NCBI GenBank assembly: GCA_010356995.1
Contig: ML996707.1
Coordinates: forward strand, 248,001 to 312,000
Length of the DNA: 64,000 bases
Origin: Trichodelitschia bisporula
Lineage: Eukaryota
Direction of reading: 5' to 3'
Positions 1 to 64,000 of this stretch are shown in pieces; position 1 is the stretch's first letter; each line of letters opens with the position of its first letter. The notes beneath the pieces are model-generated. The model did not search any database, was not told the DNA's origin, and saw only the letters and a program-made list of their open reading frames with translations. The translations under genes were made by a program, and so were the position numbers.

Positions 1-305
1 TCTCGGTTTTCGCATTGCAGGTCCATTACCGGGCTGAGGAAGAGCACGTTGTTGAATTATCACCTCATTGGGCTCATTTCTTTCACCATGAAGGGAGGGA
101 GTCTGGGTGTTGTGGATAGAGGGTGGTATGCGCTGAGAGTACGATTTTGGGAGAGGATCGTGGGTTGGTGGGTGGGATCGAGAGTGTGAGTTTGGGGGGT
201 AATGTCTGGTCGTTAGGACTGAGGGACCGTTAGCGCTGGTCTAGAGCCGAGAAGCTAGAAGCTCAGCCTCGCGAGGCAGAGGACTACCGAGTCGTCGAAA
301 CGGAT

Positions 306-313
306 ATAAAAGA
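306..313 (+). promoter_or_regulatory. TATA box (TATAAAAG) of the fasciclin gene
   Basis: TATAAAAG about 100 nt upstream of ATG 405, followed by a C-rich leader. Confidence 0.6.
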
Positions 314-404
314 GCGTTACCATCTCACCTCCAGTATCCCAACCATCACTCTCCATTCCACACCTCCACACACCGCAGCTTCCTTCCCTCCATTCGCACC
401 AAAA

Positions 405-1372
405 ATGCAGCCCCTCACCCTCCTCCTCCTGGCCGCCACAGCCAGCGCCCAATCCCTCGCCTCAGTGCTCACCAACCCCGCCGTCTCCGAGCTCGCGGCG
501 GTGCTCAGCGCCTACCCTGCCATCGTCAAGACCCTGAGCGGCGCAAAGGACATCACGATCCTGGCCCCCGCCAACGGCGCCCGCGGGCTCCGCCAGTTGG
601 CCGGCGCGGCCAAGTACGAGAAATACGCGCCCGGGCTCACGGAGGCCACGTTGACTTACCACGTGCTCAAGGGCGCGATCCCCGCCTCCGCGGTCCCGGC
701 GAATGCGTTCGTTGAGACCCTGCTTACGAACGGGAATTACTCGGCTGTGACGGGGGGCCAGCGCGTGCAGGCCACGAAGAAGGATGGGAAGGTTGTGTTT
801 ATCTCAGGTGGAGGCGCGAAGTCGACTGTTACCGCGGCGGTGAGTAGGTTGGGGTGTTTTGGGACACGGGCTGACTTCGACAGGATATCAAGTTCGACGG
901 GGGGGTGATTCATCTGATTGACGCCGTGCTGCAGCCGCCGCAGGCACCCAGCATCGTCGCGCGCGCGGGCGGGCTGACGACCCTCGCCTCGACGCTGGCA
1001 TCGCAGGGGCTGGCGAAGACGGTGGATGGCTTGAAGGGGATTACGATCTTTGCGCCTACGAACGCGGCGTTCGATGCTGCGTCAGGCCTCATCGAGACAT
1101 TGTCCAAGGAGCAGTTGGCGGGTGCGCTGACGTACCATGTCGTCAAGGCTGTGGCGTACAGCACTGATGTCAAGGATGGGCTTGAGGTGCCGACTGTGCA
1201 GGGGAAGACGTTGAAGATTACCGTGAAGGGGGGGTCGGTGTATGTGAACAAGGCGAAGGTGATCAAGACGGATATTTTGACGAAGAACGGGGTTGTGCAT
1301 GTTATTGATGGGTAAGTGGTTCTTTCCTGGGAGGGGACGCTGGCTAACAGATGTAGTGTCCTGACGCCGTAA
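405..1372 (+). CDS. Secreted fasciclin (2x FAS1) domain protein; exons 405-839, 884-1311, 1357-1372
   Basis: Signal peptide MQPLTLLLLAATASA; two FAS1 repeats (TILAPAN...LTYHVL...GVIHLID and TIFAPTNAAF...LTYHVV...NGVVHVIDGVL); GT-AG introns 840-883 and 1312-1356 keep the frame. Confidence 0.92.
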
Positions 1373-1445
1373 ACGGTCGACGCGAAGGGGATGCTGGATA
1401 CTGGGTGATGGCCATTGGCTTGTATTCTGCTGTACATATCTCGCG

Positions 1446-2118
1446 CTACTTGATGTCCGCGCTGCTCACGACTGTGCCGAAACAGTCGGCCAATTCCAGT
1501 AGCACAATCTATTCCGTTAGTTTTACGTTCTCAACCATGCGGACTGCTTACCCTCGTGACCTCATCCCCCGACGCACCGGGGATATCCCGATCCCCAATC
1601 GCATCCCCAGCAATCACAACATCAAATCCCAACTGATACGCCTCGCGCGCCGTCGTCGATACACACACATGCGCCTAAAAACCAACCATCAGCCCCATCC
1701 CCACCCCGCGACCTCACCATAAACCTACCATATACCCAACCAGCACCACCTTCTTCACCCCCTTCCCCTCCAGTATCTCCTTCAACCCCGTCCCCGCAAA
1801 GCTCCCCGGAAACTTCTTGCTTACAACCGGCTCGCCTTCCCTCGGCGCCAGTTCGTCAAACTCCGCGGCCAGCGCCGTGCCGGGCGTAAACACAGGCGCG
1901 CCGTCCGGGACCTCGTGCGTGATGTGCACGACGTGCCCGCCCGCGGCACGGTACCGCTCTAGCAAAGTCTTTATGGCGGGCCGCGAGATGTCTAGGTTCG
2001 AGACTTTAAGGGCGCCGGTTGCGTATTCGTTTTGGGCGTCGATTATGAGGAGGGTGGAGTCGTTGGGGGAGGCGGTGGAGGGGGGAACGCCGAGGATATC
2101 GTTGCGGAAGGAGGGCAT
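1446..2118 (-). CDS. Isochorismatase-like cysteine hydrolase (3 exons)
   Basis: [17 protein letters not shown] and, after splicing, [14 protein letters not shown] (D-K-C triad motifs); last exon [20 protein letters not shown] ends at 1446. Confidence 0.9.
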
Positions 2119-2139
2119 GTTGAGGATCTTTTGGCTTTG

Positions 2140-2171
2140 TGATGGGTGATGGGTGATGGGTGATGGGTGAT
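2140..2171. repeat. (TGATGGG)4 tandem repeat in the isochorismatase 5' leader
   Basis: Four tandem copies read directly from the sequence. Confidence 0.9.
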
Positions 2172-2953
2172 GTTGGTTTCGTTGGTTGACGTGGTGATGT
2201 GGGGATGTAACCTTATGTACGGGCGTCATGCTGAGGGAGTTGAGTAATCATTCCTAGGCTAGTGATGCGGGGCTTGCGCGATCGGCTTGGATCTCACGGC
2301 ATCTTTGCGTGAGATCATGAAGGGATCCTTTCGTCCGCTGTGATCGGCGGGGTATTTGCCACAGCATCTGCCACAGCATCTGCGATGGGTATAGTTAGCG
2401 GGAGCGTCTGTCGAAGGCATCTGCTCTTTTGAATTCGGCTCATCCACCATGCTACTCGTACTAGTTCTAGTCTCCGCGTCGTCAAGAACGTCTCGTTGCG
2501 AAGCGCTTAATGGCATGAGATTGACAGTACTGTCTACAAAAAGCGGAGAAGTGGAAGGAGACATTTAGCATGAATCGAATGAATGAGGACGAAGGTTCAG
2601 GATGAACTCGTACGGCGGTAACGCCTCGTGTACTCGTAGAGGGCGCTTTCCAGAACAACAAGTGGAGCTTCTACGAGCCAGATTAGCAGCACTGTGCCAC
2701 TCTAGACCAGAATTCATCGTGAAATGGTCGCCGATGGCAGAACAAGCTCTGCCCGAGTATGTTGGAACGTGACGGTGATGGTGTTGGCCATCGACGTCAA
2801 GGATTCCAAGGCGGTGGCGTTGTGGGGCCGCGCTAACCTTGACGCCCCGCGTGGGAGACGCGCGTCTGCGAAGAAAAATCCCAGCCTTCTCGACTTCACC
2901 TCCCCGCAACAACACAGCAAACCCTCAATTGACGCTCCCCTCAACTCTCCACC

Positions 2954-5317
2954 ATGGACTTCCACGACGAGCAACCGCGCAAACGCGTCCGGCTCGACAG
3001 TCCCTCGGCACAAACACCTGCAACCACCACGCCCGTCCACGAACCTATACCGGCAGCCACCAGCCCCGCACTGTCCGCGCCCGTAGACGCTGAAATGGCG
3101 GACGCGGGCTTAGCCGTACAGAATCCCGATGCCGCTGTGCCAGACCCCGATGCCGCGCTGCTGGAGCGCGAGATCAAGGCTGGGATCACGGCTTATGTGA
3201 ATCCGGCGGCGAAGGGCTTCTCTGGCGTCTTGAAGCAGAGGCAAGTTGGGCTGTGAGATGAATTTATGTGTAGTGCTGACTGGACCGGAGGGTGCAGGTA
3301 TACGGACTTTTTGGTAAATGAAATCCTACCGTCGGGTAAGGTGCTGCATCTTGAGAGTTTGGATATGACGGTTTCGAAGCCTGCGGCGGCTGTGGAGGGG
3401 AAGCCGGAGGTTAAGGAGGAAGTAAAGGCGGAGCCGAAGCCAGAAGCGAAACCTGAGGTAGAAGGAGACGAAGGCACGGCCGTTCCAGAGGTAAGTTGCT
3501 CGTGCTTGCTTTCACACTGTGCTCAAAGCAGCTAGATTCCCCTGGAGCAAGTCGCCGAGCTGCAAGCCATCTTCGGCGAAGAGAACACCGTTTCCCTCAT
3601 CAAGCTCTTCGGCCTGTCCTGGAAGAATCCATCCGCAAAGCGCGGCTCCTTCTTCACCATCACATCCCCCGTCATCGAAGACAAAGAAGACCGCACAAAA
3701 GCCCACCAAGCCGTCCGCCGCATCCTGCACAACAAACTCGAAACAGTCACCGCCGACGACAACACCATAACCGTGACCAAAGCCGCCCCCCCCGCAAAAC
3801 GCAACGGAGCAAAATGGCAACGCAACCAAGTCGGCAACAACCGCGCCCGCGGCAAGCTAGCATGGTCAGATCTAGGCGGCGAATACCTGCACTTCACGCT
3901 GTACAAGGAGAACAAGGACACGATGGAAGTCATCTACTATCTCGCCAGCCAGATGAAGCTAGCAGCAAAACACTTCTCCTTCGCCGGCACCAAGGACCGC
4001 CGCGCCGTCACCGTGCAGCGCGTCTGCGCCTTCCGCGTCGAGGCCGCGCGCCTCGCCGGCCTGAGCACCAACCTGCGCAACGCGTACATCGGTGGCTTCA
4101 AGTACGAGCCGCACGGGCTCTCCCTCGGCGATCTAGCAGGCAACGAATTCCGCATCACGTTGCGCGACTGCACCTTCCCGGGCGATGAGGGCCTGACCTC
4201 CATCGACGCGCTCCTGCAGCACGCGCGCGCCATCGTCGAAACAGCTGTTAATAGTTTCCAAAACCAAGGCTTCATAAATTACTACGGGCTCCAACGCTTC
4301 GGCTCCTTCTCCCTCGGTACCGACGAGGTGGGCAAGCGCCTCCTAAACGAAGACCTCGCCGGCGCCATCTCCGCAATCCTGCAATTCAGTCCCCGCGCCC
4401 TGGCCGCTGCTCAGGGCGAACCCGTCGCCGCGCTCATTAGCTCCGATGACCGCGCCCGCGCGCTCGGGATACACACCTGGCGCACGACTGGCCGCGCGGC
4501 TGAGGCGCTAGACCTCATCCCGCGCAAATTTACGGCGGAGCGGAATATTATCAGTCATCTTGGGCTCAAAGGACGGACCGGTGACTTCCAGGGCGCGCTG
4601 GGGAATGTGCCCCGCAATTTGAGGCTGATGTATGTGCATGCGTATCAGAGTTTGGTTTGGAATACGGTTGCGGGCCGACGGTGGGAGGTGTATGGGGGAC
4701 GGGTGGTGGAGGGGGATCTTGTTATTGTGGGTGAGAAGGATGGCGGTGTGGATGAGCCGGAGGTGGATGATGAGGGCGAGGTAATTGTCCGGCCTGGGGC
4801 GGAGGATCGCGCAACCGGTGATGCGGACTTTGTGCGTGCGCGCCCGTTGAGTAAGGATGAGGCGGAGAGCGGGACGTGGGATGTGTTCGACATTGTGCTT
4901 CCGCTGCCGGGGTGGGATGTTGTATACCCTGCGAACGAGATCGGGGCTTTTTACAAGGAGTTTATGGGGAGTGAAACGGGTGGGGGTTTGGATCCGCATA
5001 ATATGCGGCGCCGGTGGAAGGATATTAGCCTCAGTGGCGGGTACCGCAAGGTGCTGGCGAGGCCGCGCGAGCGGGTCGAGTGGGAGGTCAAAGCGTATGG
5101 GGATGCGAATGAGCAGCTGGTGAGCACGGATTTGGATGCCATCCCCGGGGCGCCGCGGAGGCAGGAGCAGACGGTTCAGGAAGGGGCGAACGAAAGGATT
5201 GCGGTGGTCCTGAGGATGCAGCTGGGGAGCAGTCAGTATGCCACCATGGCGCTGCGCGAGATGATGAAGGCGGGTGGTGTCAAGAGCTATGCGGCGGATT
5301 ATGGGAGTGGGCGGTGA
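2954..5317 (+). CDS. PUS7: Multisubstrate pseudouridine synthase 7 (TruD family), 3 exons
   Basis: GVLKQR|YTDFLVNEI, LYKENKDT, catalytic FAGTKDRRAVTVQ, GNEFRITLR, FINYYGLQRFG, YVHAYQS, YATMALRE. Confidence 0.96.
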
Positions 5318-5941
5318 GGGTGAGGGCGGGCGGTGACGATGGGGGGATATGTGATAAGGGAAAGGGATCTGGATTGGTGTCTTGCTTCCGCGATGCGCGA
5401 ACGCGGGTTTCTGCCGATGTGTGGCGCGTTCTGACGGGGTACATGGCTCGGCATATCCGAACCCGAGCATACCAGACGTGTCGAGCTGAGCAAATGCCTG
5501 GGCCAAGTTATGCAATTGAAGGTCCCCAGATCATGATCTCCGCCCGACCGCCGGCCACCTCCCACCTCCCCTGAACCATACCCCCCCTCCCAACCCCAAT
5601 CCACCCCGGACCACGCCCCTCCGCCTCTACGAAACAAATATAGCCCGCATCCCCGGATCACCACGGGACTAGTCTCTCCTCGTCTCGCCTTGCCCCGCCT
5701 CGCACGGCTCGGTCCCTAGCCGGGCTCCGGGTAGATATGGTCCGTGGAAAGGAAAGGGCGTGCATAACACGGAAATGGATAGGATGGTGCAAAGAAAGAA
5801 AGATTGCCCATCCCAAGCGCCGTCTATCTAGTTATGCCAACGAGTGGTCTACGCCCGAGTGCGCCCATCCGCCCGCCCACCACCCATCATCCACTCCCGG
5901 CACCAAAACCCCCCAGCACCAATTCCCCCTCCCCGTCGCAC

Positions 5942-8730
5942 CTACGCCTTCTCCTCCACCCTCCCCCCCTCCACATCCCCGCCGAGATACCTATACCCCA
6001 ACCCCCTGGCCTCATCCTCCCCCCTAACCCTCACGATCTGCTCATCCTCCGGCAGCACATCCAACGAGCTATCCTCAACCCAAACCCCGTCCCGCACCTC
6101 CCACACCAGGCCCTTCGTCGGCCGTTCCGCCGTAACCCTTATGACATCCCCGTCCCTCACTGCCTTCACGTTCCGATCGGCAAAGTCGAGGTACTTAAGC
6201 GGCTGCGGCCAGTCCGCATCCCGCGCAACGAGTGTATCACTGATCCACACCCGCGCGGCAAGGACGTGCGGCTCCGTCGTCGCATGATCGATAACGCCGG
6301 TAGCAACCAGCGTAGTCCCATTCGGCACCAACGCCCCCTCCCACACCACCGTCTCCCGCACCTCCTTCCCAGTACGCACACTCACAAATCTAACCTGCAC
6401 CCTCGCCCGCACCCCCTCCGCCCTCCTCGACACAACCCAACACTCCCACTTACTCGTTTTCGGGGGTCGGGCATGGACCACACTCCAATCGCTGTGCTCA
6501 CGTTGGATACCAACAGCCACAGGCGCGAGCACGCGGCGCAGCGCATAGAAGGCCGGTTTAGGCCTGAGGTAGAAATCGACGATGGACCAGGAGGTCACGG
6601 GCCAGCAGTCGTTGAGTTGCCAGACGAGGGCGCCGCCACAGCCGCGAGAGTTAGGGAGGGAACCCCATTGGCGGCGCCAGCCGCGGTAGCCGAAGGTTAG
6701 GGCTTCGGATTGGGAGAGTTGGGTTAGGTGGATGAAACGCTGCGGGGGGGAGGGGGGATCAGCTAGGTGTCTTTCTTTTTGGTGGGGAAAGGGCGGGAAG
6801 TGGGACGTACCTCGAGGTCCGTCACCGTGCGGAAGTTCTCAACCAAATAAGTCGCAATCCGGCGCTCATGCCCATCAGCCTTGTTATGGAAGTCGAGCAT
6901 GTGACTCTGCGGGTACAGTTGAGCTGGATCCGTGCAGTAGGCCTTTATGGTAGCGATGTGGGGGAAGGCTTCCATGCCGAATTCGGAGTTGAAGCGCCCG
7001 CCGAGGGTGTCGAAGATTTGGTATTTTTCCTGCGTGCCATGCCAGACGTTCCACTGGTGCATGTCGCCGACGTTGCGGTTCGAGGTTATCAGCCCGTCGC
7101 CCCACGGGCTGCCGGGGTGGTAGGGGATGTGCGGCGCTTCCTTCTGCACGATGTCGGGGAGGATCTGGAGGGGTCAGCTTTGTCTGGACTAGGGGCTGGA
7201 GAGCGTACCTTCTCATAGATGTACCGCGCGGGGAAATCGGTCTTGAGCCAGTCGGTGGGATCCTTGTCGGCGTAGTTGTATGTGAGCCCGAACTGTTCCT
7301 GTACTTGATAGTCCTCATTGTTGCCGGCGAAGATGACGATGGACGGGTGGTGTCGGATGCGCCGCACGTTCTCTGCTGATTCCTTGTCCACGGATGCCAG
7401 GTACTCGGGAAAGGCGGGATAGTTGCCGCAGCCGAACATAAAGTCCTGCCAGACGAGAATGCCCAGCTCATCGCACAAGTCGTAGAACACGTCTTCCTCC
7501 CAGATGCCCCCTCCCCAAATCCTCCCTCGTCAGCAAAGCCCCTCAAGCAATAAACAAACAACCATACCTAATCATAACCTGATTCCCATCAACCATCAAC
7601 TGCAACCATTTCCTATACCTCTCAGCACAAATCCGCGGCGTGAAACTATCCGCCGGAATCCAATCCGACCCCCCACAAAACACATCCCCGCCATTCACAC
7701 GGAAGAAAAACGACTTCCCAATCCCATCCTCCTGCTGCACGAGCTCCGCCCTCCGGAACCCAATCCGGCGGTACGTGGTATGCAGATCCGTCTCGCCCGC
7801 CGCCGCGGTCGCAATGAAATCATACAGCGGCTGACCGCCATACCCGTGCGGAAACCACGGCTGCACGGCGGGGATGCTAAACTCTATTTTCGCAAAGCCG
7901 CCGGTTACAGGAGCTGACTGGGTGAAGATCACGTTCGTGGCCCGCTGGATGGTGAAGTTGACGAGCGTGCCTGGCGCTGCGCCCTCGACGCGCGCGACGA
8001 TGGTCCCGGTTGCCGACTTCAGGTCGGAGGAGAGCGTGTAGTCGATTCGCAGGTCCGTGATGCGCGTTTGATAGATTTCGACTCGGACTGGGCGCCACGG
8101 TCCGCTGGGGCAAAGAATCGGCCCCCAGTCCCACCCCCTGGACGGTTAGTAGTGGCGTGGTTAGGGAGTAGGAGCATACCAGTGGTACTGCGCCTTCCGC
8201 ACTGCCAGCCGCGCCATGTCGCCGTTGAACCCAACCCACTTGTGCTCCGGGTGAGCATCCTTGATGGCGCGGGCGCGCTTGAACGCGCAGTCGAAGTCGA
8301 TCTCGAGCACGTTCTTGGACCCGTAGTCTAGGCGGGCGGTGACGTCGACGTGGTGGGCGAGGAACATGTTGTCCGAGGTTAAGATGGGGCTGCCGTTTAG
8401 CTTCACGGTTGCGAATGTGTCGAGTCCGTCAAAGGCGAGAGCTACGGTCGTGCCTTTCTCCGGCTTCGTGATGTCGGGAAGCACGGTTCGGTACGTCCAT
8501 GCCGCCTCGCCGACCCACTCGCACTTGAGTTCGTTGAAGCCGAGGAAAGGATCCGGAATCCTGCGTCGTCAGTAACAGCTAAACGGAAAAACATATACAT
8601 ACTTATCGTTCGCGAGCAGGTCAATATGTACATTCGTCGGAACCCGCGCCACAGGAAGCCAGGCATCGTCACCCTCCTCCGTCTGCTTAAACTCCCAACC
8701 AGCCGTCAACTCGTGCACATTGAAAGCCAT
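5942..8730 (-). CDS. Beta-mannosidase, GH2 family, no signal peptide (multi-exon)
   Basis: FDGLDTFATV, RKAQYHWGWDWGP (spliced), GSDWIPADSF, WQDFMFGC, GNNED acid/base motif, GDMHQWNVWHG, FNSEFG nucleophile motif, WQLNDCWP. Confidence 0.95.
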
Positions 8731-11000
8731 GATGATCAACAAAGCGATGTATCCGATCCGTACCACGGGGAGACGAGGTAGCCGGACCCTGATATACAGG
8801 CCAGGCGGCCACTCGGGCGTAAGCCCTTCTCGACATAGGGCGCCGGGCTAGCACCAGCAGGCAAGGGCATGGCAAAGAGAGGGAATGGGTGACGCCTCGT
8901 TCGGGACGATCAAGGCTTCCGGTTTGAGAGCTTGTGTGGTACATGGATTGCACGACAACTCGCAGCGGAGACCGACGGCGGCCCGAGCAGCGACTGCGCA
9001 AAAGCCCTCGTTCGAACCCCTCCATCCCATCACTCTCTCCCCACTGGCCCCTCTACACCCCGAACATCATTGACAGCACTCGAACCTCCGCGGAGGGCAA
9101 TTTCCTGTCCAAATGAGGCATAGGCTCCCGAGCGTCCCGGCGCATTCGCAAAGAGCACGTATTTGCTCTGAGGACGAATATACACTCAATGACCAGACGT
9201 CGAACCTGCTCACCGAAGCCGCGAAGCATCAAAACCCGGATATGCCATGCCGGCCGCCGCTATTCGCGCATCGCCTCTGCTAGCACAAAAGTCAATCTGG
9301 TCTACCGGATCTCCCATCGTTAACTTGCCCAGCTACACGTCAAATATGTGAAATGCTAAGCAACGCAGCGCGGCCAGTGCTCGCGCCCGCACGGCCTTAT
9401 CTCCTGTAATTTCGCATGGTGGGTGCGTCCGCGCGAAGGCAATGTAGACATGGTATGTGCGAACGCAGGCCCAGCGTCCGTCCGAGGTAGTCGCTTCTTT
9501 CAATTTTCGCATAGTAGCCGCTCGCGGCTGCGCGCATATGGCTCTTCGTGCTCGTGATGACCGCTCGTCTGACCCCGGCCCGGAGCGAAGCTGTTCTTCA
9601 GATCTTCCCAGATTATATAGTGGGCAATACCGCGCAGCCGCGCTGGGTCGAGAATGCTCCTTCGGTCGACGTGGGGATCACATCTTGTCTGCAGCCTGGG
9701 TCGAGCAAAACACCGCCGAAGCATAGTTTCGAAACATAGCTGCCAAACCCACGCTCCATGCTATATGGAACCGCAAACAGCAGGGTCGAACCCGCAGCAC
9801 CTCAAACACTCCCATCTTTCACTGCTCACACAAGGCTAACCGGTCCGTCAAACAGCCTCCGAGTCAGAAAAGCACCCCAAAACTCGCCGCTAGGGCAGCA
9901 CTGCGTCAATTATCACAAGCAGTATGCATCTCTCCCCCCACCATCTATAACCACAGCGTCGCCCAGCCCAACTGCACAATGCGGGGTCGGCATTCGCCCG
10001 TCGATGGCCGATAGGTGGGATACGACAACGGGAGTGCAGCAGGGCGAGCCCACGGGAGCGCGCGCGGGACGGGACACCACTCGCACGAAGCACGAAGTAC
10101 GATAGGCGGGGCATGTGCGGCAGCATAGGGCACCACACGCATGATGTATCGCGCGCCCCGCGCTGGTGCGACTTCGAGCCGCGCGCGGGACCTATGAGCG
10201 GCATCGCGCGCGGCATTCTTCATTTATCCGGCACGGCAGGCGTGCTAATGACGTTGCCGTCCCGTGACGGCGTCGGCGGCGACCGCGACGAGCATGCCGG
10301 CGAGAGGCTTAGGTCGTGATGTAGTGTTTGACAGCGGCGGGCGGGATTTTTCCGGCGCGTGCTGGTCGGGGGTTGGTGGGGTGCGGCGGTTTGTGTCGGG
10401 GGTAGATGAGGCAGATGACGGGGTGTGGTTCGAGGTGTCGGTGCGGTGGGTGTTGGCACACCGCTTGTGCCTCGCTGGTGATGGGGTGGGATAAGGGTTG
10501 GGATGTGGTGGTGGACGGACGGCGATGATCGTGGTTCGAAGGAACTGGACGATCTGCCAAGGTATGCCAAGGTCAGGCTGGGGACGACACTGGAACATCG
10601 TCAGCGGTGAGGGGAGGATGAGGTAGCGCTGTGGGAGGAGGTATGACGATTAGGGCTGGGTATTTGAGGTGCGGTTGGGCGCGCATCTGGCGGGTTCGAT
10701 CGATGGTTGTCTCGCAAATGCTACAGCGCGTGACGAGGCTGAAGCGCCATGGCTGAATGCGTGTACACAAAGGACTTGGCTGTGAAGAGCTTGTGAGAAT
10801 TCCGGGTTAAACTGCTCGGGAATGGGTCATCCCGTTTGACTATACATCGGCACCGTTCAAGTGGAGATAGATTGGCCGCTTCACTTCTCAATCAAAATCA
10901 TCACGGTTGATGGGAGCAGGACCACGGCACGCGTACAACGAGTGCATGATTGAGAGTACGAAGAAAGACGAAGAGTAAGAAAGGCGGGCGGTGGAGCCGC

Positions 11001-12037
11001 TCATATTAAGATACAATGCTTGTCACGTATCCTCCTTCTAAGCTGATCCAAGGTTTTTCCAGTCTTGCCGTTTGCCGCTTCCCCAGGCAGTCCGGCCAGT
11101 ATTATTTGTGGTGTCGTCGAACTTGCGTTGGAGGTAGTCCATGGTTGTTGCGCTCTAGTTGTAGTTGACGATAGTGGTTTGGAGTGACGAAGGAATTGCA
11201 CCGCTAAGAATCCCAAATGCCTCCTTATCCTTTTAATCCCATTTCGTTGGTTCTTTGCCGATGGCTTCCATGGTCGTTCGTGAGGAATTTCGAGGCAGTA
11301 CCGGTCCTGGATAGGCGTGGTTGACAACCCCCAAGAGTCCTTCCGTGGGTAGTGCAGCCAGAGATCTCGGTCTCTGTATAGGTCCGCCCAGGACTCAGAC
11401 ACGCCCACCTCTAGGGTAGCCACCAGCGGCCACTGGGCTTTGGCCTCGGCAATTGTGATCTGCGCCATCCATGTGGCCCATGTTGTGCCTTACTCCCCTA
11501 GGCAGACGTAGGTGACGGCGGGATAGTTCTCCCCAGCGTCGACGATGGCGATGTGTCGTTCATGCAGCTTCTCGTAGCGTTGAGATTGGATTTGCACATC
11601 GACCATGCGGACTGTACCGGCGCCCCTTGGGGCTGCGTCCCCGTACCCGCTGAAGGCACCAGAACAGGGCCTGTAGTCGTAAACCGAGAGGCTATGTCCT
11701 GGTCGATTGCCTTGCGGTGTTTTACCGGCTGGCCGCGAGAGCGCCGCTGGATGGTGTGGAACTCCGCAAGAGTCGTCTGCTTCCAGCAGTCCTGAGCCTG
11801 GATAGAGTCGTAGAACTGTAGGAGATCGAAACGAGCATCGGGGTCGTTCTTCTTCGGGTGGAGCTCATTGGCGCGGAGCTCACGATACCGCTTGGAGGAG
11901 TGCCGAGTCCGACGTGGCAAGAATTGTAGAGTGACTTGGTGTCCTCCTTTTCTGATAAAACTTCGCGCGGCGCTTGGAGGTGATGTGGGGAAGGAACACC
12001 AGGTGTAATAACGAGCATGCCTTACGCATTGCCTCAT
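11001..12037 (-). pseudogene. Possible degraded gene with a PD-(D/E)XK/Uma2-like nuclease motif
   Basis: WPLVATLEVGVSESWADLYRDRDLWL (11355-11432) resembles the fungal 'WPxLVxEVGVSESxxxLxxDxxxWL' motif; neighbouring frames are broken by stops with no clear introns. Confidence 0.35.
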
Positions 12038-12903
12038 GGAGCAGGCTTATCTGTACATCTTAGCAAGAGCCTATCAATACATGGTAGGAGGCAGGGGCCG
12101 GTAAACACTAACGGTTGAGAAGGGGGCTCTGAGAGAGGCTTGTACTTAGCGTGTGGGTTCCCGGACCCAGTTAGTTTGAGTGTCTTCAACTTTTGCTTTT
12201 ACTTCCCATCACTGCTCGTGACGCTGTCGTTCCACACCAGGAGGTCCGTCGTGACAACGTGGTCGTCCGTCATCTGCCCGATGATCTCCGGAATCCAGAG
12301 CTTCCGTGTGAGGCCCCTGATTTGCGTCTCCAATGATGACCAGTGTGCTGACGTTTGGAGGACGATATTGTTACCCTAATCGATGGTCGTTGGACGTGAG
12401 GCCTGCATGCCGAAATAGAAGAAGTATGCAATGACTCCTACGGTCGATGAGCGCTGGCACATCTGGGTAGACGAACGATGACAAGTCTCATGCCCTTTGG
12501 CGAAAGATGGTTGATGTTGATGGGTGATTTGATTGATGAAGCTCAAGAATGAGCATTTGAAGGAGGTTGAGATGAACAGAAACAGCTGCCGATGTGTCGA
12601 GAATGAGGTGACGTCGTCCTGATGTCGTAAGTCGTCCCTTCCGGACGTGGTTTGGAGACAAAGGTGGGCCCCGATTGTCTGATGGCGCAGCCGAGTCAAA
12701 GAGGAAGCAATGCCTCACGCCCCGCCTTCCCCACGACTAGGATCTCAAGTATCGTCAATGCTCCAGATTCAATAATCTGCCAGGTAGGTTTATATTAAGA
12801 AAGCTGCATACCATCTGCCCACGAACGGCACCAGCACCTCCCGCTCATAACCTTAAAAAAGCCATCGCTGGTAATGTAAGATACAAAGAACCGTCCAATC
12901 GCC

Positions 12904-15766
12904 CTAGTACGGCACAATTTTGATGCCCTGGCGCACCTTCTCAGGCAGCTCATCCAACTTGACAAGGCCCAGCGCCACAGCATCGCCCCAGAACAGCATA
13001 GCCCGATCCTGCGCATAGCCCAGATAATCGAACTCCGCATCCGCATCCTCCTTCTCACCTTCCTTAGGCGCAGGCTCAGGCGGAGGCGAAACTGGCAAAA
13101 CCGGAGCCGAGCCATCATCCCCCGCAGTAACCGGCCCATGGCGACTATCAAAGTTCGGCATCTCCGGCACCTTCGCCTGCAAGATGCCCCACATGACCCA
13201 TTGAGCGCTGTTAGCCATGCGCCACAGGCGCGTCTCAGCCAGCAAGCGCTGGACCTCCTGATCGATCTCGCGCTCGCGCTGCTCGTCGTCCTCCAGCGCC
13301 TTGGCGGCCTGGGGGAAGCGCATGTCGAGCATGAAGTTCGAGATCAGCGATGTGGACAGGGATGACGTCGAGTGGGAGGGGCGGAGGGCAGGCGTCGTTG
13401 GCGGGAAGTAGGGCGTTTGCGGGGTGGCGGACCCGGGGGTGGACACGGGGAAGACGGGGCGGTGTGCTACGTAGGCTTTGATGAAGCGGATTTGCTCCTC
13501 CGTCGTCGGGTACCGCTTGTGACTGCAGGCGTAGGGCGCTGTGGCATCATGATAGTCGTAGCACCACTCAGACTGTTCAATTAGAATCAAGCTATAGCCG
13601 AGGGTGAGGGGCTTACGAAATGATTGGCAAATTCCAGCCCTTTCGGGTTGGCGTTCGCGTACTCGAAGTCTATGACCACGAGACGCTTGTGCTCATTTTC
13701 GGGTAGCAGCAGGGGCGACTCGCCCGACGGCATAAGGCGGAGGATGTTGCCATATTGTGTCTATTATATGAGCGAAGGGACATGGATAGTGAAGCTGAAC
13801 ATGGAGTGCAAGAAAGTGGTGTGATTTTGAGGGCATGAGGATAGTGTGCAAGGAGAGGGGGGGGGGGGGATATGAACGAAATCACGGAGACTTACGTCGT
13901 TGTGCGCGAACACAAGAGCATCCTTTACCCTTTCGACGCCACCGTACTGCTCCTGAAGCCACTCACGGTACTTACAGAATACTTGTTGGAAGGTGTTCCA
14001 ATCGGTTCCGCAAACAAACCCCACTTCGGTAGTGCTTCGAGATATGTTTTCATCTACCCAGGCGGCAATCCGGGCACATCGGTCCATCCACTTGTCAATG
14101 TTGCGCAGGACAAAGGGTCCGCCAGCGCGCTCTTCCGGCAGCAGCTCAATGCCATCGTGAAGCTCGCGCATACGCTTGGCTATCTGCTTCGAAATAGCAG
14201 GGTCACGGAGGTCGGGCGGTGTCAGTGGTAGGGCGTCCAGAAACTCTTCAAAGCGGCCATTAGTGAACGTTCCTAGCAGACGAGGCCCAATGCGCTTCTT
14301 CGCTAGCCGGACTAGAATATGAAGCTCGCCCTCGCGGTCAATCAGATGGTCGGCATTCGTGCCATAGATGCGAAGCAGTAGCTTACTAGAAACGGTTAGC
14401 ACACACTAGACGTGGCGGACGGGAAACCTACGGCGGGGGTTTCACATGCACCTGAGCCTCGCTATCAGCAGCCGGTCGAGTCAATTCTTTCGGCGGTGAC
14501 ACGACGTAGACGGCATTTGTTAGCGCGCCGCTGAGACGCTGCACGGTGATTTGATCGCTCGACTCCAACGGCACCTTCCGCCAGCCCTTCAAGCGTAACG
14601 TATGGGCCAGACGGACTATTTCGAATTTAAACTCCCCCCAAGCATCATTTTGCGCCATAGAAGACGGACGGGAGATACTGAGACGCGTGATATCGACGTC
14701 GCTTGCGGTTCCACCAGCTGAATACAGGAGCGTCTTGGTGTTATCAAGGATGGCGTGACACGAAGGCACAAGAAACTCGACATCGTGATGCTCGGTGTCT
14801 GAGGACGCAGCAGTCGAGGTTCGCCTGAGCTTGCGCATAGAACTGGACGAAGGGCGGCGTGGAAGGTATGCCTTGAGGCTAGAAACCTTCTCGACCGCAG
14901 ACACCGTGCGATCAATAATCTCTTGAAGTTGGTCCAATGCTAGCGAGCTCTCCGAGGCATCGGACGCACGGCGTTCCCGAGGCTTTGATTCGTCGGACAC
15001 ATGGTGGCCCGTAGCGCGCTTAGCTTTCGCAGCGGCCCGACGCGACTTTTGCTGGTGTAGCCAAAGGTGGACTTGAGTTACCAGTTCCTCCAGGGCCAGA
15101 TCCCGGCTGGAGTGGCGGCGAAAGGAGCCCGTCGTCTCGGCTACTGTTTCGGCGAGTCCTTCAGCACCGGCGCGGATCTTCGGCAAAGGGTCGATTGAAG
15201 GCCGTCCCGATAGGCGTCGGGCAACTTTGGCGCGAAACTGCTTCGATGTGCTCCTGTCCAGGTCAAAGTCGCCTTCCACCTCCTTGGAGGCGCCCCGCAT
15301 CATAGGCGAGATGCTATCTGGCTCGGCAATGGAAACGACTACCATGGTGTCAGCTCATCCTTAGAGGGCCACATCGCGAACACAAGAACTGAGGTCTGTC
15401 GTCCCAACCAAAAATTTAGCGGCCCCGACGAATAAGGATCACGTTCCACATTAGCCACAGCTAGAAACGATCCCCTCCCCCGGGGGGTTGTACACTATTT
15501 CCCACGGCAAATAGACACATTTGATATCCTTCACGAAGGACGCAGTGCCCGCGGATCTGTGCTCGCAGTCCAGCCAATGGCATGCATCCGCTTGATGCGG
15601 ATAGTGATCATCGGCATGGAGAAGGGGAGGGTGAAGGCGGGACAGGGTACACACCTTTGGCGGGACCTGTCCCAGGTGAACGAAAGAGACCACTAGAAGG
15701 CATGGGTTTCGGCGATAATGGGGCGCTCCCGTCTTGGCCTGCTGCTGCTTTCCCCGACAAAGACAT
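12904..15766 (-). CDS. Choline/ethanolamine kinase (multi-exon; first intron 15339-15654)
   Basis: RLSGALTNAVY, LLLRIYG, IGPRLLGTFTNGRFEEF, VFAHND|TQYGNIL, VIDFEYA, ANHF|EWCYDY; exon 1 (AAA G|gtgtgt) joins tag|TC GTT in phase. Confidence 0.93.
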
Positions 15767-16798
15767 TGCGTGCGAGATTGAGAAGTGGATTCCAAGAAGA
15801 ATGATGTTCGTCTGACTGACAACGAGAGGAGGACTGATCGGTGTCGTTAAAAGGCTGGAGTGTGGCAAACTGCGCAGGGCAGTCGTGAAAAAGAAGCGTG
15901 GCAGTGTCAACCAAGTAGTGTCCAACTGGCTGGACGGTGCAAGAGCGTTGTGGGGTATGGATAGCTGCGTGACACTTTGACGGCTTTTCCACTTGGTTGG
16001 GGAGGCCTTGGCGGAAGTTGGTTGTGATGATTCGCTCCTGGAGTGCGGGCTTGCGCTCCGCCGGGCCCTGTTTTCTCCTTGACTCTTGCCTTCGGGATGG
16101 TGGTGAAGGTGTGGTCGAACTTGGTGACACACGACAAAGAAACAGCTCGAGTACAATCGCAAATTTTGCCTCTTATCGCCAGCACGAACCTTGGTACACG
16201 TGACGTTTATCAGGACCAATTCATGCCCCTCTTTTGTGCCTCATACTTCTGCTCTTACTATCAGTTAGGCCGAAATCTTGCAAGGAACTGAAACACCTGG
16301 CCGCAATCAGCATTGACGAAGCCATGTCCTTGTGCAACAAGCCGTCGCCGCAGGGGCACGCGCGCTGCCTCGACGACATCTCGTCCTGCGAAGTTTGCGC
16401 TGGCAAAAAAAAAGATCAGACACTTTCGTCTTGTCCCCAGCGAGAATCGAACTCGCGGCCTTCGGATCGCTCAACACTGGGTGCTGATCATACAGAGTAT
16501 GAGACCGACGTGATAACCGACTACACCATGGAGACATGGCTTCCGATGGCGAAAAAGTGCAAATTTGTGATTTGGTTGCAATTCTGATGTGAGAGAAATT
16601 CGCTGCTTGCTGTCAGCCCGCCACAAAGGACAACATCTAGACTTATCCCTTTATGCTGCTTCATTGTTTTTTTAAGTCTAGAGAAATCGGCCCGCCCTAC
16701 GGTAATTGTCTCCTGTGGTTCGCGGGAGTGGCCGTGCGCCATTCAGGCCTTCCCCACGCCATCGCCAGCCAGCGAGTAGCATCGCGAGACTTCAGCCG

Positions 16799-16842
16799 AC
16801 AGCCATTGAGGCGTCATCCCACAGCCATTGAGGCGTCCTCCC
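16799..16842. repeat. 21-nt tandem duplication (ACAGCCATTGAGGCGTC[A/C]TCCC)
   Basis: Two adjacent near-identical copies in the divergent kinase/amine oxidase intergenic region. Confidence 0.85.
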
Positions 16843-17476
16843 CACTTCAGCCTTGAATGTCTCTTTTGACTTCACGCTAACTACTGTACTGTGCTCTCAG
16901 CAGCGCACTGCCAGGTGGCTTGAGAATAGCCACATCGACCTTCGGATACCCGCAGGATCAGCATGTCGCCTCTGTACGACGACCACGTTTAGCGTCAAAT
17001 CTCGTCCGCGTTGTGCCCTTCAACGTCCCCCTCTCATGTCACGTTGCTCCATCGACCGTTCGAGGCTCCGGACGGCAGACAATGATTGCCTCCGCCGTCA
17101 CCGTCTCTTCAGAGCGCGCTCGCTAGCGGCAAATCAGACATGTCGTGCATGGACCGCAATTATTGAGCAGGATGCCCCTCTCTCATAAGGCGATACTTTA
17201 GTGCATCGTGGATCCAGACCTATCCCTATTGTGGCTTCAGTAGGGCCAGCCTCGCTTCGCTTCCTCCGTAGTCTAAACTAAACTCGGCGGCATGCGGTTA
17301 CAGTCGATGTTTCTCATGTCTCTCATGGCGAACGACCCTCCCCTGGCCATGGGCATGAATATCCGTGACATTATGAGTTCCTTGATTCTTGCCACCGCTT
17401 GTTTAATTGTGTATATCTTCAACCGAGTCGACCCCGCGCTGGTTGTTGTGGCTCATGAGCTCTTGACGTGGTCGAT

Positions 17477-19303
17477 ATGAAGATTATGCACTCTTTCCGT
17501 CGGGCTATATGCCTCTTCCCCTTCATTGGCACCTCAGATGCAAGCCCAATCCAGAAGCACGAGGATGCCTGTCAGCGGACCAAAGTCGTCATACTGTCAG
17601 TCAGTGTCCCAAGACTGCAGAGATTGCGGCTAACGAGTCGAAGAGGAGCCGGAATAGCAGGCATTACTGCTGCTGTGAGTTCGCCAGCCGCCACGTCGAC
17701 TATAACTAGATGCTGACTTTCTCAGCAAGCATTACATAACCAATCAATATCCGACTTCATCATTCTCGAGTACCAGGGTGATATAGGAGGCCGAATACAC
17801 AAGGCAGAGTTCGGGAGGGGACCGGACGGCAAGCCATATACCGTCGAATACGGTGCCAATTGGGCTCAGGGACTAGGACGGCCGGGAGGTCCAGGTAAGG
17901 ATTCATGTGTTACAATTTGGACCCTGCTGATGTACCCCAGAGAATCCCGTTTGGACTTTTGTAAGCCTTGTCTATTCTTCATACTCTAACAAGTCTAACA
18001 CCGCCCAGGAGAAGAAATGGAACGTCGCAAATACGCCATCAAACACGTCGAATGTAGAGTTCTTCAATGAGCTGGGAAGAGCAGATTTTGGAGACGAAAT
18101 TCAAGACTTCGAGGAAGCTGTCCGGCGTCTCAAAGTTGACGCAGGCGAGATTCTGGCAGAGAATCTCCAGGACCGGACAGTGCGCGAAGGTCTGAGCCTC
18201 GTGGGATGGAAACCGCAACAGCGCGCTAATCCAGCGGCGGCTGAGGCTGCTGAGTGGTGGCTATGGGGTGAGTTGTCTTTCTTGCTCCACTACATTTCTA
18301 ATCAGCGACAGACGGGGAGCAAGCCACAACACCGGAGGAGAGCTCTCTCGTGTTTGGAGCGGCAGTTTCCAACTTCACATTCGGCCAGTTCAGCGAGGAG
18401 AGCAACTTCGTTATCGACCAGCGCGGCCACAATACCTGGCTCAAGGGCGAAGCCTCCACGTTCTTGAAGCCTCAGGACCCTCGCTTGAAGCTCAACCGAA
18501 TAGTTACAGACGTGTATCACTCCAACGAAGGCGTGATTGTGGAGACAGATTCCGGAGGTTGCGTCCAGGCCGACTATGCAATCTGCACCTTTTCCCTAGG
18601 CGTCTTGCAGCACGACAACGTGGCATTCGAGCCCGCGCTGCCCAAGTGGAAGAAAACCGCCATCGAGATGTTCCACATGAGCACCTACACCAAAATCTTC
18701 ATGCAATTCGACCGCAACTTCTGGGGTGACAAGCAATTCTTCCTCTACGCCGACCCCGTGCAGCGTGGCTGGTACCCGATTTTCCAATCTCTCGACGCAG
18801 AGGGGTTCTTCCCAGGCTCGCACATCCTCTTCGTAACCGTCACGCAGCGCGAGGCATACCGCGTGGAGAGGCAATCCGAAGAAGCTACCAAGGCGCAGGT
18901 CATGGAGGTCCTCCGCAACATGTTCCCCAAGGAAACGGTCCCGGACCCAATTGCCTTTGCGTACCCGCGCTGGTCGACCACGCCGTGGGCGTATGGTTCG
19001 TACTCTAACTGGCCGCCGGCGACGTCGCTTGACATGCATCAAAACCTGCGTGCGAACGTCGATCGCCTGTGGTTTGCAGGCGAGCACACGAGCGCATCAC
19101 ACTTTGGGTACATGCAAGGCGCGTGGTTTGAGGGCCAGGATGTTGGCAACCGGATTGGGCGACTGATACAAGGGAATTGTGCTGAAGAGAGAGCGGGAGA
19201 CTGTGGAGAGATGGTGCATTATGACGTTTTGCGCGGAACGACGCCTTCGAGTTCATATGGCGTTCAGAATGGGTGGCCTGGGTCGAGCATGGTGGACGGG
19301 TGA
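17477..19303 (+). CDS. Flavin-containing amine/polyamine oxidase, probably secreted (multi-exon)
   Basis: Signal-like N-terminus; KVVIL|GAGIAGITAA dinucleotide-binding motif; LEYQGDIGGR; EYGANWAQG; CTFSLGVLQ; WAYGSYSNW; FAGEHTS...GYMQGAW. Confidence 0.92.
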
Positions 19304-19665
19304 AGCGGTTTAGAACGGGTTTCTGGCGTCCTGGTTACGGCTTAGCTACGGCTAGCTGGGGTTTGGCATGGCGACTTTAGATGTACTTCTAGATTACGAT
19401 CTGAATGCGATCTCTGTAAATGTTCAACATCCCGCACCGCCGCCCCAATTCCAGCCTTGCGCCTCATGACGCCATCCGCCACACGCGGGAGCTAAACCCA
19501 AAAGGGCACTCACCCCACCACCACTCGGCCCGCCCAGCCCCTCCCCCGTCTTTCATCACGACTCAAAATATCCAGCTCCCCGCCATGCCCCTCTCCAACC
19601 CCAAACCCACACCCATCTTCTCCCCCAACTTGCGCGTGCCTTCAGCGCGACAAACCCACGCAACC

Positions 19666-21393
19666 ATGAACCCCCACCTCGCCTCCGAACTCGCCCGTTT
19701 CGACCCCGACCCCGCCATTCCCCTGCACGCCCTCCCCCACCACACGCACCACACATGGGCGCGCACCTTCCACTCACGTCCTGAGCTCTACATCCAACCA
19801 CACTCCCTCGCTGAGATCCAAAAAACCGTAACCCTGGCCCGGCGCTGCCGGCGCCGCATCGTGGTCGTCGGAAGCGGCCACTGTCCCAGCGACATAACCT
19901 GCACGTCCGCATGGATGGTCAATCTCGACAAGTACGCCAGCGTGCTGCGCGTAAACGCCGCCTCCGGGGCCATGCTCGTGCAAGCCGGGATCCGGATACA
20001 CGATTTGAATCTCGCGGCCAAGGAGCACGGGCTCACGGTGCCGAGTCTCGGGTCTATTGACGAGCAGTCTATCGCCGGGGCGATCGCGACGGGCACGCAC
20101 GGGAGTAGTATGCGTCATGGCTTGCTGTCGCAGAATGTACTCTCCCTGCGCATCGTCCTGGCCAACGGCGCGGCGGTGCGCTGCTCGCCTTCTCAGAATG
20201 CGGATTTGTTTCGCGCGGCGCTGGTGAGTTTGGGGGCGTTGGGGGTTGTGGTGGAGGTGGAGTATCGCATGGTGCCGCATGCGAATATACACTGGGCGCA
20301 GCGGCTGGTTGCGCTGGATGAGGTGCTGAGTACCTGGAATGCGGACCTCTGGACGCGGCACGAGTACACGCGCGTGTGGTGGCTGCCCTACACGAAGCGC
20401 GCCGTCGTATGGACCGCAGACAAAACCGCTTCCCCGCCACAGACACTGCGCATCGAGAGCTGGTACGCCGGCGCGGTCGGGTATCGCACATACCATGCAC
20501 TTCTCTGGCTGAGCCACTACATCCCCCGTCTCCTCCCCGCAGTCGAATGGTTCGTCTTCGGCATGCAATACGGCTTCAAGCTCGGTGGCTCAGGGGGTGA
20601 TATCGAAGAGCAGCGCACGGGGCTGCTGATGAATTGCCTGTACAGTCAGTTTGTCAACGAGTGGGCGCTGCCGCTGGAGCGCGGGCCCGAGGCCATATCT
20701 CGGCTTTCCGCGTGGCTCAACCATGACGACGCGGCGAGCGGGATTCCGTTTCCGAGTAAGGGCATTTGGGTGCATGCCCCTATTGAAGTGCGCGTCTCGG
20801 GCGCGCCCCCGCCGCCGGACCAGCGCCCGTTCCTCGATCCCTCGCAGCCTGTCGGGGGGACGCTGTATCTCAACGCCACGCTGTATCGGCCGTACGGTCT
20901 CGATCCCCCTTGCACACAGCGGTACTACGCGGCCTTCGAGTATCTGATGAAAGAGCTCGGCGGACGCCCGCACTGGGCTAAGAACTTCGCAACGGTCAGC
21001 CGCGCGGACATCGAAAGCATGTACGGTGCGGATCTGGAAAAATGGCGCGGTGTGCGCGCGGAGGTTGATCCCGAGGGCGTGTTTGTCGGCCCGTGGGTGC
21101 GGCGGACTGTTATCGAAGAGGATGCGGGGAGGGGCGCGCCGCTCGCGTGCGAGGAGGTTGAGGTCGGGCGGGTGGGGAGGAAGGAGGGCGGGGCGCAGTG
21201 GGTGGGCCGGCAGGGGGGGTTTGAGCGACGGGGGAGCGCGGGGAGTAGTGTGGAGAGTTTTGAGCATATGGCGGGGGCGGAGGCAGAGGCTAGTGGGATG
21301 CTGGAGAGTAGGTGGGAGGAGGATGTTGAGAAGAGGGTGAGGGAGGGGGCGAGGGAGGGGGTGACGGGGGTGAGGGTGTTTGATAAGATGTAG
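19666..21393 (+). CDS. ALO1: D-arabinono-1,4-lactone oxidase (intronless; start may be 19585)
   Basis: TWARTF, VVGSGHCPSD FAD-His motif, LGSIDEQSIAGAIATGTHGS, QFVNEWALP, VHAPIEVR, GGRPHWAK. Confidence 0.94.
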   Translation: MNPHLASELARFDPDPAIPLHALPHHTHHTWARTFHSRPELYIQPHSLAEIQKTVTLARRCRRRIVVVGSGHCPSDITCTSAWMVNLDKYASVLRVNAASGAMLVQAGIRIHDLNLAAKEHGLTVPSLGSIDEQSIAGAIATGTHGSSMRHGLLSQNVLSLRIVLANGAAVRCSPSQNADLFRAALVSLGALGVVVEVEYRMVPHANIHWAQRLVALDEVLSTWNADLWTRHEYTRVWWLPYTKRAVVWTADKTASPPQTLRIESWYAGAVGYRTYHALLWLSHYIPRLLPAVEWFVFGMQYGFKLGGSGGDIEEQRTGLLMNCLYSQFVNEWALPLERGPEAISRLSAWLNHDDAASGIPFPSKGIWVHAPIEVRVSGAPPPPDQRPFLDPSQPVGGTLYLNATLYRPYGLDPPCTQRYYAAFEYLMKELGGRPHWAKNFATVSRADIESMYGADLEKWRGVRAEVDPEGVFVGPWVRRTVIEEDAGRGAPLACEEVEVGRVGRKEGGAQWVGRQGGFERRGSAGSSVESFEHMAGAEAEASGMLESRWEEDVEKRVREGAREGVTGVRVFDKM

Positions 21394-22082
21394 CTGGTGT
21401 TTGAGGGGAAGGGGGAGTTAGATATCATGGAAGCAGGAAGAGAAAAGGCATAGCATACACATCTAGCCATGAGGCATGGGCGAGTTATACATCGCATGAA
21501 ACCCGTACTGCATCTAGCAGCACGACGCCCGCACGCCGACCTTTATCCCACGACAGGAGGAGAATGGAAGTTAGGGTTTGACAGCAGGACAAGGGCGGTT
21601 AGGGCATAGGATACGCATCTGGACCTAGCCTTCCCGAGATGGTACGGTACGGTATGGCATCGTATCTCGCATCCCATTCCCGCCGCGCTAAACCCGCCCG
21701 CCGACCTTAATCCGACTCCCACCAGCCTTGTCCAAGCCACTCGATCCACGCCCCATCTTCCGGTAACAGCGCCTGCTCGCCCGATCTCAGGAGATCAGTC
21801 CGCTCTCCCCCCCGGACGCGCTGATTGGCCCACCCCCCCCCAGCGCCACAAGGCTGGTGGCATCACCTCACCTCCGCACGGGGCGCTCCGGAGATCTGGG
21901 GAGAAAGGGCGTCGAGAATGGTCAGATGAGGGGACAGAAGCGCGGCGAAGGCCGCTGACCGCGAAATACGGAGAAGACTACTATGCGAAAAGGGTATAAG
22001 CGCGGGGGGGGGGGAGGGAGTGACGTCGCTGCATCACGAAATATTTTTGATCTACCATACTAGTTCTATCACAACGATAAAT

Positions 22083-22824
22083 ATGTCTGCACCGCGATTA
22101 TCCCCCGGGGCCGCCATACCGCAGGCCATTCTCCTCCCAACCCGGAACGAGTCTTGGGCGCTTACGTCTACACAGCCCACGCAGGGCGAGTCGACAGCCA
22201 CGCGCCCCATCGGCGCAGACACGATACTCCCCACCAGCGGCAGCGGCACCGGGGGAATGGGCAAGGTGCCGTCCTTCGTGCCCGTGCTCGTCGGACTGAG
22301 CGTGTTCCTCGCCGTTGGGCTTCTCCTGTACGTCCCCGACCTACCCCTTAGCACCTACCGTCGCTCCTTGCTCTCCAATCTTCGTCGCTAACGCTTCCCA
22401 GCGCCGGCCTCCTCGAACACCGCTCACGCCGCCTGCGCACCAACCCAGGCCAGCGCAAGCGACTCTTAAAAACACTGAATCACTCTGCCGCGCCCGAGGC
22501 GTTCAGGACGTGGGCGGCGGAGCACGCGGGGCGGCATCCGGGGCTGGATATGGAGGCGCCGGTGTGGTGAGTGGACCCCAGTGCGACGGGTGGTGGTGGG
22601 CACAAGGCTGGACGCTCGCTGACGCTGCGGGAAGTGCGGTTTGCCTCCAGGTGTTGGAGCCGAAGGAGGTGGTGAGGGGACTGCCGTGCTTGCATGTTTA
22701 TCATAAGGGGTGTTTGGAGGGGTGGGTGGGGGGGATGCATCCCACGTGTCCGGTTTGTAGGAAGAGTTTTGTTAAGGGGGGGGTGGGGGCGGAGGCGGAT
22801 GCGGTGGTTGCGGGGCAGGTGTGA
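22083..22824 (+). CDS. Single-TM RING-H2 E3 ubiquitin ligase; exons 22083-22327, 22402-22566, 22635-22824
   Basis: TM FVPVLVGLSVFLAVGLLLAGLL; spliced RING-H2 CAVC...LPCLHVYHKGC...CPVCR; both introns are in phase. Confidence 0.82.
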
Positions 22825-23504
22825 GGAGGGAAGGAGAGTGTGGCGTATGGGTGATGCGGGGTGTGAGGCTGGGGAGGAAGGTGCTGGCGTGGCGAATGCG
22901 GAGTTGCTGAGGAGGGAGAGGGCGATGACGACCTACCGTAGATGCATGGCGATAGCATGGCATTGGAGGGGGGCAAGGGAGATACCACGATGGGCTGGGG
23001 ATGATCTGGAAGCATGGTAGTACGGTAGCATAGCATTGGAGGAGGAAACGGCGACACTGTTCCTCAACAAGGCCGCGGTGCAGGCCGAGCCCTCCGCCGC
23101 GTCCGTGGCGATGTCACACAGCACTCAGAATGTGCTCCCGTAGCTCGCGGATAGTGATACCATACGGTAAACCAGGTTGCCTGCCAGGTACAGGCATCAA
23201 AGGAAGAACGAGATGTCGAGTAACTGGTACCGGTCGAGAAGCGCAGTTCTCGGAGTCAGGACATATCACCCCACCCGGCGATTACTCGGCCCGTAGGCGG
23301 CACTCCGATTGGTGGGTAGGAGGGGTAGATCTTCAACCCTAAGGTTGAAGCACCATGAGATGGAGATGGCCGACGGTCTTCTCGGCGTGCCGAGTTTGGG
23401 AACACTCGAAAGGCTTCCTGCTCGTTAGCGTAGGGCCGAGTTCTGCAGCAGATTACGGACTGGGGATGATGTATATAACGGGCGATGAACCGCCCTTGGG
23501 AACA

Positions 23505-23602
23505 CAGCATCAGCATTCAAAAGCATCACAACATCAAAGCATCACTGCATCAAAACACTACAGCATCAAAACATCCCCACTCAAACCACCACAGCATCAA
23601 AC
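23505..23602. repeat. Degenerate (AGCATCA-like) tandem array in a 5' leader
   Basis: Repeated CAGCATCA/AAGCATCA/AACATCA units between TATATAA at about 23472 and ATG 23634. Confidence 0.7.
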
Positions 23603-23633
23603 CAACCTCCAAACCCCACCAACCAACCACACA

Positions 23634-24141
23634 ATGACCGGAACAACATCCACCGTCCCCCCCGCCCCCACCACCACAACCGCCGACCTCGAGCACCCCC
23701 ATCTCGTAGGCCAATCCCACCTCCCCAAAGCCGAGCGCGACCGTCTCGGCGGCTGGAACGGGCTTCTATGGATGGACTACATGAACGCGGACAGCGGAGC
23801 CGCAGCCGCGCTCTTCGAAGCCGAGCGCGACGAAATCGAAGAGTTTGAGATTGAGCAAGAAGAGGCGGAGGCCAAGGCCCGGGCTGCGGCCGCGGCCCAG
23901 CAGGGTGAGTTCCCGTCCCGTAACCCCCCGGCCCTTCGTACCCGTAAGGTTACCTGATTGCTGACTGCGTTTTACGGATGCAGGTACTAAGGTTGTGACT
24001 GCGCAATGCGCGCACTGCGCTGCGCTGGCGACGGGGACGGAGAGGAGAGTGTGTGAGGGCGGGGAGTGCGCGGCGAGGGCGCACGGGTTGTTGCAGGAGG
24101 CGGCGGGGGTGGAGGAGGAGCAGCTGCTGGCTGCGAAGTGA
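23634..24141 (+). CDS. Small orphan protein with an acidic helix and a C-terminal Cys4 motif; exons 23634-23904, 23984-24141
   Basis: Upstream TATA; CAG G|gtgagt...ctgac...cag|GT ACT splice keeps the frame to TGA at 24139-24141; C-terminus CAHC-x11-C-x4-C. Confidence 0.6.
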
Positions 24142-26433
24142 GTGTGGGATTGCGGGACGGCGGGGTCACGGGATGACGATGGAGTCGGGTGGGGAGTGGA
24201 TGGGATGAGGGGCTTAGGCCGGACCCGGATGGCGGCTTAGCATTGTGAATACTCGTGCCGTAGGGCTCCGGGGTGGATCTGGGCGTTAATATACGATGGG
24301 GCGCCGAGCGTAAGGCTGAGGGTTAGAGTAGATTGTCTGCGACGTCAAATCTCTTTTCGTTTTGGCGATGGAGTTGCTGAAATGTGTGATGTGCGAATGT
24401 GTGACGCACGATGATTCGAATCCGGAGCCAGGCTTGCTCGGGTTTGAACTGAATACGACAAAGTTGCCAGAAGCGGCGAAGATATGTAGCCAGTTGTGCC
24501 AATGTGCGAGCGTCGATATGCGGCCTGCTGCGGCAAGCGAAGGGGTGGGGCGGACTTTGGTGGAGGCTGAGCTGCGTCGTCTTTTCACGAGGCGATAAGT
24601 GACTGGCTGCCCGCTGGGAAGTGTCGGCATAATGGCATCTCGAACCTCCGATGTTTGCTGGGGGGCTAGATGCTGGCCCCTCTTAAGATGCGGTAAGCGG
24701 GGAGGGGGTCGGCATGGTGTGAGGGGGTGCGCGTGGTGAAGGGAAAGGAAGATTGGGCAGGTCCGCGCTGTCTGGAGGAGTGGGTTCCTTGGTGATAGGC
24801 CTGGATTCGAGGCTGAATGATGATGCTGGTGAGAAGGGATGCTGAAAGCAGATGTGATTACGCCGTCACCGCCCTGCCTCATATCCTCCCTTTCTTTCTC
24901 ATACCATTTCCCGAATCTCTTCAGCGATGTGGATGTTCGCCATCGTCAGATTGTTCCTCACCACCGTCAGCATCTTATCCCCATTGTCAGGATCTTAATC
25001 CACAATCTCCCTCCTCCAGCTAAAAATACGGGCGGGGCCAAACCAGTCAAGTTACTCAAGCCTATTCTCACCCATCCACTCTCTGTGACACTACTGTACT
25101 GCGCAGTTAGCGTTCCCGCTCCGCTTCCCCTCTTGCCGTGAAGCCATCGTCGCCCAAGAGCCACGCCAAAAATTCACAGCCGCCCTCCCCCGGTTGCCTT
25201 TGCCTATTCCACAGCAAAAGCCAGGGCGGGGAACCGGCCACGACTTTTTCAGGTAGAACATGATCTTCCCCTCCCACATCCCCCGCACCTCCCACCAACC
25301 CCTCCTTCGTCCTCCACCTCCCACGTCCCATCTCCGCCTCTTTCAGCAAGAAAGTCAAGCGAAACCGAGAAAACAGGCTCAGACCATCTGCTCCACTCCC
25401 ACCCCCCCCTCCCCTCTAGTCGCACCACTCCCAGCTCGCCATTTTTGCTGCACGGCAGCCCGCCCAGCCCCATGCCTTACTGCTGGGCCAAGTCCGGCCT
25501 TGCTTTGTGCTGCTGGAGGGAAGTGATAATGGTGGATGTGGGCATTGGCGTTCGTGCGTTAGAAGGCGGTGACCAGGGAGTTGAGGGAGGGAGGCTGAGC
25601 AACGGAGCAGGACAAACGAGTCGTAAACCAACGGAGGATAGTACATTTATCTCTAGGTGCGGCGACCTTCATTCCTACGGGATAAGCGTACTTTGGTGAG
25701 TAAGGTACGGTCGCTTCATGTGGCAGGAATGTTCTTTCGTTGCTGCGATAGAGGACTTCATTCATTGTACTCGTATATACACCGTAGACTCCATCTTTCT
25801 AGTGATACTCCGTACAAAGGCTTACCGCAGCGCATTAGACCCGCTTTTCCTACGTCCTATCCACTGGGCAGTGAGCTCTTTGCCGCTACGCGGTAAACAT
25901 CGCTTGAGGCCAGCAGTTTGACTGGGCGATGGCCGGCGCTGCGGTGACCGGGGTGCATGTGGCAGGGCACAGCAACCATCGGGAACAAACCCAGCCAAAC
26001 TCTACGAGTATCTCTCCTTCTCGGATCTCCTCCTCCCAACCTCTTACCAACTTCTACGCAAATCATCCCAAAGGACGAGAGAGAGGTTGGATGGTCGCTA
26101 AGTCGCCGTAGTGACCTTTATCTCTCGCTAACACATCACACTTCACTCCACACCAGCTGTGTGCAAGTGCTTTGCACATTATCACTTCCCAACAAACACC
26201 CCATCTGTCTCTCACACCTTGATCCGTGGTCAGTGCAGAAGCCGCTGCACAATTGCCTTCACTTTGACGTTATCGCTCCGACCCCTCGGCAAGGGGAAGA
26301 AACGCGTCTCAGCACGGCGCCGCTAGCCTTCGAGCACGCTCTTGCTCCGCTTCCTCCCCTCCCTCTCTCATCACCACTCTCACAACCACCGCCCAACCCC
26401 GACTTCCTTCGTCCCATCCGCCAAATCGCCAGC

Positions 26434-27315
26434 ATGGCACCACAGAGACTCAACAACATCCTCACCAGCCCTCTCCCTTGGGTATCCAGCCGAACCGGCG
26501 TCCCGACCTCAACCTACGCCGACGACGGCGGCCAAGGCGCCTCAACGTCGACCACAGCCTACGGCAACAGCGCCAAAACCCCCACAACCACCTCAACCAA
26601 TGCCCACAATTCGCCCACGGCAACCGACGGTTACTCCGTCGGGCAACACACCACGATCCCACAATCCGACCGCGACAAACCGAGTCACACAAGCCTGGCC
26701 CTTCCAAATGGCGCCCCAGGGCCGCATGACCCAAAGCCAGAGAAGTTCATCATCGCAGCCGTCGTGGGCGCCCTGATGGTCGCCCTTTTCTTTGGGGCCT
26801 TCTTCTTCATGCGTAAGCAGCGGCGTCGCAAGGCCGCCAGTCCCGACCCGCAGATGGCGCAGAAGCCTGCCCCGACCACGGGCACACGCCACGAAGCCGC
26901 GTTCCTGATTCCCACCGCCACCGGCCCGCTTTCCCCGACCTCCAGCCAGCCTAGCGCGCGCTCGGCTCGCACGCTCGTCCCCCCGCCCGCCGCCGCTGCT
27001 GGAGCCGCCAGTGTGTCTCAGCATGTCGTACTTAGCGACTCGATGATAGGTTTCAACTCGGGGCTGGACACGTCGGACCACATCAGTCTGCAGGACGAGA
27101 CGCCTGCCGCACCAGCCGCTTCTGCCGATCCGTTTGCAGACCCGTTCGATCCGGATGCGCCGCCGCCGCCGTACCGCCCGAGCAGCCTGCCGTCGCTTTC
27201 GCGACATGGCAGTAGTGCGCGGGCGTCGCTTGTGAGCCGAAGCGATAGTCGAGCGACGGCGCGGGGGACGGCGATGCGGGAGTTGCGGAGTCCATTTGAG
27301 GATCCTGAGGTTTGA
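26434..27315 (+). CDS. Single-pass membrane protein with an S/T-rich N-terminus and a cytoplasmic PPPPY motif (C-terminus possibly extends to 27403 in the +1 frame)
   Basis: TM FIIAAVVGALMVALFFGAFFFM followed by RKQRRRK; DPFADP, PPPPY and SPFEDP motifs. An in-frame ATG at 25957 exists but 26434 looks more likely. Confidence 0.78.
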   Translation: MAPQRLNNILTSPLPWVSSRTGVPTSTYADDGGQGASTSTTAYGNSAKTPTTTSTNAHNSPTATDGYSVGQHTTIPQSDRDKPSHTSLALPNGAPGPHDPKPEKFIIAAVVGALMVALFFGAFFFMRKQRRRKAASPDPQMAQKPAPTTGTRHEAAFLIPTATGPLSPTSSQPSARSARTLVPPPAAAAGAASVSQHVVLSDSMIGFNSGLDTSDHISLQDETPAAPAASADPFADPFDPDAPPPPYRPSSLPSLSRHGSSARASLVSRSDSRATARGTAMRELRSPFEDPEV

Positions 27316-28077
27316 GGAGGAGGTTGGGTGGAGCTTGGCGGAGCGGTCCGAGGTGTCGGAGTTGAGTTATCAGCAGCCTGGGTCGGGGGCTGAGACGCCG
27401 TAGCCTATGGCTTAGGGCTTGCGGGTTTGCATGGTGCGTTTTCGTGTTTTTGACTTGCGTGCGGATTCATGGGTTTGGCGTTGGCGTGTTTTTGGATGTG
27501 CGATGTCCGTCGAGATGCGAGATTGGGTAAAATGTGCCCCCTTCTTTGACTGGCTGTTTTGTCTTGGGTTTCGGGTTTGGGAGGGGGATGTGGTTTGTAG
27601 GGGGACGGCGTGCTACGCGCCTTACAGAGGCCATACACGGTAACTCTAATTTACAGGAACTAGGAACGATGGGCACGGATCTTGGGCCGCGCAAGTCATG
27701 TGAACTATGGGCAGACGATTCGGCAATTTCACACTCTCGGGGAAGAGAAATCCTTGCTTATTGCTGCTGCAGAGCGACCGACGTGCCACTGCCACCCGCC
27801 CCCCCGTGATCGGCCACCGTGACGTTTTTACGTGATCCACCAACCCCGCTCCGCCTGCTTCGGACCAAACGAGATGAGTGTAGCCAAGGGAATCGGATGA
27901 CCGGCCGGGTCGAGGCATACCCGAGTGCGTGGGAACCCGTCGACTATTCCCCGTCCCTGTGCGCCCCCTTTGACGACGAGCGATAAGATATCGGGAATGG
28001 GGTTGAGCCGAAGGCGGCGACGACGGTTAACGGTGCTGCTAAGGCGAAGCGTCAAAGCTAGCTCGATCACCGCACCC

Positions 28078-28556
28078 CGAATCCCCGTGCCGATCTCCCA
28101 GATATCAGGGCCGGGGCCGGGGTGGAAGATTCAATATCCTATACGAGGACGGATGATTGAGCGCTTTACTTAGGATGGGGCGGTGGGACAGAGGGAAGAT
28201 GGGGTCCGGTATCGCGATGGGACGACGGGACGTACCTTCCTCACTCCAGAACGGTCCAAGTTTGAGGTTTCAGCCGTGAAGTAGGAGCGATGGAGATGTC
28301 AAGAGTATGGCATCACGACAGCACGACGGCAGCAGGAACGATTCAGCACTTAGGGTAAGGGCTCCCGGAAAGATCGTACCCGTCGCCATCCGCTACTCGG
28401 CTAGGATATTTCGGTACCTTGGTCCTCCGCCAAACTCGCTCACGTTATATTTCGGGTGCCTGAATCCCCGTGTCGATCACTTGGAATCGGGGCTGGGACG
28501 GGAGATCCAATATCCCATACGAGTCCGTGTGATGGGCCGCTTTTTTTGGCATGGCG
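28078..28556. repeat. Diverged ~95-bp direct repeat (28078-28180 and 28461-28556) upstream of the Bys1-like gene
   Basis: Collinear shared blocks GAATCCCCGTG[C/T]CGATC, AGAT[T/C]CAATATCC[T/C]ATACGAG, TGAT and CGCTTT. Confidence 0.8.
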
Positions 28557-28770
28557 AGTGTAAGGTGGTGGCTGTATCGTGAGTTTGGGGTCTGGTCGGG
28601 AAGAAGAGGCGAGGATGGAGGTATAAAGGGGACGGGGGAGCGGTGGACAGTGGCAGCAGCAACTGCTTCAGCTTCCTCGTTCAACCTCCCTCACTACATC
28701 TCAGCCAAGTTCTATCATCACCTCTTACCAACCACCCTCACCACAACCACCACCACCACCACCCTCGAAA

Positions 28771-29256
28771 ATGCACTTCCCGCTCCCCACCCTCCTCCTC
28801 CTCCTCCCCACCCTCGCCCTCACCTCCCCTACGCGCCGCGCCCCCGCAAACGCCATCATCGCCAACCACTGCCCATTCCCCGTCACCGTCTACCCAGTCG
28901 GGTCGTCCGTCGGCCCCGCCACCACCCTCCCAGCAAACACCGGGCTCTACTCCGAGCCCCTCCAGCGGGACGCCGCAACGGGCGGGCGAGCACTTAAAAT
29001 CGTGTCTGCCCCGGCGGACCTCTACACGGCCGGCAAGGCGCAGACGGTTTTCGAGTACAACCTGGCGGGCGATGGGAATGTGTGGTATGACCTCAGTGAT
29101 GTGTTTGGGGATCTGTTTGCGGGGTATAAGCTTGTGGAGGGGAGTAGGGATGCGAGTTGTGGGAGTGTTGTGTGGCCCCAGGGGGTGAATCCGGGGGGGA
29201 GTCAGGTTCGGGAGTGTGGGGAGGGCAGTGATGTTGTGCTTGATCTTTGTGCGTAG
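28771..29256 (+). CDS. Secreted Bys1-family protein (Blastomyces yeast-phase-specific / thaumatin-like)
   Basis: Signal peptide; NAIIANHCPFPV...VGSSVGP, GGRALKI, QTVFEYNL, VWYDLSDVFGD, C-terminal LDLCA; TATAAA at about 28622. Confidence 0.9.
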   Translation: MHFPLPTLLLLLPTLALTSPTRRAPANAIIANHCPFPVTVYPVGSSVGPATTLPANTGLYSEPLQRDAATGGRALKIVSAPADLYTAGKAQTVFEYNLAGDGNVWYDLSDVFGDLFAGYKLVEGSRDASCGSVVWPQGVNPGGSQVRECGEGSDVVLDLCA

Positions 29257-29464
29257 GGGTGAGGGGGGAGGATGAGGAGAAGGGGGAGAGAGGAGAAATA
29301 GGGGTATCATGGAGGAGGTTGCGCAAAATGGTCCGCTCCCAGTTGTATATAATCTAATCGTAATTCATTGTGGCTTCGACATCGCCTTGTCACATCAGGG
29401 AGAGAGAACGGTCAACCGAATTGTATTCCTATATGCCAGCTACCTACTCACCCACTCCTCCCCC

Positions 29465-31176
29465 TTAATAGTGCCCCTGCAGCGTCAGAACCCCCGATTT
29501 CTCAATCAAATACTCCCCAATCGCAACATCCTTCCCACTCTCCTTCCCATACCCACTCATCTTAATCCCCCCAAACGGCACCTCCGCCGCGCTCATAGCC
29601 CCCGTATTCATCCCAATCTGCCCCGCCTCCAGATTCTCCAGTAGTCTCCACGCACGATCTATATTCTTCGTGAAGAAGTAACTGGCGAGGCCCATACTCG
29701 TCGCATTCGCCCGCTCCACCACTTCCTCCTCTGTCTCGAACTTGAACAGCGCCGCGATAGGCGCAAACTGCTCCTCCTTAGCTAGCAACAGCTCGTCATG
29801 CGCATCTGCAATGACGGTCGGCTCGAAGAAATACCCCCCCTCCGAGCTGCCCTTTTTCCCACCGACCACGACGCGGGCTCCGTTCTTGACGGCGTCGTCG
29901 ACGTGTGAGACGGCTTTGTCGACGCCCTGCGGCGTGGTCAGCGGGCCCATCGTCGTGCCCTCCGTGGCGCCGTGGCCGGTTTTGAGTGCTGACGCGCGCT
30001 TGGCCAGCAGTTCGGCGAACTTGTCGTACACGCCTGCTTGCACGAAGATTCGGTTCGCGGTGATGCAGGTCTGGCCCGCGTGCCGCCATTTGAGAAGAGT
30101 GAGGGCTGGGGAGGAGAGAGGTTAGTGGTTGCTTGATAGGGGGGAGGAGGCGGATCCTACCATCGGCAGCCTGCTCCAGATCCGCGTCGTCGAAGATCAA
30201 GAACGGACTATTCCCCCCAAGTTCAAGCGTCAACTTCTTCAGCCCATCCGCGCACAGCTTGGCCACCAGCTTGCCAACACGCGTCTATCCCCATTAGCCC
30301 TCATCCCAACCCACCCCCGACGCACTCACCGATCCCGTAAACGTAACCTTCTTCACCAACTCATGCCTACACAACTCCTCGCTCAAGCTAGGCGTATTCT
30401 CCAAATCCGTCGTCAAAACATTAAACACCCCCGCCGGAAACCCCGCCTCTTCCGCCAACACCGCAAGCGCAAGCGCAGAAAGCGGCGTCTCAGGGGACGG
30501 CTTAACGACCATGGTGCACCCCGCCGCAAACGCCGCCGCACACTTCCTCAGCACCATCGCCACGGGAAAATTCCACGGCACCAAAGCAGCGGCTACGCCA
30601 ATCGGCTGCTTGACCGTAACCAGCCTGCGCCCCGGAATAGACGTGGGATTCACGCTCCCAACCACACGCTCCGCCTCCCCCGCAAACCACCACGTAAACC
30701 CAGCGGAGTACTCAATCTCGCCCTTGGCTTCCGTAAGCGGCTTCCCCGTTTCATGGGTCACGATGCGGGCGAGGTCGGTTGCATGAGCGCGGATCAAGCC
30801 GTCCCATTTGAGGAGCAACTGCGCGCGGTGGCGCGGGGTCGTTTTCTTCCAGGACTGGAATGCTGTGTGTGCGGCTTGGACGGCTTCGTCGACGTCGGCG
30901 GGGCCGTTGGCTGGGGCGGAGGCCCATGGTTTGCCGGTGCCGGGGTCTGGGGTGGGTTAGGGGTGAGTTGGTAAGCTAAGGGGGTGGGGAGGGGGAAGGA
31001 CCGTAGATATCAAATGTCTTGCCGCTTTTTGCGGCGACCCATTTCCCGTTCACGTAGGACTTGTCTCGGAAGAGGGATTCGTTGTCGAGCTATGGGGGAG
31101 GAGGGCGGGTTAGCGCTGATGTCTCCAGTGCGAGGGGAAGGGGAGGTGGTACCTTAAACGGCAGAGAAGGCGCCAT
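29465..31176 (-). CDS. UGA2: Succinate-semialdehyde dehydrogenase (multi-exon)
   Basis: [41 protein letters not shown], catalytic [31 protein letters not shown]. Confidence 0.93.
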
Positions 31177-31277
31177 ATTCAACAACGTCTGGTATACTAA
31201 AAGTTTAAGGAGCTTGAAGGAGCTTACATCTCGAAGGCGGAGCTCCTGGCTCTTATATCCATAGGCAGTCCCGCGGC

Positions 31278-31428
31278 GATAAGCTCACTACCCGACCATG
31301 AAAAGCAACCCCGCAGCACGTAGCACGTAGCGCGCGTTCACAAGCGCGCAAGTGCTTATTCCCACCCCGCCTATCCCCGCGCATCGGTAGACGTTACTCG
31401 CGCGCGGGGCTCTGTTTCCTGACCCCGC
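31278..31428. promoter_or_regulatory. Cluster of five GCGGGG (CreA/Mig1-type SYGGRG) sites plus a GATAAG upstream of UGA2
   Basis: CCCCGC at 31309, 31365, 31375, 31423; GCGGGG at 31404; GATAAG at 31278. Confidence 0.45.
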
Positions 31429-31932
31429 TGCCGATCACCGACCATGCGCGGCCTGATATGGTCATGATGTCAATATCCGACTTTTGCTCGTGCTGAGTGT
31501 TGGATGACAGGCCGCTGCACGCCGTGACTTTTTACCCGTGGGCAGGTTAGATCCGCGGTGTTACTGCCACATGAGAGCGGGCAGGGCGGTACCTCCATTT
31601 CCTCGAGCCGCTTTACCATCAAAAATGTCTAGTGCTAGCACTGGTTGGAATGCTTAATGAAGCTTGCGGAGTGCAATTCACGAACTTACCATTCGACAAG
31701 AGTGTGCTGCCCCGGAGCGCTCTCGATCTCCATGATCGACAGATGCACATATCCCAAGCCACCTAGAACTAACCGGGACATCTCGTCCCAATCAGGAAAC
31801 TAGAAGCATCATAAAACTCTCCACACCACAGCAAAACAGGCTTACGCCCTTAAACAAAACAGCAGGCAATGCATTACTCAAACCCCTCCACCATGGCCCA
31901 AAAATCATAACTCATACAAAAGCCCCTCCCAT

Positions 31933-34900
31933 TTATGCCGCCCCATAATGCCCCGGAACATTCCCCGCAAAATTCATATAATCCAACGCCTCCTTCGGCC
32001 ACTCCTCCCCTTCCCCACTCGCACCACCCCCACTAGAACTAGCCCCCATCCCACTCGCCCTCGGCGTCTCAACCGGACTCATCGACTCCCTCCTAACCTG
32101 ACTCGGCAAACCCCATAAATTCTGCGCCGGCGCGAGAGCGCCCGGCCCCTCCCCCTCCCGTTGCGCCGCCGAAACGGCTAGCTGCACATACGGCTTGCTC
32201 GTGTACGTCGGCTCCGGGGGTGCCGCGCTATGCGCCCGGCCCTGCGATCCCGGCGCCGCAAGTCCGGTGCCATTACCACCGCCGAACGGGTTCGCGGCCA
32301 TCAATTCGCTGGCATACGGGTTGGCCAGCGGGTCGATGGGCGAGTAGTGCAGCGGGTCGCCGAAGCCGAAGTCAATATCGCCGCCATTGCCCACGCCACC
32401 ATGCCGCACGCCTGTTGGAGTCACATCGTCGTGGTACGAGTTGTCGTAGATGGAGCGCTCGTCGTGGGTCGGGAGTTCGGGGATTTGGAGGGGCGCGGGG
32501 AGTTCGACGGCTAGGGAGTTGGATTCGGCGAGGACTTGTTGCGCGGGGGTGGGGTGGGGTGCTTCTGCAGCTTTCGGCGGCGAGGGCTGCAGCCCGGGGG
32601 GTGGGGTTGCGTGCTGCAGCGGGATGACTGGTGGTGGTAGGCCGCCCGTCATGCTTGTGCTCACGCTGCCCGAGCGACGCCCGCCAGCGGCGCGGCTGGG
32701 CGCCTGCTGCTTGGCTTGCGAGCGCTCCTCTGCGATGCCGGGGAAGCCGTCGTCCGTCTCGCGGATGGCGAATTGCGCGGCTATGGTCTGCATCTTGCGT
32801 GTTACCCATCCGGCAAGGATCTTGCCGCGCTGCTTCTCGCCCAGGCGAGAGCGGGGGAAGTCGCCTTTGGACACGAAGGCCACGATGTCGACTACGAGCT
32901 GGTGCTGGTTGAGGACCGTGTTGACGATGACGGGCACAATGCTGGCGAGGAAGTTCTTGCGCAGGATTTCGACTAGTACTACTACGAGGCCGCCGGCTTG
33001 GAAGACGGCGCTGGAAAGGTCAGTTGAGTCGAGGCTAGAAGTGAGAGAGTCTTACCATCCGCCGGATGCGATGTTCCGGTGGCACCGCTCGACGCTCGCT
33101 TCGATGTCCATGGGGAAATGAAGCAGCCCGTTGACCTCAAACGTCTCGCCAATGCTGCCCAGCACGAACAAGATTTGCATCTCGACAAGATTGCCACCAG
33201 GGCCAATTGGCCTGTTGACCGTATGCAAGAAGCCCAGATCGCCAGTGCGCATCCATTTCACGCCGGGATCGCCATCGATGGTGCGGCCGTTGAACCGCTC
33301 CTTATCGAAGATATCTTTGCTTCCGTAGAATCCGGTAACGTTGGCTTCGCTTTGCACCCAGATTTCGCCATACTCGCCGGCATAGCACAGGCGGTTCGTC
33401 TCCGGATTCACGATGCTGATCTGAGTCGAAACCGGCACCATGCCTGAATCCTGGATGAGCAGCGCCTGTGAGTCTGAGTCGGGATGGACCGCCACGATCA
33501 GACCGCGGCGCAGTGCATCCCGATCAAGCCAGAGCTCGATCGGTTCTATGCACATGTAAGAGCGCGACGCGACCATCGGGTTGAGCACGTGGGAGTATAT
33601 CGTATTGATAGCAGTGCGATCCAATCCCGCAGCAGAGAAATGGAGGCGAACCTTCTGGTCTGGAAAAGGTCAGTAAAGTTCTCACCCTGACAAGCTAGCA
33701 ACTTACAAACATCCACCCTCGGCCTGCCGTCCGTTGTGATCATCAAATTCTTCAGCTCATGAAGCCCCATGGACTTGCCCGCAGCCTGCGCCATGGCATA
33801 GTCCAACATCTGACTCGTAGCATATGTGTCCTTGATCTTGTACCGGCTGAGCGTTTGGAAAAGCACATTCGGGTTTTGCGAGAAATCCACCGGCGACACA
33901 AGGTACGTTGGCGAAGACAGGAAGATGCCCATGAGGCACGTGTGCACAAACCCCAGACCCACGGTACTCCGCACGCAGCCCAGAATGGGCCGCATACTGG
34001 TCATTTGGCACGTCTCCTTCTGCACCTTGCAAACCGCCATAATCGTATCGTGGCCCAACTGTACCGCAATGCGCCGCTGATCCGGAGTCCAGTACACCCA
34101 GATCAGCACAGGATTACCATGCTGGACCCATTGCGGGCGGATAGTAAGTCCAAGGTCGCGACATCCGTGTTTATCCTTCCCCGGTTTGGTGGTGTTGTAG
34201 ATGCCGGGTAGGTTGACACGGAGTATGACGGCGGACTGCTTCAGGTGCTGCGAGACCGGCTTGAGCTTCAGGACGGCATCGACGTCGTGGTTGACCAGGA
34301 TAGCTTTGACCTTGAAATCAGCTACGATGTGGAGCAGCGCTGGCGCATCCTCGTTTAGCCGGTTCTGGTCCACGGGAGCCATGGGAATCAGGACGGCGCC
34401 GAGGCAGAAGCACGCATGTACTGCGTAGACGAAGTCCTCGGAATGTGTGTACATCAGCACGATGTGGTCGCCCGGCTGCACCTTGGCCTTGTTCTTCAGA
34501 TACAAGGCCACGGCGGCGACCTTTTGGTCAAACTTCTTCCAGTTGACACCCTTGCCCTCTTTACCTCGGCCATCGATGGAGCAATACGCCAGTTCTTCGC
34601 TCTGTCGTGAGACGCGCCATTGCATGAGATCGTGGATGTTGGAGAACTGGTTCAGAGGAGTTGCGGTCCTGTCGTCCATGACAACCTCGCGATAATCAAC
34701 GCCAGAGTACTGCTTGTCGTTTTCATAGAGCATAACCTGCCGCCCTTGCGAAGCAAGTGGCGACCAAATACCGCCGCCCGGGTCCGTCCCAATCGGCAGA
34801 TTCTGTACCGCTCGTTCAATGCCGAATTTGACGTGTACGCATGCCAGAGTTCCGCTGTCAAACTCCTTACGGCAAAGCATATTGCCGATCTCTCTCCTCC

Positions 34901-37900
34901 CGTTGCGCATGATCCTGGGCAGAGCATTTGGGACCGTGATCATAACGCAGTAGACGCGGAGGTGGTGCTCCGTAAACAAAACGTCAATGACCCGCTCAGA
35001 TAGTGACTCCAAGAATGGCACATCCAATTGCCGTGGCGGTCCGCCGGCTGTGGTTGGGGCTGTAGAAGCCGCTTGCGTCTCAATTAGGATTATGGGGAGA
35101 TACTCCCCATTGACATAGGAATCGAACGCCGAACTATATCATCAGCGCGCGCCGTACCACATTACCGTGCAGACTCACCAATCATAGATCTTGAGCACGT
35201 TCTTCATGATACTGAGCACAAGGTGCTGTACGAAGAAGTAGCGGTGTTCAGCCTCGGGAACACCGTTGTCAACCCACTCCACCCGCTGCCGGATACGATC
35301 CTCATACAACCCCAAGACGTAAATCTTGCCGTTGATCAAGCAGCCTAACAGACCAGTCCTAAGGAATTCCGGTTCCACAATGACGGGCGTCGGATTGCCC
35401 TCTACGAATCTGTACGGCTTTGCATGAAAGATGGTCTCTGTGTATTTGGGCAGAGCCCAGAATCCACCTGAGAGTGACGGCGAATCGACCCAAATCTCTC
35501 CGACCGAGTACGGTGGGCAAAGCAGGTTCGTTTCGGGGTCGACCAAGGCAAGCGTGGCGTCCGGTATGGGATATCCAAATGCGCCGACTCGCAACAAGCC
35601 CGGGTCATTCGCCCTCTTCTGCACCTCATCGCCCACTGCCACGACGACGATCTGATTGCTCTTCAAAGCCTCCTTATCCAAAAGTGCTTCGGAGAGCTCT
35701 GTTCTGTGCTTCTTATGGTTCGACCGCATCACGGGCCCTCCGCCCCCAATCAAGCTGCTGTAACCATTATTGACAGCATTGTCAGGCGAATCCTCCTTAT
35801 CATCATCCTCTTCTGATGGAGTGGCACTGAGCGGACAACCCAACCGCTCTTCTCGCCCAATCCAGTCCCGGACGGAGATGACCATACCGCCATATTCCGG
35901 AAGGCACAGCATCGGCGCCACAACTTCTCTAGCCCGTGTATTCCTCAACGGCCGCAGCCACCGGTCCGCCAGGAGCTCATGGAATTCGCAATCAATCGTC
36001 AGCGTGTCGATCAGGCAAATCTTCACAGACGAAAAATTGGGCTCCACATTCTTCTTAAAGTTGCGAGTGGCCATTGGGTCTTGTTGATAATTGTAGGCCG
36101 CACGCTTGAGGCCTGGATAGTCGGCGACCATGACTGTGGCCTTGTACTTGCTGATGAGATGCGCGTAAAGTCCAGGGGTGTCAACCGTCCGGGCCTCCAT
36201 CCACACAACGGTGTGGCCTCCGTAGACACCAAGAAGAATTCCCAAAATCAGGCCGGCCCCTTCGCGGGGATCCAGATAGCTCAGTATGCTTTCCGTGCTC
36301 GTCGCGGGGGGCGGTACGACAAAGCTCCCGTCCGGATGGCGTAAATTCGGATTGAAGGTGTCCGTACTCGCGTTGTCTTGGGCTGGGACTGTGGAAATGA
36401 TCGCTTGCATACACGCCATCTGATGCATTATTGTTCGATGGCTCAATACCACGCCTCTGAGGTCGCCAGTTGGAGCACGTGAAAACTCAATATAGGCCAA
36501 ATCAGGCGTCGGGAGCTGCGGGCCGTCATCCTTCTTCTTGGGGTGGTAGCTGCCAAACTCGTTTGTCTTCCACCATTCGACACCCGTAGGCCACTTGAGT
36601 CGCTGCGCGCTAATATCACGCTGAAACGCTTTCAGATTGTTGTCCGTCGTCAAAGCAAGATGCGCTTGCGTTGTAGTCAGCAGAAGGCTTAGCTTCTGGT
36701 ATTCCTCGACGTTGTTCATTGGGACAGCCACAACTCCCGCCAGGAAGCAGCCCAACAACGCAACAGCAAAGTCGATGATCTCAGAGTCGCGGTACACCAA
36801 AGCCACACGGTCCCCACGGTATAGGTTACCTTTGTCCTTGATGACTTGGGCCACCTTTTCGGCTCGGCTGTGCAGCTTTTCGAATGTTATGGATGCAGTT
36901 TCCTTGCCCTTCGGGTCCAACACCCAAAAGGCCGGCTGTCTCGAGTTGGTCTTTCCACGGTGGCGAAGCACAGCTCCGAGGTTGTCGAACTTACTCATAA
37001 GGACGCCGGCATTATGGGGATCAACCGCATCAAAGGGCACTTCTCGCGGATCAAGGGGAAGCTGGCAGTCCACGATTGCAGCCGGCGGGAGGTCCTGAGC
37101 ACCGAGCATAGGCGGAGCCATGATTGCGGTTGGGGAGAAGGGCTCCTGGGAATACCTATGCACACCACCGTAGCTGTCTCGGGGCGCCTCCGAGGCCTGT
37201 TGCCCCGCAAAATCCGAGAAGAAGCCTTGCTGGGAATCCAGCATTGTACTGAGCCTGCTCTGTCCTGGAGAGCCATATTCTCCGCCTGCGCCATCGTGCT
37301 CATACGTCGGCTGGATGGCAGGGTTGAAGCGGTAGTCAGAGCCGACCATCGTCCCGCCGCGCGACTCGTATTCATACGGATCTGGTGTTAGGGGCCTCGC
37401 CTGGTACGAATCGCGCGGGTAGGGCTGCTGCGTAACATTCCGTACCCCCAACTGCCTCTCTTGAAACCGGCCAACCTGAGTCTGAGGATATCCGGGGGCG
37501 GATGCGGGAGAGTACGAGCCGGAGGCATTCCTCGAGTGCGCATGGGCATTGCCCTGATGGTCCAAGGTGGTTCCGGAGAGGGCGGCAAAGGAGGCGTTGC
37601 GCGACCCTTCTATCCCTTGCGCCTGCTGCTCGTCGCCATTGTGTATCCGTAGCCGACTCTGGAGTTCGTCCGTCTGCTCCGTGTTGAAGAACTGCGACAT
37701 GATGACGGTTCGGCGCTTCTCATAACTGTGCCGTTGTCAGCGCCAATCCTTGCAGCTTTATAGAAATCTCGAAGTGTTCCCAGCAGTGGCACCGGGTGAG
37801 TGTCGTACCCTTTTCTAGTGATATCGCCCTCCTGCACACTATTAGCGCAAGTCCCAGGGCCCATCTCGGCAGCCACCTGTATATACCTCAAGCTCGCGAT

Positions 37901-37946
37901 CCAGCTCCCGCAGCCTCGCCTGCAACTCTGCATCTAGGTCCGCCAT
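31933..37946 (-). CDS. CPS1: DIP2/CMR2-family protein (DMAP1-binding domain plus two acyl-CoA-ligase-like AMP-binding domains), CPS1 orthologue
   Basis: N-terminal LRELDRELE|EGDITRKG|YEKRR; LAYIEFSRAPTGDLRGVV; GEIWVDSPS; second domain GEIWVQS...RTGDLGFL; RSRLGEKQRGKIL. Confidence 0.93.
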
Positions 37947-39150
37947 TGTGTATGTCGTCTTAACGGGACTCAAAGGAAGGTTGAGGATATCCCGCGGGTA
38001 GACAGGTCGTCATTGAAGCCGGTTCGCGAGAGTGACCGAACGAGCGTGTATTACCGGTGCTGAGTGAATGGAGGCAGTCACAGGGAGTTCAAAGGGGTCC
38101 CAACGCTAGCCCGGCAATAAATGAGTATAAACGGCCTGTCAAAGGAAGGCGGGGACGAGATCGGATCGCACAGTCGAACTGGAGACGCGGTTGCGATGAC
38201 GAAACCTGGCTGTGACCCGCGCTTGGCAAGCCGCCGCAGGGACTGAACGTGGGCTGAAGTTACCTCAGCGCTGAAGGCGACTTGCAAGCGCCCTGTCAAC
38301 GGAGCAAGGAGTCGCCAGCGCGAAACAATCAAAACACAATATAAATCGTATCAACCTCCGTGGACCTGACACTGTGGTGCTTATGAATAAGACTTCCTAC
38401 CTAGTACAGAGTACCTTGCTCGACTTAACATTTTGAGCAGCACGGAAGACGAGGACGGCGGAAGGAACGGCCTTCGTCAATGACGTAGGTACATGCCTCG
38501 ACAAACGCCACGGCGTCTCTCCTCAACCTCACCACTGAACTCCAACATCGCAATTGCACCCATGGAAGCGACGAAGTACAACACTCGATACTGCTATGGA
38601 AATGATTTCTGCGGAAGACGGGGATCTCCCTCTCTCAGAAACTACACTGCCTCAATGGGAGTATCTTTGCTACATGATCACACGAGGCATGTCGGCCTTG
38701 ACATTTTACTTTTACCTCCATGTCCTAAATGAGTTAATCGATCTGTCTTTTCTTGCCTATCTAGCGTATCTATCGCCACAATGCGGTGCTCCTGGTCAAG
38801 AGAAGTTCCATTGCTATTGTCATGCCGCGCCCTATATCGTGAGAGGTTGAGAAGTGCTAAGAAAGGAGTAAGATACCAATTACACCAGCCAACAGCTTAC
38901 AGCGGCATAACCGTACGGCGAAACAAATACTCCTGGAATGTCATCTCGAATATAAAGTGCATGTTCATCGACACTGAACTTCGGTAAGCAGCAGCCATTG
39001 ATCGAGCCGGTATGTCTGTCACTCACGAAGAGAGAGCGCATAATCCTCAGCCCTACGTCCCTACCCAGCACTTCGAAAACGGCGACACCAAAAAAGGAAG
39101 CTCGAATCCACGGCGCGAAGCAAAGCCAAAAACAGTGAGGAGAAAAAAGA

Positions 39151-39245
39151 AGGTCCTGCCCGGATTCGAACCGGGGTTACCGGAAAGTGTGAATTCTGAA
39201 CTGAAGATCAGAATCCGATGTGATAACCAACTACACTACAAGACC
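39151..39245 (-). tRNA. tRNA-Gln(CTG) with a ~22-nt intron after position 37
   Basis: Reverse complement GGTCTTG TA GTGTAGTTGGTTATCAC A TCGGA TT CTG A [TCTTCAGTTCAGAATTCACACT] T TCCGG TAAC CCCGG TTCGAAT CCGGG CAGGACC T, followed by an oligo-T Pol III terminator. Confidence 0.95.
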
Positions 39246-39499
39246 TGATTTATGACTAAAACTTTGCTCCCAAGTTACATCCCATCTCGCCCAAGACGAG
39301 ATGTCCAACGGCGGATATCCGCCAATTCAACAGATCGAGGTTCTTGGAAGCTTCATAGACATCAAGCAAACTGAATGGATGAATTACTATCTACCTCTCA
39401 TTACGAGCAATGCATCTAACCCGCAGCCCAACACCTCTAATGCACCCCATATGTATACGCCATCCATGCACTTCCCTCACCCCTTCCTCTCCACCTCAA

Positions 39500-41443
39500 C
39501 TACGCCCTGACATCCACACTCTTCTCCTCCTCAAAAACAACCGGCACCTCCCTCCCCACCCTGGCCTCCTCCTCCTCCCTCTCCCTCTGCAACAAATACT
39601 GACAAAACTTACTCCGCTGCCTCAGCTTCGTCCCCTTCCAAATAAACACAAACGGAATCACCGCCATCGCAACGCTCAAGAAACCGAGCAGCGAGCACGC
39701 CCACGGCACCCCGAGCCTCGTGTACATAGGCCGCGCCGCGAAGGGGAGCACGGCGCCAGCAGCGCTGCGCACCATTGATGCAGCGGCCATAGCGCTGGCG
39801 GCGAAGATCTTGTACTGTGCTCATCAGCTCGGATCGGGCGGTCAGGGGTTCCCAAACTCACCGCATCAACAAGATAATTCAACAACGCCATAAAAATGAG
39901 CAAATACCCAATACCAAACGGCACCCCGCCCAGCACCGGGACAATCCAATGCACATCCGCCCTCGCACTCCACCCCATCCAAAAGCAGCTCGCAATAAGG
40001 AAAGGGCCAGCGAAGCACGCCAACGGCAATCTATTCATTTCCTCGCTCCGCGCCCAGCGGGCATTCCGCGCCCGCGCCCGCGCCATGATCATGTCCCACA
40101 AGATGTAGATGCCGATGGCGATGCACGCGCCGACGCCGATGGACAGGAAGACGAGCCCTTCTTGGCCGGGCGTGAAGCCGTAGATGTCGGTGAAGATGAT
40201 GGGGAAGGCTTGGAAGAACATGTAGAAGATGCCGTAGGCGAAGGCGAGGTAGAGGCAGGAGAAGAGGACAATAGCTTTGGGGGTTAGCGGGGCGGGGAAG
40301 GGGGGGAAGGGGGGCGTGAGGAGTGGGGTGGGGGACACACCTTCGAACAGGAACATCCGCACCGGCCGCGTGAGCACCACGGTAATAATGTGCGCCATAT
40401 CCTTCCTCTCATGCTCAATCGGCGCATACATCGTGTCCTCACCCGTTTCCTTGCGTATCTTGCGCGCGCGCGTGCGCAGCAGAATCGGCGCGAACGTCTC
40501 CGGCACGAGCAGGAGCGGCACGGCGGTGACGCCGGCATATATCAGGCTCGTCCAGAAGCTCCAGCGCCAACCGACGGACGGGGACAGGTAACCGGAAATG
40601 ATGGGTCCGGCGCAGGGGCCGAAGGTCGTGGCGCCCATGAAGATGGCCATTGCGCGGCCGCGCGATTCTGCGGTCTTGTATACGTCGGCACATGTCCTGA
40701 GCGGTCAGTGTGTACGCGGGGGTTGGCTGGAGCACGTACCCGCCGACTACGGCAATGGGACATGCGGCGAAGATACCGGTGATGAACCGTAGTATCACGA
40801 AACTGGCGAAGTTGGGGGCTAGCGCGCAGCCCAGCGTGAAGAGGGTGTACAGCGTGAAGGCTACGACCATGATGTCCTTCCTCCCATAGCTCTCACTCAG
40901 AGGCCCGAAGACAATTGGCCCGAGGACGTAGCCGACGAGGAACAGAGACGTCGGGAGGATGAGTAGCGACCTGCTGGTTATACCCCATTCTTCGCCAAAG
41001 TAGGCCGATGAATTCGAGGCGAGGCCTGACGATACGGTGCTGTTTGTGACGGTGAGGATGGAGACTAGGACCACGAAGCACTTTTTCCACTGTTGGAGTC
41101 AGCTACGGTTCGACGACACTTCATGCTTCACGTACGGAGCTCCAGTTGTACGGGCTCTCTGGGTCGTCGGGGGCGAAGTATAGACATGTCCGACCGTCAT
41201 GGTCTTCGGAGGGCACATCGCTGGGTAGGCTTGACCGGGTGCTCCCATTGTCATTGTCCTTGGTGGTCATCCTGAGGTTCGCAACTTTCTCGTCGCTCTC
41301 GAGGTCCTTGTTCCGGGAAGTGACTACCACTATCAGCGATGACGTCTTCTCGTCGGCAGCGATAAGATACCTCTAGCAATAGATGCGCCCGTCGTCTTGC
41401 GCTCAAGCGCGAGATCTTGACTACCTCTCGGATCCATAACCAT
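39500..41443 (-). CDS. MFS drug:H+ antiporter (DHA1 family), multi-exon
   Basis: DDPESPYNWS|WKK, FGPLSESYGRK, GPCAGPIISGYL...GWRWSFW, PETFAP, NYLVDA|Y...ASAMAA; first exon (ATG 41443/41437) splices in phase through intron 41324-41370. Confidence 0.92.
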
Positions 41444-42114
41444 TCTCTTCCCAAAAAACCGCAGCGAAGGAACAAAAATAATAATAAGAAGGGCTAAGCT
41501 AGGATAAAGTCCAGTTCATCCCCCCATCGGCGCCGCCTCAACCGTGGTAACGCGTGGATCCCCCCGCCCACAACGGCAGTCACCATTGACCCCAAAACCC
41601 ACTCCCCACCGGCACGCACCTTCCGCTGGCACCCCGCGGGCCTATTCCGATGAAGCCTGTACCCGATCTGCATAATATTGGTCGCAAAAGGTCGGGTATG
41701 ACGGCAACTAGCCCATGGCGTTGCGCTAGAGCATCATGGGAGCAGGCAAAGACGACGCCCTTGCGCGAGCCCCCGCATCGTGTGCACGCTTAGCCGGGCG
41801 GCAGACATGGTGTCTGCGAGCCGCGATCCGTCTTGCAGTCTTGGGGTTCCGGGGGCGGTTTGGCTCGGGGGTTGTTGTCAGCGCGACGTCACGGCGAGGG
41901 GTACGGTTGGTCGATCCGGGGGACCTGGTCGGTGGGGAATAGCAGAGTGCAAGCGGGGATAGTGAAGGCCAGACGGCGAGGACTCCGAAAGGGTACATAA
42001 ATGTTATCGTCTCGACGAGAGATATCGAGTCAGAGATTGCAAATTAGCTTCGAATGATTGAGATTATCGTCGGCTTGTTCGTCGCCTCACGGCCAAGCGC
42101 ACACCAAGCCGGAA

Positions 42115-42730
42115 TTAGGTTTCCAAGTTGATGCTTTTACCAAACCGTGCGTAGAGCGCCACCTTGAGTTCCTGCATTTCGTCCCTCAGTCCCCCAAGCT
42201 GCTCCTCCAACCCCTCAACGCCCTCTTCTACCTTTTCCGTGGCTTCAGTGAGCAGCTGCTGCGCATCCTCAAGCGGCAGGGCAAAGAACGAATCCCCGAT
42301 CTTGTATCTACGTCGCGTCAATCCATGCAATGTCTCCGGCAGGGCGCGCAGGAAGGGGAAAAAAACGCACTGGACCTTCTCATCCTCATCCGCCAACTCC
42401 AGCTCATTCGAAATCTCTTCAAGGTCTTCCTTGTCCTTCTGCATTTTGCAAAAAAGTCATGCATGAGTTACTCCACAGCGTAAGTATCACGGCGCGAGCG
42501 AAGACCCACCTGCTTCTGCTTCAGCTCCGCTTCCAGCAACGACTCTTTCTGATGCAACTGACTGAATTTGTTGATTTTTTCCTGGTCTTCGCGGCGCACC
42601 TCTGTGTCTTCGGCCGCCGCCTCGTCTTCCTTTGAGAGCTGCGGTGCACACGAATATGTTAGGACGGGCTGCGCATGAGGCCAGAGGTGAGCCTCGTTGG
42701 ACTGCGTGAACGAACCATACGACGATTCAT
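42115..42730 (-). CDS. GIM3: Prefoldin subunit 4 (4 exons)
   Basis: MNRRM|LSKEDE...EVRREDQEKINKFS, KDKEDLEEISNELELADEDEKV, YKIGDSF, LKVALYARFGKSINLET. Confidence 0.95.
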
Positions 42731-43440
42731 CTTGACTGGTGCTCGGTCGACTCGACTCTCGAAAGCGAAGTCGGTAGTTATCGAAGGACGCGTTTGATGG
42801 ACAGTTGACACAAGCTCAAGTGCAGTTCCCAGCAAAGAGTAGCAGTCGACGCTCAAACCCGCAGCCAATCGGGCCGCTTATACCGGTAGAAGCTTCAACG
42901 CCACCCACGAATAGTATGTCTTCCCAAACCGACTTCACTACATGCACGACAACGGAATTAAATTACACAATTGGAATCTTTTCCTCCTACTTGCATGGAG
43001 GACATGTGAGTTCGCAGACTGTTCGACCTATCTCAGTTCATTTCCTCCCAGCAACGTGGCCAGCAATCGAGAACCCCGCCCCGCTTGCGGAGGACGCGCA
43101 TGCCCGGGGCCCAGCGGGGGCGGCGCTCACGTCAGTGGCGGGGTGTCGGTGATGCACCCACGCGATATCGCAAGTGATCAAAAGCGGGCGACATCGGCTT
43201 TTCACCGCCCAAAATGTTCAGTAACAGAAGAGCCCATCCAAAGGGCGCAGGCCGTCTGACCCGCTACATTCCTATGCTACACCCGTAAACCCTCTCATCT
43301 AAAACACCAAAAAATGCCATACCAATGGTGTACCCACCGTGTGCTGTGCCGCGCAAACCTGGTAGCCAACCGGTCCCCAATCCCTCATTATACAGATACA
43401 TAAATCGTACGTCGTCTCCCTCATGCAAGTGCGCATGCCA

Positions 43441-44079
43441 TCACGACGGCACCTCCAAATGTGACCTCTGCAGCACGGGCGCCGCCTCCTCAGTCATAAA
43501 CTGATTATTCTCCGACGGCCCCCCAATCGCGAAGTCCTTCATCCTCGGCACCATCGGATCCATGGCTCCCACCGGTATGTCGTCGCGCTCAACGCCCGTC
43601 CCCCGCGGCGTACTCTCCCCCCCCGACCCCTCCTCATCCTCAGCCACCGCCTCCCCAGCAACCCGATGCGGCTCATGCACCGGCCCATCCCCAAACCGAC
43701 TTGCCGTACTCCTCCGCCCAACCTGCGCCTCCGCACTGTTCTTGCGGCTGGGCGCACGCGACCCCATGGGACTGTACTGGCTCTGAGATGACTTGCGTCG
43801 CCAGGCGGTGTTGAAGGAGAAGGCTTCGAGGAGTTCTTTGTGCTGCTTGTCTACGGGCCGCCGGTATTTTGGGGGGGGGAGCTTTTCGCCAGGTTTGTAG
43901 GTGCTGGCGGGAGGGTCAGGGTTGGGTTTTGCGGCGGCGGCGACGGCGGTGGCTATGGCGGTGGTGGTGGGTGTGGTGGTGGTTGTGGTGGTGGCGCCGT
44001 TCGCTGTAGTGGTGGTGGGTTTGGCATCGGAGTGCGACGCGCGCCGGAAAGTCTTCTTCAACCGTTCACGGAAGTGCAT
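43441..44079 (-). CDS. Hypothetical fungal protein (212 aa, intronless)
   Basis: ATG-initiated ORF with coding-like composition and a YKPGEKLPPPKYRRPVDKQHKELLEAFSF...YSPMGSR motif I recall from uncharacterised ascomycete proteins. Confidence 0.75.
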   Translation of the reverse strand: MHFRERLKKTFRRASHSDAKPTTTTANGATTTTTTTPTTTAIATAVAAAAKPNPDPPASTYKPGEKLPPPKYRRPVDKQHKELLEAFSFNTAWRRKSSQSQYSPMGSRAPSRKNSAEAQVGRRSTASRFGDGPVHEPHRVAGEAVAEDEEGSGGESTPRGTGVERDDIPVGAMDPMVPRMKDFAIGGPSENNQFMTEEAAPVLQRSHLEVPS

Positions 44080-45422
44080 ATCGAGAGCGCGGGTGCGGTA
44101 AGCGGCGTGAGGAGGGCGGATAGCCGCGGGACACTCAGTCGCAGTTCAGCGCGTAGAACATCTAAAGACAGCGTAGCAATCTCAGCAGTAAGAAAAACAG
44201 TCGGCAATGCGCTCATATATGGTGGGTGTCGCGGTAGGTGCGGGAGGAATGTGGAGAGATACAACGCTGGTCAAATGCAGAAGAGACTGGAAAGCTGACC
44301 ATCGTCATTTTGCGCCGAACTTGATTCGATCTCCGCGCCGCCGGCTGTTAGCGTCCGGCCCTGGCCTTGGTGCATGTGGCTAGGACTGGGGTGGGCCAAT
44401 CGGCGCGTGGGAGTGCTTGTTTTTAGATGCGACTTCGAGATTCGACGATGGGGATCTGTGCGCGCGCATCTTGGACGCGATATTGAAGAAGTGCGCGATG
44501 TGTTCCTGGCCTGGAGGGAGTTAATGGGGCCCAAGCTCTGCCTGGCTTTAGAAGTAGCATAAGTACCTCCCCAGGGTGTTTTGTCAACAACCCACAACAA
44601 CACACCTCAAGGGTCAAGCAACTCGACGCACATATGGAGTCCCCATTATATATTCCATGGGGAGCAACCTATACATGAAGCCGCAGCCGGCGCGATGATT
44701 CGGGCGGCGCCTCTTCAACACGATGACAACTTCGCGCACCTCGTCCAGTGGCTGCTCAACATGCAAGAAGCCAACCAGCTGAAGCTGATCTCCATCATGG
44801 GGCTACAGGCCCCAACGACCCTATGGAAACATATATCTTGGGAGGCTGGAATCTGGGGACAGCCTATCAGGCTGGATGATCGATCGGCGCTCCAGCCTGG
44901 TGCGGATCCAATATAATCACCGACGTACATCTCCGACACCTTGCCCACAGCAACAACGGCCCGGCATATACTATATCTTATAGAAGAGAAGCAGGCGAAG
45001 GGTCTCTACCCGACTCCTGAGGACTTCATTCGCGATGCGAAGCGGCGTGCTGGCACCGCCCGGCCCGTGATATATATACCCGGCTTCAATCAGGATGACC
45101 AAAGCACGAGTTGGTCCTCGTCCTCATCCATTCCGTCCTCGCCTTCACCTTCAGCTGATTCTTCTTCCTCGCCAATACCCAGCCCCACATGAACCAAATG
45201 GCTAACCTTATCCCAGCCCACCAATACATCAATAAACGAATCCAAAGCCAACACAGGGGCCGAATGGCCCCGTCCGCCCCCGCAACGCTTCTGTGCTCGC
45301 GGATGATCCTTGCGAGTATGAACATCCGGAGGGGGACGAGACATAGCCTCTAGCGACTCGGCGGTAATCCTCTCGCGTACTCGTGTTTGCGTATCGGATG
45401 GACCGGGGACCGGCCCGGCCTC

Positions 45423-45689
45423 GCCCTCGGCTTGGACCATTGAAGCTTGCACGAACTGCGCTGGGCCTCCGGGATAAATAGCACTACTGTCGGCTGTCTG
45501 AGAAGTACCATGCAGGACGGCAGATATTACGATTAGGAAGATGCGGCGCGCTGCCAGATGGAGGACCTTGGCATTGGGCGTTGGGCGGAGATCATACAAG
45601 CGATCGGGTCTGGCAGCCCGGAAAAGAACTGGAGCTGCCCTCGGCTTCGACTCTTGAAGCGTGCACGAACGTCGCTGGGGCCTCCAGGG
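45423..45689. repeat. Diverged ~52-bp direct repeat (45423-45474 and 45637-45689)
   Basis: gccctcggcttggaccattgaagcttgcacgaactgcgctggg-cctccggg versus gccctcggcttcgactcttgaagcgtgcacgaacgtcgctggggcctccaggg. Confidence 0.85.
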
Positions 45690-46234
45690 TGAAAGACCAT
45701 GATCACTGGTAACTCCAGATGGGCTACTGTCCGTGGCTCCTGTTTGATCAAGGCAAAGGAGCGCTGCCAGGAGAAGCATCAGATGCCGAGCATGAAGACG
45801 TGCGGCCGCTCAAACGTATACATGAACCTCGGTGTGCGTCGCGTATCTCGGCGTCCGGCGTCCGGTATCCTGGGTGCGGCTGGATTGTGCATTAGCCACG
45901 ATGGACGAATACCCTCAGCCGAATATACCTTCGCCAACGTCTCCCACGGAAGGTGCCATGACCGTTCTGCCACCTATGGCCCCCGCTCCTTCCCAATACC
46001 GTAATCGCACCTCCACCGAAGGCTTCGCTTAAACCACCGCATTAGGCAATGGCGATATTCACCCGCCCGCCGGCTCTCACAAAAGTCCCCCTTGACTTCC
46101 CCAACACCACCCTCTCAGTACCCTCGCTGAACCACTCACACTAAGTCAAGGAGCCAGGCGAACAATCGTACGTCCACCCCCACCTCCACCCTCCCTATTA
46201 TTCAACCCCCCAATCTAACCCCAACCAGACAAAC

Positions 46235-47635
46235 ATGTTCAACTACACCTTCACCGACCCCTCGGAGTGCGCCAACGCCGCGAGCTCGAGCTCCAACCAC
46301 GATGAACCCCCGCCCGAGACCTCGCAGCGCGTCGCGCGCGTCGTGCTCGTCAACGAGGAGCTCCTCCCTCAACCCTTCGCGCGCGACAATACGACCACGG
46401 GAAACGGCGAGGGACGTCCAGCTACGACCGAGCAGCGCCTAGCGCGCGTACGCCAGGCCTTCGCAGAGATGCAAGCTAGGCGAGGTGGTGGCGTCAATCG
46501 CGGCGATCGCGTCGGTCCGGCCAGCAACGCCGAGCCCCTCAAAGGCGGCGAGCATCTTCTGCGCGCGATAGTAACCTACCCGGAAACAGAAGAAGGGCGC
46601 CACAACACCAACACCCCAGCAAGCGCGGATCTCACCATGCCGCCGCCTCCACGTCCACCGCCTCCGCTCGCTCCGGTCTCGCAAGACACCACCGTCGGTG
46701 CGTCCACATCCACCACGGCGCAGCCCCAGGGGACCTTCTCATCCATGTCGCACTTCATCACAACAACCGGTTTCGTGCAAGGCTGGCTGATCCCTGCCGC
46801 GTCCCTGGATGCGTCCGCGCCTCTGCCGGATACACAGGTGGTGTACATCCCGGCGGTGCCCGGCACCACGCCCCTGCCCCTCCATCTGCACCTGTCGTCC
46901 GCCCCGCCTCCTGCTGCACCCGCGCGCTCTTCTGTCGACCACGCCGGCCTCGCCGCCGCGCACGCCGACTTCCAGTGGCACATGCGTAACTACATGCGCA
47001 CGCCTGCCCCTCGCATGTCGAACACCGGCCACACGCGCGAGCACTACGCCTTCATCGCCTGGATTATGCGCACAGGCGCCGTCAGACGCCTAGTTCTCGA
47101 CATCCTCTCGCGCGAAAGCGAGGTCGCCTCGCCAGCCCCCTTGCCCGAAGCCGAGAAGCAGCGCTGGATCGTCCGGCTGCTTACGACATACAATTTCCAT
47201 TCCGAAGGGCCCATCACGCATGACGAGATCGAGCGGAGTGTGCCGGTGGTGGAGCGGCGCTTGCGCGAGGCTGATATCGTGCTTGGCGTGGTGGCTATGT
47301 ACTGTCTCAATACTGGATATCCGGGTGGGGGGAGGATTGAGGCTGTTGTGAGGGAGGCGTTGGCCACCCACGACGTTGCCCGGGAACTGGTGGAGGATGA
47401 TGAGTTTTACCTGCGGTATGGGGAGGGGCTGTATGCGTTGAAGGAGCAGCTTCGCGGCTCCGTCGAGGGCTATTTCTTTGGAGATAACTCTAAACAGGGT
47501 GGGTGTGGTGGCAGCTCGTGTGAGGCGCGTCCTGAAGGGGCCATCGCCGATAGCCGTCCTCGCTCGCCGCCCGGGGAAGGGGAGGAACCAGCCCGGAAGA
47601 GACACAAAGGCAAGGAACGCGCAGTGGATACCTAG
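46235..47635 (+). CDS. Hypothetical protein (466 aa), Pro-rich N-half, helical C-half, C-terminal basic NLS-like PARKRHK
   Basis: Long ATG ORF with a good start context, C-rich leader and the same C-to-G codon gradient as neighbouring genes; no family recognised. Confidence 0.7.
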   Translation: MFNYTFTDPSECANAASSSSNHDEPPPETSQRVARVVLVNEELLPQPFARDNTTTGNGEGRPATTEQRLARVRQAFAEMQARRGGGVNRGDRVGPASNAEPLKGGEHLLRAIVTYPETEEGRHNTNTPASADLTMPPPPRPPPPLAPVSQDTTVGASTSTTAQPQGTFSSMSHFITTTGFVQGWLIPAASLDASAPLPDTQVVYIPAVPGTTPLPLHLHLSSAPPPAAPARSSVDHAGLAAAHADFQWHMRNYMRTPAPRMSNTGHTREHYAFIAWIMRTGAVRRLVLDILSRESEVASPAPLPEAEKQRWIVRLLTTYNFHSEGPITHDEIERSVPVVERRLREADIVLGVVAMYCLNTGYPGGGRIEAVVREALATHDVARELVEDDEFYLRYGEGLYALKEQLRGSVEGYFFGDNSKQGGCGGSSCEARPEGAIADSRPRSPPGEGEEPARKRHKGKERAVDT

Positions 47636-47853
47636 ATGTTAGTTTCGAGCGGAGGACATCACAGGAAAAAAGAAATCTAAGCTTCGTGCACTAAAACAAT
47701 GAGTGATATCGAAGTGAGCCATACCACTTGAGTGTGAGCTCACCAATTGCTGCCATTACTATCTGATTTACGCGTGAATCCAGTAAACCTACTGACAGAT
47801 GATCAATACTGTCAAAGGCGAATGTATCTCATTTCGTTGCTGAATACCGCCCT

Positions 47854-50800
47854 TTAAAAAGCCACACGAGTCCTCATTTCCTGTTCAAATTAGCCTTTGC
47901 AAAGTCAACAAGCGCAGAAAGAACATACCGAAATCTTCCTCTCGAGCTCACGAACGGTCCGTCCCATATCTCCGGCCATTCTCTCTTTCACGGTACGATC
48001 CAGTCTCACAAATCGCTCGCACAAGTCCCCATCGATCATGCCCTTGACTGGGACATAGTAACCACGATAAATGAGGTGGTCCCTCCCGGTGAGAGGCGCA
48101 TCTTCCGCTCGCATCTTCGTCTCCAGCTCCTGGAAAAAATCGACGTCTTCGCGGCTGACAAAGGGGATGAAGATGCCGAGAGTGCCCTGCAGACCAGACC
48201 ACAATAGGAGATCGCGCCCGCCAGCAACAAGCGACGTCTTCTGGATCGACGTGGGAATATCTTGACAGTAGAAGTGCACCATCAAGTCGAGGCGATGTGG
48301 AGTGCCTTGAAGGTAGGCGCGCTCGTGGAGAAGGTGAGCACCGCTGCCCTCCTCATCCGCCTCATCGCTCGCCTTTTGAGGACAACGCACGAGCCAGATG
48401 TTGCCAAACTTGTCACCACCCGCCGTAGTCTCATAGTCCACCATGGCGGTAGCCGAGGTCCACCGGGAGATGCTATCGTCGACAAATGGGATGAGCCTGT
48501 TCTCTTGCTGCTTGTATACAACGTAGGTAACGCTCTCTTGAACATCGGAGCAGATGATGCGAGAACCCTGGGTATCCAATCCGGTGAGGAGGTTCGGAAC
48601 CGCGTTAAGAGCCTGTGCCTTCCTCAACAATTGCCGCATCCCGAGGTCGAAGATGAGCAAGTTCGGACCGATACCAGCAAGTACTCTGCCTTGGAAGCCA
48701 AGGAGCGCCGTTGGAGGTTGGTCGACCTTTGTCTTGTGGATGAACTCGAGCGACTTTCCGTTGTCCTGGAACCGGTACACATGAATGTAACCGCAAGTGA
48801 ACTGTCGAGGTGACATGATCATGTCTTTTCCAGTACCGATCAAGAGGAATATCTCGTCATCTTGTGATAAGAACGGAACCATGGCCATACTGATCGCAGC
48901 TTCATTTTCGTCCAGGTCGATAGTTTCAAGCACTGACTTAGACGTGACAGGGTCGACGATTTGGATGCAAGACGCCCAGTGCCGCTGGGCGCGAGGGTAT
49001 CCAAACTCGTCGGGAGGGAGAGTAGCAGCATCGCCATTAACAACCGAGGGATCCTTCAGAAGCCGTTCGCAGGTGGCAGGAGACAAGGTGTTGTTGTCCG
49101 AGCCGATGACATAGAAGAGGGGATGCTCGGGGTGTCGGGCAAACTTTCGAGGGGTACGAGCCAGCGGTATCGACTCTTGCAGGAGACTGTCAGATAGCCG
49201 GGGGATTTGGAAGAGACTATACAATTAGCGAGTGAACCTCATTGATTGCTGAACGTGTATAGGTGTATCAAGGCATCAGAAGGAACAATTGGATTTGGAG
49301 GTTGTGTCCTCATTGGGATTCGGAAAGAGCATAGTTTTTCACATCATTGAGCCAGAGCAGAAAAGGAAAAGAGGAAACGTACCGAAGATGATCTTGTTGG
49401 ATACCCACTATGCCGCTCGTGCACTGCTCGCTGTTGAAGCTCCATCCCCATTCCAACGGAACGTATTCCAGAGGCGTGAGGACAAAGGTCTTCGTCTGCT
49501 CGTCAGCGTACCCTAGCCACGCGCGAGAGCTGAGGGCCAGAACCGCCGTCTGTTCCAAGATGGTAACCCGAGAGAGTTTCACTGGCTTCGGTCCCAGGAA
49601 GCGAGTTCGAGTGTCTGAAAGATCGCCCGTTGTCTCGTCGAGGACAGTGCGGATATAGACACCCGAGTAGAGACCAATGTGAAGATACAAGGTTGAGCCT
49701 CCAGAAGAAGTGTCAGCCATGGACATGATGCTGAGAGATGATGGTGCCGATGTCAATGCTTGTACGGAACGGTTCTCCAAGCACGAGCCGGGATCCACGC
49801 TCAAGACGCGAACAGTGGAGTCGTCACAACCCACAGCCAGAAAACTGCTTCTCTGCCGACCAACAGGCACTTCACCCAGGCTAAGGCACGTTACAGTGCC
49901 AGTCATCTGCTTCTTGTCTTCGTATTCGTTCAAATTGCCGTCAACATCGGCCTCGAAGTAGACGATTTCGCCAGAGCTGAGTGCAACAGCGACCTGCTGT
50001 TGGTTGGTTGAAGCTGCGACGATCGACCGATGCTGAGGTGCAGGCCAGTCGCTCTGAGTGCCATTGGCAGAAATGTGCCGAATGCCTTTCGGATGGACCT
50101 GGATCAAGCTATCTTCGCCCAGCTGTTGTATAGCCAGGGTCGGAACAGTAGTGAGGAAACCAGTATTCGAAACTTGCTCAACGGTCTCTCCGATGCTCAA
50201 GACAAGTGTGTACGTAGCCATAGAGATGACTATGTACGCGTCGAATTCGTCATCGCGCCGGAGCTTCGTGGTCCACACCATTGTCGGAACATCCGGGAGC
50301 TTGGACTCAACCAGTTCAGATACCTCTAGGCCATGCTTCAGAGTTTTGAATGCGCTCCTTGCTCCCGTGCCGCAGATAGTGTAGATCTGGGGCGCGTCGT
50401 CATCGGTCAGATTGGCAGCTTTGCAATCCAGCAATGGGTTCATGGTCTCAATGCTCTCCGTCAATGTGATATTGTCCGGCGGATGAGGGTGGAAAAACGC
50501 CGGCTCGTACGGCGCCTTGGGATCTGCAGGGTATTGGTCGCTGTCGAACTCTTCCCCACCATCATCTCCCAGTTTTTCAAACTGGTAGAAATGGTGGTTG
50601 CCTGTCTCCGCAGCAACGTACAAGAAGCCGCTCTTTAGGATGCAAAGATTAGTCGCAGGCGGGACGGTATCAAAATACTTAATCCTGATACGCTGAACCT
50701 CGGCCGTCGGCTGACCATTCGCATCCTCAGCCAGATCGATGGTGAGCTTGAAGAGATCACCGTCCTCGGTCTGGAGCAGGAAGAAGAAAGCTCCACGCAT

Positions 50801-51847
50801 CTTGTGCATCACGCCGGCTGTGATGTAGCGCTTCCGCTGAGGATCTTCTGTAGCTCCCCTTCTCCGCGGGATGATGACGCGGAAGGCCTCCTGATTCGGA
50901 TGGCGGTATGTGATATTCTCCTCGCCACAGACAAGCACACCACTGGGCCCATCAGTGCCACCAGGGACCTGAAAGAGCATATTGGCAGTCCTGTCCACCG
51001 TGTCAGTCCACTTCCGGACCACATGGTTCAGGCCGAGATCCAGTTCGTAGTACACAAGCGTCTTCTCAATCTCCTCATACGCGATCCCAGTGGGGTCTTG
51101 CTCCGCATCGCCGTAGTCAACCTCCAGTGCTGCGAATACCGGGTTTTCATACCCAACATCCAGGCCCACCATCGCGAAGACGAGCGTTTGCGGTTTGTGC
51201 GCCTCCAGGGGCGAGGAGATTGTAAGTTCTGCCTGTGCATTTCGGTTGAGCACGTAGACAAGTTTGTTCTTCTCCACCGACGCAATCATGCAGGCGCGCC
51301 CCTTGGGGTCGGTGGCGAGGTACTGTCCCGGGACGACGCGTCGCACACCAGACTTGCCGAATGTTTCTAGGTGGATGCGGCTGAAGCGGTTCTTCGCGGG
51401 AATGTACTCGATGATGCTGATTCGACCGGAGTCAGAACCGATGATGATGTAATCTGTATTCCCTCAGCCATGAACTATGCAGCCGTTTCTGCTAGCTCGA
51501 GCAGCGCGTCTGAGGCGAAAGACGTCGTGTCGGTGGATCCGTGCTGCTCGGCATCTTCGAAAATCACTATTTGAACCTTCGGGTAGGCACACACGAAACT
51601 CACCTTTATTGCTGCCCGCCAGGCGGAAAGCCGACAGAGAGCGGATCGTTGAGAAAGCATCGTGGCTGAGAATGGGCATGATTTTGCCCTGCACCGCATC
51701 TGGCCGATGAAGCGTCAGACGCGAACCGGATGCTGTGAGGATCTGCTGCTCCTTGGTGCCAGCAAAGTTGCCGAGAATGGCTTGAGTGACGGCAGATGGC
51801 GGCTGCAGCGTCAGGGAGTACATGAACATGGACGAAGTTGTCGCCAT
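47854..51847 (-). CDS. RSE1: Pre-mRNA splicing factor Rse1 / SF3B3 (4 exons)
   Basis: [84 protein letters not shown]; last exon EMRTRVAF*. Confidence 0.97.
49272..49353 (-). ncRNA. Intronic box C/D snoRNA, snR41/U62-like guide for 18S Am541-equivalent
   Basis: Within RSE1 intron 49217-49382: ggctca ATGATGT (C) ... CTATGCTCTTT CCGA (D') ... ATGAGGA (C') ... TCCAATTGTTCCTT CTGA (D) tgcc; the D guide is complementary to conserved 18S AGGAACAAUUGGA. Confidence 0.85.
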
Positions 51848-52140
51848 GGTGGCCGGCTGAGGGGCCGTGTGGCCTCAAATGTAAATGCCAGTCTGTGGTA
51901 GCTTTATTGAGCAGGATTTGAAGTGACAAAAGAGCTCGGGAGACGATAGCAGTACGATGGGAGTGGGAGAGGGTGATGATGGGGAGTGTTGAGGTGTGAT
52001 GGAAAGTGAGGAAAAGTGGAGGAGAGCTCATGCCAAAGCCTGCGCTCGGAGCTCGTCGGTAACGTCCTCCGATTGGTCCCAAGATTTCAACGCCGACTTT
52101 CATCACCAGTTCAGTGCTCCGCAGCGCAACCACCTCAGTA

Positions 52141-53709
52141 ATGGCCTCAAATACTTGTCAGAGGTGTATAACCTCTATTCGAGGCCGTCTGACTCCCAGG
52201 CCCATCCGTGCATTTCAGAGCTTCAAAGATCCGCGAAGATGGCACTCAATCGCCCCAAAACCGCTTTCCGCGCAACGCACCACCGTCAACCCCACTCAAG
52301 CTAAGCAAGCCGCGCCTTTTCACAGCTCGCATACGAGAGAGGCAGCTTCGCAAGCTTCAAAGCGTTACGATCCCGCAGAGCCCACTCTTGAGGAGTCACG
52401 CGTCCTCCTGCAGCCGAATAACCTGTTCCACGATTTCACCAAATCGCCTGTCCCCGAGATCCGCCGTCGCGCTGCCTTCATCAAGCAGCATGCCTACTGC
52501 CCGCATTCCGATCACCAGCGGAGCCGCATGCCTGTCACCGATGAGGATCCTGAAGCACGCAAGTCGGTTGAATCGGCGGTGCCGCCTGCGCACGTCGATT
52601 TTGAGTGTCCCGACTGCGGCATCCCGGTGTACTGCTCCGAGGAACACTGGGCCGACGACTATGAGAACCACCTCCAAATTTGCGATACGCTGAGGCAGAT
52701 CAATGAGGATGACCATGACCTTCGATCGGGGCGATTCTTCAGGGAATTCGAGTACCCCGGTATGCAGATCGAGGAGATGATGATCAACATGGAGAACTGG
52801 GATACGCTGTTGTACACGCGGGAGTTCGAGGCCATTGACGATGAAAGGAGTCTGCGGCAGACCACTAAGCTGATGACGTATCCCGTCACCATAGCAAGTG
52901 TTATCCACGAGCTCAGCCCATACGATATCAAGAAGAAGGGTCGGCTGACAACGGAGGGGCTACGGAGCTTGAGTGGTAAGTCACAACTCGCATCGCCCAA
53001 CCTATACTGATTTCCAGCTCTCCGGTACACGCTCCATCCGCCCCGGACGGGCGCGGGCATGGACATCAAGGGCCTCCGACCGAACCCGCCTCCAGTGCGC
53101 ATCTTCGTGCTCGGTGCGCGTGCCGAGTCCTCGCTTCCCCGCGAGGTGTGGGTGCAGCTAGCGTACATGTTCCACCGGGTCTCATTCCACCTGGTTTTTA
53201 TCGGGCCTGAGTCGATGATGAACCGCGACTCCGAGTTCCCGCTACCAGAACGCACGCCGGAAAACCCGTTTGGCGCTGTCGTAGAAGACCGTTTCAGCCA
53301 CCAGATGAAGATCAGTACTTACGTTGAGTACTTCCACACACTGCACAAGGCGGGCCACTTCGCGCCCTACGACCCGTACTTTGACTGCTTCATGCTGTTC
53401 CATCCCGGCCTGGGCCATCCGGCCAGCTCGGCGGAGTGGGAGGAGACGCTGCCGATGCTGCTGGAGACGAAGTTGCCGATCATCTGTACTGGGTACACAG
53501 AGTGGGATATGAAACGCGACATCGACTGGGTCACCAAGAAGGTCGGCGGTGAGATGGACATCCTGCTCGAGCCGGGTGAGAACCGGTTCCGCAGTCTGCG
53601 GTGGGACCTCAACGACATGGATCCGCAGGACATCAGCGCGTCGAACTGGGGCGTGTGGGCGTTCAGGGGCAAGCGGTATGAGGCGCAAGTCAAGGACGAA
53701 GAAAAGTAG
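52141..53709 (+). CDS. MSS51: Mitochondrial Cox1 translational regulator Mss51 (intron 52976-53017)
   Basis: Arg/Ser-rich presequence; LFHDFTKSP...RRRAAFIK, FECPDCGIPVYCSEEHW zinc finger, QINEDDHDLRSGR, LGARAESSLP, FHPGLGHP, NWGVWAFRGKRY. Confidence 0.95.
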
Positions 53710-53818
53710 GAGTTTGATGTACCATATCGCATACTTGTACAATGACCGGGTTGTAGCCCACAGCTGAAGCTGACTCCATCCCGTATCTGCGCACACATAA
53801 GGTTATCGTAAAGCAGAC

Positions 53819-53847
53819 CGCAGAACGCAGAACGCAGAACGCAGAAC
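53819..53847. repeat. (CGCAGAA)4 tandem repeat between convergent genes
   Basis: Read directly from the sequence. Confidence 0.85.
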
Positions 53848-53887
53848 TCCCCCGAAACCAACACCGAACATATCCGCACACTACCCT

Positions 53888-54574
53888 CTAAGCATCCTTC
53901 TTCGTCCCCTCCATCAACCCCCTCGTCCCAGAATCCAACATCCACCTAACCATCAACCCATGCAACCACCTCCCCACCGCCCCCTCAAGCAAAGTCCTCG
54001 GCTCCCCAACCCGCCTCCACATAACCGTCTCATTCCAGAACACCGCCTTCTCCCCCTCCACCTCCACCCGACTCACAATCCGCCCCTCCACCACTGGACC
54101 CTTATACCCCTCCGGCGCCTCCAGCGCCATCTCAATGAACCCCGGCCCACGGCTCACAACGCGGTAAACCCCACACGCCACCTCCCCAAGATCGAACTTG
54201 CATCGCTGCAGGTATAGCCGCGAGAACGTGGCCCGCGCCTCCGAGTTGCGCAAAAGGTAGGAGATGCCCCAGGCCTGCGGCGTGCGCGCGAAGAAGGTCA
54301 TGCAGCTGCGCGTGTGCGGCAGGAGCCATTCGTCCGGGCTACGCGTAATGGGTGGGAGGGAGGAGGTTGGAATTTCGAGGTGTGCCGTTTCGTGCGTAAC
54401 GACGTAGGAGTCTGGTTGGGCGGTTACCTCCTCGGGGAGAAAGGCGGCGGTGTTGGGTTGCAGGTGCGGGGTTGTGGTCAAGGGGACTTTGCGCGAGAGG
54501 GTGTGGTGGAGGTAGAGGAGGTAGCCTGCTGGGAGGGCGAGGGGGAGGGTTGTGAGGAGGAGCTTTTGGAGCAT
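53888..54574 (-). CDS. Hypothetical protein (228 aa) with an N-terminal hydrophobic anchor
   Basis: Intronless ATG ORF with a C-rich leader and coding-like skew; FWNETVMW...GRWLHGLMVRWM C-terminus. Confidence 0.75.
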   Translation of the reverse strand: MLQKLLLTTLPLALPAGYLLYLHHTLSRKVPLTTTPHLQPNTAAFLPEEVTAQPDSYVVTHETAHLEIPTSSLPPITRSPDEWLLPHTRSCMTFFARTPQAWGISYLLRNSEARATFSRLYLQRCKFDLGEVACGVYRVVSRGPGFIEMALEAPEGYKGPVVEGRIVSRVEVEGEKAVFWNETVMWRRVGEPRTLLEGAVGRWLHGLMVRWMLDSGTRGLMEGTKKDA

Positions 54575-54926
54575 TTTGTCGGTTTGATGGTCGAGTTGTG
54601 TGGTGAGTGAGCGTAGATGAAGTTTGTAGGTTTGGAGGTGAGGCTGGGGTTATCAAGATCGCGGCGGTGGCCGACAGATGATTGAATACGAGATGCCAAG
54701 CCGTGAACTGTGGTATCGATGGAACGTGATGGAACTCTTATCTCCTACTCCTAAGGGTTAGTCTTGGACACTGAACAGTATATACTTCGGCAGAGAATTG
54801 TTTCTTGAGATTTTTCGAGGCGCTATATAGGATCCAGATCAGTTCCTATCATCAGCCAAGTCAGACGAGGCTGATGCCCTGACCACACCCCCACGAGACC
54901 TCTGTCTCAAATCCCTACCAACCGCA

Positions 54927-55575
54927 TCACTCTTGCTCGGAACGTTCCTCCGCCTCCTTCTCGGACTCCTTGACATCCCCATTTTTCTTAAACTTAGATG
55001 TCTCGGCGCGAACACTCCGTCTCAGTTCGAAGGGGACTTTGGCCTTCGGCTTATCCTCTTCGTCGGGTGATGCAGAGGCGAGCCGTTTGCGAATCAGAGG
55101 ACAGGACATACCGGCGCCGCCAGCGTCCACGAGATCAGAACCGGTATGTAGCTTCGGTTTGACAGCAATCCGATCTTCAGTCTTCGTCTTCGGCAGCGTG
55201 AGCTCCTCCCCAACATCCTCGACCACCGCCTTCCACTGCAGCTCGAACACGTGCTTCTGACGGACCTGGCAGGTGACGCACGATAGTTCCAGGCACGGCG
55301 GTTGATATGAGACCCCGTTTCCTTTCAAAACGAAGGAACCGATACGTTGACCGTCTCCGTGATAGCTGCAGTCTTTTCACTGTTGGTCTTTTGGCCCATG
55401 GTCAGCTATATGGTGTACGTACCGATCTTTCTCTGAGGGTTCTCCTTCTGGTATTTGAGGAGGAGGATCAGATGCTTGGGAGTTTTATTACCCGCCACAT
55501 CGAGGATTTTCTGGAGGCGTTTGGTGTGCTCAGGGGTGAGCAGCACTGGCTCCCATGCCCCGTCAATGGAAGCCA
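54927..55575 (-). pseudogene. Possible interrupted orphan gene
   Basis: MASIDGAWEPV...RKIG|gtacgt donor with a ctgac branch site; splicing to aag|AC gives DQQ*KDCSYHG..., in frame with ORF 54927-55328 except for one TGA. Confidence 0.3.
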
Positions 55576-55864
55576 TGTTTGGATAGAGTTGGTGGCTTCG
55601 AAATGTAGAGTTTTCTTGAGGTGGTCGTCGTAGCGAAAGGTATAGGAGGCCGTTCAAGGAGACATATAGTAGGGGACAGTGACTGAACCCCGAGCACCGG
55701 TTTGCCATTCCGGAAGCACCTGTCAAGGTCAGCCAACGCGTCAACGATGAACTCTCGGTGCACAAACGAACCTCCTCAGGCACTATAAGATATCAGGTGT
55801 GAGCTCTCGGTGAGAGAAGAGTGGTGCATATTCCGCACCCATATATACATCCATCTCAGCGCTT

Positions 55865-56893
55865 TCAGGGCGGCGGACTGAGATCCAGTCCCGCAACCGA
55901 GAAGTGAAAAGCGTCGCTCCTCGAGTACGACCCAGCAACATCCAGATCAAGCCTTCCACGGCTACAGTCCTCAAAGTCGCACTTCATCATGAGAAGCTCA
56001 GGCTTTTCGTCCCCTTTCTCCCAAACCGGACCAGCAAGCACATCCCCAAACGGCGAAACAATACACGACCCGCCCCGGGAGACAAACTCATTCCCATCCT
56101 CCTCCGACACATCCTCCTTCCCCAAAATCCACTTAGGCAACTGTTTACGCCTGGTACACTGATTCGCAGAGAGCACAAATGCGCGCCCCTCGCACCCAAT
56201 GGTCCTCATAAGCGACAGCCACGCGTCCCTCGCATCTGCCGTCGGTGCCAGATATAAGTTGACATTTTGCGCATACAGTGCCTGCCTCAGAAGCGGCATA
56301 TAATTCTCCCAGCAGATCGCCACCCCAATCGTAAGAATGACACCCTTGACGGTCACAGCAACAGCGCGCAGCGTGTCCGCCCCGCCCTGCGCCCACACCA
56401 GGCGCTCAGAGCCGGTAGGCATCACCTTCCGGCGCTTAGCCAATACGCCGTCACGGGGACAGACGACGAGGGTAGCACAGTAGAGGCTGCCGCCCGCACG
56501 CTCCACAACCCCCGCGACGAACAGCACGCCGGAGTCGCGAGCCACGGCTTCGAGCCGCTCGCGCGTCCCATCACCGCGAGGCTTGCCATCTCGGGCTATG
56601 GGGAGGGCCTTGCGTATCCAGGCGTCGCCGGCGCCGGCAGCCGTGTCGCCGAGGTCTACGGCGCTGTTGAAGTAGGCGAGAAACTGGTCCCGACCCTCTA
56701 GGTTCCGAGATCCGATTGAGGCACCGAAAGTGCAGGTGCGCGGGTAGCCACCGATGTAGGCTTCCGGGAAGAGGAGAACATCTACACCTGCTTTGGCGGC
56801 TTCGCGGGTTGTCGATTCGAGAGCATCGAGAGTCTCTGCGGTGGTCGAGAGAGTGCGGACTTGAGCGACGGCAAGTGAGAGAATTTGAGGCAT
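55865..56893 (-). CDS. Nitrilase / carbon-nitrogen hydrolase (NIT1-like)
   Basis: E-K-C triad motifs [24 protein letters not shown] and [19 protein letters not shown]. Confidence 0.93.
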
Positions 56894-57349
56894 TGTAGCG
56901 GTGATTTGAGTGGAGAACAATTTGTCGTGATAGTTGGGCGTTGCTTGCCGGATGTTGTATATATCTTTGTGGAGGTCGTGTGTGCGTGCTGATAACAATA
57001 GGCGGTGGCAAAGGTTTAACCCCGCACTTTGCGTAAGCAGATCATAGAAGCTAATGCAAAGATTTGCATGTCAGCTCCTAGAATGAAATAGTCAAAGAGA
57101 ACGGGAGAGTGACGGATTAAAAGATGTGCTTTACTGATTTCGTTGCCCGGCAGCGCAACCGAACGCCGTTCGTGAATCAAATGCCACGTGCTCGCCTACT
57201 CAGAACGTAGGCAAAAGAACTTGTAGCAAGATACATTATAGGACTACGCATATGCGTGGAAAACAGAATCTGCCACCCGATACGATTATGTTGCCGCAGC
57301 CGATGCAAGCGCGAAGGAAATCAAGGGAAAAAAAAGACCACCCAAGATA

Positions 57350-58807
57350 TCACAACGCCCTATTGTCCAGTGTATGAGGATTCATGATCTTTTGTGCCGC
57401 ATACACACAGCCGCCATACGCATGTCGGATTAATGAGTCTCCCGTGAGGCTGCCGATGATGAAGACGTTCTTCGCGATCTCCAGATCGACCTCTGCCTTC
57501 GCTCTTAACGTCCTTGCCGAGATATGCTCTCCAGCGGGAGGTGTTGCATCTCCCCGGGTACCCAGGACTTCACGGCGCAAGGATGCAGAAAGATAGTCTA
57601 GCGAGCCTCTGCGTCCAACGTTGTAGAATAGGCCGCCCACCTCCCGCTCAACGACTTCGCCGGATTCCAAGCGAATTTGCAGGGTTGCGCTAGTTGATTC
57701 CATGACGATGCCGACAATCTCAGCGTTTGGCAGCCCTTCGTAAAAACTGGCCCAGTCCCGGTCGTTGAAGAACGGGTTACGCCTCCGTCGCGGCGGGGGC
57801 GAGATCGCATGCTCTGATTTCCCGGAGGATATGGCCGCCAGCTTCATCTGACGATAAACGCTTGCATACTCCGGATATGCGGTATGATGACAACCTCGTA
57901 AGGGCGACGGTCGAGTGTCAGGTGACCAACGGAAGAGATGGAGGACTTTGCGGTTGGGCGGGGTTGAGAGGATAATGTCAGCAGCAGAGAATCCGGAGCC
58001 AATGACCAGCAGTGGTTTATCCGGATCGCTCAGATGTCCAATCGGAGCAAGATGTGGAGGAGGCTTCTGGTTCAAAGTAAAAATTCCCGTCGCGAGAACA
58101 AGATGGTCGCAGTGGATGTTAGGAGACTGAACGAGAAAGCCGTTCTCGGTTCTGGACACATTTTCCACGTGTATTGAACGAAAGAAGGAATCTGAAATCC
58201 CTACAGCTTCCGGGTACGCTGCGATGTACTCAGAAACCTCGCGCCGGGAAGGTCGATGGAGGTCTGCGCTCACTTTCCCATGCGCTGCGCAATGGTCGGC
58301 AAAGGAGTATCCTGGAAGCGACAACATCTCGGAGTAGCTCAGAACACCAATTTCATCCGAGGATTGATTCTTCTCCGCCCATTGGCCACCCGGTTCAGGC
58401 GCATTGCTGAGAACAACATGGGAAACTGCTCTCCACGGTTCATAGTGCCACACAATGCAGGATTCCGGATTCACTTCGGTGTCAGCATTCGGCCGAATCA
58501 GTGTGTCGAGGAGGACATTGATAGGCAGCGCTTGAGTCGAGTACCGCAGCGAGGATTGAAAGTGAGCGTAGACATCGGGTGTCAGGTCGAGAAGGTAGGG
58601 TCTACGCGACAACTTCGTATTCAGAAGCGGATCGTGGTGGGGTTTGGCATAGCGCGGGATGTGACCGTGTAGGATATAGGACAATATCAGCGAGGAAGGC
58701 CCCCCGCCTAGTCGACCAGGGATTAGCAAAGAAACTTTTCAAGCGGTACAAGACTCATGCGTACCGATGATGATTGTGTCGACATGATTAGGGAGGTCGC
58801 GAGCCAT
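57350..58807 (-). CDS. FAD/NAD(P)-binding oxidoreductase, OSGIN1/2-like
   Basis: Spliced N-terminus VDTIII G|GGPSSLILSYILHG; PINVLLDTLIRP, HVVL...PGGQW, LSLPG, VLATG, LVIGSGFSAAD, YPEY...YRQM, GSLTGDSLIR. Confidence 0.85.
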
Positions 58808-59589
58808 TACACGAAAGCGAGGGAATTGCGGAGCAGCGTTGGAGCCATGGTGAAGAGGCTGGCGCGGAAGGAAATAGTGTCATGGTGATTTGTAAACGTG
58901 ACGGCCTCTTTCGGAGGTCCTGCTCAAGTGTCGAGTGAAGCGTCAGCGTCTGAACTGCCGCCTGCGCCGCCCTATGTGGGGGTGGTTGAGGGCCAAGTGA
59001 CAGGGTTGGTCACATCCGTGGGGCCACATGCGTAATGTGCAACGGGCCATTTGGTGGGGAATTCCTGCGAACAGAAGGCGTGAAATGCCTTGTCTGCATG
59101 CGGAAGCTACATGCGTCATATGCTCCCCTTCAAACCGTCACGGCCCACTTGCCTTATAGGCCGCTAAATCTACGAACTGCCAGCCTTATAGAAATGAACG
59201 GTTCTGTCAGCATGATTTCATTGCTCAGCTATTCAACCGGCGCCATCTCCCATCATAGGGTGATATCGGGCCGTTGCTGAATGCGCTGCACATCTGCCTT
59301 GGCGCTTGATACTCCATGCTGGTCTCAGATTGCTCAGCGCAGAGGTGAACAAGACCAGCTTCGTATCACAGCATATCCACATAAGCCGATTATGCGCGGT
59401 TATGGTGGCTGACGTCAACTGTGGACGTCCATTGTGCAAATATCACCCTGGGCTATGCAGCTTGTTCCAACAATCTCGACACACCAACGTAGCATTATGG
59501 CGGGTAAGCACAACCAGTATCTACATAGTTCTACCCGCATGTTGCTTCGCCTTGGACATGAGCATCCGGATGAACGTGAGAGGTAACGC

Positions 59590-60005
59590 CTAGAACTCTG
59601 AGGCAACATCTCCGCGCCGTTTCCCGCGCAGCTCCCACTTGCCCTACAGCGCATATAATTTAGCCAGAATCTCCAGTTGCAGCGTGCGACTGAACATCCA
59701 GCCTCCGCTCGGGAAGAGGCAGCACTCACATCCGTCATGTAGGCAACGTATCCGAGGGCGGAGGGTATGGCGACCACATACGTGAAGGTCATCCAGGCGG
59801 TGCGCGGCGTCCAGCGGAAGTACCGCATGCGATGGACATACATGTCTATGTCCTGTTAGGACAGCTGATTTGAGGGGTTCAGGCTCTGGAGCTCATACTG
59901 GCATATTTGACCAACGCCGGGTCCATGTGGAGCGCTGCGACTCAGTTAGCCATTGCTCCACCGTTCAGCATGCCGTCGAGACGTACTGTTGGCGTGACCC
60001 GCCAT
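59590..60005 (-). CDS. NDUFB4: NADH:ubiquinone oxidoreductase B15 subunit (NDUFB4-like), 4 exons
   Basis: Spliced product [74 protein letters not shown]. Confidence 0.88.
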
Positions 60006-60547
60006 CCTGAGTGTGGGACGCATCGTGGATGGTGTGTGCTCTGAAGCTCGGTATTCGCTGTGTAGGGACAGAAGGGCGCAAGGAGTTGTCGTCGGGGCTT
60101 GGTGCGTGCTGCGCCAAGCTTCGTGATGCGAACGTCACGATCACGTGCACTCGTATCGTGTTCCGACCTGCGCCTCTTTCAGCCACTTATACGCGTTCAA
60201 CCTCGGTTCAACTTCGAAACCGTAAGGCGGAGCACATCTTGATTTGCAATTGTTTCTTCCCTCGCATGGCTAGACCCCCAATCCCAGCTCGGATCCGACA
60301 ATCTTCAGATGGCGGTGACGTTGAGCGATGCCGAGCACGAATCGAGAACGCGGGAAATTCCTTAACGCCATGCATATACTAGCCACGCTTAAAGGCTTAA
60401 AGTTGTACGGTCGGGACAACCATTTCCCCTACGGCTTTGTTTTGCAACTTTGATTGCTCTTGTCTCTTGTATAAAGCGCCATACGTGAAGGAGCTTTACT
60501 CGCTCGGTGTTCATCCTCTCTAGAAAACGTCATCTTTCTTGATACCA

Positions 60548-61459
60548 ATGGCTTTCCCTGCTCCGAACCAGAAGGCCAAGGTTACGCTTCATTGGTAAGT
60601 GCTGAAGCTTCAGTGGTATTCAGTTGAAAGCAGGACGGCAAGCCGTCGTAAGGTGTTTAAGCGGATGCTTACTTTTTCCAGGCTCAACAAGTCGAGAGCT
60701 CAGCGGATCGTATGGCTTCTCGAAGAGCTCAAGATCGACTATGACTTGAAGGTGTACAAGCGTTTGCCTTCCATGTTTGCGCCTCCGGCCCTCAAAAAGG
60801 TTCATCCTCTGGGGAAATCACCTGTCATTGAGATCCAGGCCGAAGGAGCAGAGCCGAAGGTCATTGCGGAGTCGGCGTTGATAGCCGAATACTTGGCTGA
60901 GTATTTTGGCCCCTCGTTGATTCCGGCCCGTTATGCTCCCGGCAAGGAGGGACAGATCGGTGGTGAAACCGAGGAGTGGCTGCGGTACAAGTTTTTCATG
61001 AACTATGCCGAGGGGAGCTTAATGCCGTTGAATCTGATCGCGTTGATCATGAACCGTAGGTGTAGGTTTTCTACGTCTGGGAGACACGTGCTGATCCGCC
61101 CAGAGCTCAAATCACCCAGAATCCCGTTCCTCATCCGGCCAATTTCTAAAATTATCGCAGGCCAGGTTGAGTCCGGCTTTTTGAAAAGCAACTACAAGAC
61201 GCATCTACAGTATCTCGAATCACTGCTGACCGGCACTGACTCAGAGGAGTTCTTGTGCGGACCAAATCTGACGGTTGCCGATATCTTGATGGTCTTCCCG
61301 CTGGAAGGGGCCCAGGATCGTGCGGAGTTCGGTGATCTCTATCCCAAGCTGGCAGCCTACATCAAGCGCATCAAAGAGAGAGAAGCATACAAATCGGCGG
61401 TTGAAAAGGCCAAAAGGGCTGAGAGTGCGACTACGGAGCATATCAGCGGGTCATTGTAA
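60548..61459 (+). CDS. Glutathione S-transferase (GTT1-like), 3 exons
   Basis: VTLHW|LNKSRAQRIVWLLEEL, HPLGKSPVI, AESALI, YAEGSLM, LTVADILMVFPL, YPKLAAY. Confidence 0.93.
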
Positions 61460-62016
61460 CCGCTATCTTTGTCAACTTGTGACTATTGTTGCTGGACGCG
61501 AATTGAATCTGTCTACTCGTCGGTATCGTGTTACTGACCCAAATGAAACAAGTAAAATGATGTATCTGCACGCTGCTTTCTTCTGGCTCTCCGGTTCGGC
61601 TCCGCTATGGTACTTGAGCCGGGCACTTCTTTATTTGAGTGCTGTGTTGCTGTTTCAGTTATCTTAACAAACCTTTATATCTTCCGGCTGTGATGCAACT
61701 GCAAGTGAAGAAGGGATAGCTGTTCCTGCTCCGACACCGCCAGTTCTGTTCAGTTTAAGAGCCGCCAGGTTGATAACTCAACGGCCGGAGGCTCTACTAC
61801 GTACACGTGGATCTCAGAGGACGACATGTGGAGTAGTGCAGGTGTGCATTGAGACTGCTGTCGGGCATGGTTATCCCTGCACAGAGGACAAAGCTCGAAA
61901 AAGCAACCATTTGACGTCACCTATCGCGCTTCCACCGCTGTACCCCACTCCGTTCCAACCCACGGATATATCGCCATGCACACCCTGTTCTCCAAATACA
62001 CGCCCCACTAGCAGAC

Positions 62017-64000
62017 ATGCCCGGTCTAGTCCGGAAGTTGCTCATCTTCGCCGCTATCGACGGTCTAGTTCTCCAGCCCGCGCCGCCGCGCAACCATAAA
62101 CCCGCGACCGAGCAAGCCATAAAGCTCGCCTACGGCTCAAATGCGATCGCACCGCTGCTAAAGGACCGCCGTGAGGAGGACACGTCTCCAGATGCGCTTG
62201 AGGCGCATGGCGTAGTCGGTATGTGCGTCTGAGAGATTTAGGCGGGGGTGCTGATCCTATAGGCTTGTTGAAGGTCGCGTCCGCGTCGTTCCTGATCTCC
62301 ATATCCCGCCGTGAGCAGGTCGCGGTCATCCGCGGCAAGCCTGTGTACTGCATCAGTGAGGTCGCGCTTATTCCTCTGTCGTCTCAGGGTGATGCTGCAG
62401 AGGCGATTCGGCGCGCGCGAGAGTCGCAGCAGCGGCATGCGAAGAAGGAGGCCAACGAGGATGAGATGCTGAGCTCGAGCTCGGAGGACGAAGCGGAGGA
62501 CGACATTTCTATCCCTGACGCACACTCGACAACGTCTTCCCCGCCTCCGGAGAGCGCGCGCGAGGCCCCCAAGACAAAAGTAGCAGAGGATGTTATCGGC
62601 AAGAAGGGGGTTTACGGCCGCTTTGCTCAGCGCTGGTTTTCCAAAGCCGGTTGGGCATCTGAAAGCCGTAGGACCCAGGGCATGAGTAGTGAGGAGAATC
62701 TTGCAAAAGCTGTCTCGGATGAGAGCGCTGCAGCCCAGGTTGACGCCTCCGAAGCTGCTCCCGTGAAACAGTCCGTGTCTAACGAAGCACCGGAAGAAGT
62801 TGCACACGTCGTACAACCCAAGCAGCCAGAGAACGCGTTCATACTGTACCGCACTGCCTATGAAAAACAAGTTTCTAAGCAAAACAGCGAGATCCCTCTT
62901 CTTCCGAAGCTGTTGACCGTCACGAAGTTGTTCTTCAGCTCGAAGAACTTCTACTTCTCTTATGAGTACAATTTGTCGAAGACCTTTGCCCAACAAGGAA
63001 ATCAAAACAGTTCAGTGCCGTTGTATAGGGCATATGATTCATTGGTGGGTTACCATTAACCGTTTGATCTCATGCTGACTCTGTAGTTCTTCTGGAATCA
63101 GCATCTCATTTCGCCATTCATAGAGGCAGGCCAGGACAGCTTTGTTCTGCCCCTTATTCAAGGCTTTATCGGCCAGCGCGGGTTTTCCGTCGACACTACG
63201 CCTTCGGATGCCAACTCGATCATCGATGTTCACAACTCCGACGGAGCCATCGCCCTGCAACAGTTGACGCCTTCGAGCGAAGAGCCTGAGCCTAACCTTA
63301 CGCAGCAGCAGAAGGAGGTGAAGGAGAATCCGAATGTGGCCAACTTCTTCCTCACACTCATCTCTCGCCGCTCTGTCAAGCGACCTGGCCTCCGCTACCT
63401 CCGCCGCGGCGTTGACGACGAAGGCAATGCCGCCAACAGCGTGGAGACGGAGCAGATTCTGTCATCGTTGACCTCAGACTCCAAGGATGCCAAAACCTAC
63501 TCCTTCGTTCAGTACCGCGGTTCGATCCCGCTCTTCTTCTCCCAGAGCCCGTACAGCCTAAAGCCAATCCCCGTCTTCCGCGGTTCATTTGAGCAAAATG
63601 CCGCTGCCTTCAAGCTGCATTTCCAACACCTTGCCTCCCGCTACGGCCAAATCCAAGTCGCAAGCCTGGTCGAGAAACACAACACCGAAGGCAAACTAGG
63701 CGAAGCCTTCGAGAAGCACGCCAACGCGCTCAATGAAAGCGGCGGCATCGACGGCCACGGCGCCCAGCTCGGCTTCGAATGGTTTGACTTCCACGCCGTC
63801 TGCCGCGGCATGAAATTCGAGAACGTGTCCCTGCTCTTCGACACCCTGCGCTCCCGTCTCTCTGCCTTTGGCTACACCGTCGTGGAGGCCGATCGCGTGA
63901 TCCAGACGCAATCCGGCGTCCTCCGTACTAACTGCATGGACTGCCTCGACCGCACAAACGTCGTCCAGTCCGCCTGCGCGCGCGACGCCCTCGAGCAGCA
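62017..64000 (+). CDS. SacI-homology phosphoinositide phosphatase (3' end beyond the window)
   Basis: FYFSYEYNL, FFWNQHL, LPLIQGF, LISRRSVKRPGLRYLRRGVD.EGNAANSVETEQI, QYRGSIPLFFSQ and catalytic CX5RT motif RTNCMDCLDRTN at about 63924-63959. Confidence 0.93.

Follow-up and report, generated by a model that had tools for sequence, protein, structure and literature searches.

Does the 166-nt intron of a Trichodelitschia bisporula gene for a spliceosomal protein carry an RNA gene of its own, and, if so, what would this RNA do and how widely is its link with the host gene kept? Box C/D snoRNAs are stable RNAs of about 70–100 nt, bound by Snu13, Nop56, Nop58 and fibrillarin, and the original prediction placed one of them in this intron. 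We followed up the prediction in the window, i.e., the whole stretch of 64,000 nt of contig ML996707.1. The reading we prefer, with a probability of roughly 90%, is that the intron encodes a box C/D methylation-guide snoRNA, the counterpart of Nc CD13 of Neurospora crassa, snR41-I of S. pombe, the A541 guide of S. cerevisiae snR41 and human U62/SNORD62.

The host gene, its intron and the boxes

The host gene had been named as RSE1 (SF3B3), and its translated sequence indeed identifies it as an SF3B3/RSE1 orthologue. The exon upstream of the intron matches the Pfam domains Beta-prop_RSE1_1st (1.5e-86) and Beta-prop_RSE1_2nd (4.1e-95), the last exon matches CPSF_A (5.1e-98), and the PDB matches of the host protein include 5hy7_A (E 5e-184) and human SF3B3 (E 2e-105). 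The intron itself is spliced: contigs of runs X3 and X4, presumed to be RNA and coming from one sample, join 49216 to 49383 and thus skip exactly the 166 nt that had been predicted, and the exons joined in this way give a 19-residue stretch on translation. DNA run X1 retains the stretch unspliced and whole. The intron itself has no cover in X3 and X4, and we draw nothing from this on the small RNA. The claim that this intron is about three times as long as the local norm found no support, as the sole other intron inferred in the same gene (51454-51603, from the reading frame only) is 150 nt long. That second intron produced just scattered weak Rfam matches, every one on the opposite strand. 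The features of the locus are as follows.

49383..51453, minus strand: RSE1/SF3B3 exon upstream of the host intron (limit 51453 from the reading frame only)
49217-49382, minus strand: host intron, 166 nt, 5′ splice site GUACGU, 3′ splice site UAG
49353-49272, minus strand: predicted box C/D snoRNA, 82 nt, ends set by the GGC/GCC stem
49353-49351, minus strand: 5′ stem half GGC, read from the sequence
49347-49341, minus strand: C box AUGAUGU, read from the sequence
49324..49336, minus strand: putative D′ guide (5′ antisense element) AACUAUGCUCUUU, the core of which recurs in relatives
49323-49320, minus strand: D′ box CCGA, degenerate, read from the sequence
49313-49307, minus strand: C′ box AUGAGGA, read from the sequence
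49293-49280, minus strand: D guide UCCAAUUGUUCCUU, pairing with 18S rRNA and adjoining box D
49279-49276, minus strand: D box CUGA, read from the sequence
49274-49272, minus strand: 3′ stem half GCC, read from the sequence
49228-49224, minus strand: branch site CUAAU, within the host intron
47905..49216, minus strand: RSE1/SF3B3 last exon including the stop codon (translation, Pfam and PDB matches)

All four boxes and the short terminal stem lie where the original prediction had put them. Counted from the first base of the C box to the last base of the D box, the two boxes span 72 nt here, as compared with 65–84 nt in the RSE1-hosted relatives described below. Between the end of box D and the branch adenosine there are 51 nt, which is near the optimum for splicing-dependent snoRNA processing.

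The C and D boxes stand near the ends of the RNA, as in the box C/D class, with the C box ending in U and not in the A of RUGAUGA. In an alignment with relatives (A1), the UGAUG core of the C box is identical in 29 of the 29 relatives, while its final base is A in all 29 as compared with U in the window; AUGAUGU is, at the same time, the C box in the Rfam consensus lines of SNORD35, SNORD98 and SNORD24. The C′ block, xUGxGGA, is almost unvarying (G47 and G50 are present in at least 90% of the sequences). At the aligned place of D′, relatives have CCUA, CCGA, CUGA or CCCA, frequently with a short hairpin between this box and C′. The terminal stem of the window RNA consists of the 3-bp GGC/GCC helix or of an alternative 4-bp pairing. 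Across the family, stems of at least 4 bp were found in 18 of 30 members versus 22.5% of 870 mismatched-flank controls, and stems of at least 5 bp in 12 of 30 versus 5.7% of the same controls; the stem sequences differ from member to member. Folding energy was no better than that of shuffles, either for the intron (z 0.87) or for the snoRNA with its flanks (z 1.09), and the absence of a thermodynamic folding signal is usual for C/D snoRNAs.

The D guide, its predicted 18S target and known counterparts

The original prediction paired the guide upstream of box D with conserved 18S rRNA, and we recovered this duplex in the canonical register in all five eukaryotic 18S sequences tested, the species' own 18S not being among these. 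The duplex comprises 13 Watson–Crick pairs and one G-U pair without mismatches, is flush with box D and covers the 18S stretch from 533/534/535 to 546/547/548, depending on the sequence. Guide position 5 (U at 49284) stands opposite an A numbered 537–539 in the five sequences. The next-best 18S match of the guide scores 10 vs. 13.5. Within the window, the 13-mer antisense to 18S has a single occurrence with one mismatch allowed, where 0.05 are expected (100 shuffles), and an 18S pattern search of viral contigs gave 0 matches. With its end next to box D and its target opposite position 5, the guide exceeds the 10 nt required of such an element in the class, and it would select the A538/541/590-equivalent of 18S.

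This site agrees with the D+5 target proposed at the outset, namely the equivalent of yeast Am541 and human Am590. SnR41 Am541, U62a Am590 and AtsnoR41Y Am543 have been equated (PMC3511168), and the same-site equivalence of snR41 and U62A/B is also given in Table 1 of PMC2780460. The latter paper describes Nc CD13 of N. crassa (EU780937) as an intronic RNA, cloned from a cDNA library, which guides 18S-Am538 and has snR41 and U62A/B as homologues; the published duplex at 18S-Am538 is 3′-GGUUAACAAGGAG-5′. As entered there, the guide and D box of Nc CD13, CCAAUUGUUCCUUCUGA, are the same as those of the window at 17/17 bases. Both RNAs are intron-encoded and of the box C/D type (84 nt for Nc CD13 vs. 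82 nt for the window), and both would address 18S Am538, which for the window is a predicted target. Further shared features are a C′ box of the UGAGG type and, in the 5′ half, the string CUAUGC. Unlike the window RNA, Nc CD13 shows the canonical C box, AUGAUGA, and carries a GCC-UUCG-GGU hairpin ahead of C′; the remaining sequence has diverged. The host gene of Nc CD13 is unnamed in the main text and in Additional files 1 and 4 of PMC2780460.

S. cerevisiae snR41 (RF01218) and human U62A/B, also called SNORD62 (RF00153), both of clan CL00068, share the modification site of the window guide. The yeast RNA sits in the snR41-snR70-snR51 cluster, as described in PMC3596301, whereas the window RNA sits in an intron. 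Table 1 of PMC2780460 also lists snR41 as the yeast homologue of Nc CD9, the guide for Gm1122; thus, being homologous to both Nc CD13 and Nc CD9, one yeast RNA covers both sites. The second guide of this double-guide snR41, that for Gm1122/1126, was not found in the window RNA: comparison of the 5′ half with the CAAGGCUGAAACU site (target of Nc CD9, Gm1122/1126) gave no match scoring 8.5 or more, and the only match nearby lies at 1105-1117. As the 5′ half has no complementarity to the Gm1122 site at this threshold, we assign the window RNA to the "split" snR41-I type.

It had also been stated that vertebrate SF3B3 hosts different snoRNAs. Human SNORD111A and SNORD111B are, indeed, box C/D snoRNAs in introns of SF3B3, a host of the same family as that of the window (PMC6124571), but they guide 28S G3923 and represent another snoRNA family. 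No SNORD111 row was present among the Rfam matches on 49150-49450, and the guide found here targets 18S.

At the gathering score, Rfam returned only two tRNAs and no snoRNA match. Below it, nine weak matches to C/D-box families were obtained, all on the minus strand, seven of which span roughly 49267-49359. Neither RF01218 (snR41) nor RF00153 (SNORD62) matched 49150-49450 at E up to 10; among the loci of 12 relatives, only L092 matched these models, scoring 27.7 bits where the gathering score is 50 and overlapping the snoRNA in part only. Because the gathering score was not reached, we file the window RNA under the functional guide family and not under RF01218 or RF00153.

Relatives in the introns of RSE1 orthologues

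A metagenome scan, the query of which consisted of the guide and D box only and was thus blind to the host, recovered 117 loci. At least 31 of them are snoRNA-like, and 27 of these occupy the same RSE1 intron position. RSE1 exons flank the match at the same place of the protein in these 27 loci, although on one side only in L036, which is truncated by a contig end; in the other 26, a C box (with no more than one mismatch) lies 65–84 nt upstream of the D box end. The junction "..LR|IF..", phase 2, was found in 17 loci, with introns of 126–211 nt. Protein identity of the 27 RSE1 orthologues to that of the window drops to about 40–50%. The boxes, the guide and the host intron are conserved in many distant fungi. 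Orthologous introns had been set in advance as the place where the original prediction might fail, and in the RSE1 introns both the boxes and the guide are kept. The same guide occurs also in NOP10 introns (L038 and L077) and in an intron of L033 without an assigned host gene.

A profile built from 29 metagenomic relatives with the window left out (R1) has one match in the 64 kb, at 49271-49350(-), with 33.5 bits and E 2.2e-9, an E-value that rests in part on the bases used for selection, since the choice of members had already set 17 of the 98 model positions. Through this profile, the window RNA resembles other snR41-I, Nc CD13 and U62 members beyond the guide. Overall, sequence, duplex and conservation support the intronic snoRNA interpretation, and we conclude on these grounds that the snoRNA is real and belongs to a known family.

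The snoRNA would be transcribed as part of the RSE1/SF3B3 pre-mRNA and, as is generally the case for intronic C/D snoRNAs, released with the spliced-out intron. Core snoRNP proteins assembling at the C/D kink-turn would protect it, trimming would leave about 80 nt, and a small RNA of this size would presumably accumulate. The 14 nt upstream of box D would then pair with 18S rRNA, allowing fibrillarin/Nop1 to 2′-O-methylate the A opposite guide position 5, a site known as Am538 (Neurospora), Am541 (yeast) or Am590 (human).

We found no earlier report of an RSE1/SF3B3 host link in fungi in the literature searched. The word "host" is absent from the main text of "The fungal snoRNAome"; prp12 is missing from the PomBase "ncRNA in intron" table that PMC8476143 gives, and RSE1, SF3B3, NOP10 and snR41 are all absent from the main text of the same paper. 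The link is widely conserved and represents a small new point. It is comparable to RPL7-snR59 and NOG2-snR191, as described in PMC8476143, where a snoRNA is likewise kept at one host intron position across many fungi. However, RPL7 and NOG2 act in ribosome biogenesis, whereas the host in the window is a U2 snRNP (SF3b) protein.

The 5′ element and alternative readings

The element upstream of D′ raises the question of whether the RNA has a second guide. Its core, CUAUGCUCUU, was found again in L096, L107 and L032 and, in a variant form, in L069 and L001. In a further relative, L057, the 5′ guide has an 11-nt perfect match to LSU rRNA. Scans for the target of AACUAUGCUCUUU covered 18S, 5.8S and LSU rRNA; no clean target was found in them, only G-U-rich or mismatched duplexes, and the 64-kb window contains no other complement of the element. 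Two candidate targets were rejected: 18S 187-201, since the D′ box would itself have to pair there and L032 and L069 disrupt the duplex, and L130_LSU 1807-1820, since a mismatch interrupts the duplex at its centre and L138 lacks it.

It might be supposed that, besides A538–541, the 5′ element serves a second modification or pairs in an auxiliary role, yet we regard such a double guide as rather improbable. The best candidate target lies in the 18S segment GGGGGAGUAUGGU, 1105-1117 in L138 numbering, on its 5′ strand, where position 5 would face A1110; the Gm1122/1126 site follows 13 nt downstream. When five members (the window, L096, L032, L069 and L001) were ranked in a fixed canonical register, this segment came first among 9,692 rRNA windows with both 18S sets (summed run 52, minimum 9 bp); with 47 and 45, the runners-up follow closely. 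The differences between members at this segment are transitions that preserve pairing, with Y opposite G and R opposite U, and the core persists in the window, L096, L107 and L032 despite a spacer between C′ and the D guide that has diverged past recognition. The helix is, however, G-U-rich (8 Watson–Crick and 5 G-U pairs for the window), and we estimate roughly that chance alone would yield about 0.3 runs of 13 bp per such element when G-U pairs are counted. The degenerate D′ box counts against a double guide as well. So does N. crassa: the main text of PMC2780460, Table 1 included, gives no Am near 1110, and Nc CD13 is entered in that paper with the D guide only.

The RNA might also descend from the family and yet be decaying or inactive here, with methylation guided by another genomic copy, for instance, one hosted by NOP10 or by a further gene, as in other lineages. 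The C box ending in U unlike in all 29 relatives, the weak terminal stem, the degenerate D′ and the existence of other hosts for the same guide would fit such a decay. Nevertheless, we find it highly improbable, given that the guide is intact over all 14 nt in exact register, that C′, D and the 5′ element are undamaged and agree with those of the relatives, that AUGAUGU is the consensus C box of the bona fide SNORD35, SNORD24 and SNORD98, and that the intron is spliced. Finally, a chance cluster of motifs in a long intron with no RNA gene is close to refuted: the C, D, C′ and D′ motifs are short, folding is unremarkable and Rfam gave no match at the gathering score, but the unique 13-mer in exact canonical register, the recurrence of this layout at the same intron in 27 RSE1 orthologues, the R1 match and the lack of anything more than scattered opposite-strand matches in the other RSE1 intron all speak against chance.

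Returning to the guide snoRNA as the preferred reading, we might tentatively extend it, in a form that we consider doubtful, to an ancient pairing of the 18S-A541 guide with one SF3B3/RSE1 intron, accompanied by a 5′ (D′) guide that was re-tooled lineage by lineage. The lineages sharing the link would then have an SF3B3 as far from that of a filamentous ascomycete as from that of human, and the production of a ribosome-modifying RNA would have been tied to the splicing of a core U2 snRNP gene. The LSU match of L057 and the candidate unreported Am upstream of Gm1122/1126 in the group of the window would serve as examples of D′ guides of this kind.

The family and target are textbook, and the RNA itself is unsurprising. 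Still, it would be a non-coding gene that ORF-based annotation of this genome would miss, and it would account for the retention and length of this RSE1 intron. If the link holds in named genomes, it would become the third deeply conserved fungal pair of a host intron and a snoRNA, beside RPL7-snR59 and NOG2-snR191, and, if true, the first such fungal pair in a spliceosome gene. Through the host link, one may also study what protects certain introns from loss and how second guides are replaced.

The snoRNA and its host intron

The two long frames that flank the 82-nt snoRNA on the minus strand translate to SF3B3/RSE1. Pfam searches with these translations returned Beta-prop_RSE1_1st (1.5e-86), Beta-prop_RSE1_2nd (4.1e-95) and CPSF_A (5.1e-98), and the closest solved structures were 5hy7_A, a 'putative pre-mRNA splicing protein' (E 5e-184) that we take to be from Chaetomium thermophilum, and human SF3B3 (E 2e-105). 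S. cerevisiae RSE1 was far more distant than either of these, and DDB1 matched at only ~1e-12.

Features of the host intron and its snoRNA (window coordinates)
49217-49382, minus: host intron, 166 nt, GUACGU...CUAAU...UAG
49353-49351, minus: 5' half of the terminal stem, GGC
49347-49341, minus: C box, AUGAUGU
49336-49324, minus: 5' antisense element, AACUAUGCUCUUU
49323-49320, minus: D' box, CCGA
49313-49307, minus: C' box, AUGAGGA
49293-49280, minus: D guide, UCCAAUUGUUCCUU
49279-49276, minus: D box, CUGA
49274-49272, minus: 3' half of the terminal stem, GCC

In one contig each of X3 and X4, two runs from one sample guessed to be RNA, position 49216 is joined directly to 49383. The intron stretch is present whole in the DNA run X1, and the exons joined across 49217-49382 encode an uninterrupted protein stretch (19 letters, not shown); we conclude that the intron is real. 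The original prediction had called it about three times as long as the local norm, which does not hold against the sole comparison, a 150-nt stretch of the same gene. This stretch (51454-51603, minus strand, GUGAGU...ACAG) is the first RSE1 intron as inferred by reading frame only; it carries no coherent snoRNA signal, and its Rfam matches are weak, dispersed and confined to the opposite strand.

Upon reading the sequence, we found every predicted box and the stem in place. The snoRNA is separated from the 5' splice site by 29 nt and from the 3' splice site by 55 nt, with 51 nt between the end of box D and the branch A. Its terminal stem is short (GGC/GCC), and the final base of its C box is U, versus A in 29/29 relatives. 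In the Rfam alignments, however, SNORD35, SNORD98 and SNORD24 likewise have AUGAUGU as their consensus C box.

The 18S guide and its known counterparts

As rRNA stand-ins for T. bisporula, we used eukaryotic rDNA contigs recovered from prokaryotic assemblies via two published N. crassa 18S motifs and bounded by Rfam: five complete 18S sequences (1795-1800 nt), 5.8S genes, one complete LSU and partial LSUs. These contigs (L118-L149, genome_contigs) lie within assemblies filed as bacterial (Streptomyces, Nocardia, several MAGs and others), which are evidently contaminated. One of them, L130, 24 kb long, carries three copies of the rDNA repeat at a spacing of ~10.2 kb, and a group I intron interrupts its LSU gene.

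For the 20 nt preceding box D, one match stood out in 5/5 stand-in 18S sequences. This duplex comprises 13 Watson-Crick pairs and one G-U pair with zero mismatches, lies flush with box D and spans 18S 533/534/535 to 546/547/548; it scored 13.5, against at most 10 for the runner-up across all stand-in rRNA sets. Position 5 of the guide upstream of box D (U, 49284) faces the A at 537, 538 or 539. The register onto the A equivalent to yeast Am541 and human Am590, proposed originally from the sequence alone, is thus borne out by all five stand-ins and by the assignment of Nc CD13, a published guide snoRNA of N. crassa.

Nc CD13 is an 84-nt cloned RNA marked 'Intron', in which 5'-CCAAUUGUUCCUUCUGA-3' pairs with 3'-GGUUAACAAGGAG-5' and which is assigned to 18S-Am538 (PMC2780460). 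Its guide and D box are the same as those of the window snoRNA at 17/17 bases. Homologues named in the same paper are snR41-I of S. pombe, snR41 of S. cerevisiae, snR41Y of Arabidopsis and human U62A/B, and the site is synonymous with Am541 (SnR41, RF01218), Am590 (U62a, RF00153) and Am543 (AtsnoR41Y) (PMC3511168). The window snoRNA is not a double guide of the type of S. cerevisiae snR41: in scans of the stand-in 18S sequences, no pairing between its 5' half and the Gm1122/1126 site reached a score of 8.5. It fits instead the split arrangement of N. crassa (CD13 and CD9) and S. pombe (snR41-I and snR41-II) (PMC2780460).

In Rfam, the host intron gave nine weak matches to C/D-box families, all on the gene's strand and seven spanning roughly 49267-49359, the best being SNORD35 (18.1 bits, E 0.15); no family reached its gathering score. 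RF01218 (snR41) and RF00153 (SNORD62) did not match the snoRNA region at E up to 10, and among 12 relatives' loci a sub-threshold snR41 match appeared in L092 only. R1, a sequence-only profile built from the 29 relatives but not the window snoRNA, gave a single match in the 64-kb window (49271-49350, minus strand, 33.5 bits, E 2.2e-9), a score partly owed to the 17 bases used to pick the relatives. Judged by guide, target, layout and profile, and not by the Rfam models, the predicted RNA belongs with Nc CD13, snR41-I and U62. Elsewhere in the window, Rfam identified two tRNA genes on the minus strand, at 39151-39245 (53.8 bits) and 16432-16535 (52.9 bits). In these genes, the anticodon loop is followed by 24 and 32 inserted nt, respectively, that look intronic.

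The motif CUAUGCUCUU upstream of D' is common to the window and the loci L096, L107 and L032, with variants in L069 and L001, while the spacer from C' to the D guide is unalignable among these six; the 5' elements of other lineages are quite different. Scans of the stand-in rRNAs gave no clean target for the element of the window's group. When five members of this group were set in canonical register against 9,692 rRNA windows, 18S 1106-1119 (L138 numbering) ranked first; there, position 5 faces A1110, which lies 13 nt 5' of the Gm1122/1126 site. Many pairs of this helix are G-U, its score of 52 is not far above the next two (47 and 45), and the main text of PMC2780460, including Table 1, lists no methylation at the A1110 equivalent for N. 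crassa; we consider it improbable that the element targets this site with position 5 at A1110. In L057 (2428-2525), 11 nt of the 5' element, ending at its CCUA box, are fully Watson-Crick complementary to LSU rRNA (GAAAUACCACU, L130_LSU 2908-2918); this lineage seems to carry a different, clean second guide.

Conservation in one RSE1 intron and other hosts

Scanning the metagenome collection with the guide and D box alone (CCAATTGTTCCTNCTGA) gave at least 117 loci, most of which are chance hits in DNA that looks coding and varies in G+C. RSE1 flanks at least 27 of them (tblastn with both window exons). On the translations of the window's exons before (P0002) and after (P0001) the intron, the exon preceding the match stops around residues 694-714 of P0002, and the one following it begins at residues 1-4 of P0001; this is the window's own intron position. 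In 26 of the 27 RSE1 loci listed, a C box with no more than one mismatch precedes the end of box D by 65-84 nt; L036 is cut by the contig end. The expectation that orthologous introns would keep boxes and guide was therefore confirmed.

An automatic splice-junction search proposed candidates for 24 loci (none for the window, L001 and L057; L036 lacks the upstream flank). A clean '...LR|IF...' phase 2 junction was found in 17, with introns of 126-211 nt and, in 16/17, a distance of 53-78 nt between the end of box D and the 3' splice site (35 nt in L013); the remaining seven picks were heuristic misfits. Identity of the RSE1 pieces to the window protein falls from ~77% to ~40-50%, and distant loci are split by many more introns than close ones. 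The L010 fragment scores practically the same against 5hy7_A (237.6 bits) and human SF3B3 (237.2 bits), and L060 is closer to the former (430.7 vs 299.6 bits). Given this range and these scores, the link between snoRNA and intron extends well outside the window's own group. Among the matches listed, near-duplicates (L069 = L098; L096 ~ L107; L006 ~ L024; L007 ~ L010, L037, L092) leave ~14-16 distinct RSE1-hosted lineages rather than 27.

In the alignment of 29 relatives, window excluded, the UGAUGA core, guide and CUGA are invariant (the latter two by construction) and the C' block xUGxGGA nearly so. Terminal stems are present with differing sequences: at least 4 contiguous pairs form in 18/30 and at least 5 in 12/30, versus 22.5% and 5.7% of 870 controls in which the 5' and 3' flanks came from different loci.

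Among the matches listed, four further loci show the full layout with a non-RSE1 host.

Loci with the full snoRNA layout outside RSE1
L038, 851-947: NOP10 intron (Pfam Nop10p 5.7e-15, upstream exon)
L077, 787-888: NOP10 intron (Pfam Nop10p 1e-15, upstream exon)
L033, 2433-2525: GT-AG intron of a non-RSE1 gene
L050, 1006-1121: AT-rich DNA; 5' half longer

The NOP10 loci share the same 18S guide, the full C/C'/D layout and the 5' element GUGAAGCGUUCCUA. The RNA of L033 closely resembles those of the RSE1-hosted L030 and L044, suggesting that it was duplicated or has moved. Six other non-RSE1 loci among the matches listed have a one-mismatch C box; context was examined for L053 only, and the count of 31 snoRNAs is thus a lower bound. 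L053, a minus-strand match in eukaryote-looking DNA without RSE1, has two GGGAUGA motifs before the guide at C-like and C'-like distances and may be a divergent family member.

Predicted expression and role of the snoRNA

From what is established for intronic box C/D snoRNAs, this RNA would be co-transcribed with RSE1 and a snoRNP would assemble on its C/D kink-turn. Debranching of the excised intron and exonucleolytic trimming would then free the snoRNA, and fibrillarin would 2'-O-methylate the 18S A opposite guide position 5.

Vertebrate SF3B3 hosts different snoRNAs, as the original prediction rightly had it: SNORD111A and 111B lie in different introns of the gene and guide 28S G3923 (PMC6124571). 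In the literature searched, which included the main text of 'The fungal snoRNAome', we found no published statement of the host link in fungi. The RNA family and its site have long been known, and the window snoRNA is a further member. Overall, many divergent fungal lineages keep this snoRNA in one and the same intron of RSE1/SF3B3.
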